Shown piece by piece: positions 1-64,000 of a stretch of 64,000 nucleotides of DNA. The translations under genes were made by a program, and so were the position numbers. The stretch is from assembly GCA_964234715.1 (NCBI GenBank), contig OZ174282.1; one strand, 5' to 3'. Position 1 is the first letter of the stretch; each line of letters opens with the position of its first letter. Below the pieces are notes generated by a model. That model had not been told where the DNA came from. It did no database searches and was given only the letters and a program-made list of their open reading frames with translations. The DNA comes from Podarcis melisellensis (lineage: Eukaryota).

Positions 1-1264
1 CTTTAAAAAGATGGATTAATTTTGACTCACCAGAGGTTTCTGTTTGGTCTGCGAAGCCATTTTCCAAGCCATATCCACCTGCCTGTCAACAGTTATTATT
101 TTAGTTGGTGGGCTGAATTAAATCCTCCCTTGGTTATGCACACATACTCCCAGCAGGGAACAGGTGTCTGCAGCCAAGACAGAAAGCTGATGATCAGGGG
201 TCAAATCCTGCTCAGCTTGGCAGGATTCCATGCCAACACCTTCCTGATTCAGGATGCAGTTTGCAGAGAAACCCAGCTAAAAGGTTTTCCCTTTTAACAG
301 GATTCCAGTACAAACTTCTTCCTGCACTTTGAAGTTCCACCTGTCAAATTTGGCCCACCAGGGCTGGGGAGATGAAAACTTTGGCCACTGGCCGAAAAAG
401 GATCCTCACCCCTGTTCTTGTGGTAAATCGGGTAGTGCAGAACTTTGCCTGGTTTGCTGACTAATTGAAATGTGTGGTGGTGGTGGTAAAGGAGCCAAGT
501 GGTGGTACAAAATATGAAGAGTTAGGGCTGTTCTTTCCAAAGTAGGCAAATCTTCCTTAGCCCTGCCTTTGAAGTGGAAGTAACTTAATCCTGAATAGCC
601 AGACGTGGTTAAGAGACACCGAAGCATGTTTTAACAATATGGGGTTTATGCTTTTAGAAATGCAAAATTATGTACTGTATATGTACCCAGTTCTCCAATA
701 TTGCTTTTGTTGAAAAACATTGGTTATTTGCCAGGATGTTTTTTCAAGCAGACAAGCAGGAGGCCCTTAGAAAGACAAATGGCTTAACACCTCCCAATGC
801 CTAGGAGCGGCAGGGACATGCGAGTAAACCTACAGTAACTGGCAACTCGCTCTAGTTTCCATGTTAACGAAAGAGCAGTTTAGAAGGATCAGAAAAAGGG
901 AAGCCTAAGCAATAAATGAACCCCCCTAACTTTGGGGTGGGGGTGGAAATGGAGTTTTGTGGCTGCTATCCTGTGCCTCAGAAGGGAATAATGACATAAT
1001 TGAAGAGGATCATATGATACAAGTCATAAGGGGAAAATGGCACCTGGAAAAAAATGGACTGGAGGACCTCCTGCACGCCCACCGATACATAACCTGTGTT
1101 TTATTCCCTGGTATGAATGCAGGACGACTCCAGAATATAACAAGAGTTGCCTAATTTCACAACAATGCCCAATAGGGCTCTTGGAGGTGGCCATGCACTC
1201 ATGAAGGTTGCAGCATGTATTTGTCACACATGAATTGCCAAATGCGTTCCTATGGAAACCGCCT

Positions 1265-1750
1265 TCAGACCAGGTCCGGGGACAGTCTGTCCCCCGACCT
1301 CTTCTGAAGGCGGGGGGGGGGGACGACGACAAGGGCTTTTCTTCCCACCCCCAGCATTTTAAAAAACCCCGGGACAGCAGAGGATTTCTCCGCTGTCCCA
1401 GGGTTTTTTAAAATGCTGGCGGGCGGCAGCGAAGGTTTCGCTGCCGCCCGCCAGCATCTTAAAATCGCCCCGGGACAGCGGAGGACTTCTCCGCTGTCCT
1501 GGGGCGATTTTAAAGCCCCCGGGAAGGCAGGCGGGGGGGAGCAAAGACTTTCACCCCCCGCCAGCCTTCAGAAGAGGTCCAGGACCTCTTCTGAAGGCCG
1601 GCGGGGGGGCGAAGGTCTTTGCTCCCCCCCCCCCGCCTGCCTTCAAAAGCCGTCCGGGATAGCGGAGAAACGCGCTGCACTTCTCCACTATCCCGGGAAG
1701 GCAGGCAGGGGGGAGCAAAGACTTTTGCCCCCCGCCGGCCTTCAGAAGAA
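1265..1750. repeat. GC-rich cassette of tandem hairpins and direct repeats, probably the internal part of a non-autonomous DNA transposon
   Basis: Inverted repeats at 1361-1409, 1413-1457 (perfect 21-bp stem), 1460-1512, 1564-1598 (perfect 17-bp arms) and 1654-1696. A ~55-bp direct repeat at 1521-1575 and 1695-1748. No TIR/TSD found. Confidence 0.6.
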
Positions 1751-1911
1751 AATTAAGAAAATTAATTGCCACAAAGGATACAGAACCCTCAAATATTCCA
1801 TAGCACCTTCCCAAATTTCAACCCTGTTCCCATGTGTTGTCTTCCAACATGAAGTTCCAGATTCAATGTAGAGAATAAAACGTATTTTATTAACAAGCAA
1901 AAACCCATATA

Positions 1912-2132
1912 CAGTGGTACCTCAGGTTAAGTACTTAATTCATTCTGTAGGTCTGTACTTAACCTGAAACTGTTAACCTGAAGCACCACTTTAGCTAATG
2001 GGGCCTCCTGCTGCCGCCGCACCGCTGGAGCCCGATTTCTGTTCTCATCCTGAAGCAGTTCTTAACCTGAAGCACTATTTCTGGGTTAGCGGAGTCTGTA
2101 ACCTGAAGCATATGTAACCTGAGGTACCACTG
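1912..2132. mobile_element. Tc1/mariner-pogo-type MITE, family A
   Basis: TIR CAGTGGTACCTCAGGTTA ... TAACCTGAGGTACCACTG with TA on both sides. Homologous copies at 55984 and 58072. Confidence 0.9.
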
Positions 2133-4077
2133 TATGTACAGCAGCCATCAGCTGAACTTAATCTTCCCTAACCGAACAAGCCAACAGGTTTGGTCTTAAG
2201 ATACAATCCTGTATGTTTATGATGCATACATAGTATCAGCTGGGGTGCATGCAGGAGTAAAAAAATGGAAAGGGGGTGAATGTAATAATTGGGTATGGAC
2301 AAAGGGGCTTGAGAGGGAATAAGGCATGAAAATGGTGTGCAAGGGTTGAAAAAATGGTAGAGGGAAAAGGAGTGGGTTAAGATGAAAGCAGGTGCATGAA
2401 AGGGACTGAAGAATAGGGGGTAGTGACTTTAATTGGGCAGATTAAAAGGTTGTTTAGTAGTTGCAATGTGCAGAAGATGCAGGTTACCCTTGTGTTGTGT
2501 GCAAGGAAGGGGTTGCACAAAAAAAGGCATGGATGTGAGTGAAAGCAGGGTTTTAGAAGTGGCTTCAAACATGGGGCTGGGAAGGGGAAAGCAATCTTAG
2601 CAGTTGCTTGGTGTGGGAAGGGGAAGCTCATGGGGCTTTAATGGAGGGAATGTCAGAAGGGTTGTAGAGCAGAGCGAACAGGGGCACAGTTCCTAGTTAA
2701 TTTAATTTTGTAATGGCTGCCAGAGATGCCTGGTGCATGTCATGTCACTAACAAGGAAGCATGAGCTCTGAAACTGAATTGGCTTTAGGAAGAAACTAAG
2801 TATCTGGCCTCACCACCCATGTCATTGTGAAGACAAAAGTGATCCTCAACAGATCATTCAGTCAACTCAGACCCTATCTTTGCAAAAACCACCCAAAAGG
2901 ATTACTTCAAGATGGACAGTCATACTTCAAATGGGACTGTGTTCCGGGTGACAAATTAGGTGCCTAAATGGAGAGGATGGGTTCTCAACAACTTGGGTTC
3001 CTTTATCTTCAGCAGTGTGAACTAAAAACTCTAGATCAGTGTGGTCCAACATGTGGGCCGCAGGCTGCCAGGGCTCTGGAGTAGTGGTGTGAGCATGGTG
3101 GTCCTGAGACAGCAAGCAGCTACTGCAGCAGGAGCCACCTGGCACCAAGAGGATGGGCGTCAGCTGGGCTTGGGGCAGCAAATAGTGAACAGACACAGAA
3201 GCACAGTTGGCCACTGCCCGAGGCACCCTCACAAGAGGGCTCATTGAGCTGGGTGCTTTGGGTGGCCCCTTTGGCTGCACTGCTTATCTCAAAGGTAAAT
3301 AATGGGGAGCCTGGGGAGGGTGGGAGGCGAGAGGTCACACTGGGCAAGGTGCTGGTGGAGCAGGCAGAAAAAAACCATGGGGTGCTAAGTACTGTGGGGA
3401 AAAAACCAATTTGATTTTCTTCAGATGTGCTTTACAGGACAGAATATAGAGGAAAGGATTGTTTTCAGCAGCCAACCATAAATTCCTCTTTTCCAAGTTG
3501 GTTTTGATGAAGTAATGAGACATCTTCACAATATTTAAAGATTCAGCTTCATAGCAGAATTTTGAATAAATGTTAACATTAAAAATGCTTCAGGCACAAC
3601 TCAGTTAAGAGGGCATAGTTCACCTTACAAATGCCAATAATTTTGCTTTGCAGTTCCAAAGCAATTTTGATTTGAAGTGGTAGTACAAAAGTTCTGTTGC
3701 GCCTTTGCTTTTACTGAAGGGCCTTACTTTCCAAGGCAGCAGGCGATTCAGCCTGGATGTCGTACAATTAAGGCAATGCTGGCTACAGTAGAGGCCTGTA
3801 AATAAACACGGCAACTCACAGCAAAACCCCCACAGCTTCCAGTAGGTGGTGCTAGCATTACACAATCTCAGCCCGTGAACACTACATTTGCTGCTGTGGA
3901 TATTAGGTTGGCTGTTTTGTATTTTGTTGACAAAGTTTACAGAAGAATCTGCCTCATTTTCAGGTACCAAAGTTACGAGGAAAAGTGCAACTTGCTCATG
4001 CCTCTTTGGCCTTGAACATCCCATCCACTTTTGTTAAGTATAAATGCTCAGAAATGTCACACAATATTCAGGATAGG

Positions 4078-4098
4078 TTTATTTAAAAGTTTTTATTT
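4078..4098 (-). terminator. RSRP1: Candidate RSRP1 polyadenylation signals
   Basis: Two TTTATT motifs on + (AATAAA on -), ~1 kb past the terminal-exon stop. Confidence 0.5.
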
Positions 4099-5064
4099 TA
4101 TACACGTTGTCCAGTTTTATGCATATTAAAAGAAAGGTGCTGCTTGTGCAAGTGATCTTATCTCTAGCTTTTAAGTCAAGTCACAAAATCTAGCTTTCTC
4201 CTTAAATGTCGTATCAACTAATCACATTTAGCAATAGCAACACATCCATACAATATAGGGATTACCTAATACCTACTTTCATCTGACATAAACTTTGCCC
4301 CAACCAAACCCTTCTGCTTGAAAGGCAGTCTACTTAAATTCTACCTTATGTTTGCATTACAACATTATAAGCCTTTGGGGCAAACTACAAAAAAACCTGA
4401 ATTTATATATCTAGCACTAGGCTCTTAGCAGTTGTACTTGGAACATGCACAAGCTCAGGTCATAGCTGACATTGCAAATGTTTTACTTCTAACTAAAAGT
4501 GCAACATGAGAGCAATTATGCTGGTTCCATAACAAGACAGCAGACAAAAAATATTTTAACCTTGTGCAACTGAAAATTCAAAGTTTTGCCACTTCAAGAG
4601 CACAAGTAGAATTTTCTTTGCTTATCCTTCTGCCACTTGCAAAATGTGGTGCTGTTCAGGTTAAACAGGAATGTGGGAAGCTACACAAGCCAGCTGAATT
4701 ACCACCAGGAGCCATAAATCACACTTTTTAAAGTGTTGACTTGAAAAGTATTAAAAGTGTAGAAAAAATAATTTTATATGTAGTACAGTAATTAAGCTAC
4801 ACTCACTTTAAACACTAGAAATTGCTACATGACTCACAAGGAGAAAAGTTACCCACCTGTAATTTAGTCTATTACAGCCACATGAAAAGTTATTTACAGA
4901 AATGTAAGATTCCAACCTGTAATTTCTGGACCTCTATATAACTCCCATAGTATATCTGGAAAATAAACCAAATCTCAAATTAATACAGTTTTAAGCATTC
5001 TGTATTTAGACCCTGAATTTTGAGAGGATTTCAAACCCCATAATGCCTCAACAGCTCAAACAGA

Positions 5065-5258
5065 TCATGGGTACTGGCATGCTCTAGAGGATGTACTTTT
5101 AGGTGAAATGTTATGGAACATAACATTTTCCTCGTTCCCAACAGGAATCCATTGACCAGATGGGGTCTCTTTTTTCTTGTCTTTTCCTGAGGACAGTGTG
5201 GCTTCTTTAAAAGGAACAGTTGCTGGTTTTAGGGCCAGTGACCCTGCCACAATGCATT
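5065..5258 (-). CDS. RSRP1: RSRP1 terminal coding exon (probable)
   Basis: Acceptor ttttcAG at 5259-5260. The frame reads ...KDKKKETPSGQWIPV..., resembling the RSRP1 C-terminal motif (human ...KKSPYGLWIPI, from memory). Joining phase unresolved. Confidence 0.65.
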
Positions 5259-5453
5259 CTGAAAAATAAAATTAACATAAATTGTAAGATATAATCCAAT
5301 TAGAACAATGTATGAAGACATACAGAGCTGCTTAAAGATCAATTCCTGTGCAAACTTCCATACTTGAATCTTTAAAGCTCATAGGTAAGGACTAAAACAT
5401 TCAATTCCTATTAGAGCACTCTCCACATTGCTACCTGTCCTATGCTTCTAAGC

Positions 5454-5589
5454 CAAGCATAGGCTAACTCCAGGCCTCCAGATGTTTGGAACTACAATTC
5501 CCATCACCCCTAGCTAACAGGACCAGTGGTCAGGGATGATAGGAGTTGTAGTCCCAAACAACTGGAGGGTCTGAGTTTGCCTATGCCTG
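5454..5589. mobile_element. Short hAT-type MITE
   Basis: Palindromic element with perfect 8-bp TSD TTCTAAGC. Related degenerate copies near 5620, 19310, 21781, 35876, 43670, 45250, 46868, 54805 and 60320. Confidence 0.85.
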
Positions 5590-7449
5590 TTCTAAGCAGA
5601 TTTAAAGCTGATTTATCTGTAACTGGGATAGGGGACCAGTGGCCCTCCAGATGTGAAATTATAATCCGTATAATCCCTGTTCACTGGCTGAGACAGAATT
5701 GGGAATTAAACAGTATCTGGAGGGTCACAGTTTCTCTATCCCCACTCTTAAGGTTTGTGATGTTTTACACAATCCATATTAAAATATCTAAAAATAGATC
5801 ATATATCAGAAATCAAATCTCCACAAAAATCCATTATCGCAATGTGCACCATATTAGTAGAGATGTAGGATTTGTTTTTCCAGACCCCTATACCAATTGT
5901 CTTTTTTTATATATTTAAGTTTTCACATGAAAGGTTGGAAGCATGTTTTTATTTTGAAGGAAGTGCCACTGAACTCTGTGTACTTGCTTCTGAATAGAAC
6001 TATAAACTACTCTCTTTCTCTCTCTCTCTCTCATTCAATTTATTGATCTCAGAGGTACAAGAAAGGCACTGTCCTTCACTGTAATACTAGTCTCAGATCC
6101 CTTTTTTGGCATTTTCTGTTATTTTTTTCTGGGTTGTTCAAAGGGAAGGTCTATTTTATACCTAATCACATAGCTCAAAGGAAAGAACAAAATCTGTTCT
6201 AACACACTACAGCTGTAATCCTAAACTTGCATATCTGAAAATAACCTACAATAAAGCTATCAGGCTTTAAAATAAACATGGTTAGGATCAGACTCAAAGT
6301 ATACGCCTTTGGTTGACTCGTATCTAGGCGCCCCCCCCCATTACAATTTTCCAAGGCGTGTGGGGAGCCAACACATGAAGAGAAGCTCACTACTACAAGT
6401 TCCCTTCGCACTACTTGATGAAACAACAGAGAGTGCAACAAAAAGTGTGGGACTAACAGGCTATTCCCTGCTCTTTCCTTCATTGTGAGACATGAATGCC
6501 TACTGAAGAGGGGAGTTCATCTTTGCTGTTTTCAGAAAATATTGTGATAACCTCATTCATTCCTTAATGCTGTGTTCACTAGATAATTTGGAAGATGAAT
6601 TGATGAAGTGTAATATTTTTATCAAAATAATTGTTACATCATTAACTCCTACGTATCAGCTTCATAAAGATTAGACGATCTTGTTTGCAAGTGAAGTCCG
6701 ATTCTTCTGATCTTCCCCCTTCACATCTGGGAGAGCTAACAATACCATTTTATAGTTGTCTAAATTCCTGCTTAACTAAGAAATGGAACAAGCCCCTGAT
6801 ATTTCACAGTGAGTACCATAGGATTTCATTTGTGTAAAAGCTTTCTAATCTTCTGGAAAATGTAATATAATACAGCTTTTGCTAACTTGGCTTTTATTTC
6901 CCTCCCCTAAGTTAGCTTGGCTACAGCCCACAATCACTTAGTTACCACCAGATTTTCTTCATCAGTGCTGGAGACCATATTCATGATTTCTATAAGACAG
7001 AAATAAAGCATGTAAAATGCGCTGTGTGTCCAGATAAAGAATTTCTGGGAACTTTTTGTTGCATCACAATTTGACAGGTATTAGAACACCATTTGAAATT
7101 TAACATCCATATAAATTAGCCTTATCTGGGTCAGCAAAACGTATGAAAAAGGACCCCAACTAGTAAACTGAAGAGCTAGTAAAATATGTAATTTATATTA
7201 TTATTTAATCATTAGGAAATCTCAGAACATTTTCAAAGAACTCAGATGTTTAGGATTACTTGGTAACTTTACCTCAACAGGCTAAGATTTGGCATCTGCC
7301 ATTTGGTTTCCAAACTTGAAAAATATTAACTACATTTTGAAAATATTTTCAAATATTTATTTTCAATTGATGAAACAAGGCTAGCTCTATTTTTTTATGT
7401 AGTTTTTCAAAGCATTTAGTTTTAGCATCCGAATAACCATTTCACTTAC

Positions 7450-7598
7450 CATAGTCTTCACACTCTCCTCATTTGGCTTTCTGCTTTCACTTTCTTTTGA
7501 TATTGTACCAATTTTCAAGCTGGCTGGCAGGACCACATTGTCTGTCCCCAAAGTTTTTGCTGCATTGGCCTTTGCGATTTCCAGTAGCTCTCTTTTTT
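7450..7598 (-). CDS. RSRP1: RSRP1 second coding exon
   Basis: AG at 7599-7600, donor ATG|GTAAGT. Encodes EKRELLEIAKANAAKTLG (RSRP1 motif LLEIAKxNAAK). In frame with the previous exon (phase 1 to 0). Confidence 0.92.
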
Positions 7599-7871
7599 CT
7601 AAAACAAATAAACAACAGCAGGTACTCAGCCCTCTAGGTGACATGGGTTTAAAATGCAATAGAAAACTAACTGAAAGCACCAAAAAAGGAATTCAGACAA
7701 GTTCCACAGTGCAAGATAAAGGGAAGTTAGTGATGACTGAGCAGAAAAGCTAAATTTATACTTGGGGGCAGAGGTGATTTTCAAAGACAGTACACTAAAG
7801 AATTGAGACAGTGACTTCCCAAACACATCAAGTGATTCTACAACCAACTAAGGATTTGAACACAGGAACTG

Positions 7872-7910
7872 AACCAAACCAAACCAAACCAAACCAAACC
7901 AAACCAAACC
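7872..7910. repeat. (AAACC)n microsatellite
   Basis: Direct reading. Confidence 0.95.
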
Positions 7911-8095
7911 ACAGTAACTTCAATGTACAGCTATTCTTGGAGAAGAACTCTCTACTTCTATCAGTTAATGAAAGTACAGGAAAAGTCTCTAGACAGGACT
8001 TTTTAAACTAAGATGGGATATATTTTTTCTATAGCAAAGTTTGAAAATATCCTAATATGCTTCTCCACCAATATAGATTGATGATCTGCCAATAC

Positions 8096-8609
8096 CTTTT
8101 TCAGTCAAGCGAAGAGGGGTTCTACTGCGAGATCTTGATCGAGAACGGCTTCTCCAGCTTCTATAAGCCTCAGGATATATGGTTCTTCCAAATCCATAGT
8201 ATCTTCGGCTTCTTGACCTGCTTCTAGAGTAAGATCTTCTATAGCATGGTCTTCCAGGAGACCTACTACGTGATCTGTATCTTGGAGGAGAGCGGCGGTA
8301 TCGCCTATGGTATCTAGGATGGTATCTTTCTCTGTATTTGTAGCTACGTGATCTTGACCGGCTTCTGGAATAAGATCTTGAATACCTTCTGCACCTCCAA
8401 GAACAATTCCTTTTAGCACGTAATCTTGATCTGCTTCTTGACCTACTCCAGCTTCTGGAGGAAGAGGAAGTGCTTGAACTTGATCTTGTGGAGTAAGATG
8501 ACCTACTAGATGACCTTGAAGATGATCTTCTGCTACAGCTGCTCCTTGACCTTGAACGAGACCTTTCTTTTGGTGAACTCAAAGTCAAGTCATCCATAAA
8601 GACTGTCAT
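8096..8609 (-). CDS. RSRP1: RSRP1 first coding exon, arginine/serine-rich protein 1 (exon 8692-8096, ATG 8609)
   Basis: [19 protein letters not shown]..., long RS domain, [13 protein letters not shown] motif. Acceptor AG at 8693-8694, donor at 8094-8095. Syntenic with TMEM50A/RH. Confidence 0.93.
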
Positions 8610-10699
8610 CTCATCTGTCTTCTTGCTTGATTTTTGCTTTTCGGTATTTTTCAAACTTGTGCCTTCTGTTTTCGGTTGCCCAGTTCCCGTTCCTTTGTTT
8701 AGGAGAAGGAGGGATAGATAGAAGTTTTGATTTAAAACTTCTGCTATTGTGAACTATGACAATGTCATAACTGCATGTTTCTTCCAAGTCAACTCGGAAG
8801 CATTATTAAAAACCTTATGCCTCAAAGATTTTAAGTAGCATGGTTCAGATCTTTCATTTGACAGCCATAGAACCTCCTTTCAAACAAATATGCTTGAATT
8901 CTAGAAGCTAATGCTCCACTCACATCACAGAACGGTCAAATTAGTATTTTGAGCCACTATGGAGCTGGAGGCATTCAACTGTATGCAATATGAAGTATTT
9001 AACAATCAAGATGGCTGCTGTTATATAACAGCAGCCATTTTAGTTACAACACACTGGATCTATCATACTAGGGTATAATCACTCCCGTTTCCTTAATTCT
9101 TCAAACCACTTTTGTTCTATGATCCTGCTCTCTTCATTAAGAGTTTTATTTGTTAATTTGTGTTTATTAATAATCAAAGCAAAAATATTGACTGTGCTGT
9201 ATTACTACCACAAAGTATGAAAATTATTCTAATGCCTTAAATAGAGGAATATTTATCACTAGCAAACCATACAGGAAGAAGGTTCTGTCTGGAGCCTTGA
9301 ATCACCTAATTCAGCAAGCACCTTTGAATTGCAGACAACTAATTAAATGGGGTGGAAACATTTTAGATATAAAACATAATCAGCCAAACACTAGACATAC
9401 ATTCCCATAAGCAACATACCAATAGGTGCTGAAAAACTCCCATTCTGCTCAGGGCTTCCATGGTTCTGCTGTGGATTCCTATGAACAAGAGTTGCAACCA
9501 TTCAGTCAGTTCTTTTTTTAAATAAATTTTATTAGAATTTAAGACAAGCTACAATATTATCCTTCAGTTCGTTCTACAGAAAAATTAATACTTTCTCAGG
9601 TCCTTCCCCTGCAATATGGGGATAATACTGAGCGACATTGTACTGTGAATTTGATGCACTTTCAACGTACTCGAAGTGTTAGGATCAAGTTACTAGTCTT
9701 TTCCTAAGCATTTTTACTCCCATCTTCAACAGTGCTTACTCCCAGATAAAATGTCATCTCAATTGTTAATCACACACTGTATAATTTTACTTTCTCCAAA
9801 AGCCTCCTTAACAGAAAGCAGATTTTACTGGGCTTTTCAAAAAAGGACTCATGGTGCTCAGTATGCAAGTGCCTAAAAAATAGCACAATCCTGCCAATGC
9901 CAACCACCACTAAACCCTGCTGATTTCAAAGGAAGCATTCAAGACTGCTTTGGACATTTATCTTTGGGAAACATACATGGGATTTGGCTGTTTCTGACAG
10001 CTTATTGTTCTAATTTAGGGGGGTATGGAAAAACTAGACTGCCCTTGTGAACTCTCATGGTAGTTTACACAAAAGACACGTTTGTTCAAAAACATGCTTC
10101 ACAGCATAAATTACTACTTTACTTCAAGAGTAGACTAGGGTAGTGTACAAATTAATTAGCTGTAATCCAACGCGTGCACTCCCCCCCCCCATCTCACTTA
10201 AAGCTGGCAGCCTTTTCCCAAGCCCTTAATTATCTTTCGCCAAGTGCCACACCCGTGAACAACACATAGTAGGAAGTGAGCCCTACTGAAGGAAACAGGG
10301 CTTTGCTTACTTCTTAAGAATCATGGGCGCGACTGCATTGCTTGCATACAAAGAGACGAGAGGTTTCTGCCTGCCTCCAAGGATCTTACTGTCCCAAAAC
10401 GGATTATGGGAAAGGGAATTAACAAACGGGGGGGGGGGGACACCAAGGGCAGGAAGAAATGACCCTGAACAACTACAATTACTTCCTTGGTTTTGTTTGG
10501 TTACAATTCCGAACAAGTTAAAGAAATGCCACGCCACAAAAGCGAATTTGGAAGCAAAGAGGGCTGGCACCACAATCCGACGAGGATACTCTTCGTACAC
10601 CTACAGAAGCTTCACTTTAAATATTTTTTTTTAACCTAACAGGGTTGTCGTGAGCCCTATCGACCTTAGCCTGCCTTCCTCCCACCAATAACAGGTTTA

Positions 10700-13150
10700 T
10701 TTGTTACGGGTTTTTCCTCTCCCCCCTCCCGCCCTTCAAGTAGCTCTGGATGGCAAACTCGAGTCTCCTCCGCTTTGTCCTCACAGCTGATGGGTCAATC
10801 CGACGCCAACCCGTGTCAGCCTGTACCTCCCCCCTCGGGAAGAGGCCAATATTGACCTGCTTCTCTCTCTCGCAGGAGCAAGGAAGCCTTAAGAAAGCTC
10901 GTGTTAGCAGCCTCACTGCCTCCAGAGTCTCCTTCAAATACCCCCGCTTCGCCTCACAGCCTTTAGTTCTCCCCTCCCCGCGCGAAAATAAGAGGGAAAA
11001 AATCGCTTCAGACTCACTGGTACCAGGCGGATGGGCCCTGGCTTTGTGGTGGTGCCTGAGGGGAGAGCCCACCTTCGTTGGTAACCGCCATGACCGGAAG
11101 AAGGAAACGAAGGGAAGGTGCCGAAAGAACAAAAATACGCTCGGAAATCTCCACAAAAAGCCCGGGCTGGTAACAAAGCTCGCTCGGTTTTCTCTCAAAT
11201 ATGTCGTCAGATGCGTTTTTTAAAAATTTTTTAAAAATCACACAGACTTCCCCCGAACAACAAACAGCGTTAAAATCGCTCCACAGTCAACAGCCGCCGC
11301 CAGGTCGACCAGCTTGTTATGGCGCCCGAGACCAACTGAAATGGCGCAGAAGCTTCCAGATCCTCAACCTACGAAGGGAGGGGCAGGAGGAGGAGGGATT
11401 ACAGTATTTGTTTGTAACGTAACATTGGCGCTAGCGCGCAAGCGCAGTTCGGAATTGAGGGTAGGGCATAGAACACTGGGCGGTAGCCATAGAGACCGGG
11501 AGGCGCCTCCTCCGCCCGAAGGATCCGTGGTATAGTGAGCGCTAACTCGGCTATATTGCAGGGCGCCTTCAGCCTTATCTTCGATTTTTGCTTGCACATT
11601 ATCCTGGACAGAAGCCATATCGAACACTTTGGGCCTTACTTCCGAGTAACCATGTATGCGCTTGTTCTGCACGCTTCAGTTTCCGCCCGCTATATTATAC
11701 AATACATATCGAAATTGTGTTTTTTAGGTTATAAATCTCCCAGCTCGGATGGCTCACCTTCATACGAGAATTAGACTCCTGGATTAGCCAGGATGCCAAT
11801 ACTCTTGTCTCCACGATCGGGGGAAGTAATGCTTCGGAATACTAGTTGCTGAAAGAACAGGATGTTGACCTGATCCAACAGGCTCTTCTGATGTTAGCTT
11901 ATTGATGACAAGACAAAAGCTACGTTTTGTTTTGCGAAGTTCGTCAGTGTAATTAATACATCATTTTAGTGGTTAACTGCATCCTTCCGCGACCCAGAGC
12001 AAACTTGTCCGGAGTGCTGTTTTCACACTTTAAAATTCAGCTTTCCCCCCCAAACACACAAGGGAAACAAATCTAGGTATGAAGATGCTCCTTCTGTGCA
12101 TCTGCATGATTACTGTTCTGACTCAATTCAGATATTATTAATTTTCATATTTTATCGGCATAACGCTGCTTTTTTAGTTGGAAGACCTGAGTTTGAAAGA
12201 ACGTGAACTTTTAATTATACCCCTTTGGGGCGGGGAAAGAGATGCTGGTACCAAATCGTGATGCGATTAAGCCCTGCCTTTAATCCGAATGAACGAGGCG
12301 CGTGCCAGGCATCATTCTTGTCCCCGGTTTATATAAGCGCACAAGCGAGCCTTCGCTGCGCAGTCAACGTTTCACCACGCTAAAACCCCAATAAAGCAAG
12401 TTTGCTCATTTATTATTCTGCATGATTGCGAGTTTTGAAAAGTAAAACGTTAATAAATATACTGTACACTTCTTTTATTAAAGCAGTGCCTCCTTCCCAT
12501 TTGGAATCAAGCGGAACCAGCTCCAAGACATTTGCGACCATGAAGGGCACCAGTGCGCATGAGCGGACTTAGCTGCTCCCTTTTTTTTTTGTCCGAGCCC
12601 AGCCATTAGCATCGCAGCGCCTGCGCAGTATAGGCGCCTTCTCCGTAGCTTCGGCCTTTTCAGCATCCGGGTTCTAAGCCCGTGTCTTTGTTTACTTGGT
12701 ACGGAAAGGGGCGGTTCGGCTTTCTTTCCGCTGGAGGCGAGTCGGTCAGCTGAGCCAGGGCGGCGGCAGCGGCGGCGGCTTTTCCCTTCGAGCCGGTTGT
12801 CTCAAGAGCGCTTCTGAGGCGAAGTAAGTGCGGACGGGGCGTCGCTGGGGCGGGTGGGGCGGCCAGGAGGGAGACGGGAGCTGCGTATCTCGCGGGCAGC
12901 CGCTGGGCCCACAGGGGTGTGTCGGGCTGGAGGTAGAGCGGGGAGCGCCGCCGTGCAGCGCCGAGGCTCAGCTTCTCTATTCCAAGCCCCAATAAGTTCC
13001 GTGGGACTTCATCCTCCCATCCTGTGTTTCGGGCGACGGCCTTCCATCAGTTTCCCCCTCGCCGTCCGTTTCACTCCCCTTGGATTCCGTGGGATTTGCT
13101 CCCGAGGAAGCGCATTTTAGATCGCATCCTTCCCAGAGCTGGGCCACCCA
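10700..13150. promoter_or_regulatory. CpG-rich divergent promoter region of RSRP1 (-) and TMEM50A (+)
   Basis: Two CpG-dense lobes (~10.7-11.7 kb and ~12.3-13.15 kb). YY1-like AAATGGCG at 11339 and CCGCCAT at 11085, ETS CCGGAAG at 11094, NRF1-like GCGCCTGCGCA at 12617. Confidence 0.8.
12690..12823 (+). other. TMEM50A: TMEM50A non-coding exon 1 (start approximate)
   Basis: Donor GAA|GTAAGT at 12824 inside the CpG island, upstream of the ATG exon. Confidence 0.7.
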
Positions 13151-13888
13151 GCCTCCAAACTGGCCGTTGCCATCCGCTTTACTTGGAGGAAAGCTTCACT
13201 GAATTCAGTTTTCCATAGCAGCCTTCCTGCAGCTGGCCTGTCCAGCCTTCCAAATCAGCCCTCCCCATCTCTTTTGCACTGAATTCAGTGGGGTCTGTTC
13301 CTCAAAAAGTACATTTATGGTAGTTGCCTTCCTGTCAGTTTTACTCACAAGCCCCATTGAAATCAGTGGGATGTGCTCCTCAGAAAGTGGATTTAGAGCG
13401 GCAGCCTTAGCTTAGAAACTTGGATTGGGTATCCAGCCATCATTTGGCCAGTACCATCCTCTTTACTCTGAGAAATGGATCCCTTTCAGTTGAATGGGAT
13501 TTGTTTCCCAGCCTTAATAGAGCTTTTGTTTGGATTGATCTGCCATCCATCAATTCGCCAGTTTCATCTATTTTGGATGACTTTTTGTTTGCTGCCTCTG
13601 ACCCATAATATGATCTCTGGGGGGTTTGGATGGCACAGGGACCACCAGGATGAAAGCACTTCCCCTGCAAGTGGGTGGGTGGCAGGAGATATCCAGCTCC
13701 ATCTAATTCCTGAGATTTGTATACACCTACTAGTAGGTTCTTTGGCTGACCTGCAGGTTAAATCATGGTAAATTTACTCAGGAGTAGCTCCAGTATGTGC
13801 AAGGTTACTGAATTTTAAGAAGGTATGCACAGAACTGCCCTGCACACACTTTCTTGGGAGGAAGCTTCATTCAACACAGGGGTGGTGG

Positions 13889-14011
13889 CATGGCTATAGC
13901 CAGGATTTTTGTTTGGGGGGGGCGCAGAACTGACATGATGGGTCAGCTAAGTATTTCCATAGTTTTACTTGTCCGGGGCGGGGGAGCTGCCCCTCCTTGG
14001 CTACGCCCATG
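13889..14011. mobile_element. hAT MITE
   Basis: Ends CATGGCTATAGCC / GGCTACGCCCATG, near-perfect 8-bp TSD GGTGGTGG/GATGGTGG. Related copy at ~46382-46499. Confidence 0.7.
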
Positions 14012-14094
14012 GATGGTGGGAATTGGAATCTCAGCACTATTTGGAGACCATCCAATTAGGGAAGGCTGAACTTATTACAAACTATTGCTTTGAT

Positions 14095-14153
14095 AGTTCC
14101 ATGGGGTCATGAAGAGTTGGACACGACTATACAACAACAACAACAACAACAAC
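14095..14153 (+). mobile_element. BovB/RTE LINE (or BovB-tailed SINE) 3' end
   Basis: GGGGTCATGAAGAGTTGGACACGACT followed by a (CAA)n tail, matching the BovB 3' terminus as I recall it. Confidence 0.75.
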
Positions 14154-14777
14154 AATTGCTTTGATGAGGTTAATTCTCAGTTATGGTGTTTGGGTGGTAG
14201 CCTGATTATTAATGTAATATAACTTAGAATCGCCAGACAACACAGGGCAAGGTAGCTGTGGCTTACCTGTACAGTTTCACGTCCTTTCATTCATCCCCTG
14301 TGTGCAGTGCAGTACAGTAGAATCCTTCTCATTTCTTCTCCCTTAAACAAGTACATTCCCCCACCCCATGTTGAAATGATACCTCTTGGGAATTCAGCTT
14401 TCCAATTGTGAGGCTGTCTTGCTTTGTTTCCTGGCTATCCTTGATTGCAAGTGAAGTATTAACTTCCTTTGGAACATTTGAACATTGCATTTCTCACATC
14501 CCTAGCAGTATTTCAGCTACATTTGTGTGCTGCTTTTGTGTTTATTTCCTTATGTGTCTGATTTTATCTTTTATTCTCTTACTGATACTTGTAACATTGT
14601 GTTGTTTTTAAAAATGGTTTTAATGTATTTTTAGAAATGTCTTTGAGCTTTATTTGTAAATGGTAAGTGATATAAGAATAGGTTTAAATAAATTCTTCTC
14701 ACTTCAAATGCAATTAATACATTTAAAGCCACACACCTAAACAGAAGTTGAGAAACAAATTTCATTTTCTCTCCTAG

Positions 14778-14963
<186 letters not shown>

Positions 14964-15611
14964 TAAATTTGCATGTTAAAAGCCCACTTTAGTTTAATTG
15001 AATAAAACTGTGCATATAGAGTGATACATTACAAATGGGTAGCTCTGTTAGCATAGTATATTAAAAACAAGAAAGCATATTGTACTTTAAAGTGTACCAC
15101 TTCTATGGTGACTAGAACCTGCTTTGTCAGATGCAGTAAGTTGTGTTTGTTGGCAGATATAAAGATACATACATGTGTACAAAACAGACAGAAAGGGCAC
15201 AGTATACAAGAGATACTGTATGTGACAACATTATAAGAAGCCCAAATATATGCAGGGTAAGAATAGCAACCCATTCACACAGTAGTAATTTGGTGATGGC
15301 TGTGTCTTCCTAGTTTCCCTGTGGAAATTTAACACCTGTAGCAAAAAAGAAACCCACAGCTTCAGTTTAACTGAAGCTAAATAGAATCAAATCTGATATT
15401 TCTAGTTCACCAGTTCCATACTGGAGCTTCTAGGATCTTTTTACTGAATTTTACTTTGTGGTTGACTGAGCATCAGAACGTCCTGGGCAACTGAAATGTT
15501 TTGCCACCGGCTTCTGATTTTTGCCATTATTGATGTCTGATAGAGTGGTCATAGTAGCTTTACAGCAACATTGTATTGAAGATCATGTTGGAAACTTTTG
15601 TGTTCAAATAG

Positions 15612-15725
<114 letters not shown>

Positions 15726-17493
15726 TAGGTACTACTAATATTCTTACAGGATTTGAATAAGAATGCATATTGTAAAAATGCTAGTTGGATTTCTTATATT
15801 TAATTAATTATTAAAAACTAGCACTGACTTATAAAATGAACCCATTACTTGTTGATATGGATTATGGGATATAGTTTCCAAGATGCAGGCTAATGAACTA
15901 AAAGTACTTGCACTGTGTTAGCATAGGATGACTGTTTTGTAGCCTAATCCTAGGTATACTAACATAGAAGCAGTGTTGTGGGCTTTTCAGATTTGAACTG
16001 GCAAAATTTCATATCCATATTAGGGTAATTTGCGTGGGAGGACCCTATGGGCTGATCAAATTTAGCATATTTATTTTACTTGTATTTAGTAAACAAAACT
16101 TTAAAAAATGAAACTGCCTAGCTTGTCTTATATTGTATTTGCAGTTGGAATCCATTCATTGTTACTAAGGAACTTATGAAATGGAAATATTTTCCACAGG
16201 AAAAATATAAATTTTTTTGCTCCTACATCAGAGTTCAGAAGTCCACCCCACTGAGCTTAGTGGGGCTTACTCTCAAATAAGTGGCCATGGCATTGAAGCC
16301 CTTGTACTGTTTTGGGGTCAGGAGAAATTTATACTAGTCTTTTATTTAATCATAATGATTTAAAATTATTATGCTGATTCTGGCATGGTACCTGACAGTA
16401 TTGAGGCTATATAATGAAAAGGCACAAACATGAAAAAAGCAGTATTCAGAATTTGAGAACATATCTGGACTTACAAGCATGCAACAGGGGTGATTTATGT
16501 TTTGTTTTATCCTAGAATAGCACAGCTTTACCTTCCACTTTCTAGCTTAGTGAGTTTCCCCGGTGACCCATAGTGTCTGTCTCGATTCTATCAGAATGTA
16601 GTATGGTCTGGGTTGTCTCTATACTGGCATGATGCAATCTTGAGTAAGAAACTCCCAGACTGCTTCCTTGATTATGGAGGGGGTGAGTGAATTATGGCTG
16701 TCAGCCTCCTCTGGAGGAGGGATGGGAGAGCCAGCTGTATGCCATCTACCCTCCTCCCACCCTCTAAACTGTATTTAAGCCAGGCTCCTTTGAGTGCAGC
16801 AAGACCAGTACCATAAATTTCATTGTCGGTTAACTCTGGTTTTGCTTATTATTTATGTATTTAAGCTAGATTGTGTTTTTTGTTTAGTCTGTATTTCATG
16901 GTTTTGAATCTCGTGAGCTGCTTTGGGCACAGCATATTGTGCAAAAGCAGCATATAAGTAAACTCAATCATCAGTTCAGGGAGGGGGCGGTCAGTGGTGT
17001 TAAGATTCCTGAGCTGTGAAGTTTTAGTCTTCTGTGTTTGATTGTACACATTGAAATTTGAGAATAACTGCAGGCTTGTAGGCAATTGATGTTTTGCAGT
17101 TGTGATTCCTACTTCAGTGATAAGATTCCCACTTAGTACTTGACTAATCTGTTTTGAGCTGCTTGAATTGTTCTTCAGAACAGCTGATTCCCAAATGCAA
17201 GGTAGTATTGAGGTATATGGAGAATTATTGTCATTGCTTCATAGAAAGCTGGTATAGCATAGCAGCTACGAGTCTGAGTTACGGAGCAGGAAGACTCTAC
17301 CTTGAGTATGTCATGAATTCACTTGTCACATTAGACAAGACCCACACTGCAGTATGGATATAATACTGCCACCCTTGCTGTGTTGCTATAAGTATGCTAA
17401 AGGATAATGCACGTGAAGCAGATTGTAACGCTAAACAGTTCTATACAAATGCTAAGGACCTGAATGTGATGTGTTATGTTCTTTTTAATGAAG

Positions 17494-17561
17494 GATCAAT
17501 GCAGTATCCAATGGACAAGTGCGTGGGGACAGTTACAGTGAAGGTTGCCTTGGGCAAACAG
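17494..17561 (+). CDS. TMEM50A: TMEM50A coding exon 3
   Basis: INAVSNGQVRGDSYSEGCLGQT, 68 nt, phases consistent. Confidence 0.97.
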
Positions 17562-18202
17562 GTAATCTTAAATAAAAATTATAGCAAGTGTGTGGATGTA
17601 TGAGAGAGAGAGATAGCGCTGCTAGGGGTGGGCCATATCAGGTTTTCAACATCACAATATATCACCAGCTAAATATCACAATATCTCGATATATCAAGCT
17701 ATATATCTGCAGCAGTGGAGGGCCTTGACGAGACTCCCTGTGGCGGGCCTTAAAATGTAAGGAAGTAGTAGAGTTAATAAAAATATGAAATAAGTATATA
17801 TTTAAGATATTTACAACTAACTTCAACTAGGTGATCTGTTTTGCTGTAAAGCACATCCCAAAATAGATGTGCATTGCAATTGCCATGAGTGCAATTTCCC
17901 AACAAATGCATGGCTGTGATTATATATATCTTAATACAGCCTTTCTGGTTAAGCAGGGGTTTGAACCCAGATCTCCCTTGCCCCCACTCCACTGCACCAG
18001 GCTCTCAGAAGGGCTACTTTAGGGGACAGCAATGAAAAATGGTGTACCAAGTTTGTACATTTTGAAATGTTGCACTTACTCAGCCATGACACATGGAGAG
18101 CATGCAGATGTTTCCTAATGCACACAGGCTTTAGGTAGTTCTGAAGGGACTGTTAATTTGTCCTCTTCAGGTCACATATTGCCCATTATTTAAATATTAT
18201 TA

Positions 18203-18461
18203 CCGTATTTTTCGCTCTATAAGACGCACCAGACCACAAGACGCACCTAGTTTTTGGCGGAGGAAAACAAGAAAAAAAATATTCTGAATCCCAGAAGCCA
18301 GAACAGCAAAAGGGATCGCTGCACAGTGAAAGCAGCAATCCCTCTTGCTGTTCTGGCTTCTGGGGTAGCTGCGCAGCCTGCATTCGCTCCATAAGACGCA
18401 CACACATTTCCCCTTACTTTTTAGGAGGGAAAAAGTGAGTCTTATAGAGCAAAAAATACGG
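18203..18461. mobile_element. Tc2/pogo-like MITE
   Basis: TIR CCGTATTTTTCGCTCTATAAGAC / GTCTTATAGAGCAAAAAATACGG, TA flanks. Confidence 0.85.
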
Positions 18462-18494
18462 TATGTTATGAACAATGGAGCGGCTTGTTTTTAA

Positions 18495-18647
<153 letters not shown>

Positions 18648-18753
18648 TAAAATTAGCACTTTAGCTTGTGCTTATGTATTTATTTTAAATTGCAATCAGG
18701 TTAAGTGCAGAGACCTTGTCTCTTGCATTATGAACACTACCTATACCCTATAA

Positions 18754-18889
18754 CAGGCTTCCTCAAACTCAGCCCTCGAGTTGTTTGTGGCCTACAACTC
18801 CCATGATCCCTAGCTAGCAGGACCAGTGGTCAGGGATGGTGGGAATTGTCATCATAAAACGTCTGGAGGGCCGAGTTTGAGGAAGCCTG
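18754..18889. mobile_element. Short hAT-type MITE
   Basis: TIR CAGGCTTCCTCAAACTC, perfect 8-bp TSD CCCTATAA. Confidence 0.9.
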
Positions 18890-18930
18890 CCCTATAATAA
18901 TGAAAGTGTCTCTTATGTCACTATCCTACC

Positions 18931-19062
18931 CAGTGGCGTAGCGTGGGGGGTGCAGGGGGGGCCGGGCGCAACATCTGGGGGTTAGGGGGCACAAATCCAC
19001 GGGTTAGGGGGTGCAAATTACTTGCCTTGCCCCGGGTGCTGACAACCCACGCTACGCCACTG
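18931..19062. mobile_element. hAT MITE
   Basis: TIR CAGTGGCGTAGCGTGGG, perfect 8-bp TSD ATCCTACC. Confidence 0.92.
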
Positions 19063-19839
19063 ATCCTACCTAAAAAAGGGGGGGGCGGCTTCTGTGTCAT
19101 TTCTTTTGGAGGCTGAAATGTTGCTGCCTGTGGCACTGTTTTCCTTTTTCTGAAAGGATTTGTTAATTGTGGGCTACACTTGGAAGGCCTGTGAGTTGCA
19201 GCCTGGCATAATGATTGATGCATGATTCAGTCTGATTAGGTTGGGAGATTGCTGAGAATCCTGTGTATGGCACCTCCTTCTCTATTGGAGAAAGGCTGGT
19301 ATAAATGCAGGAGGGATGGATGGGGAGCCTTTGTCCTTCCAGATGTTGTTTGACTACAACTTCCATCAACTTCAATTAGCGTAGCCAGCAGTCAAGAAAT
19401 TAAGCAAGTGGCAGTCCCAACATCATCTGGAGGTTTGTGGGTTCCCCGCTTGTAAATATAAGCTAATGAGGCTGCAATCCTGAACACACTTACCAGAGTA
19501 CACATATTTCGATCTCAAGATCATCATCTGAGGCCCTTCCTCCAGGTGCCTACCCAAAACAAGGTGCACCAGTTGGCTCCCAGGGAGAGGACCTTTTCAG
19601 TGGTGGCACCCCAGCTATAAAATGCCCTTCACCTTGTGCCTAAACTAGTATTCTCGGTGCCTGGCGAACACCTTTATTTTCTCAGCCTTCTAAATTATTA
19701 AAATATTTTTTGTGATTATAGGCACTTTGGGAGTGTTAAGATCTGTGAAAATTTCCTGTGCTGTGAGTTTACTACTATATTGAGTTGCATCCTCTAGCTG
19801 GTTTGATGCTGTATTATAGACTTTATGGTTTAGGACATG

Positions 19840-20000
19840 GCGACATAGGAAGCTGCCTTATACTGAGACAAACCCATGGATCCAACTAGCTCAATAATAT
19901 CTACACTGACTGGTCCAGGGTTTCGAAGTCTCTCCCAGCCTTACCTGGAGATGTTGAACCTAGCACCTTCTACATGCAGAGGCTCTACTATTGAGCTATG
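19840..20000 (-). mobile_element. tRNA-derived SINE (squamate type), degenerate
   Basis: The minus strand shows ATAGCTCAATAGTAGAG (A-box-like) and GGTTCAACATC (B-box-like), then a repeat body also seen at ~56660-56745. Confidence 0.6.
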
Positions 20001-20275
20001 ACTCTTGATGATCTTATTTGTGTATTTAGTTCTTTTTAAGTAAGAGAATTTTGAGAACCATTGTAACAGAAAAGCTGTATAAAAGTGTTGTAAGTAAACA
20101 AGTATATTCATTTTCCAGATTCTGGTAGCAATGGTAGCATAAGGCGGCATTAGGCAAGCCCTGCAAAACTTAACAAATCAGTGAGCTGGTCATTGTGCTT
20201 TTTTGAGGGGTTGGGGGAGGCTACAAATAAACTCATGGACTTCAGATAAAGGACATTCTTTTTTCCCCTTCCCAG

Positions 20276-20342
20276 ACAAAGAAAAGATCTCTGTATACCC
20301 TGGAATAGCAGTCTTCTTCCAAAATGCTTTTATATTTTTTGG
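20276..20342 (+). CDS. TMEM50A: TMEM50A coding exon 5
   Basis: (D)KEKISVYPGIAVFFQNAFIFF(G), 67 nt. Confidence 0.97.
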
Positions 20343-20459
20343 GTAAGCATATTTCTTCCATTCAATTGATTTGTTATTCTGTGTTTAAATCTCACATGCA
20401 TGGAAGTTTAGTAGCTTGGAGCACTGTTATTCATACCAAACCTACATGTTTAGGTCACG

Positions 20460-20514
<55 letters not shown>

Positions 20515-20515
20515 A
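20460..20515. repeat. (AAT)n(AAAT)n microsatellite
   Basis: Direct reading. Confidence 0.9.
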
Positions 20516-20849
20516 AAATAAGTAAATTTCAAATGGATGAGCAGGACTGGCACAAGCACTGTTGCACCGAAACATCACAGCGCTAACACAGAGACACATG
20601 GAAGTATCTTTTTTTCCAAAGCAGCCTTACAACTTGAATCCTAATCACACTTCCCTGAGAGTAAGTCTGGTTGATCTTTGTGGGGCTTTGTTGTATGAAA
20701 GATGCATAGGGTTGTGCTGTACTGTAGAAGACTATTTAAAATATTTTTATCTTGGCTTTCCATAAAATATTTTCAAGATACTGCTTTGCCCTGTTTGATG
20801 TGACAATTCCAACATTCTATGCAGTTAATCCTGTCTCTTTTGTTAACAG

Positions 20850-20895
20850 AGGCCTGGTCTTTAAGTTTGGTCGCACTGAAGATTTGTGGCAATAA
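20850..20895 (+). CDS. TMEM50A: TMEM50A last coding exon
   Basis: GLVFKFGRTEDLWQ-stop. Summed CDS is 480 nt = 159 aa + stop. Confidence 0.97.
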
Positions 20896-21439
20896 GCAAC
20901 AGAATATGTCCTTCTATTTTTAATTGCCCACTCCCTTTTGTAAGCATTTGTGCTCTGGTATCAGTGAGGATGAAAACTGACAGCGCTTGAAAATCATGAA
21001 ATTCATTTGTTTTTCATTCTCTTTGAGACTGTTTTCTACTCTTGGCTTATGACATTAAATATGTAGCATGTGAACTAAAATGTAAAACTGAGAAAGAGAT
21101 AACACTTATGAAGTCCTCTTCCTGACTGTTTTTATAAATGAATATTAAACAATGTAAATGTTTCTTTTACAGATCATTTATATATGTGTGTGTGTCTTCA
21201 CAGTATAACTTATTTTTGAAAATGGGATTATGACTGGCTTTGGAAGGTTTTCAAATGAAAGATGTTAATTCGGTGCATTAAAATGTAATACAAATGTACT
21301 AACATCATATTTGTTCTCTAGATTCATTAAGGGTGGCTTTCCAGCTGTGTTTGGGGTACCTTTGTTGTGCATACAGTTGATCTGTACTGAAGCTGAAGTA
21401 ATTTAGTGAGTCTTGGGTGGGGGAAGGCAAAACAACACA

Positions 21440-21445
21440 TTTATT
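21440..21445 (-). terminator. Candidate RH polyadenylation signal
   Basis: AATAAA on the - strand, 1.27 kb past the RH stop, facing the TMEM50A 3' end. Confidence 0.55.
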
Positions 21446-22711
21446 GAATGCAATTCAGAAATCAAAGTTAGAGAGGTCACACTCATTCACACAAGTGCCA
21501 CTGGGATATTTAGCGGGAATGGGTGCTCTCTCTGATGGTCAGCCTAGAAAGCAGAATGCTGGGCAGGTGGAGCTAAGCAAGATGGAAGCTTCCACTGATC
21601 CTAGGGGTGCAGAGGTCTTGCCTACAAATGGGTCCCTCTAGCTGGAGTTCTTACACATTTTCTGCCTGGATCTGAGCTGCTTCTTTTATACCTTGCAAGG
21701 TTATCCAGTACATGACAGGCTGATTTGCACCATAGCAACCAATTATTAGGCTGCTTTTTTTCTGGGGGAGACTTAAGTACCAGGGGTGGGGAACTTTGGG
21801 CCTTCCAGATGTTGCTGAACTTCAGCTCCCACCATTTGCTAGCCCTTGGCCATGCTTGCTAAGACTGATGGGAGCTGTAGTTTATTAACATCTGGCAGGC
21901 CAAAGGTTTCCCACACCTGAACTATTAACTGAAATGTTACCATGCTTCTGAAGTTTCTGCTGGGCCTGTGACTTCCAAGTATGATGGCTCTTGTCTTGTT
22001 ACTGGTGGCTTTATGGTGGTGCTGTAGACTAGAGGCAGTGTTCTAACATTCAGTTTGTGATAGTAAGCAGCAGTTCATTTCCCATGCTGATTTCATTGCT
22101 TTAGTATTTTTCAGCTGGAGTCACAATCCACTTAGGCCATTTATGCACAGGGTTAATTGGGACATTAAAGGCAGTGGTAGCAGTAAGAAAGATGGTAGGC
22201 ATATGGGGATATAAAATTACAACTGTGGAGGCACAGCATATTATAAAATACTTAGCTCCATATATCACACTGTACACTTGGACAACTTTTCCACATTACC
22301 AATCACTCCCTTGCAAGGTGCTACAGCTGAAAGTGCACCACCTAGAAAATGCCCCCAGAATCCTCTGCAAGGTGGCAAGAATTTTACAACAGACAACCCA
22401 GTGTGGAAAGTTGTTAAAACCACTGCATTTAAAGTGCTGGCAGGGGGAGGTCAAATGAGGTAAAATCCACATTTAATATGCACGCCCCCCCTGCCAAAGC
22501 AAAATCCTCAGCATTTTGCAGGTTCAGCTGTAAATAGTATGCCTTAGAGAAAAGAAGGCGGTTGGCAGCCTCCTTAATGAAGCAGTAATGTAGTTCATTC
22601 AGTCTTGCAAACAAATGGTTCCTACGAAAAGGTTACACAACTTCTGGTGGCTTTAATGGCAGATCGACAAAATCTTCCACAACTAGTTTACTGCAGTCTT
22701 GATGCCTGTAT

Positions 22712-22738
22712 TCAATATCCAGCAGCTAAATGTGGAAA
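22712..22738 (-). CDS. RHCE: Rh30 (RHD/RHCE-like) exon 10
   Basis: FPHLAAGY-stop (human FPHLAVGF), acceptor tttttAG. Summed CDS is 1245 nt = 414 aa + stop. The gene is co-orthologous to RHD and RHCE; the symbol is given by position. Confidence 0.95.
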   Translation of the reverse strand, partial: FPHLAAGY

Positions 22739-22927
22739 CTAAAAACAAAGAAACATTATTGAATTTTTCTATGAGGAAAGGTTATAACATCTGAGGCTTT
22801 TAAGTTTAGAGAAAAGGTGGGTAAGAGGGGGCACGGTAGAGGTTTATAAAATTAAAAACGGCATGGAAAGTGGATAGAGAACAGTTAGCACAGTGACTAA
22901 TAGCTAGTGTCAAATTTAAAAACTTAC

Positions 22928-23001
22928 CTCCCAAAAAGCTTGATCATCAAAATACTTTGTTATAGGAGGTGTTTTCCAGAATTCAAAAGTTAGTAAGAAA
23001 C
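22928..23001 (-). CDS. RHCE: Rh30 exon 9
   Basis: (G)FLLTFEFWKTPPITKYFDDQAFWE, 74 nt, phase 1 to 0. Confidence 0.96.
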
Positions 23002-23083
23002 CTAAGACATTGGGAAAAGAATGCAAAACATGTACTGAAAAGCCACAAACTTTTCCCAAAATACCTTCCACTGTACCCTCTAA

Positions 23084-23410
23084 GGCCCCATAAGCACTAT
23101 ACACTGAAAGCAGTATCATACAGCTTTAAATAGTAATTGTTTCCCCCCAAAGAATCCCGAGAACTGTAGTTTGGTAAGGGTGTTGAGAGTTGCTAGGAGA
23201 TGCCTGTTCACCTCCGAGTTGCAACTCTCAGAGCAGTTTCACAGTCAATCCCTCCTCCCATGGACACTCTAGGAATTGTAGCTCTGTGAAGGGAATAAGG
23301 GTCTCCTAATTGTACTCCGCATCCTTAAGAACCTAGAGTTATGAGGATTATTTGGAGAAAGCCATTATTGTTTAAAGTGGTATGATACCACTAAACACAT
23401 AGCTCGGGCC
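23084..23410. mobile_element. PIF/Harbinger-like MITE
   Basis: GGCCC...GGGCC ends, 3-bp TAA on both sides, internal palindromy. Related sequence at ~32140-32380 and ~32720-32860. Confidence 0.6.
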
Positions 23411-23770
23411 TAAGTTCACCATTGAAGCACATCCTCCAACCATAGCTATTTGACAGTTGGAACACTAGTTTTTAATTTGATAGACCTGTATGAACATATA
23501 TGGAGGAATTGCAACTTTAAAATTATAGGCTTGCATCCCCTAGGCCAGTGTTTCCCAACCTTTTTTGGGCAAAGGCACACTTGTTTCATGAAAAAAATCT
23601 CGAGGCACACCACCATTAGAAAATGTTTAAAAAATTAACTCTGTGCCTATATTGACTATATATAAAGTAACTCTCTTTAATAGGAATCAAATAAACACAA
23701 AGAAAGTATTTTATAATTACTTTATTATGAAATAGTAAGTAAACAGAAATATGAAAAATTATAAAATACT

Positions 23771-24148
23771 TTATTCATTTACCTTTGAGGTTTGTCTCAT
23801 GAAAGTTGCCTGTTTCTCCGTGTTTTCACGCAGGCGAACAAAATAGTCCGCATTCTTGTTTTGAAGCAAAGGGTGTTTCGTTTGGAGATGGCGTTTAAGT
23901 TTGCTTGGGACCATAGCACTGTTAGCTAGCTTTTCACCACACACCACGCACAGTGGAGTTGGTTGGTTTGCATCTCCGGTGAAAGTAAATCCAAATGAAA
24001 TATAGCTTTCGCTATATTGCCTTGTGCCGGAGAATTTGCTTGAGCTAACCATCTTTGCTTTCTTTTCATGCCCACTCATACTTGGGCTCTCATCTGGCTC
24101 CAAATTTTGTTCAGAGTCCAGTTCTTTTCTTTTCAAAAACTTTTCCAT
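23771..24148 (-). CDS. Truncated hAT transposase N-terminus with BED zinc finger (125 aa)
   Basis: MEKFLKRK...[12 protein letters not shown]...[28 protein letters not shown]: CxxC...HxxxxH, typical of Buster/ZBED5/SCAND3-family transposases. Catalytic domain absent. Confidence 0.85.
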
Positions 24149-24825
24149 CACTGCAGTATCCGGCCATCCAATTGCCACTGACAAACGGATACAGACCCCT
24201 TTTTTTTTACAGCACAGCTCGCACAAATGTACACGGAACACCCTTTTCGAATTAAAACACACAGTCTCACGAGAGCAAGGAGCAGCGATTTTATATTTTA
24301 CAAAAAGAAGTCGCTAGTCCTCATGGTGACAGGGTGGAAAATATTTAAAAGCAGAACCACCTTGAGGAAGGTGGAGCCATATCACATCCTGGCAGGAGGC
24401 CTAAATTGGTGGAACGCTCAGGCCCCGCTTATTCAAAGAGGGCACCAGGCAACGTCTCAGGGTATTAAGAACCCTGAGCTAGATTAATGTCCCCAAACGT
24501 CATGGTTTGTGCCAACCTACTGACACTCCACAAAGCTTCTTAACCATGTTTGTATGAAAAAAAAATGGGGTGCTGCGGCTCTCCCAACCCACTAACTACC
24601 AGCACGCTTCAACACAATGCCGCGCGCGGCAAGAGCCCAGGCTTTCTGATCCAAGCCGCTTTCCTTAGCGCTTCCGGGCAAAGCCGAGCACATGCTACGA
24701 AGCGCCCACACGTGTACGAAAAGTCCTGGCTCAGCCGCGAGTTGGCGCAGGCAGATGCCGTCCTGGAGGCAAAAGCCGTCACATGGGGATTTTCTTCCTC
24801 CCTCCTTTAAATTTGGAACGTACGG

Positions 24826-25410
24826 CGCACGCTCCCTTCACGCCTAGGGGGATTCCCCCCTCCCCTTCCCGCTCGCTCTCTCTCCCTCCCTCCTTTGGCG
24901 CGCGCTCCCTTCACGCCTAGGGGGATTCCCCCCTCCCCTTCCCGCTCTCTCTCTCTCCCTCCCTCCTTTGGCGTGCGCTCCCTTCACGCCTAGGGGGATT
25001 CCCCCTTCCCGCTCGCTCTCTCTCCCTCCCTCCTTTGGCGCGCGCTCCCTTCACGCCTAGGGGGATTCCCCCCTCCCCTCCCCTTCCCGCTCGCTCTCTC
25101 TCCCTCCCTCCTTTGGCACGCGCTCCCTTCACGCCTAGGGGGATTCCCCCCTCCCCTTCCCGCTCGCTCTCTCTCCCTCCCTCCTTTGGCGCGCGCTCCC
25201 TTCACGCCTAGGGGGATTCCCCCCTCCCCTTCCCCCTCTCTCTCTCTCTCCCTCCCTCCTTTGGCCGCGCGCTCCCTTCACGCCTAGGGGGATTCCCCCC
25301 TCCCCTTCCCGCTCTCTCTCTCTCTCCCTCCCTCCTTTGGCGCGCACTCCCTTCACGCCTAGGGGGATTCCCCCTCCCCTTCCCACTCTCTCTCTCTCCC
25401 TCCCTCCTTT
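24826..25410. repeat. Minisatellite of 8 x ~74 bp inside the hAT element
   Basis: Unit GCGCGCTCCCTTCACGCCTAGGGGGATTCCCCCCTCCCCTTCCCGCTCGCTCTCTCTCCCTCCCTCCTTTGGC, period 67-78 bp. Confidence 0.95.
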
Positions 25411-26094
25411 TCTCCACCCACACACCTCCCTTTACGGCTGCTGTGCGCGTGCGCGTTGCTGCGACGCTCTTCCAGTCTTTCCCTGCACCATGGGAGGTAA
25501 GTGCTGGCTCCTGACGCGGGTGCGTGTGGCGCCCCCTCCCCCCCGACCGCCTTCCTCCCACGGCACACCAGGCAACGTCTCGCGGCACACTAGTGTGCCG
25601 CGGAACACTTGTTGGGAAACACTGCCCTAGGCCCATTAAATAAATGAGGCAGGTAAGTGATGTCTGTCTTACACACCAGACCATTAACATGCACATAGAT
25701 CACACAGATCCAAATTTACCATATGGCACTTTAGCGCATTTTCATCCACACATGAGTGCTTTCAGTTAAATTATTTTTCCATCTACACTAGTGGGTGGTG
25801 CTTGATGGGGTATATTATCACTCAATTTGATCCAGGGCAAATTCTCCTGCTTCTTTGTTAGTTTCTACATCTACTGACATTATCAAGCATTCTTGAAGTA
25901 TTCGCTTTATCTTTGCTTCCTTCCTCCTCTGCTACTCCACATATCCAGTGGATCATCCAGTCTAGCCCCTTGCTTGGTGCAGCATTGAAAAGGTACAATG
26001 TGTGTCCATTGAGCAATCAGACACCAGTAGCATTCAAGGAAGGGAGAGGCTTTAGCTCTATAGAAAATCACAAAGAGTGTTTGCGATAACAGAC

Positions 26095-26174
26095 CTGTAA
26101 TGAGTCCAGCCATCAGACCCAGGGAAATGATCGCGCAGGATGCACCAAGTTCAGTCAAAGCCAAATAACCCATT
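26095..26174 (-). CDS. RHCE: Rh30 exon 8
   Basis: MGYLALTELGASCAIISLGLMAGLIT(G), 80 nt, phase 2 to 1. Confidence 0.93.
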
Positions 26175-27056
26175 CTGAAAATCACAACAACAAAAACCAT
26201 TCACAAACCAGTAAATACTTTACCACTTATTCAGTGCTACAGTCTTGGTGTTTTTCCATAGGCCTTACACTCTGTTATTGATGGGGGAGAATTCCGTGTG
26301 ATCCACAATTCATATAATATGAAGTGATTTAATTTGCATTTGCAAAAACATTTGCATGAATCAAAACATAACCATTCTTTGACATTTGCACTTCTCTGAA
26401 TTTTGCTATGGTGCTATCCCAGCAAGCATGTTAATGTAAAAAAACTATATAAGGAGTGAGTGTGCCTAAAAATGTATATACAAAAATGCAACACATTAGA
26501 GAAAATGGTTTGCAAACATGTTACGTTAGGCAAAATTGCATACAAAAATATGTAAGGGGCAATGTGCAATATGATGCTGGCAGTTTTTTTGTGAAGTCTA
26601 TCACAAACTGCAGCAGAAATGCAGCCACCTGGACCAAAGAGAAAATTAAAGGAACAAAATTGAGAAGATCAATCCTTCCTTACTATCTCTGTCTGCTGTT
26701 TTTAAACTTTCTCTGTTTAGAGAGCCCTTTTCAGACCAGCTGATCTTACAAAGACCTCCTTCACAATTGCCATTGAACCACAGGACACTGCAGAGAAACT
26801 GGAGGGCACACATTTCAAGTGTGTTACTACTGACCAAGAGCTTTCCACTGACTTGTTTGAATTGAATTTTTCCTAGATGATGTCCAGTACTACAGTGGAT
26901 AGTATTTCCTTCCCCCCCCCCTTGCCTTTAAAACATTTTAAAATAGAACCCTCAAGGTGGTGCAAGCTTTCTGTCTACACACGTCCTGGTGGGGTCCAAT
27001 AACTATCTCTTGAAATGTTCAGAGGAGATAACATTTGAGAGAGAGGTTCCACCTAC

Positions 27057-27187
27057 CCTTCTAGGTCTTCCTGGCTCTCTATTAGGATAAGAATAATGCG
27101 GGTGATCCCTCCAATCAAACTGGGCAGGCCAAACGTGTAAAGAACTCCACAGGTATCATGAATCCTGAGTGCTGGTTCCAGGCGCTT
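27057..27187 (-). CDS. RHCE: Rh30 exon 7
   Basis: KRLEPALRIHDTCGVLYTFGLPSLIGGITRIILILIESQEDLE(G), 131 nt. Confidence 0.95.
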
Positions 27188-27609
27188 CTGAGTTTGATGG
27201 AAAGGGTACATGTGAAAAACAAAAATGCTGTGTAAACACCATAAATTCAAAGCACATTTCAATCATGCAACTCCCCCAAAAGGAACTAATTTAATTTCAC
27301 GCAGCTGCAATTTCCAGCACCTTCAATAAACTTCAGTTCCCAAGAATCTTGGGCAGGGAGTAGTTTAAATGTATGGGATGTGTGCAGCCAAAGGGTCATG
27401 TGAATAACCTTTAACGCTGCAAATCAGAAGGTAGCTGTTGAAGGGCTTGTGGGCTGACTATAAACAGTACTGTCTTGTCTGCCACAATGCCATGGAAGCA
27501 CGGAGAGCGGGACACTGCTTAGCAGTAGATCAGGAAGGTTCAGTTTCTGGCATTAAGAAGCTTATATCAACAAGACTGGAAAAGACTAGCATACGTTGAA
27601 AAAGACCCA

Positions 27610-27815
27610 AGAGAGCCTGTGTGGCATAGTGGTTTGCAGTCAGACCAGGACCAGGAAGACCAAGGTTCAAATCCTCAGTCAGCTATGAAGCTCACTGGGC
27701 CAGCCACAGTCCACAGCATTGATGTGAGTATAAAATGGAGAGGGAGGAATACCATTTATGCCACTTTGACCTCCTCAGAGGAAAGGTGGGGTATAAATGT
27801 AATAATAAATAAATG
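27610..27815 (+). mobile_element. tRNA-derived SINE
   Basis: A box TGGCATAGTGG, B box GGTTCAAATCC, AATAAAT tail. Reverse-oriented relatives at ~17930-18000 and ~48230-48365. Confidence 0.75.
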
Positions 27816-28168
27816 GATAGGGTTTCATTTACCAAAAGAGTCAAGGATTCCCCAACTGCTCTGTAAGATGACATGTGCAGGTCTCCTTCTTGGGGCTGGC
27901 CCTACCATTAGGCAATGTGAGGAAGCTGCCTCCAACAACAGATGATTCAGAGACAAGAAACAACTTTAAGCACCATCCCACTAAACCTCAGATGACGATG
28001 AGACTCGGTCTTATCACCACTGTTGAAATGAGAGTCAACTGCCAACCTGACTGGCTTTTGCACAAGGAATAGAGGAGGCGCCATTTTGCCCTTTGCCTCA
28101 GGCAGCAAAATGCCCGCTTCTCCTTGCCCACTATCCAAAATGAGATGGTTCAAAATGGGAACTGTTAC

Positions 28169-28306
28169 CTGTAAAAAGGCAAAGCCAAGTACAGAGCCTG
28201 CCCCGGCCGCCAGACCTAAAGTCATCGCAATCCAAGGGTAACGGATGATGGGAACTGAGAAGCCAACAGCAACCCCACCGGCCAGAGTGGCATTCTGGAT
28301 ATGGGC
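28169..28306 (-). CDS. RHCE: Rh30 exon 6
   Basis: AHIQNATLAGGVAVGFSVPIIRYPWIAMTLGLAAGAGSVLGFAFLQ, 138 nt. Confidence 0.97.
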
Positions 28307-28834
28307 CTGTAGAACAAGCAAAAGAAGAAAGTGAGGAATTAAAAAAGTTGGCTGGAAACGTTTTACTGATGAAAAACTCTGGTGTGTGTGGGTGTGTAGA
28401 TGTTTGTGTGGCTGCACGTGTGCATGTCTTGAACCAGGATTTCCAGCAGCCAGGCACCAGTTAGGTTGCAGAACCAGCCTGTCCACCATATAGCAGCAAA
28501 TTCAAGTCGGGCAGTTCTAGCTGACCATTAGGTCTTGTGCAACAAGCCAGTTCCCCCAGAAGATCAGACTTTCTGCGATAAGGAAAGTGATGGGGACCTG
28601 CACTGGAAGTGTGAGACGGGCACTTGCTTTGAAGCACACATTCTCATTTCCACACAAACAAATGAGAGGGAATGCTCATTAAATAACCAATGCAAGCAAA
28701 TACGCAAGCCAATCAGGATGATTTCTCAATAAATAGGTTGCTTGGAAGTGTGAGCATCTCTCTTCCGGCTGTCTCTCTAGTTAGGAGAAAGTCCCTCTAG
28801 ATTGAAAGTTAGAGAATAGGAACTTCTGACTTAC

Positions 28835-29001
28835 CATGTGGAACGTCCCATCACTACTGGTAGCCTTTGAGAACGCAAATGCGGCCACAGCACTTGTAGC
28901 CATTGCAAAATAGGTGTTGTAAATGGCAGCCTGTTTTTCCTCTTCTTTCTCTACCAACACAGAATTGAAGCTGGGCCAGAACATCCAAAGGAAGAGAGTA
29001 C
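28835..29001 (-). CDS. RHCE: Rh30 exon 5
   Basis: (G)TLFLWMFWPSFNSVL...NTYFAMATSAVAAFAFS...FHM, 167 nt. Confidence 0.97.
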
Positions 29002-32000
29002 CTAGTGAACACCCACACACGAAAAGAACAATTAGTGCCCTCTTGAACCCATTAGATAATTGCTTTTGTTGGAGGTGACGGGGTGCAACTCAGCTTGCAC
29101 AGTATCTCCCTGCTCTCCCCTCCCCGGACTCTCCGCCTGGCACCCCCCACTGCCTGGTGCCCTGGCACGCTGCGCCACTACACCCAATGGTAAAGATGTC
29201 TCTGCTGCCCAATTCCTGCACTCCTGAATCATTGCTCTTGAACTCTGGGCCTGCTGTTGAGCCTGTACCATTATGTGCCTGACTAAAGATCTCTTCCATA
29301 CCTACACATTAGTGCATCGGTTTGCATGTATTGGCTGCGAGCCAGGACAGCTTCAACCAGATTAACCTGTGCTGCCAATGTCCCCCCAGCCTGAGGATAT
29401 AGCATTGCCATCCTCGGATTCAGAGGCCTCCATCGCAAAGGCCCTTGTGAGACCAGAGTCTTCCCTGCTCTGCTGGAGCAAAAGACTGATTGAGCTGCCA
29501 TGGGCCCTTTAACTGGTAAATCGCTTTACAGCGAGCGCAGGGCCGCAATATAGATGCACCTGCTGTGGTTATTTTGAGCTTAGTCTTCATTTGATGGCTG
29601 CTGAAGCAACATCAGAGGGCTGCTCTCCTACAGAGCAGCTTGAGCTTTACACCCAGCCATAGTCCTGTCTTGCTCCAATGGATGGGTGAATCTGTCCGTT
29701 GCAGTTTCTCTCGGTTTCTTGTTTTTCTGAACTTACCGTAAATTCAGTTCTCCACATGTATGCGGAAATTTGAATTTAAAAAAGAACAGCAGCAGAATTC
29801 CTGCAGGCTCTTTCTCAGAAACAACGCACAATCTGAAGGAAGAATTCCTGCATTTATTTTTTACATTTATATTCCATGTTGTTTTCCTTCATGAAGCCCA
29901 AGGCAGCATAAACAAAGTTCCAAGGAAGTCACCCATCCAAGCACAGACCATGCCTAGACCAACTTAGCTTCAACAAGGTAGTGGTCTCATATGACCATTC
30001 CTAGAGACAACTACCGGTATGTTGCCTTTGGTCCAGCAGTTCTTCCCAACACCCCAGGAGTAGAGCAAGCAATTTGCAGCAATTTGTTTACCACTACTGC
30101 TTTGGGCACTACCTATACTTAAACAAACAACAGAAAAACCTATACAGTATTCAAGATTCAGCCTATCAATCAACCTACACGTGGCAAAACAAACACCGAG
30201 CCATGAAGATATGTAACTGGATCTCCCACTGAGGTATTATGTTTGCAAGGAAACAACAGGTGCGTGTTGCTTGTAATTTATTGCAGCCACGGGAGGCAGG
30301 CGGGGATCTGTCTGCAATAACCGCAGTGAAGAGTTGACCACCATGGAAATTCCATGCCTATCAGCAAGTTCAAGACAAGTGTCAGGCTCAGAAGTTGCAG
30401 CTTAAAGTACTAGCAACAGAATCTCTCGTGCTCTTCCTCTGTCAAGCTGCTCCTCTAACCCAGGGATGGTGAACCTTTTCCAAACTCATGGCAGCATTCC
30501 CACCTGGGCAGAAGTGGGTGGAGTTGCCACAATAGCTTTCCAGCAGTAGTCTCACTGCTGTTTACCAGGAGAGGGACAGGTGAGATAGAGATGTTTAAAA
30601 AATGAAATAGGAGTGGAAATGTTGGCCTATTCATCCCATGTCTGGAACGGAAATCAATCAAGTAAACACGATTGATATCTACTGTTTTTGCTCTCAGCCC
30701 ATCAACAATATGTGACTAATTAATGTGCATGGTGCTTCCCTTGCGTTGAAATGAATAGGGTGGAATAACATAACCTATGTAATTAATTACGTAAGTTTTG
30801 CAATTTCGCCACAGCGGAACATGACACAAATCACATAATTTGGGGCAGAAGGTAAACTGCAGCAGAACAGAAACAGAGCTGCTGTGTTAAAAACTGAGAT
30901 ATGAAAGCTAGGAGCTAAATGACACCTTAATCCTAGCTATGGGTGCAACAACGGAATGTCTAGGTGCACTTTTTTATAACAAGAATACAAAGCTGAAAAT
31001 GAATGAACTGCAGCTAAAAATATTATTTTCTTTTTCACATGGTCTAGTCCTTCCTCTGCCCACCTCCCTAATATTTTTAAGAGGGTCTCTTCTCCAGTCT
31101 TCAGAGAGTAGTTGGAAGTGGGGAGGCAGAAAAAGGTCCTCCTTTCCTTCCACTCTGCAGTTTTAATCTGAAATCATAGGTGCAGTACTGTGCCCTGAGC
31201 TCAGAAACTGCTCACGCTAATGAAATTCCCTGTCGCAAAATGCGCCTAGAACAATGAGAGTTTCAAACACTACAAAGCTGCATGTGATGGATACAGGGTG
31301 TAATGGGAGACAATGCCTTCTTGCACCCCTATGGTGGGGTTGGGGCTGTGCCACACAGTGGCGGAAGCACCAAGATTGCCTCCACTGGTGGGCCATGCAG
31401 CCCTGGCTTTGCCCCTCTCAGCTTGAGGCTGCAATGCTATTGCTGCAGCTCCACCCCTCTGAGCAAGCACAAAATAACTGTTATGGGTAGCAAAATAAGA
31501 AATGCTGGTCCTTTGCACAAGCGAGTACTGTGCTCGTGGCGCTTTTATCAATATGCAAATACTGACACCTCATTTTTACAAAAAGAAAAAAAGCCATCAT
31601 CATCATCATTATTATTGCCATATGCATTAATTTTCCAGCATAGCGTAAAATAGCCTAACACAAGTGATGACTGCATATTTCAGCAACATGGCCCTCAATG
31701 ATTCTGCTCCAATTGTTTTTTGGAGAGGGAAATTTTCAGCTAATCACAAGTTACACACACGACTTTTGGCAACCTGGGCCTGTGGGATGGGCGGTTCCCT
31801 ACACCAAACACTGTTCTGCTATGAAAAAGGCATGCTTATCTGTATAAGCAGAAGGAAATGTCTCTGAGGCCCAACCTCACTCTAACACATGCGCCACCCA
31901 TTAACGTTGTAGCACCAATCAAGCCATGACTCTCTGGCCGGGGAGAAATATGGAGAGACTGGAACTGCACTTTACAGCTCAATTAGTGAAGAATGTCACT

Positions 32001-33118
32001 TCTGCTGATTAAAAAAACCTCTGGTCATTCTGTGCTGGGCACTTTTCCTTGCAGGCTTCTTGTCTCTCTGTGTCGTTCTATAAGACTGTTTCCATGAAGG
32101 TTCAGCCTGAAGAGCACATACAAATGTGTTTGTAATTATTACACTGAATCTGGCACTTCAAGCTGAAGACAATATCAGATCACTTTAAACAGCCATGGAT
32201 TCCCCCAAAGAATCCTGGGAAGTGTAGTTTGTTAAGGGTGCAAGGAGTTACGTGACCCCCACTGTCCCCACAGAGCTACAACCACCAGAGTGGTTTAACC
32301 CCTCTTCTCAGGAAACTCTAGGGACTGCAGTTCTATGAGGGGAATAGGGGTCTCCTAACAATTCTTGACATTCTTAATGGTGAAGAAGAATGTGGCCAGG
32401 TGGCAATCTTTCCTGTTCAGTTCGCTGCCCAGGTGCTGCCGACGGGCAACTTCAAGGTCCCTCCGTAGGTTTCTTTCTCTTTAAACCAGACTTGGACTAG
32501 GCAGCCCTTCAAACAAAGGACTCCTTCAAATAGATGGCTGTAAAAGCAGGACACATGGTCACTTTACCCCCAGGCAGATGCCCCAGAAAGATATCCATGA
32601 TATCAAGAGCTACTGAGAGATCCAGCAGAACCAAGAGATAGGCTTAGTGCATGGCAAAAGCCATCCGCCAAGACAAATACAGTTCCAGAACTGGGCCTGA
32701 ACCCAGATTCCATATAGTCACAGCCATGTACATGCCATACATTTAATGCACCGCACCCAGAATCCTGAGAACTGCAGCACCTTTAAACTACAGTTCTCAG
32801 GATTTTGGGGGGAGTTGGGATGTGCTTTGAATGCGCTTGAGATCTATAGTGTGTATGCATCCTGAGTTTCATTTAAGAACACTTGAAGTTGAGTCACCAG
32901 AACTATACACAAACCAAATATTGTCAGATCTTTGTTGAAATCAAACTCAGAAGTCAAATGCCAGTTGCTGAATAATGTATCCTACTATGTCAAATGCCAC
33001 ATTTCAACATCAACATCCACTGGGGAAAATTTCTCAAAACGTATTTGTTTCAAGCTCCAGTAAAGAGATTTGTTTGACCTCCCAACCCTGCCTTAGGACA
33101 CTGATGAAAACAGCTTAC

Positions 33119-33266
33119 CCAGCATTGCAAACACATCAGAGGCAGGCTTTGATCTTTCTTTCTCAACTTTTGGGTGCAGTGAGGAATTGTAGAGGAACCA
33201 GGAGACAGTGGAGCCAAAAAATGCCCCAAACAAATGAACATGCATCAAGCTGATGTGGCTCTTAAT
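33119..33266 (-). CDS. RHCE: Rh30 exon 4 (not in the ORF track)
   Basis: IKSHISLMHVHLFGAFFGSTVSWFLYNSSLHPKVEKERSKPASDVFAML(G), 148 nt, AG/GT flanks. Confidence 0.96.
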
Positions 33267-34550
33267 CTGTAGACCACAAAAAAACAGTCACCATTTCATA
33301 GAGAGCCAGGGTGGAATGTATTCTGTGGGGAACTGGATACTGGAATGGACAGGACTTTAATCTGATTCAGCACAGCTCTTCTGTTAATATATATTATGTA
33401 GGAACTGCAATAAAAACGTTGCAGCGTGCTCCTGCTCCATGTGCCTGCCAGCCAACCATCTCTGCCCTCTCCCATATCCTATTCCTCTCTCTGGTTTTCT
33501 GTTTTCCACCCCAACATACCCACTGAGGCTGCTCCACCCTCACTTTGCAGGGTACTCCCCCTCTAAAGTTATTTTGACTTCTGCAAATTCTGGGTCCCCA
33601 CCCCACCCCGCCAAATCTGCATGGGCTGTGCTATTTTGCCTACCCACTCAGGGAACTGAGCTTGAAATTAATATACAGGATTAGACAACGGTGTGGAAGA
33701 GGGTTATCTATCAGTGCACAACAGCTAAAGAGAATCTCCATAGTTCAGAGCAGGGGTCAGGAACCTCTGGCTCACGGGCCAATCTTGGCCCACCAGGGGA
33801 TCCAATTTGGCCCATGAGGCCATTTCCCCAAAGCCACACCCCTGTCAATCAGCTAACATCACTCATAACTTCAGGGGATGGATGAAAATGCAGAGTTCAA
33901 TTCTGCTGGGAACTGGAACACACATCCAAGGCAAGCAACACTGGTTTGTTGGTTTTTTTGGCAGGCTTCAGCTATGAGAGGGCCTGCTCATGATGGGGAG
34001 AGGAGAAATAAGCCCTTGCCAACCCCATACTTGGTGCCTGGGGAATGCTGCGCAAGGGATTTCGACAGGTGAGCAGGACGACCCCCCTATTAATCATGTG
34101 GTGCCATAATGACATCATGTGATTGACAGGTGGGTTGCCCCTCCCCACCTGTCAAAGTTGGCCTATGGGGCGGAGCCAGATAAAGTTCCAGGGAAACAAG
34201 CCACTTGTTGCTGAGGGCTTCCCATTGGTGCTCCTTGCTGGCTGCTGGTGGGGAACAGGATGCTGGACAAGTTGGGCCTCTGGTCTGATCCAGCACCAAG
34301 GGTTGGTAATCAAACCTACCAGAGGCCAGCAACCTTAAGTCTTAAGACACAGAGAGCCACTCTTGAGAAAGGCTGCCTTGGCAGCTAATGCCAATTAGGG
34401 AAGATGGCAAAACAGGGCAGCTGTGCTTGACCTTCAGATACCCCCCAAAGGGACGGTTCCAGAGGGGAAAAGGCCTCTGGAAATGGGAAGCTGCCACAGA
34501 ATCACCCACCCCACGCCTTGTCTCAGTAGCAAAGAGGTTTCTATACGTAC

Positions 34551-34701
34551 CCCCAGAACATCCACAATGATCCATCTGTTCCCAGCGAAAACAGCCACCT
34601 CCACCATAGCCATGCAGATTAACTGCATCAGGTTGGCTTTGCCGAGGATCGCGCCAGCTGAAATCAGCACCGCTGTAATACTCATAATGGCTGCCAAGAT
34701 G
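34551..34701 (-). CDS. RHCE: Rh30 exon 3
   Basis: ILAAIMSITAVLISAGAILGKANLMQLICMAMVEVAVFAGNRWIIVDVLG, 151 nt. Confidence 0.97.
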
Positions 34702-35521
34702 CTTTGGGAAAAGAAAAAGGAGAAAGCAGTATTGTCCGTAGCATCATTTTAGAGTGCTGAAGAAGCCCCCTCCTCCAGATTGGGAGACTGGGTGGTATCC
34801 TCAAACAGGATGTGCAGACAGTGTGGATATAGCCAACTACCTTGTTCCATCAGCGCAAGCATTTCCGATTGTGCATCAAAATTTCCCCCTCTCCTCTCCC
34901 CACGCTCCCTGAACCTCCACAAATCTCTAGAGGATTTCATGAACTCCCATAACAGATTTAGGGGGCATGTAGGGGGAGGACGGGGGACGGGGTTCTCCTG
35001 CATGGAAGTTGTCATTGTTCTCTCTTCAAGCCCCTCCTGCTTCTAGGAAACAGTGGGGCAGGGATTTGACTGGCACACCCCACATCTGAGCATCCTCTTC
35101 CTCCACTTCTGACAGGTCCTGTGCCCCCGCCTCTGCCTGCTCCAACCCTTCCTCTTCCCTTCCGCCCTGGTTCCTGCCTCACAGGTGGCACCAAACCCCA
35201 CAAATCTCTGGCCCTATCTCCTGGGTCAGTCTCCAGTCCCCTTGCCTCTGCCACACACTCGTCAGAGCCCTGACATGGCGCCTGGGATGACACACAAGAA
35301 CATCATCTAAAAGCAAAGCCAAGACTGCATTTTCTCCAGAAGTAGGGCTTTAATTATATGGACATTTATGGCAACTTAATCAATAAATTAGTTGATTAAT
35401 CCACCAAATTTCATACGATTAATCAACGATTAATCTGCAATAAAATAAAACAAAACTTACATAAAACTCTATGTGTGTGTGTATGTGTGTGTGAAGTATC
35501 CATAGCTGGGGAAATCTTTTA

Positions 35522-35784
35522 CAGTGGTACCTCACAAGACGAATGCCTCGGAAGACGAAAAACTCGCAAGACGAAAGAGTTTTTCGTTTTTTGAGTTGCT
35601 TCGCAAGACGAATTTCCCTATGGGCTTGCTTCGCAAGATGAAAACGTCTTGCGAGTTTGTTTCCTTTTTCTTAAAACCGCTTGAAGAGGTGCAGTTGCGA
35701 CTGACCTTGCTTCGCAAGATGAAAAACCTCGCAAGACGAAAAGACTCGCGGAACGAATTAATTTCGTCTTGCGAGGTACCACTG
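35522..35784. mobile_element. Tc1/mariner-pogo-type MITE, family B
   Basis: TIR CAGTGGTACCTC(A/G)CAAGACGAA, TA flanks, internal TCGCAAGA repeats. Confidence 0.9.
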
Positions 35785-36584
35785 TACAAGTGATAGTTTG
35801 CTCCTCCTGATTCCCAATTAGCTAGAAACCTCTGGATTCTGCCTCCCAGGCCAGGGCCTCTACTGTCTATTATTGCAAGGGTGAGGAAACTTTGGCCCTC
35901 CAGATGTTGGTGAACTACAATTCCCATCAGACCGAGCAAGTATGGTGAGGGATGAGGGGAGCTGTACTTAAGCAACATCTGGAGGGCCAAAGATTCCCCA
36001 CCCCATAGCTATTGGGTTTAGCTAGCCCTCCACTGGGCCTGTGTATTGATTTAGGCTGCAGATGGTCCACAGTAAATTCTGAGGGGTTTCACAAGCCTGA
36101 AAAAATTCTGGGTATCCAGAAACTGCCGAGGGTGTCACTAGGGGTGGCGCCAAATCTTTTCCTAAATGCCTTGGGTGCATAAGAGTCAGCAATGGATTCA
36201 GGGGAAATTAAATTGAAGGATGATCTGCATTACTGGCTGGATATTAATTTGAGGAAATAAATTAATTTTAGATGACTTTATCTGGATATGATTTGGGGAT
36301 AAAGAATCGGGTACTCGAAGGAAAATTTAATTGATTTGGAGCAAGCTCTGTTGGGTAATGAACTTAAGAGGAAATCATTTGGGTTGATCTGCTGGGTGGA
36401 CTAACTGACAAATGTATCTGAGGTGATTTGGATGGAAAACTCATTATCTCGCCTTCTGCGACATTTAAATTTTAAATTTTGCATCTTTACATGTAAATTG
36501 GCATGTGCAAATTTTTCACAAATGTGGATCTATGAGTCTATACTGCAAATCTTGCAAATACCAAACAATGTCCCTGAAGAACTG

Positions 36585-36779
36585 AAAAAAATTCCTTCCA
36601 GTAGCACCTTAAAGACCAACTAAGTTAGTTCTTGGTATGAGCTTTCGTGTGCATGCACACTTCTTTGCATGCACACGAAAGCTCATACCAAGAACTAACT
36701 TAGTTGGTCTTTAAGGTGCTACTGGAAGGAATTTTTTTTGTTTTGACTATGGCAGACCAACACGGCTACCTATCTGTAA
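36585..36779. mobile_element. Penelope-like retroelement terminus with a perfect hairpin
   Basis: 73-bp perfect inverted arms (36585-36657 and 36666-36738), 12-bp flanking direct repeat CCTGAAGAACTG. Resembles squamate Penelope ends; older relative at ~54245-54345. Confidence 0.75.
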
Positions 36780-37413
36780 CCTGAAGAACTGGTTTTTATG
36801 CATTGCTTGTGTTGGCCTGAATGTTGAAGAATCATTTCATTTAAAGAAAAAAACACACCAATAGAGATTTATGCTACAGGTGCGATGAAAAGAGCTGTAG
36901 ATGCCCTGACAATAAGGTATAATACGTTCACTAATCCACTCACTCACTTATTTTCTAGCTTAGACTTTGCCAAACTGGCACCCTCCAGATGTTTTGAGCT
37001 CCAAGTCCCATCAACCCCAGTCCCAAACATGGTACCAGGCTCACAAAGGCTGCTCTTACTAATAAATGCAGGTGTGTGTGGGTCTGTGTCTGGAGCACAC
37101 CAAGAATGAAGACGAAGCACATCATTAAGAAAGGGAACAGGCTAATTCATTTTGAGTTCAGCCCCTTGATCGTTTTGGTTGCCCTCATAATAAACAGGTA
37201 TGAGGATGGGAAGCCTAGCATTACTGGGCTAAAAGTGGGCACAGTTTGTTTGCTCTGTGAATGAGAGGGGGGAGGGAGGGAATGAGAGAGAAGAGCAATA
37301 TTTCTTGGTCTCCAGCTGCCCATGTTTCAAAGAAACATGCGAAACTAAATCCATAAAGCCTCAGACATAGCAACCACTGGTCAAGGCAGGGCCCTGTAAA
37401 GTGTGTTATCTAC

Positions 37414-37600
37414 CTTTGCAGATTTATCTTCACTTGCCCATCTGAGAAATGGAAAATGAAGCCATTCACGATCAAAGCCCACTGCACTCCAAGGGCTGCA
37501 AGGAAAAGGCTGAATCCAGCGCTGCTGAAGCCGTATCTTCTCAGGAAGGCCAGGAGGAAGGCAAAGCCCAAGACCACCATGATGTTGACATCTTGAAATG
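37414..37600 (-). CDS. RHCE: Rh30 exon 2
   Basis: (A)FQDVNIMVVLGFAFLLAFLRRYGFSSAGFSLFLAALGVQWALIVNGF..., 187 nt. Confidence 0.97.
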
Positions 37601-37860
37601 CTGCGTGCAACAGAGGTCATTTTTCATTTGTTATTTACATTTCTTTGTCACTTTTTACACGCGGACATAAACACACTCCAGATGTAACTCATCAAATGCT
37701 AACACTACTTAAAAGAATGCAATCAACTTATTCTCATTTGGGGGAAATCGAGCCTCACCCTTGGAGACTCTCCCCAGCCACTTAAGTATTTGCTCAATTA
37801 ACCTACTAATTAAACAGAATAACACCTGCAACCCTAATTTCAATTAACAAGCAGGCTTAC

Positions 37861-38002
37861 CTGGGTAGATCGCAAGGTCTTTTTGAACACTTTGATGGTC
37901 ATATGAAAAGAAAAAGAAAAATATAAGGATGAAAGCAGCTTCCAAAAAGAAAATGAGCCCAGGCAGACGAATCCGGAGACTTGGAGGATACTGAGAAGAC
38001 AT
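37861..38002 (-). CDS. RHCE: Rh30 exon 1
   Basis: MSSQYPPSLRIRLPGLIFFLEAAFILIFFFFFSYDHQSVQKDLAIYP (human MSSKYPRSVRRCLP...), donor CAG|GTAAGC. The short unglycosylated first loop indicates Rh30 rather than RhAG/BG/CG. Confidence 0.96.
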
Positions 38003-38092
38003 GGTGTGTCCATGAACTACAGCATTTCAAAAGGGAAGCGGGTGTTAATTCCTTGAGTCAAAAGAGAGAAAGTAGCTGAGAAAGTCTGAATG

Positions 38093-38122
38093 TGATAGCC
38101 AGAAGGCATTAAGTCCTTATCT
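38093..38122 (-). promoter_or_regulatory. Paired GATA sites in the RH proximal promoter
   Basis: TGATAG at 38093-38098 (+) and AGATAA at 38122-38117 (-), 90-120 bp upstream of the ATG. Erythroid RH promoters are GATA1-driven. Confidence 0.6.
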
Positions 38123-38398
38123 AATGCCACCCAAGAGAGCAGGCCAATCTTCTGTTGCTCGGTATTTTGACTCCTGTGGAGTTGCCTTGTGATCTGAGGT
38201 TGTGGGATAAGGCTGTGCTAGAATGAGGGCTCTTTTGAGTGGTCAGAATTATTCCAGAGGAATTAATGACTAACTTAGGTTCATTAATTTCCGTGAGTCT
38301 GAGCAGGGCTAGCACTGGATACATCCTGAATAACTATTTGATATGGAAAAAACTTTCATGGCCCAGATGCATGGAGTGTGATGTTCAGTTTTCCAGGA

Positions 38399-38649
38399 CA
38401 GTGGCACCTTGGTTTATGAACTTAATCCATTCTGGAAGTCTGTTCTTAAACCAAAGCAGTCTTAAACCAAGGCGTGCTTTTCCATAGCAGCGGGGGACTC
38501 AATTTACAATGGAACACACTCAACAGGAAGCGGAACATGTTCTTATTCCAAGGCAAAGTTCACAAACCAAAAGACCTACTTCTCGGTTTGCAGTGTTCTT
38601 AATCCAAGTTGTTCATAAACTAAGCTGTTCTTAAACCAAGGTACCACTG
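38399..38649. mobile_element. Tc1/mariner-pogo-type MITE
   Basis: CAGTGGCACCTTGGTTTA ... TAAACCAAGGTACCACTG(TA). Confidence 0.8.
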
Positions 38650-39680
38650 TAAAGAGAAAAGGGGTGTGTGTGTGTAAAGCTGGTGTTAAATTATAATGGA
38701 ATAATAATACTGTAACAACAACAACAACAATAATAATTTATTACTCTGCCCATCTGACTGGGTTGCCTTTTGGGCAGCTTCCAACAGAATATAAAAAACA
38801 TAACAAAACATCAGACATTAAAAACTTCCCAACGCAGGGCTGCCTTCAGAAACTCGTATAATTGTTTATGTCTTTGACATCTGATGGGAGTCCAAAAGCA
38901 CAAGCTTGCATCAAAATTGCATTGTCAGTCGTTTGTGAACCGCTCTGAGATCTTTTGATGAAGGGCAATATATAAATATATTTTTTTTTTAAAAAAAAGG
39001 TTAGTGCAAGGATTTCTGCTTGTGTAGCAGAACTCCCCACCCCCCTCATGAGCCCCTAAAACCTGCTCTGGATGTTTCCCCAACCCTTTGAAGCAGATTT
39101 GGGGAAGCTGCTGAGCGCATGCAGGCGGAAAATAATTCCATTGCACAAATACTTGTGCTAATGGAATGGGGGCATTAGATACTACCCACAATATGTGGTA
39201 ATTGAACTGGACCTTTCATGTGCACAAAATGAGCTTTCATAGCAGCTGCAACTGTTGACAGCACAATCATCTTAGTATTGCTGAGTGAAGTGACAATTCA
39301 ATTAAGATTGTAGGCACATGCAAGATGAGCACCCTGACCATTGATAACAGCAGTGATTGATGTCAGGAGAATCATCTTAGCATTCCTAAACAAATTAATA
39401 CCTGTAGTGAGACTAGGAACCATTGTCTCTATTGAGAACGGAGTGAATATAATAGAAAGGTGAAGTAACAGGGGCACAATCCAGTGAAATGTTCTCTGGA
39501 GCAATCATGGGAAAATTGAAATGGGCAGCTCCCATCTGCTACTGCCATAAGCCTGGGCCAAGAAACCAGCTGGATGGGTGGGGACTGGCACTATCAGTGG
39601 GCTCTGCTTTCTGAGGATGCTGCATGCTGCCACAGGCCTTGGTATGGACCGCTTTCATTCACTAATTTATTTATTTCAAT

Positions 39681-40335
39681 TAGGGATCGGGGGAGAAATT
39701 TTGGTTCAGTTCACAGTCACCCTTCGAAATTTGCACTTCTCATAATTTTGCAATGCTGCTATCCAGCCAAGTAAAGTGCACCAAAAAGGTACTAGGGTAA
39801 AATGTGCATAAAAATGCATGTTAGTGAAAATAACATACACAATTGCAGCATATGATGGAGAATTGCTTTCAAAAATTTGTATGTAAGGAAAAATTGCATA
39901 CAAAAATATGCATTTTAGAAATTCGCGCTAAGATGCTGAGTTTTCACAAGGATTTTACAAAAAAATTGCAAATTGATGTGGAAATCTGAGCGGCTTCCAA
40001 CGGAATATTAAAAACACAATAAAACATCAAACATTAAAAGCTTCCCTAAACAGGGCTGCCTTCAGATGTCTTCTAAAAGTCAGATAGTTGTTTATTTCCT
40101 TGACATCTGATGGGAGGGCATTCCACAAGACAGGCGACACTACCAAGAAGGCCCTCTGCCCGGGTTCCCTGTAACCTCACTTTCACAGTGAGGAAACTGC
40201 CAGAAGGACCTCAGTGTCCGGGCTGAACGATGGGGATGGAGACACTCCTTCAGATATACTGGGCAGAGGCCGTGGAGAACTAAACTTGAGTTTGGAAAAA
40301 TGAGAAACAGAGAAACCAAAATTCTCCCATCCCCA
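39681..40335. mobile_element. Degenerate hAT-like element interrupted by an L2 3' fragment (~39990-40275, - strand)
   Basis: Ends TAGGGATCGGGGAGAA / TTCTCCCATCCCCA, related to 26280-26690. The insert is the reverse complement of the L2 tail at 61500-61800. Confidence 0.6.
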
Positions 40336-41204
40336 ATGGAGGAAAAGTATTGTTGCACACCATCCTAATTTCCTGAGTGGTGCAAGATTCCAGGGGTTCC
40401 AGGTGCCTGTCCAGGGTTCGTGCTTCCTTTTGAATGAGGGACAGCAGAGACTGTGGTGTCTTTGTGACGTGTTGTTTATCTATACATATATACCACCTGA
40501 GCCTACAATGGAGGGGTTCACAACAGGTCTTGCTTCTCCTATAGCCACGGCCTTAGATTCCAGCAGAAATCTGGCATAGCCTTGTCTCCTAGCTGCACAG
40601 CCTGCTGGCTTCTACATTACCTACCACAAGTCTGCTGTTGCATTTCTAACAACCAGAGTTTTGAGGTACATTCGTTATCTGACACAGAGCCACTTCCTTT
40701 GTTACTTTAATGGCTCATACTTAAGGTGGTCATTACCTCACCAGGGAGCTAGCCTGGCTATTCCAGGAATTGCATTCATGCTGGATCTAAGACTTGGAAG
40801 GGGGCTCAAGCATACAGCCTACCCTCTGCAAACTCATAACAGTATCCTTGTTTGAAGCAGAAACATTTCCATTTGTGTTATTGACTGTAAGCCATCTACA
40901 GACCCTTGAGAAAAGCTTCCCGGCCACTAAATAAATATTTTCATGATAATTAGCTTGTTTCTATTTTGTCCATACATGGGTTATTGGTAACTTTTCTGTA
41001 TCTCACTCTTCTTCGGTCAAAGAACCCAAGGAAGCCTCTTATCTAGGCCTGGCTAGATTCAGACCTGCTGAGTTCCCTTAAAGCAGCTGTATCATTGGAA
41101 GGCCTTTTCTGTATTGATGCTGCTGTAATCGACAAGTGGCAGCCCCTTCCACAGGGAAACCAAACTGTATTATTCTCCCCAAGTGCTTATAACATTCTTA
41201 CAGG

Positions 41205-41672
41205 ATGCAATCCTAGCCCCATTCACCTGGGAATAAGCCCCATTGAATTCAATGGGACTTACTTTCTTTGTAAATGTTTTCAGGGTTGCAGTCTTAGTCT
41301 GGAGCTCAGCCGGCTATGAACTTCTTGGTTTTACTGTTGACTTATTACTGCTCTAACGATTGTTGTTGGCCACTTAGGGCAGCTCCATTTGCAGGAGGAA
41401 AGAGGAACATAAAAACTCATTAAAAAGGTTAAACAAGGTGCCTTCCCATGATGCAGTTCTTCTCTTCTTTCGAAGACGCTGCCACGTCCTAGGCATGTCT
41501 ACTCAGAGGCGAGCACTGCTGTATTTAATGGGATTTACTTACCTCTAGAAAAGCATGAATAGGCATGCAGCCTTGCCGCTGAGTAGACATGCACAGAATA
41601 GGATCGGGCTGTCAAGCTGCGATGCTTTATAATCGCTTTCACATGCGAGGCAAACTGCATGGGACTTACTTC
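41205..41672. repeat. Cluster of short palindromic interspersed repeats (core AAGCCCCATTGAATTCAATGGGACTT)
   Basis: Three degenerate ~80-bp copies here. Similar copies near 10270, 13280-13410, 16240, 20640 and 51650. Confidence 0.55.
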
Positions 41673-41839
41673 AAAGCAAAAAACACTCAGGGCCTGGGGC
41701 ATTTTCTCAACTGGCAAAATATTTACCCACATAACAAAACCTGGCTGGTAACTAGGAATACACCCAGCTCCTCCCTTGGCAGAGAGCAGCAGCTACTGCT
41801 GCTACCTTAACAAATGCCTATCAGGGAAGAAAGGTCTTC

Positions 41840-43320
41840 TTTGATTGGCCAAGACTCAGTTTCCCGTGTCACTTTACTTAGCCGTTACACCCAGTCTCAC
41901 CTCTCGCATTCTCTATTGGTCCTCCTTAACACCATTTATTCAAGTCAGGAATTTATTGGATACATAGCCTGTCAGTCAAGCTGGAGGGCGGGACTGTGAG
42001 CGAGCTGTGTTAGAATGCAGCGGGATCACCATTCTTTGCCTCTTTTTACCTTTGGTCCTTGGATTACGCGAGCCTTTTAGTCGGGGTTTTATTGGCCAGT
42101 AGCCCCGCCAATCAAACCATAGGGGCCCGTACCTAAATGTCAAAGCTAAAGGCGGGATACAAAAAAGCTCCTTTCTTTCATTGGGGGATAGCTAGGCTGC
42201 TCCTCCTACTTTGGTACCAACTATTCAACGACTGGGTAGTATCGCCATCAATTTAATAAATCCTTACTTTCACGGGCTGCTCTGAACGCCGTTCTCCCTG
42301 CTGGGCGGGACTCGTCATCCTAGAAAAGGGCGGGACCAGAAGCGTCGATCTCCTCATTGGTTCTGCCGCCCGCCTCTCTACCCTCTAGCCCCATGTTGAT
42401 TGATTCGCTCGTCCGTCGACCTCATGTTCTGCCTCCCGCCGATTGGCTTGTGCCTGAAAGGAGGCGGGGCAGGGCGCGGAGGCTGCGCGCGGGGACGCGG
42501 CGGCGGGGAGGGACAGATCTGAAATTATTTTTTATTTCTTTGTTTCCTAGTCGGGCGGGGGGAGAAAAAAAAGGAGGGAGAAAGAAAACGGGGACAGGGG
42601 GGAAAGGCGAGCCAAAAAAAAACCCAAAACCCGGAGACCCGCTGAGACTCCCTCCGGCGGGTCCCTCGGACAGGCTTGGATGTTGTCGCTGTGACCCGGG
42701 CGGGGCAGGAGCGGAGAAGGAGGCGGCGGCGGCGACGGGGGGCAGCAGCAGCAGCAGGCGCCACCACCACCGCCGGGCCAGGCCGGGTTGGGTCTCGCCG
42801 GGCCGGACGGGAGGATGAAGCGCCGGAGCGCCGACTGCAGCAAACTCCGGCGGCCGCTGAAGCGGAACCGCATCACTGAGGGCATCTACGGCAGGTATGG
42901 CCCGCACCTGCCTCGCCCCGCCCCGGCCTGTCAGTGGCATCGAGGGAGCCTCGCCGGTCCCTCCTTCCCTCCTTCCTTCTCTTGGCTTTGAGGTGAAGCA
43001 GGGGAGGGGGCGCCTTCGCCGCCTCAGCCCCCGACGGGGCTTCCTCCTCCTCTTCCTGCTCACACGGAGGAGGACGACAGGCGAGCTTGGCGGGACTCCC
43101 CTCATCCCCACAGAAACGCACACGCGCACCACTTTCACACGCCCCCCCTTCATTATCTCCTCCACACACCCCAATTGCTTCTCCCCTCATGCAGCCACTT
43201 CCCGCCCTTTGTCCGCCCTCGGGCTCCCCTCAGGGTCCCGCTTCTTTGGCGCTCTGGGCCATTGTCTTCAGAAGAAGCAAAAGTAGCCCCCTCCCACGAC
43301 GCCCGACACTTCTCTCCTCC
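41840..43320 (+). promoter_or_regulatory. MACO1: MACO1 CpG-island promoter
   Basis: CpG-dense, about 8 CCAAT/ATTGG boxes and several GGGCGG boxes in 41840-42480. Confidence 0.85.
42815..42894 (+). CDS. MACO1: Macoilin (TMEM57) coding exon 1; rest of gene apparently beyond the window
   Basis: MKRRSADCSKLRRPLKRNRITEGIYG(S) (human MKRRNADCSKLRRPLKRNRITEGIYGS), 80 nt, donor CAG|GTATGG. Exon 2 was not found by eye up to 64000. Confidence 0.97.
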
Positions 43321-43367
43321 CAACACCTCCCCTCAAAACGCTTTGGGGTAGCCCTGAGTGGGCCTTG

Positions 43368-43401
<34 letters not shown>

Positions 43402-46400
43402 TAATAGTTACCTCGGGTCCCTCCTCAGTCTTCCTCTGAAGCAACGTCTCTCTCCCACGTTTCTGCCCCCCCCCACAGAGTCCGCTCAGACTTGGGGTTG
43501 GCACCCATCCTGCAGACATGCATTGGGGGCGCCTTCTTTCATTTTACTGCCTCTGTATGATGGCCCTGCTGCTCTTAAGTCAGGCTGCAGCACAATAGTG
43601 GGATGTGCCCCACAAGTAGAAGACTGGTGCTTAGGAGCCTTCCCTCTCTCCCCCCCCCCCATGCCTCACATTGGGAACCCTTCCTCTAGAAACCTCCCTT
43701 CCCCTCTATACCAGATGTGGTGAGCCCTACAACTTGCATCATCCCTGACCATTGGCCAAGCTTGCTGGGCCAAAAGTTCCCCACACTTTGTCTATACTCA
43801 CATCTACCACTGACAACTCTTGCTTTGAGGCTTTCACAGGGGCAATCTCTGTTGACAGATTTCCCATCCCATTACTCTCTTGTGAAGCTACAGCATAGCC
43901 CCCACTCCAATGTGTGTGCAAACACACAAACAGGCTACTTGTTCTTACGCTTTATCTTCCCATGCATCTGTTAGAATGTCTTCAAATCATTGCTGATAAT
44001 TATTGTATTTTTAATGCTGCAACAAAGACAGGACAAACTATTTAGTGACACACACACAAATGCTTTGTGGCCTCAGAAGCTTCACTTCTGGCTCAATTTC
44101 CACCTCCCCCAAGATAGTTGTCTTTAGAACTTGGTTCCCCTTCTCCCAATTGTGGGAAGCTTTCCTCTATGATCTCCCTAACAACACACATACCCGTTCT
44201 CTTTTTAAGAGGCTTAATTGAATGATGCTCTGCATTCTATTGAAATATCCCCCACCCCTCTTCCCTGAAACCACACCTCCTCTTTAGTTGCCATTTCTTC
44301 CGCGCCCCACAACTCTTGCAATTTAAGTGTTTCTAGAAACAGTACCAGACAGATCGTCCCCCCTCTAATGCCTTTCTCTTAACCCGTTCCATACAACCTT
44401 CCCTACAGTGCTAGTGCTCTTCCAGTCATTTTGCTCTCACACCGTCATTTGATGTCCTCACCACAGTTGTGGTTTCAGTTACATTGACTACCCTACACTT
44501 AGTGGCCTCCATTCACTGTTTTTCTCCACATAGATGAATACTTTTCCCTAGAATGCAATCACACCCATCAGTTGGGCACCCACAACCCTGACTATTCTTG
44601 CCCTTAAGAGTTTCCTCATTTATATTTTACTTTGAAGTCACACTTTCCATAGAGTGGTAGTCCTGTTTGCTCTCAGTTTTGTCACTCATGCTACTCTAGA
44701 TTGGTACTGTATTCTGAAGCCCCACCCCACTTCAGTTGTGTGGCCTTCCACCCACCCTTCAACTACCACTGCCCCTAACTCAAAGGTCCTTTAGGCTTCC
44801 ACTATTATTTTCCCTCCTTTGTATTTCTATTGATATATTTGTCAGATTGCAGTTCATTTGTCATCCTCTGCAGTGATTGTCATACTTCTATTCCTGCTTG
44901 TCCCATCCAATCAAACCTGCCACAGTGCTCAACCCTGTCCTGCATTGACAGCCATACTCTTAAGAGTCTACCCCACACACATTGATATACCTTTCCCTAG
45001 GTATAATGCACTGTATCCCAGACACATACTGACAATTCTTGCTGTTAAGAGTCATCCACCCACTGTGTCCTTGTCCTCTGCACTGACCGAGATCCCACTT
45101 ACCCCATACTCATTTGAGCCACTTTTACAGTGACAGGCCTGACTCTCAAACCCTGCCCTCGCAAATTCTGCTGAAGTCCCCATTCCACTGTGTATTCACT
45201 TGCACATTGATAGTCCTACCCTTAAGAGTTCTCCACCTTCTGTGCCATGACAGACCTACAACTTCCCCATTCATTATGCTTCCCCCACCCAGACCAAGCC
45301 AGTGTGTCCAGTGGTCAGGGATGACATGAGTTGTAGTCCAACAATATCTGGAGGGACACAGATTCCCCATGTGCTCCAAAGGACACCCACCCACGCACAT
45401 ATCTTCCTCTAACACACCTTTCACAGCAATGAGGAAGACCCTCCAGAAACTGGCAGTCCTCTTTTACCCCACACCAGATAGGCTCTCAGATTCTCCCTTG
45501 CATTTGTTTTTACTGCTACAATTCCATCCCATGTCCCTAACTACCTTCCCACTGTGCCCTCTTATTGAATATATGCTGAATACTCCCACAAGTATGTGAT
45601 CAAAACATGTTTTTTAACACTGAAGCCCCTTCCTGCCCCTTAGGACTTCCAAACAGTCTTTCAAATGACTGACTTCTTCTCCTTGTGATGTCTCTTCTTA
45701 GGCCACTATCCCTTTTTCATTTAACCTTTTTTGTGCTCATCTTAATGTTTCTTTCAGTCCCGTCACGCTATGCTATATTATATCGCTTCATGAATGAAAA
45801 GTTTGCCTGATATGTTCTTGCCTTCTTTGCGAATACTCATATCTATTCAGGAGATGCTCTGATTCACACCTCCTTCCCAAGTTGTGTTATTTCACTTTCT
45901 TTTTGTGTCGTCTTCCGTTTTTGTATGGTGACTTATTTTTAAAGCTGTGTCAGAGTGAAAGGCAATGATGAAGATATTGTTCATATTCTCTGGTGAGTGG
46001 GTCTCAGGATTTTCCATGGCTATTTCCCATCTGCTATTAAACAGGTCTTGGGGAGCTTCTTTTTTAAGTTAGAGAAATGACTGTTGGCTAGAGCCATCTC
46101 TATTTACCTTGCTCTATTTACTTCTTACAGCCAGGACTCACAGTTTTTGGTTCATCAGGTGTTAAAATTATGCACAACTTGCAGAAGTGCTGTTATGCTG
46201 TCAGTTTGTACAATTACAAGGGGCCTAATAGATGTGAACAAAATTGCAGTTGTCATTGACAAAGCCTAAGAAACTATGTTTCTATTGAGACTTGGAAAAG
46301 AGACCAAGCAAAACCTCAGCTTAATACCCAATGTTATGCAGTTTATGACTTCTGCCTTCACAGTAGCCACTGACTTAACCACATGGGCGTAGCTGTTCCC

Positions 46401-49400
46401 CCAAATCAATGAAAATAAGTTAAAATACATAACAAACTAAGGTTCTGCCCCCCTAACAAAAGGCCTACCCCCCATACAAAAATCCTGGCTATGTCCATAA
46501 TTGGCCATCTTAAAGAATACCGTAGATTGGGACAAGACTAAACCATGAGAAATTGGTTTTTCTCAAAGACTTTGCCCAATTGAAGTCACAATTTTGTTAT
46601 AAAAAGATAGCATAAGTGATTGCTTAAGAACATTAATTACTTTAATACATGTGTATAAAACTTTACACACAAACACCAGAACAGTGCTTCTCTGTTACCT
46701 TTCTTACTGTACAGCAAGCAGCAGGATCTTATCAGAGGTGGGGTTTGGCCCTCCCAACAATTTAATGTTAATTTACCTGTGTGTAGAACTAGCCACTGAA
46801 GTGTAAATTCTCTTTGTTAGCTATGATTATTACAAGCTGTCCCATTTGAGCTCAAGCTTATGTAGATCAGCTTTTCTCAACTTTATGCCCTCCAGAAGTG
46901 TTGGGCTACAAAACATTGTTTTGCTATCTTCAACTGATGGAAGTTGGAGTCTCAGAACATCTGGAGGGGGTGGCAGTGGAAGATGTTACATGTTTTAAAA
47001 ATAATGGAAGGAAAAGACCAGGGAGACTTTGTCCTTTGCACATGCTAGGGAATAACACAGCAAAAGCCAGTGCTAATCACATATGTACTACAGAGGGTTG
47101 TGTAAGCCATAGGAACATCGCCCCTGCTCTCAGTGTGTGGTGGTGTGGCTTCAGCTTTGTGGATCCTGCTTTGCAAGGTCACAGCAGTTTATTTTAATTT
47201 AGCAGTTATGCCCTTTCTGCAGATATGAGGCTAATACAGTCAACTTGCCTGTTGAACATGTGTAAGCTGGTCAACATGTGCTACAGACATTTGGTTAATT
47301 TATTAAGCAGATTAATTTATGACTTTAGCCCTTTTCCTGCATTTCTTAAATCCTAATGCAGCAGAATATATTCCTTGTGTTTTATTTTTCCCTGCCAATA
47401 GCAAAATAGGTTTGTTTGCTTTATTTTGAATATTCCTGCAGAGATGTTGGGGGTGGATGAACACAGCACAGTTGCCTGAGGGTGAAAGGAAAAGACTCCC
47501 AGGCCCAAAGAGGATCTGATAAAGTGTGTCAGAAAGACAAAATGCTGTTGATTAGTAGGTCACTTGAGGAAAGTGTTGCAGGTCTGTATTACATTGTCAG
47601 ACTTGCCTGTTCACATTGATGTTTGTGATAAACAGTAGCATGTTGAATAAGCTATCAGCTTTCTCTGTCGTCATATTTCTAGAGTAGATTGCACTGGCTT
47701 CCAACTGAGGTGGATGCATAATATCTCTGCCTGTATGAGGTTTGGTATAAAGCAGCTAATGCTAAGGGATAGTGAGAAGTGGTTGCTTATTAGTAACTAC
47801 CAATTAGGAGATATATTCACTTACAGTATTTCAGGTTGTGAAAGAGAAACATAAGATTCTGTAAGGATTTCAAAAAATAATTACCCTTTTCCAATTATTA
47901 GAATTATTAATGTCCACAGCCCTGTAAATTTGAATGCTTGTTGCTAGTTGACTTTTTCATTTCTAGGAATGGTGGGTTTTTTTGTTTTTGTATTTGTGCT
48001 TTACTGTTAACAAAAGCTCTTGCTTGATTTTTTTTGGGGGGTGTGTGTAAAATATTGGTGGTGTTTCTAGAACACCCAAAATCTAAAATTTAGCAGGATT
48101 TAGCTTTCTATCCAGAGGATGCTTCTGTTGTGCTCCTGCTGCTGGACCTTGGGGTCCCTTCAAACTCTACAATTCTATGATTCTGTGATTCATTGAACTC
48201 AAGGGGATGTACAGAGACTGTGGGTAATTCATCTCCTCCTCAAAGCAGTTCTGTGAAGTAGATTAGGCTGGGCGAGAGTGACTGCCCCAAGGTTACACAG
48301 TGAGCTTTATGGTAAAGTTGAGTTTTGAACTTTGATCTTGCTGGCCATAACCAATTCTCTAACCACCTGTATATCTTACCAAAGTTCCCAGTTCAAATGT
48401 TACTTCAGATATAAACTGAAAGGGTGGCTGTAGGCAAGCTGCTCTTCTCAGCTGCAGTAGGGGATATACTGACATGCTTTACTTTGAATGCTTTTAAAAC
48501 ATTACATAAATGCTAAGTATCATTACTAAAAATAATATTATTTCTACAACAGCCAGTTCTAGGGCTGGATTTTATTATTATTATTTAGTATTATTCTTAT
48601 TTAGTATTGTGCCGGAATCCATTAATTTGTGCTGGTATCCATGAATTTAGACATCTATGCTGAGCTGGTGCATATTCATTTAAAGTCTGGGATTCAAGGA
48701 ACTATTTAAGTTCATCAGAGGACATTTTCTAGGTGTTGTTTACACACACACACACACACACACAGTCCCTGCCCACATGTTTGCAACCTAATAGACACAA
48801 TGCAAAAGGGAAAATGATAGGGTGGGATAACAAAAATACGGAAAGTAGGCACCTGTTCTTACATAATTGATAAAATGACCGGATGGGATGGTCATTGTTT
48901 GGGGAGGGGAAAAGTCAAGTGGTAATTGCTCCAAGCCAAGCTGATGAAGTACCCTGTGCCTTCTCACTTGGCCTTCTACTGCAGCTATGTAAATGCGGCC
49001 AGTATAATTTTTAAGTTAAATAGCTGATATCTTCCCTCTCTTAAGAGTTTCACCAACTCCTCTCAACTTCCAAAATAGTCTGCTATGTGGTCCACCCAGT
49101 AGGATGGGGGTGGGTCTGCTGCTCAGGAAAAACAAGTCTAAACAAATCCCATGGTCTCATGGGACTAGTTGTGCAGGTTTTCATCTGAAATATTTTTCTG
49201 CAACATTACTCCTTTTGGGAAAGCAAAGCAACGAAAATGCAAGAGGTTGCAAAAGAAACAGGGGGGGGGGGAGAGAATCCTGTGCAGGTGATATTTAAAG
49301 AAAGAAATTGTACTGTCTTTCAAGTGTTCTTTACTTTGAATACACTGTACATTCATTTGATCGCTTTTTGCGTCAAGAAGCATGTGTGGGTGAGACTTGC

Positions 49401-51750
49401 AGTATCAAAGTGGGAAGGTAGTACACTGTTCATTTTTTGAGGTGTGGGATATCCTTTCAGTAAGCAATCCCTAGCATATTGTAAGGCTTGCTCCAAACTT
49501 GGTCTAAAATGATTATGTAGTTATTTATAAGTTGACCCTGTGCTCCAAGGCAATGTACAATGCTTAGAAATTGAAAACAATAATCCAGATTTATTGGCAA
49601 GTTTTTATTACATTTTTTTTAAAAAAATTCATTAGTGTTTCAAAATTGCATTCTAGATGTCAGAGACACATTGTTTGTGTTCTGAAATAGCAAAATAATG
49701 TGACATTGATCATGCTGCATCAAGAATATTTAAATCCAAGTTTTTTTTATTTTAAGAATTGAATTTTCAATGTTTCCTTAAGTGGTGGATCATTGAGTGA
49801 TTTCTTAGGCATTCTTGAGCCTGCTGGTCAAAATGGAGTTCTGCTAGTGGTGATGGTGGACTTGGAATTCCTTAGCAAAAGCAAAGAAAAGGGATATTGA
49901 ATTCAGTTGTATGACTAAAACATTCTTGAAGGAGAATTTTAGATGTTCAGAAAGAGCTGAAAAGCAGATTGTTGAAAATCATGGGCCGTGATAATCTGTT
50001 GGTTCTATTTATAGTACACTTGGGATCTGTAGATGCAGTAGGTAGGAGCAAATACATATAAAACGGATATTTCTTTTTATGGTGAACACTAATGTACTGA
50101 AATTCCTGCATGGGTTTCTTCAGTGCAGTCTGTAGATTACAGTTCATTAATAGGCATTTTGTGCTTAGGAATCTTCTTTCTGTAATGTAGCCTGAATATC
50201 TTTGTCTAAATTGGGGCAGCCTGGATCCATTTTCAAGCCCCAGCACTGTCTAAGGTCAATGCAGCACACATTAGAGTATAGTGTCATTTCAGAGCCACCC
50301 CACCCCTCAGTCTTCTGAGTTCTAAGGGAGGGATGCCCCAGTAGCTTCTGTGACACAAGATGGAGACCTCCATTCAGTGCTTGGGAGACTAATGTGTGCC
50401 TGACCAGCTTGTGCGCAGAGCCTTGTGCATAGCTATTGGCACTTCACATATTGCTGCTGGCCTGGGCAGTACCACATTGCCCATCTGTGACTTGGCATAT
50501 GCTGGATGCAGTACTGTTGGCCATCTCTTATCTAAATCCTGTTTAGAAACTCACATTTGTCTGTAGATTTGTTGTTGGAGCCATTGTGCAAAATGGGCTC
50601 CTGTTCTTGACGTGTTTTACCTTTAGCATTTAAAAATTCATTTTTATACTCTTTCTAAAATATTCAGTTTCTTTTCCTTTTTGGATAGCAAAAACATTTT
50701 GAGAGTATTTTAGTTGAGAAGTGAAACGCTTCAGAAATTGCAAAATACTCTGTTTGCATAGCCACTAAAATTTCTGATCAGTTTTTAGAAGACCCTTATA
50801 AATCATGAATTTCATCTTAAGTTTTCTGTTTCAGGAAGGGATTGTAATGGAATGCCAGAAGTTTTATTCTTCTTGTCATTTCCCAATGTGCCAGCTCTAT
50901 GTATGTCCCCAGTACTGATGAATCATGCTGATTTTAGGGCTTGTTTTACCTGGACTGTAACTTTTATTTCCTATTTGTCATTTCATTTCTTACTGACAGT
51001 TTCTACAAGCATGCCTCCTTGACAGACTCTAAATGCCGTTTGAGAAAGGAGAAGCGTGTGCTAATGAGGATTAGCCTCTTTGATGCATATCAAAGATGCT
51101 TTTTCTTATTATTTTTTTAATGTTCTTCCTCTTCTGTCCTTTCTTATATCACCTATCCTGACTCTATAATCAGTAGGTCATGACATGAGAGGAATGCTGC
51201 ATGTAATCACATTAGTCATGGTCTGCACACTTTCAAGTTAGGGTATTTTCTTGATCTGCCTTAAAGTAGCAGCAATCTTTATATAGTAGTATCATAGTTG
51301 TACATGAAATGCGGCCTGCACAGTAGGGGAGCTACTTTGCTGAACTGTGTGGTAAAAGAGAGAAGGGGATGTTTTTCTTCCTCGTCACATCTGGACTCAT
51401 GCCTATAAGAGTCTTTATCTAATTCTTTGGACAGCTCAGTCCTAAGGGACCACTTCAGTCATAGCACAGTGAACAAGGGGTATTAGTACAGTGGATCATA
51501 GGACTGGCTGGGAGAGAGCTGACCAAGATTCACAACAATTTCCTAACAGAATTTAGAAAAACAACAACATGTTCCTATACTGTATTTTTCTTCAACTTGT
51601 ATGCAGACATAATGATAATAGAAAGGCAAGTAAAAATTCTGGGTTGTAGCCAACTAAGCTTTATTCAGAGTAGAGTAAACCCATTGGAATTAATGGACCT
51701 AATGGTGTTTCTGGCTTCAGTGGCAAGGCACTTAAAACATCAGTGCTCAG

Positions 51751-52045
51751 CAGGGGCGTAGGAAGGGGGGGCAGTGGGGGCAGACAGTCCCGGGTGCCGT
51801 CACTGAGGGGGGTGACATTCAGCACTCCGCCTGCCCACGACTCCCAAGCCTACCCCAAACCGAATGTCCGCCATGGGTGGCACGATCCGCCCCGGTGGGT
51901 GGCTCGCTCTGGCCCTGGCTGCTTGGCACACGCACCGTTCTGGGCACCCGAGTGGCTATCCCGTGCCTGGGAGGGCACTCTCCATGCCATGTCCCCCTCA
52001 GGAGCGCACCCACCCTGGGCAGCGCAGGCATATGCTCCATCGCTG
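51751..52045. mobile_element. hAT MITE
   Basis: CAGGGGCGTAG...CCATCGCTG ends, TSD GTGCTCAG/ATGCTCAG. 3' end shared with 59377-59916. Confidence 0.75.
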
Positions 52046-52933
52046 ATGCTCAGGACTTCAGTAAAGAACCATTTTTACAGTGATATTTACAGTTAATTCA
52101 ATTTAGTTGTATTAAAGACATATACTTAATTCCATTTTCCTTGTCCACTAAGTGACTGCTCCCAGGACTGAACTCCCTTTGATGGAGACATTCTTTTCTT
52201 GAAAACATCTGAAGTGTCAAGACACACTACGGTGGTGCTGTTGCTGCCGCCATAAATAACAACAGCCCCCCCCCGTTTCTAAAGGCTCTGCTGGTTTATG
52301 GTATGTAATATTCAAATTTTGGAATAGAATTGAAGCTAAATTCAAAACAAAACAAAACAAAACAAAACAAAAACAAAAAGCATATAGACAAAGCTTATAT
52401 TATGGAGTCTTTCAAAGGGATAGCCTGGAATGGTGATGAAATTAGTTCTTATAATTCTCTTTTCTCTCTTTTTTTTAAGAGGAAGATGGATGGTGTGTAT
52501 CTTTTCAATGGGTGCTCTAAAACAGGTATCTTCAACTTTTTGAGATGAGCACTCAAACATGCAGTTGGGGATCTATTTATTACCATATATTTGCATGGTG
52601 GTAGTGGTCTTGTTCAGCTGCTAGTGGGTCCTACTAGTGGGTCTTGAACCCCCAGTTGAATACCAGTGGTCTAAAGCAACTATAAATGAGCTGATTTTTT
52701 ACAGTGTTGAAGTTTACAAGGCCTTGTCCTAGAAGCCTGCATTATATTCCTTCTTACTGGTTCAGTGCTGCTGTAGTGTGGAAGGCTGGGAGTCCATCTT
52801 CTTGTGTAACCTGCCCATAATTGCTTCAAGCACACTTGTGTGGTCCTCCTTGTCTAAAGAGTTATCTTCCAGCAACATTGCTAAAAGCACAATTCAGCCC
52901 CAATTAGGAGGGGTTCACACTCAGAAAAAAATA

Positions 52934-53195
52934 CCCTATTGGCCTGAATATAAGCTGCACCTGAATATAAGCCGCAAGTTTAAAATTCAAGGGGGGGGGG
53001 AAGACAATACCCAAATATAAGCCACTCCCTTAAAATTCCACAGGCACTCAAACCTGTTTCATTTTACCATATGTCTGTTTCAGCAGCGATATCGTAAAAG
53101 CCCATTTTTGTAAGGTTGTGAATTTAAACCACACTTTAACTTTTTACGGTCGGAATTTGGGGGGGAAAGTGAGGCTTATATTCAGGCCAATACGG
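52934..53195. mobile_element. Tc2/pogo-like MITE
   Basis: TIR CC(C/G)TATTGGCCTGAATATAAGC, TA flanks. Confidence 0.85.
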
Positions 53196-54357
53196 TAATA
53201 TAATTCTCTGCACTGTTTCGGAATGCAAACATTAGAAATGCATGGATGAATAACCCAGCAAGAAGAGTTTGAACCTAGCTGCCTCTCTCTGAAGCTAGTC
53301 TTATCTGTATTTGAGTTTTCAAAACTTGCAGTTCTTTACCTACATGAGCTCTAAAATGTACAAATGCCAGCATTACTGCACTAAATATCCTTTCTGAGCA
53401 GACGATAGATAATTTTGGAATGGTTGCCTGAAAACAGACTAGTATTATCAATCCTGCTTTCCCAGTATTATGTACAGTTGTGTTACTGTGTAGGCTTACA
53501 TTGAACGTAGGATGATAAAGAATTGCCCCTCAGTAAGGTCAGGCAGAGAACCTTCACAAAAACTTACTTAGCTTCTCCTCCCCTTTTCTTAGGCAGACTA
53601 GCAGATATAAGGAGGAGTTTTAACTAAATGCTCATAGACTGTGGCATCATATTGCTCTGGTATGAGGCAACTGCCTTTTTTTTTTATAACTTCAATCTTT
53701 CTCTAGAATATTTGGGGTTGCCAAATATTAATTATTTCCCTTTGGCATTTTTGCTGGAACTTCCCTACCCCCATTTCCCCATCTAGTTACTGTAGTTAAG
53801 AAATTGGCATGTGCTACTTTCTGATTGCTTGTTGTCATATCTCTCATATGTAAAGAGTGGTGCTTGCTGCCAAAACTGTGTGTGTACAATCTTTCAGTCA
53901 TCTTGAGTTGATTGGGCTTTTCTGTTTTTTCTCCTCGTTTGCCTGTATTAAAAGTCTTTATCTCAAAGTGACATTCTTCAATTTGATATGTTCTCTCCTC
54001 TTATTCTTTGCACTCTTAATTTGTAACTGCTTATTTTTTGTTAAAAATAGCCTTTGACGTCTCTATTCCTTGACACCACCTGTAATAAAGCCTTCATTTC
54101 ATTGTTGATGCAGCTCTTTGTAACATTGCATAGCTTTGATAGCACTTAATGCCAATCTTCTGCAGGTTTAGTTTTGAGAGGAGTTTGAAATTAAACTGAT
54201 AGATTTTGATTTCCATTTTTATGTATTCTTCCTCTGTTCAAAACATCAAAAGAGTTTTGTGGAAATTTAAAGACTAACAAATTTATTATGGCATAAGCTT
54301 TTGTGGACTACAGTCCACTTCATCAGTTGCATGAACTGTTACCTTGAGTTGCAGGTG

Positions 54358-54359
54358 TA

Positions 54360-54413
<54 letters not shown>
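54358..54413. repeat. (TATC)n microsatellite
   Basis: Direct reading. Confidence 0.95.
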
Positions 54414-55846
54414 CACATTTGTTTGGAAGGTGGGGATTGTAAACAGTGAATGAATACATGAAAGAATGAGGTCATAGGGAAATGAAATGGAGAAAAGTAC
54501 AGTGACAAGTTGCTAATTAAAGATGGTAATTAACAAAATGGTTGTTGATAACAAAGACATTCTGGCATTGGAATACCAATTAACACATATCATGTGATAA
54601 ATATTATCTGTCTCTGTTCAATCCACAAGTGAATCTGTTGTATAGTAATTTAGCATTTTTTAATATTGCTTTGTTCCAGAATGGCCACTAAGGTCACATA
54701 CAGAGTCACTTTCATCATAGTGTACCCTGACACTCCATGCTTGCTTTTTAACACACCATGGATTCCATCTTGTTGTCATATCCATCTGCAATGATTTCTT
54801 TATACTGGGGTTGCCAACATGGTGCCCTCCAGATTTTTGGACTATTGCTCCTGCAATCCCTAGCTGTCAGCCATGCTAGTTTAGGATGCTGAGCATTGTA
54901 ATCCACATCATCTGGTGGGTACCACGTTGACAACCCTTGCTTTATACAAACCATGCTCTCAGATACTTGAGTTTATCCTATTCCATATGGAGGAATAGCA
55001 TAGATATTTAATGAACTCCCACAGATAGTGTAAGCAATATGATAATCAAAGTCTTATGCTTTCTTCCTGTTTTACTTATTTTGATTAAATGATGTTGCTT
55101 CTCTTACCCAAGGTGCTCTTTAAACAAGGGGGAGGGAGGGAGGCAGAACTTGATTCTTCCCCTCTTCTCCCTTTTCACATGTGGCATAGGAATTCATTTC
55201 TTTTACAATGTTTTATAGTTGACTTATTTCAAATATATGTGGGAGGCATAGTCCAATCAAGTTGAGTGCTCTCATCAATTTCTATGGGATTATTAAGCAT
55301 ATGCTTATCACTTTCTGATGTACTGAATGGTACATCATGTCCTGCTTGTTGTTTCAAATAGGCAACTGGTTGTTGTTGCTTATTACAACTTTATCCCACC
55401 TATCCTTCAAAAGGAGCCCAGTGCAGAAAATGACAAAGCAGCACAGCAAAACAATTTTAAAAATAAAATAAGAGCTTTTAAAAACTTTAAGAACAACTAT
55501 GTTTATTACGTTTTGGGGATGGGGGCTTGCAGAGGAGGCTCAATCTGTCTTGAAGAAGCTGGGTGTGGAGGAGGGGGCTTCTCTCCTGTAGCCACCCACT
55601 TGATTTCTATGTTGGATGTGGAGGAAGAACAGAATACTGTTCCCTCCTGCACCAATCCTTTCAAATGCATGTGCATATGTAGCTCTCTTTTTTTTCTTTT
55701 TTCTTTTTTGCCTTTCGCCACCAAGCTAGCTAAATGCAGGGCAACTTAATATTCTCTGAACCTCATCTGCAGTATGGAGGAGTCTGATCTACCTTGGTTT
55801 TCTTACCAGCAAGTATGTATATGAAGTACTTTGAACAATTAGCATG

Positions 55847-55847
<1 letters not shown>

Positions 55848-55890
<43 letters not shown>
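55848..55890. repeat. (GT)n microsatellite
   Basis: Direct reading. Confidence 0.95.
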
Positions 55891-55891
<1 letters not shown>

Positions 55892-55983
55892 CAATTGAAG
55901 GTGCTGAAACTTAAATTCTTGCTTGTTTGGCTGCTGCTCAGTTTTCATAGTGAAAACAGTTTTCATAGATCAGCTTCTCAATA

Positions 55984-56209
55984 CAGTGGTACCTCAGGTT
56001 AAGTAATTAATTCGTTCCGGAGGTCCATTCTTAACCTGAAACTGTTCTTAACCTGAAGCACCACTTTAGCTAATGGGGCCTCCTGCTGCCGCTGCGCCGT
56101 CAGAGCACGAGTTCTGTTCTCATCCTGAAGCAAAGTGCTTAACATGAAGCACTATTTCTGGGTTAGCAGAGTCTGTAACCTGAAGCGTATGTAACCCGAG
56201 GTACCACTG
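55984..56209 (+). mobile_element. Tc1/mariner-pogo-type MITE, family A
   Basis: TIR CAGTGGTACCTC, TA flanks, same orientation as 1912-2132. Confidence 0.92.
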
Positions 56210-57830
56210 TAATGACGTGATAATTTTAAAGCTAAGCAAAGACAAATACACCTTATTTTAAAGGGGTACACCACTGCATTGTGGTGCATTGATGAATTAA
56301 TAAAATATTAAAATAGACACAGCTGAAGAACTATAGTGTCAGAGGGCCACTTCACACAATACAGCAGGAGCAGGTACCCATCTAAAAGGTAGAATGTCTC
56401 TAGCAGCTAGTGTAGGTGTATATATTCTATTTATTTATAGAAACATGGTGCACAAGTAGTGCAGTGTTAACACCCAGTGTCTACACCCCTGAGAGTTCCT
56501 GTCAGTAATACGGCAGTGCACATACAGAGGAAATTATGATCCATAGTCACCTTTCTCTGGTAACAAAGTGGAAGTGGGGTGTATGTTGCATTTTTAAAAC
56601 TAACTTACTTTTTTCTGAACAGGGAACAATAACTCATTGATAGAACACATACTTTATATTCAATAGGTTCTGGGTTACCCTCAGGAACCCCTGCCAGTTA
56701 GACTGGGCAATACTGAGCTAGATGAATGTGCTGTAATGCAGCTTCTGTGTAGCATAACCCTTTTACAAAGCAGCCAGATGTCCTCCCCACTTTTTTTGCA
56801 AGCTACCTTTTTAACCTTCTTCAACATTTCTGAATCACCTGGCCTTAGTTTAACCAAAAATGAAATTCACTACAATGTGAAAACCTTGTTAACCCTGGCA
56901 TTGTGAGTAATATTCCTTATATTTTGCTTTACTGCTTCCTGAGTCTTTTTATCTTCTCTGACCTCTTGTGTTTTTCAGCTGAGTTGCAGTTTTTATCTCA
57001 TCAGACCTGCTGTTCAGGAACATTTGCTTGTTGTGAAAAAATTGCTTCTATTCTAACACCGCATTACAGAGCTGGAAAAAATATTTCTAAGCGACATTCC
57101 CGTAATTGTGGAACTTTTTGCCCTCTCCTGAGCATCTTTTGGAACTGTTGCAATAATTTTCTGCATGTTCTTAGTTGTGAGTGGCAGGGCTAAACTGGAA
57201 TGGGATGGGCTCTGTAGCATATATTTTTAAAAGACTGCTTCATGTGTGTCTACCATATATATACATATGTGCACGCACACACACACACACATACAATGCA
57301 TGTGTATATGCATTTGCCATCAGGTATTAGTACAGTAAGATAATGTGTTGCATCTCTGTCAGTCTGCCAGATGTTTATCCTATTCAACTGCCCAATAATA
57401 TGAAATGCAATGTGTAAAATACAAAATCACAACCTAAATAAAACCAATTATAAAAGACAGACTAAGAACCAAGTGATTATAGCAGGTTCAATACATTCCT
57501 ACAGAAAGATAACATAACTTTTAAAAAAAAATTCTAAATAGGCCTTTAGAGGAGAAAAGTTTGATATAAAATCCACTTGGTTGAATCCCGTTACTCTGAA
57601 AGAGTATCTTACATACTGCTGTTCCTAGCAAATTGGCTTGTATAATTGGTTACATACAACCTACCACATCCAGCTCTATAACTTAGCAATAAATCAGAGT
57701 GTAGGAGGAATGCTACACCTTGCCAAAGGATCCTCAAGATAAGGAATATAGTTGTTTATTTAAACTTATTCCTTCCTGTAATTCCAGGGCACCTTTTACC
57801 TTGTTACGCCTCATTTTGTCTTTTCTTATA

Positions 57831-58071
57831 CAGTGGTACCTTGGTTCTCAAACTTAATCTGTTCTGGAAGTCTGTTTCAAAACCAAAGCGTTCCAAAACC
57901 AAGGTGCAGTTTCCCATAGAAAGTAATGCCAAACAGATTAATCTGTCCCAGACTTTTAAAAACAACCCCTAAAACAGCAATTAACATGAATTTTACTATC
58001 TTATGAGACCATTGCTCCATAAAATTAAAGCAATAAACAATGTACTGTACTATAAAATAAATAAAACAGTA
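57831..58071. mobile_element. Left part of a Tc1/mariner-pogo-type element, truncated
   Basis: TA-CAGTGGTACCTTGGTT start similar to the 38399 element. Its own right TIR was not found. Confidence 0.7.
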
Positions 58072-58299
58072 CAGTGGTACCTCGGGTTAAATACGCTTCA
58101 GGTTACAGACTCCGCTAACCCTGAAATAGTGCTTCAGGTTAAGAACTTTGCTTCAGGATGAGAACAGAAATCGTGCTCCAGCGGCGCAGCAGTAGCAGGG
58201 GGCCCCATTAGCTAAAGTGGTGCTTCAGGTTAGGAACAGTTTCAGGTTAAGAACGGACCTCCGGAACGAATTAATAGTACTTAACCTGAGGTACCACTG
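58072..58299 (-). mobile_element. Tc1/mariner-pogo-type MITE, family A, inverted
   Basis: Reverse complement of 55984-56209, TA flanks. Confidence 0.92.
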
Positions 58300-58813
58300 T
58301 ATCTGTAGAAAATTATGTTGGTAATGGTAAGCTGCTTAGGACAAACTCTGACTCTTACCTGCCACCATTTTCTGACTAGTGAGCCTCTGTAACTTTCAGC
58401 TGTATCAAGTGGGCCCTGGAGGTATAAGGTTTGAGAACTCCCTGTGTAGCGAGAGTCGACACAGACACCATTTTTTCTTCCTCTCTAATTATAGAACTCT
58501 GTGTGCATAATAGAACTTGGAACCAATGGAATTGATTTGGCCGTAGGTTGAGGACAGGCTAAACAGAAGTACTTCATCATGCAGCACATAATTAACTTAG
58601 GAAATTAACTACTACAAGATACAGCACAGACTACTGACTTAGGCCATTCCTCTAAGGATATATCCAACCCTTTTAAAAATTCACCTATCAGTGGTCATTA
58701 GCCATGAAAGCTGATAATGGTTCCTTCCTATATAGTATATCTGTGAACTCCAGTTATTAGAAATAAAGTGGGGGTGGGTATAACACCTATGCTGTGCTTG
58801 TAAGCTTCTAGAG

Positions 58814-59356
58814 CAGGGATCAACAAACTTATTCAGGAGGTGGCCAGTCCACTGTCCCTCAGACCTTGTGGAGGGCCAGACCCACCCTCTCCCAAAAGCA
58901 CCCTTCTCCTGAAAGCACCCCCCCAAAGGACCCCCCGCCACCACACTCGCCGCTGCTGCCACCTTGTCTTCAGCAGCGTCATTGTCGTCCTCTGCCTCGG
59001 CCAGGGGTTCGCTGGGCGCAGAGCCCATGCTGCTGGCCTGGGCGACGGAGGCAGCCTCCCTGCCGCCGCCACTTCCTCCCGCTCGGCTCTTGGCCATATG
59101 CAGCTGCCTCAGCAGGAAGGAATGGGCATCACCCAGGTGTGTCCGCGGCTTTGGATTGGCCTCGGGAGCTTTCTGCAGCCAATCTGAAGCTGCGTCAGTG
59201 TGGCAGAAGTCAGTCCCCATGCGGCGAGGCCTCCACGCCACGCCAGTTTAGCGGGGGGACTGACCGAGTGGGCATTAGGGTCCGCAAAGTTTGCAGGCCG
59301 GATTAACGAGCCTGGTGGGCTGCATCCGGCCCCGGGCCTTAGTTTGCTGACCCCTA
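58814..59356. mobile_element. Non-autonomous hAT (Charlie-type)
   Basis: Ends CAGGGATCAACAAACT / AGTTTGCTGACCCCTA, TSD TTCTAGAG/ATCTAGAG. Confidence 0.85.
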
Positions 59357-59376
59357 ATCTAGAGGGACTGAATACT

Positions 59377-59916
59377 CAGGCATAGCATGTGGGGGCTGTG
59401 GCCCCAGGTGCAATTTTGAGAGGGGGCACAAACAGGCACCTCCACAGCAGGTTCCTTTATCGGAGCCTGGCTCAGTGCCAGAAGGAGCTGCGCATTGGCT
59501 GCAGCCACTTGTGCCTGTTGTAGCTCTACTCCCCGGGTCAGGCCTGACCCGGGAGATGATAGCAGGCAAGTGGGCGACAGCAATGCTGCCTATCCTCCTT
59601 GGCTGTGGCACACCTCGCGCCTGGCGGCAGCAGCTCTTTCATTGAGTCACTTCTGACCCAGTGGCGGAGAGCAGAGCTCCTCGGCTGCAGTGGCTCCAGG
59701 TCACATCTGGTCCGGCTGGCAGAGAGCATCCCACTTTGGCTGCGGTGAGGCCTGACCCGTGGTGGAGAGCAGGGGGAGAATGGACAGCAACTTCCCTGTC
59801 CCTCTCCTCCCCTGAACTGTGGGCATGGGAGGGCGCCCTCCACACTCTACCCCCCCCCTTGGGGGGGGCGCTCCGCATGCCCGCCCCAGGCAGTGCAGGC
59901 ATATGCTCTGCTGCTG
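59377..59916. mobile_element. Non-autonomous hAT
   Basis: CAG...CTG ends, perfect 8-bp TSD TGAATACT. Confidence 0.8.
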
Positions 59917-60177
59917 TGAATACTGACTGCTTTGAAGTGTGGAAGGATGGACCTTTTCTTTAATTCCTCAAGGGTAGTTCATATGTATTGGAAACTTCCC
60001 AAACAGAATAGTAACGGAGCTTTCAAAGCCCTTCTGTGTGGTGAATATCCTCTGTTAATAAGGCTGTTGTCACAATCATCACATCACAATGCCTAGATAG
60101 TTCAATGGCATGTTAGGTCTGAGAATAACAAATCAGTGCTGCTAAAAGCTGAAAGAACTCCCACTGTGTGAGTTGTA

Positions 60178-60260
60178 GTATCATAGAATTATAGACTTGG
60201 AAGGGACCCTGAGGGCCATATGGTCTAATCCCCTGCAATGCAGGGATCTCAATTAGATCA
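60178..60260 (-). mobile_element. CR1 LINE 3' tail
   Basis: Reverse complement of a GGTCCCTTCCAA...ATTCTATGA tail. Another such tail at ~48141-48190 (+). Confidence 0.7.
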
Positions 60261-61499
60261 TATAAGACAGAGTAAGGTGCAGTAGAAGAATGTACCGGAT
60301 AACAAGGTCTAAGTGCACCAGGAATAGATAACCTGTGTCCTTCCAGTTGCTTCTGGACTCCTACTGTCATCAGCCCCAGCCAGCTTAGGCAATAGTTGGG
60401 TCAGGGGTAATAGGAATTGCAGTCCACCAGTGTCTGGAGGGTCACAGTTTGCTGATCCAGGCTGCAGCTGTCATAGCCCGCCTACGCATTAAGATCAATG
60501 TCTAAGGCCCTGTTTTCTGACCCATCATCATGAACTATTAGACTGGTGGATCATAATCTCAGCATCTACGAGTGCCACAGGTTAGCTAGCCCCGTGTTCA
60601 TGATAATGCATTGAGAGTAACAACAAAAACTTGAGAGAGGTCAGTCAAAGGAGGGCATGCTGGGTGGGAGGGTGATAATGCAAACAACTTACAGATGACT
60701 TGATTAATGAACATTCAGCCTGATTTGTTTGTGGGGAGATTAGATGACATTGCATCAGGCAAGTGTTATCCCACACTTTCCTGTGCATTTCCCTGTTACT
60801 TTCCTTATGCAGTCTGATATTCTAGGGAAGCAGGTTTGTTTCCCAAGAGCTGTGAATCAGCTTGAATTTGCTGAGATGTGACTGAATCCCCCAGAAAATA
60901 GTGACAGTCTGCAAGCACCCTGCATGCTGTGATTCTTTGCTATAAGTCCTAACAGAATGATTATTACATTGCCAAGCAAGATGTTTTGCTGTGGGCTTAA
61001 AGCAGGCATATCCACAGATGTCAGTGTGAAATTATCCTGCCTTTACTGGGCAGCAGTGAATGAACATATACTAAGAAATAGTTATGCCTGTGGAGTGACG
61101 AATGCCCTTCTTCTGGCACTGTTTGCCTATCAAGTGGACCATGGAGAACTACAGGCTACTCTCCATTGTGAACAGTGGGCCCTTGGTTAGGGCAATGGTT
61201 GATGTGGGCAAACAGTGCCAGAATTGAAGACATTGCCATTCTACCTACTCATTCTTTCACTCTCAGCATATGACAGAAGGTTACAAAGCCTTAAGGAATT
61301 AGAAGTAACTGCATGAACATTGCCCCTTCCTATTACATGTTTGTGACTTCTGTGATGTAGGCAACAGGTTCGTAGCACACTGACTTCATGGGAAAAGCTC
61401 TGTGGTACACAACAGGACTGGGGAAAATCACTTTCTGATTTTTGATGCTTGTATTAAGGATATACTTCATTCAGCTCTTGCACACAGCTTCATCTTACA

Positions 61500-61865
61500 T
61501 AGATGGCCTCGGTCCAGTATACCTGAAGGAGCGTCTCCACCTCCATCGTTCTGCCCAGACACTGAGGTCCAGCGCCAAGGGCCTTCTGGCGGTTCCCTCG
61601 CTGCGAGAAGCCAAGTTGCAGGGAACCAGGCAGAGGGCCTTCTCGGTAGTGGCACCCGCCCTGTGGAACACCCTCCCACCAGATGTCAAAGAGAAAAATA
61701 ACTACCAAAATTTTAGAAGACACCTGAAGGCAGCCCTGTTTAGGGAAGCTTTTAATGTTTAATAGGTTATTGTATTTTAGTGTTTTGTTGGAAGCTGCCC
61801 AGAGTGGCTAGGGAAACCCAGCCAGATGGGCGGGAAATAAATAAATAAATAAATAAATAAATAAA
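61500..61865 (+). mobile_element. L2-clade LINE 3' fragment
   Basis: ORF2 end GPVYLKERL...RAFSVVAPALWNTLP...FRRHLKAALF, (AAAT)n tail. Other fragments at ~19515-19690, 38737-38890 and 63580-63860. Confidence 0.88.
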
Positions 61866-62164
61866 ATAATTGTTATGATTATTATTGCAATGGAATAAAA
61901 TGGTACATAAAGGCAGAGAAGGTGGGGAGTGCAACCAAAGAAGGGAGAAATGAGATGAGCATAGAAAAGAGAATGGAGGAGGAATCTGAGCTCCAGAGAA
62001 TTGCTGTGAGTGCTGCTGTTTAGGGTGCCTTAACCTGATGATTTAGGTGAGAGAAACTGCTACCTGCTCAAAAGGGGAAGGTTTTGCTCATTTATTCAGC
62101 AAAGTTTGTGATCAAAATGCATAATAACATTATGCAGAATCTGCATTTTTAAAAAAATAAAAAT

Positions 62165-62800
62165 AAATTTTATTAGTATTTTCCACACAACAACACAAAA
62201 GATATCAAAAAATAACAATACACAACACACAAAAATCAACATTTAAAAACTAAAGAAAGCAACAACAACAACAAAACCAAATCTATATCTTACAAGTTAA
62301 TATTATAAACAATAAAACAACTACAAGACATTGACTTCCACCAATCCCACAGCACCACCTTTATCTCTCATTGTGTCTTCCTGTTTTCCTGTTTTCTTTA
62401 TCATTTCTATCCTAACATCTAGATATAAATCCTTCTTTCATATCCTTTCACTTCACAAGGTTATTCCAGACTCAGCCAGATATCTGCCCTCGAACCTTGA
62501 CTTTTGAGGTATTCATTTAGACACTCCAATTCTTTTTTTTACTTCACTTTTTGGTTTTTGTCTTCTTATGTCTGTCAGTTTGGCTAATTCTAAGTATTCT
62601 GAGAGCTTACATAGCCACTCTCCCCTAGTGGGTAACTGATTCACTTTCAAGTACTTAGCCACCAGGATTCTTGCTGCAGACGTTGCGTATAAGAAAAAAT
62701 TAGTTTCGTCTTCTGGAGTATCATCATTTAAAATTCCTAGAAAGAATGCCTCTGGCCTTTTACTATATGATATTCTTAATATTTTCTTTATTTCTTCTGC
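62165..62800 (-). mobile_element. L1-clade LINE 3' fragment
   Basis: Minus frame KRPEAFFLGIL...FLYATSAARILVAKYLK...EWLCKLSEYLELAKLT, one frameshift in an A-run, stop at 62461-62463, T/G-rich 3' UTR with AATAAA and an A tail. Confidence 0.8.
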
Positions 62801-62914
62801 AAATTAAGCAAATCTAGAAACCAAGCAAATCAGTCTTCTTTTCTCAGGCCTCTATTTGTGCCCAGAGGAGGCAGTTCCTAATTTAGTGGCTTTTTCTTCT
62901 AACTTGAGGGAATA

Positions 62915-63292
62915 GGATAAGTTTATCCTGGTAAAGAGGAGACTGTGGGGAGATATGATAGTCATCTTCAGATATCTAAAGGGCTGTCACATGGAGGGTG
63001 GAGCAAGCTTGTTTCTCCACCCCACCCCCCTGCTTTGGAGGGTAGGACCTGAACCAACGGATACAAGTTAGAAGAAAGGAGATCCTGACTAAACATCAGG
63101 AAGCACTTTCTGGCAGAAAGAGTTGTTTGACAGTGGAACAAACTCCCTCAGGAGGTGGTGGACTCCCCTTCCTTGGAGGTTTTTAAGCAGAGGGTGGATG
63201 GCCACCTGCCACGGATGCTTTAGTTGAGATTCCTGCATTGCAGGGACTTGGACTTGATGACCTTCAGGGTCTCTTCCAACTCTATGATTCTA
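62915..63292 (+). mobile_element. CR1 LINE 3' fragment
   Basis: KRRLWGDMIVIFRYLKG-like ORF2 end and a CTTCCAACTCTATGATTCTA tail. Confidence 0.88.
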
Positions 63293-63412
63293 TAATTGCT
63301 TGTTTGCTTGAAGTAATATTCAGAAAACATTGTTCTGTGTTGCTGTTCAGGTTTACTTGCAGGGCTTCCTTTTTTTACTTCCTCTGGCAAGCTTGCTCAT
63401 ACTGTATAAAAT

Positions 63413-63480
63413 TTCTTCTTCTTCTTCTTCTTCTTCTTCTTCTTCTTCTTCTTCTTCTTCTTCTTCTTCTTCTTCTTCTT
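63413..63480. repeat. (CTT)n microsatellite
   Basis: About 22 units, direct reading. Confidence 0.97.
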
Positions 63481-64000
63481 TGAATTTGTTAGTCATGCCC
63501 AGGGAACACAAAGCTACTAAAGACCAAACAAACAGGCAAACTTCCACCCAACATAGATACATTAAGACCAAGAGGAAAAATAAATACATTAGAAACATCC
63601 TGCCCACTTCAAAAAGGTCATAGGTAGTTAAAGGCCCAAGGCCTGGTTATAGAAAGTTTTTGCCTGGCACCTAAAAATATATAAGGATGTCGCCAGGCAA
63701 GTCTTCCTAGAAAGAGCATTGCACAAGGGAAGTCACTGCAGAAAAGGCCCATTCTCTTGTTGCCACCCTCTGGACTTTTTGTGAAGGGGGCACATGATGA
63801 AGGCCCTCAGATGGTGATTGCAGGTTCTGGACTGTTTCATATATGGAGGTACTTTGAGGTACCTCCATATATTTTGAGGTCTTTTGAGGTACTGCAGTTT
63901 CTTTATCCTGCTAGACTTGTTGTTGCTTCTGTTGACTCGATATTATGCCTACAGCCCATAGGCAAATATAATATTCCTGATCTACTGACCTAAGAACATC

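Follow-up and report, generated by a model that had tools for sequence, protein, structure and literature searches.

The gene names SCAND3 and FAM200A denote Buster-derived genes. Among 94 fusion events between host genes and transposases in tetrapods, capture proceeded mainly by alternative splicing, and in eight of the nine traced cases the splice acceptor used lay just upstream of the transposase open reading frame (ORF) and was supplied by the transposon (Cosby et al., bioRxiv 10.1101/2020.05.07.082677). Buster-group hAT transposons are flanked by target site duplications (TSD) with the motif nnnTAnnn (PMC3517528). Here we describe an element of this type in intron 8 of an RH gene of the lizard Podarcis melisellensis, located in a 64,000-nt stretch of DNA (assembly GCA_964234715.1, contig OZ174282.1), which is referred to as the window. 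The most probable reading, to which we assign a probability of roughly 0.8, is that of an ordinary young non-autonomous Buster-type intronic insertion, which contains a truncated transposase N-terminus and is removed together with intron 8.

The exon structure of the RH gene was examined using contigs of organism A, a close relative whose DNA has an empty insertion site; contigs from four runs, RNA-type as well as DNA, were aligned to positions 22450-28449 of the window. In three studies, each represented by an RNA-type run (X1, X2 and X6), the contigs include an RH mRNA of ~2.1 kb. Its joints, 22738/22928, 23001/26095, 26174/27057 and 27187/28169, are bounded by GT..AG on the minus strand in every case and do not occur in the DNA run X24. 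Transcripts thus support both the RH exon model and the phases, with exons 6-10 confirmed by RNA joints, and exons 1-5 recognised only as ORF pieces. The features surrounding the insertion are as follows:

26095-26174, minus strand: RH (Rh30, RHD/RHCE-like) exon 8, 80 nt, ending in phase 1, supported by sequence and by the RNA joints 26174/27057 and 23001/26095
26093-26094, minus strand: GT of the exon 8 donor (...ATT ACA G/GTCTGT), with one codon base left over
23002-26094, minus strand: RH intron 8, host of the transposon, 3,093 nt, its joint with GT..AG ends present in three RNA-type runs
22928-23001, minus strand: RH exon 9, 74 nt, phase 1 to phase 0, encoding GFLLTFEFWKTPPITKYFDDQAFWE
22712-22738, minus strand: coding part of RH exon 10, encoding FPHLAAGY and the stop, with the RNA joint 22738/22928

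The start of exon 9 completes the codon left open by exon 8 as GGT, and the exon ends in phase 0 at ...TGG GAG/GTAAGT, after encoding ...KYFDDQAFWE. Human Rh30-type genes consist of ten exons, with an exon 8 of 80 nt and an exon 9 of 74 nt, and the 80-nt exon 8 and 74-nt exon 9 of the lizard gene fit this structure. Exon 6 matches the ammonium-transporter/Rh family of Pfam (PF00909), as well as the solved Rh proteins RhAG, RhCG and RhCE, and exon 9 matches residues 385-409 of human Rh(CE) with E=5e-5, versus E>1 for both RhAG and RhCG. We classify the gene, on its predicted Rh fold and Rh30-type C-terminal tail, as one of the Rh30 (RHD/RHCE) type.

Elsewhere in the window, an ORF of 200 aa that consists almost entirely of Arg/Ser repeats (8052-8654, minus strand) resembles the RS-rich exon of RSRP1, the neighbour of RHD in human, and an RSRP1-like ORF near RH would fit conserved synteny of the RH locus. 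At 42400-43300, some 4 kb upstream of the first RH exon (near 38000), there is a G+C-rich, CpG-island-like stretch in which both strands contain long but spurious ORFs, and which is probably the promoter of a neighbouring gene. Within the introns, the contigs of organism A differ from the window by an additional 27 nt behind 25669, an additional 11 nt behind 27985, and scattered substitutions, which are ordinary intron divergence between two taxa.

The element itself spans 2,079 bp and consists of several parts of different origin, as follows:

23546-25624, minus strand: non-autonomous Buster-type hAT of mosaic structure, 2,079 bp, in sense orientation relative to RH, defined by its terminal inverted repeats (TIR) and TSD
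25625-25632: upstream copy of the TSD, GCCTAGGG in the minus-strand reading, 8 bp
23538-23545: downstream copy of the TSD, GCCTAGGG, identical to the upstream copy
24824-25410: tandem array of eight 73-bp units, GC 0.68, with a CpG observed/expected ratio of 0.77 versus 0.32 for the window
24163-24441, minus strand: piece A, 279 bp, with the candidate acceptor at 24179-24178 and a 3-nt overlap with piece B
23774-24165, minus strand: piece B, with a 125-aa ORF, from the 5' coding region of a transposase family that is multicopy and of Buster type
23771-23777, minus strand: junction of piece B with the A+T-rich 3' part, where both RNA and DNA contigs show loose ends (23774 and 23777), with a TAA just past it
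23546-23777, minus strand: A+T-rich 3' part of the element, common to a very abundant short MITE form, with two AATAAA motifs followed by a T/GT-rich stretch

The TIRs are perfect over 14 nt (CAGTGTTTCCCAAC, at 23546-23559 on the plus strand and 25611-25624 on the minus strand), and the 21-nt arms with 95% complementarity that can be drawn at the ends represent this TIR together with part of each duplicated target site. As TA occupies positions 4-5 of GCCTAGGG, the duplication follows the Buster motif nnnTAnnn, and not the Ac motif nTnnnnAn. A hAT element in intron 8 of RH, in sense orientation, had been proposed in the original prediction, and this is borne out by the TIRs, the TSD, the coordinates and the RNA-supported exons.

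The ORF of the element (24148-23774, minus strand) starts with an ATG at 24148, encodes 125 aa and ends with a TAA at 23773-23771. It contains a zinc finger of the form C-x2-C-x16-H-x4-H, in which C67, C70, H87 and H92 are invariant in an alignment of relatives. Pfam searches matched zf-C2H2_12 (the 'Spin-doc' C2H2 finger, E=3e-5) and zf-BED (E=0.0036), both under the curated cut-offs. An exhaustive database search gave 1,846 relatives of the ORF, of which the full-length ones are 596-669 aa long with a hAT dimerisation domain (PF05699), and which are named SCAND3-like or FAM200A-like by NCBI. The exact ORF was not present in the protein collection searched, and the best relatives in the database are only 74-85% identical and come from other phyla. 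The closest ones (P0166-P0171, 71-85% identity) include proteins of very distant animals, namely a mudskipper fish, a social spider (85% identity over 82% of the query) and a bryozoan. Horizontal transfer of a Buster-type hAT family would be expected to leave such a patchy spread at high identity.

Comparison with these relatives indicates where the transposase was cut. At the place where the ORF ends, the relative P0002 reads ...KTAKVNERALKASYHVAELVAK..., and its frame continues as KVNE-RALKASYHVA past the stop of the window ORF; the family contigs of organism A likewise run on in frame past 23774, as R-A-L-K-A-S-Y-H-V-A. The stop codon of the ORF thus arises at an internal deletion or recombination junction at 23774-23777. 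The ORF had been described as an intact 125-aa ORF, and while the ORF is indeed present, it is not an intact cassette, as it represents the first ~125 codons of a transposase of ~600-670 aa that was cut at the deletion junction. Only residues 1-125, the zinc-finger end, have been kept, with ~225 bp between the ORF stop and the 3' end of the element, which is therefore non-autonomous; a full autonomous transposase, with zinc finger, catalytic core and hAT dimerisation domain, is not found in it.

The same relatives bear on a sequence near the end of the ORF, AAG/GTAAAT, which had been put forward as a possible exon end at 23783 in phase 0. Its position and phase are correct. Relatives and the family contigs read through it, so that GTA AAT represents the Val-Asn codons of an uninterrupted transposase gene. 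A transposase intron at this site was ruled out, as P0002, other relatives and the organism A contigs read KVNE-RALKASYHVA unbroken.

Transposase sequence was present in RNA-type contigs of organism A of 531, 1,098 and 1,909 nt, and the frame was seen to run on in those of 1,098 and 1,909 nt. The presence of RNA-type contigs with a continuing transposase frame suggests that the parent family is transcribed in organism A, and hints that this autonomous family may still be active. The depth of DNA contigs, which is a poor measure of copy number, suggests about a dozen or more family copies in organism A.

The boundaries of the transposase piece are sharp, with contigs of all four organism A runs covering exactly 23774-24165 at ~99% identity and then diverging on both sides. 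Since the breaks at 24163-24165 and 23774-23777 are the same in DNA and RNA contigs, they are junctions in the DNA rather than splice sites. An origin of the junction between pieces A and B by splicing was also considered and rejected, as the upstream sequence of the family copies has no fitting acceptor. Beyond the first of these breaks, piece A was found in organism A inside a 3.76-kb contig of about single-copy depth, which is otherwise unlike the window and in which the homology ends at 24163. Piece A is also covered by low-depth contigs from the RNA-type runs, and may have been captured by the transposon from host DNA. Further upstream, the 1.4 kb preceding the ORF is CpG-rich (CpG observed/expected 0.77-0.86, versus 0.32 for the window); neither the array of eight 73-bp units nor its CpG-rich surroundings matched any contig of organism A at ≥90% identity. 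The array may consist of expanded subterminal repeats or of captured CpG-island DNA.

At the other side, the A+T-rich 3' part has a different upstream neighbour in its own family. Short forms with the joints 23775>25556 and 23568>25561 were detected in organism A, and the summed contig depth at both element ends is very high, although depth is not equivalent to copy number. These end matches at high depth and the short-form joints indicate that the element ends belong to an abundant MITE-like family. Within the window itself, blastn searches with the element gave zero sibling copies.

This composition allows for two origins of the transposase piece, as a remnant or as cargo. In the latter, which amounts to Pack-type capture, gap repair in a MITE-like hAT would have brought in sequence from a second transposon copy and from host loci, namely the zinc-finger piece together with piece A and the CpG-rich DNA. 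The mosaic interior with breakpoints at overlaps of 3-4 nt, the presence of piece A within an unrelated organism A contig whose depth is close to single-copy, and the derivation of the ends from a far more abundant short form are all consistent with such capture, but the transposase type and the TSD motif are both Buster, which fits a simple deletion derivative of an autonomous parent. We consider capture possible but doubtful, and the verdict on the RH gene is the same with either origin.

The age of the insertion can be gauged from organism A, where a DNA contig of baseline depth aligns to 25625-27807 of the window from its own position 105, and a piece of equal depth starts at 23434. As the interval 23434-23537 is exactly 104 nt, the two flanks would be joined with a single copy of GCCTAGGG, which represents an empty site; this conclusion follows from the alignment coordinates, as the listed joints do not include this one. 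The empty site, the perfect TIRs and the perfect TSD together argue for a recent insertion, which is either lineage-specific or polymorphic. Between the ORF and the family contigs of organism A there are seven differences, of which six are non-synonymous and one is synonymous, and this small sample weakly suggests that there is no coding constraint on the ORF. Neither fixation nor purifying selection is seen, with the site empty in organism A and a ratio of non-synonymous to synonymous differences of 6:1 in this small sample. Since the copy has diverged from its family by only ~1-1.5%, an intact ORF of 375 nt is to be expected.

We therefore favour the reading of an ordinary insertion, in which a young Buster-group hAT inserted, in sense orientation, in intron 8 of a lizard Rh30 gene. 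The interior of the element is a mosaic of a CpG-rich stretch with the 73-bp array, the 279-bp piece A and the first 125 codons of a SCAND3/FAM200-like transposase, and the junction between this transposase piece and the A+T-rich 3' end is a breakpoint that created the stop codon. Most likely the element is lost when intron 8 is removed and plays no part in the Rh protein, and the intactness of the ORF and the fit of its phases would be what youth and chance, respectively, can provide. Carriers of the insertion would then also splice RH canonically.

The ORF could alternatively be expressed on its own, if the CpG-rich 5' part of the element were to drive a short transcript encoding the 125-aa zinc-finger protein. 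Truncated transposases of other families are known to damp transposition, and this protein, which lacks the catalytic and dimerisation domains, could act likewise on its own family by competing for transposon ends. The presence of an ATG, of all four zinc ligands and of poly(A) signals is in agreement with such expression, as are the raised CpG ratio of the upstream 1.4 kb (0.77-0.86 versus 0.32 for the window) and the family transcripts with the coding piece in the RNA-type runs of organism A. However, the CpG-rich part may be captured cargo or array rather than the promoter of the family, with no counterpart found in organism A, and the ORF shows no coding constraint. We regard stand-alone expression as improbable.

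The remaining alternative is that the element acts as an exon trap, in which splicing of a part of the RH pre-mRNA of carriers joins exon 8 to the AG at 24179-24178 (or 24152-24151), with the transcript then ending at the poly(A) signals of the element, or in which a stretch of 395 nt replaces exon 9. The product would consist of Rh residues 1 to ~384, with the conserved cytoplasmic tail exchanged for the transposase zinc finger. The splice-like sites that would be required are the following:

24178-24179, minus strand: candidate acceptor AG, exon start 24177, phase-compatible, 67% pyrimidines with no run >3
24151-24152, minus strand: candidate acceptor AG, exon start 24150, phase-compatible, with a poor tract of 44% pyrimidines
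23781-23782, minus strand: donor-like GT of AAG/GTAAAT, exon end 23783, phase 0, matching 8 of 9 consensus positions, and Val-Asn codons in the parent gene

The phases were correctly described in the original prediction, as the G left over from exon 8 and the TG at either acceptor (exon starts 24177 and 24150) form a GTG codon in the frame of the ORF, compatible with the phase 1 in which exon 8 ends. The arithmetic of the proposed cassette is also right, as the 395 nt from 24177 to 23783 and the 74 nt of exon 9 are both 2 mod 3, and so have the same phases. The caution that such matches can arise by chance was equally justified: in the open stretch upstream of the ATG three of the seven AGs are phase-compatible, versus ~2.3 expected, and the odds of a donor phase match are one in three. 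The phase match is at chance level.

Splice sites were compared by consensus matches and pyrimidine content. The polypyrimidine tracts had been called moderate; pyrimidines make up 67% at 24177, in runs of at most 3 nt, and 44% at 24150, and both sites are weaker than the four real RH acceptors, which have 72-83% pyrimidines and runs of 5-10 nt, versus a longest run of 2-3 nt at the candidates. Intron 8 contains 277 AGs, of which 8 equal or exceed the one at 24177 by this crude pyrimidine measure. Its location in piece A means that the 24177 acceptor is not native to the transposase gene. The sequence AAG/GTAAAT is the best donor-like site in intron 8. Both poly(A) signals were found as proposed, with one AATAAA (23775-23770) overlapping the stop at 23771-23773 and the second at 23726-23721, and with a T/GT-rich stretch following them.

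An exon trap would be reasonable in kind, given that most of the traced capture cases involved an acceptor in a similar place relative to the transposase ORF (Cosby et al., bioRxiv 10.1101/2020.05.07.082677). The compatible phases, the sense orientation, the place of the 24177 acceptor within the best 8 of 277 intronic AGs by the crude pyrimidine measure, the donor-like site at 23783 with 8 of 9 consensus positions and the highest rank in intron 8, and the two AATAAA motifs with the GT-rich stretch, which could close a terminal exon, are all in its favour. Against this, the pyrimidine tracts of the acceptors are short and interrupted (longest run 2-3 versus 5-10 nt), 395 nt is long for an internal exon, and use of the cassette would require the skipping of exon 9 to maintain the frame, though the splice sites of exon 9 are strong. 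A terminal exon, formed by an acceptor, AATAAA and the GT-rich stretch, would be a more plausible route than an internal cassette. The family RNA contigs cross 24150 and 23783 unspliced, which weighs little as their context differs. The insertion is also missing in a close relative, its ORF lacks signs of constraint, and a DNA-binding finger tethered to the membrane has no obvious use. Among the joints listed, the RH mRNA contigs of the three studies display the canonical order of exons 8-9-10 only, and since organism A has an empty site, this canonical 8-9 join is what would be expected of any animal lacking the element.

Overall, it is very unlikely that carriers of the insertion make any detectable chimeric RNA, and far less likely again that such an RNA would have a function. 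Likewise very unlikely is a minor RH isoform in carriers that joins exon 8 to 24179-24178 and ends at the poly(A) signal of the element, giving an erythrocyte membrane Rh protein with its conserved YFDDQ...FPHL tail swapped for a transposase zinc finger.

In the favoured reading of an ordinary young insertion, the element may be material from which transposase capture could start, and it has no demonstrated effect on the Rh gene. As a dated example of how host-transposase fusions begin, with an empty site in a relative, intact ends, an intact ORF and frame-fitting sites, it is of modest value. If carriers were to make a chimera, the first step of transposase capture would become observable while still polymorphic, and with a membrane protein as partner, and this would raise the question whether swapping the Rh tail alters attachment to the membrane skeleton.

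The closest described systems are the internally deleted hAT elements, such as the Ds-type derivatives of Ac and Buster MITEs such as Mar (PMC3517528), which are like the present element in having short perfect TIRs and an 8-bp TSD. The motif nnnTAnnn of this TSD is common to the element and Buster MITEs such as Mar (PMC3517528). Further similarities are the loss of the catalytic and dimerisation parts, the ends common to an abundant short form, and the recent insertion, polymorphic or lineage-specific. In contrast to these internally deleted elements, the lizard element has retained a translatable N-terminal zinc-finger piece of 125 codons, and has added mosaic DNA, such as the 73-bp array and a piece that is found elsewhere in a relative.

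Domesticated Buster genes (SCAND3/ZBED9, ZBED5 and FAM200A/B) form the second group for comparison, as the relatives of the ORF are annotated under such names, and the N-terminal C2H2/BED-like 'Spin-doc' finger, followed by ...ASY.VAE..AK..KPHT..., is common to them. These domesticated genes are full-length and immobile, whereas the present ORF is a 125-aa remnant inside an element that looks mobile.

Finally, the host-transposase fusions CSB-PGBD3, SETMAR, GTF2IRD2 and KRABINER (bioRxiv 10.1101/2020.05.07.082677) differ from this locus, where the insertion is not fixed, shows no purifying selection and still has intact TIRs and TSD, and where the partner is a membrane protein with 12 helices instead of a nuclear regulator. 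In relation to these fusions, the element corresponds to step (i) of the model of Cosby et al., in that it is a sense-oriented intronic DNA transposon with an intact DNA-binding coding part, AGs just upstream of the ORF, and a fit of the phases.
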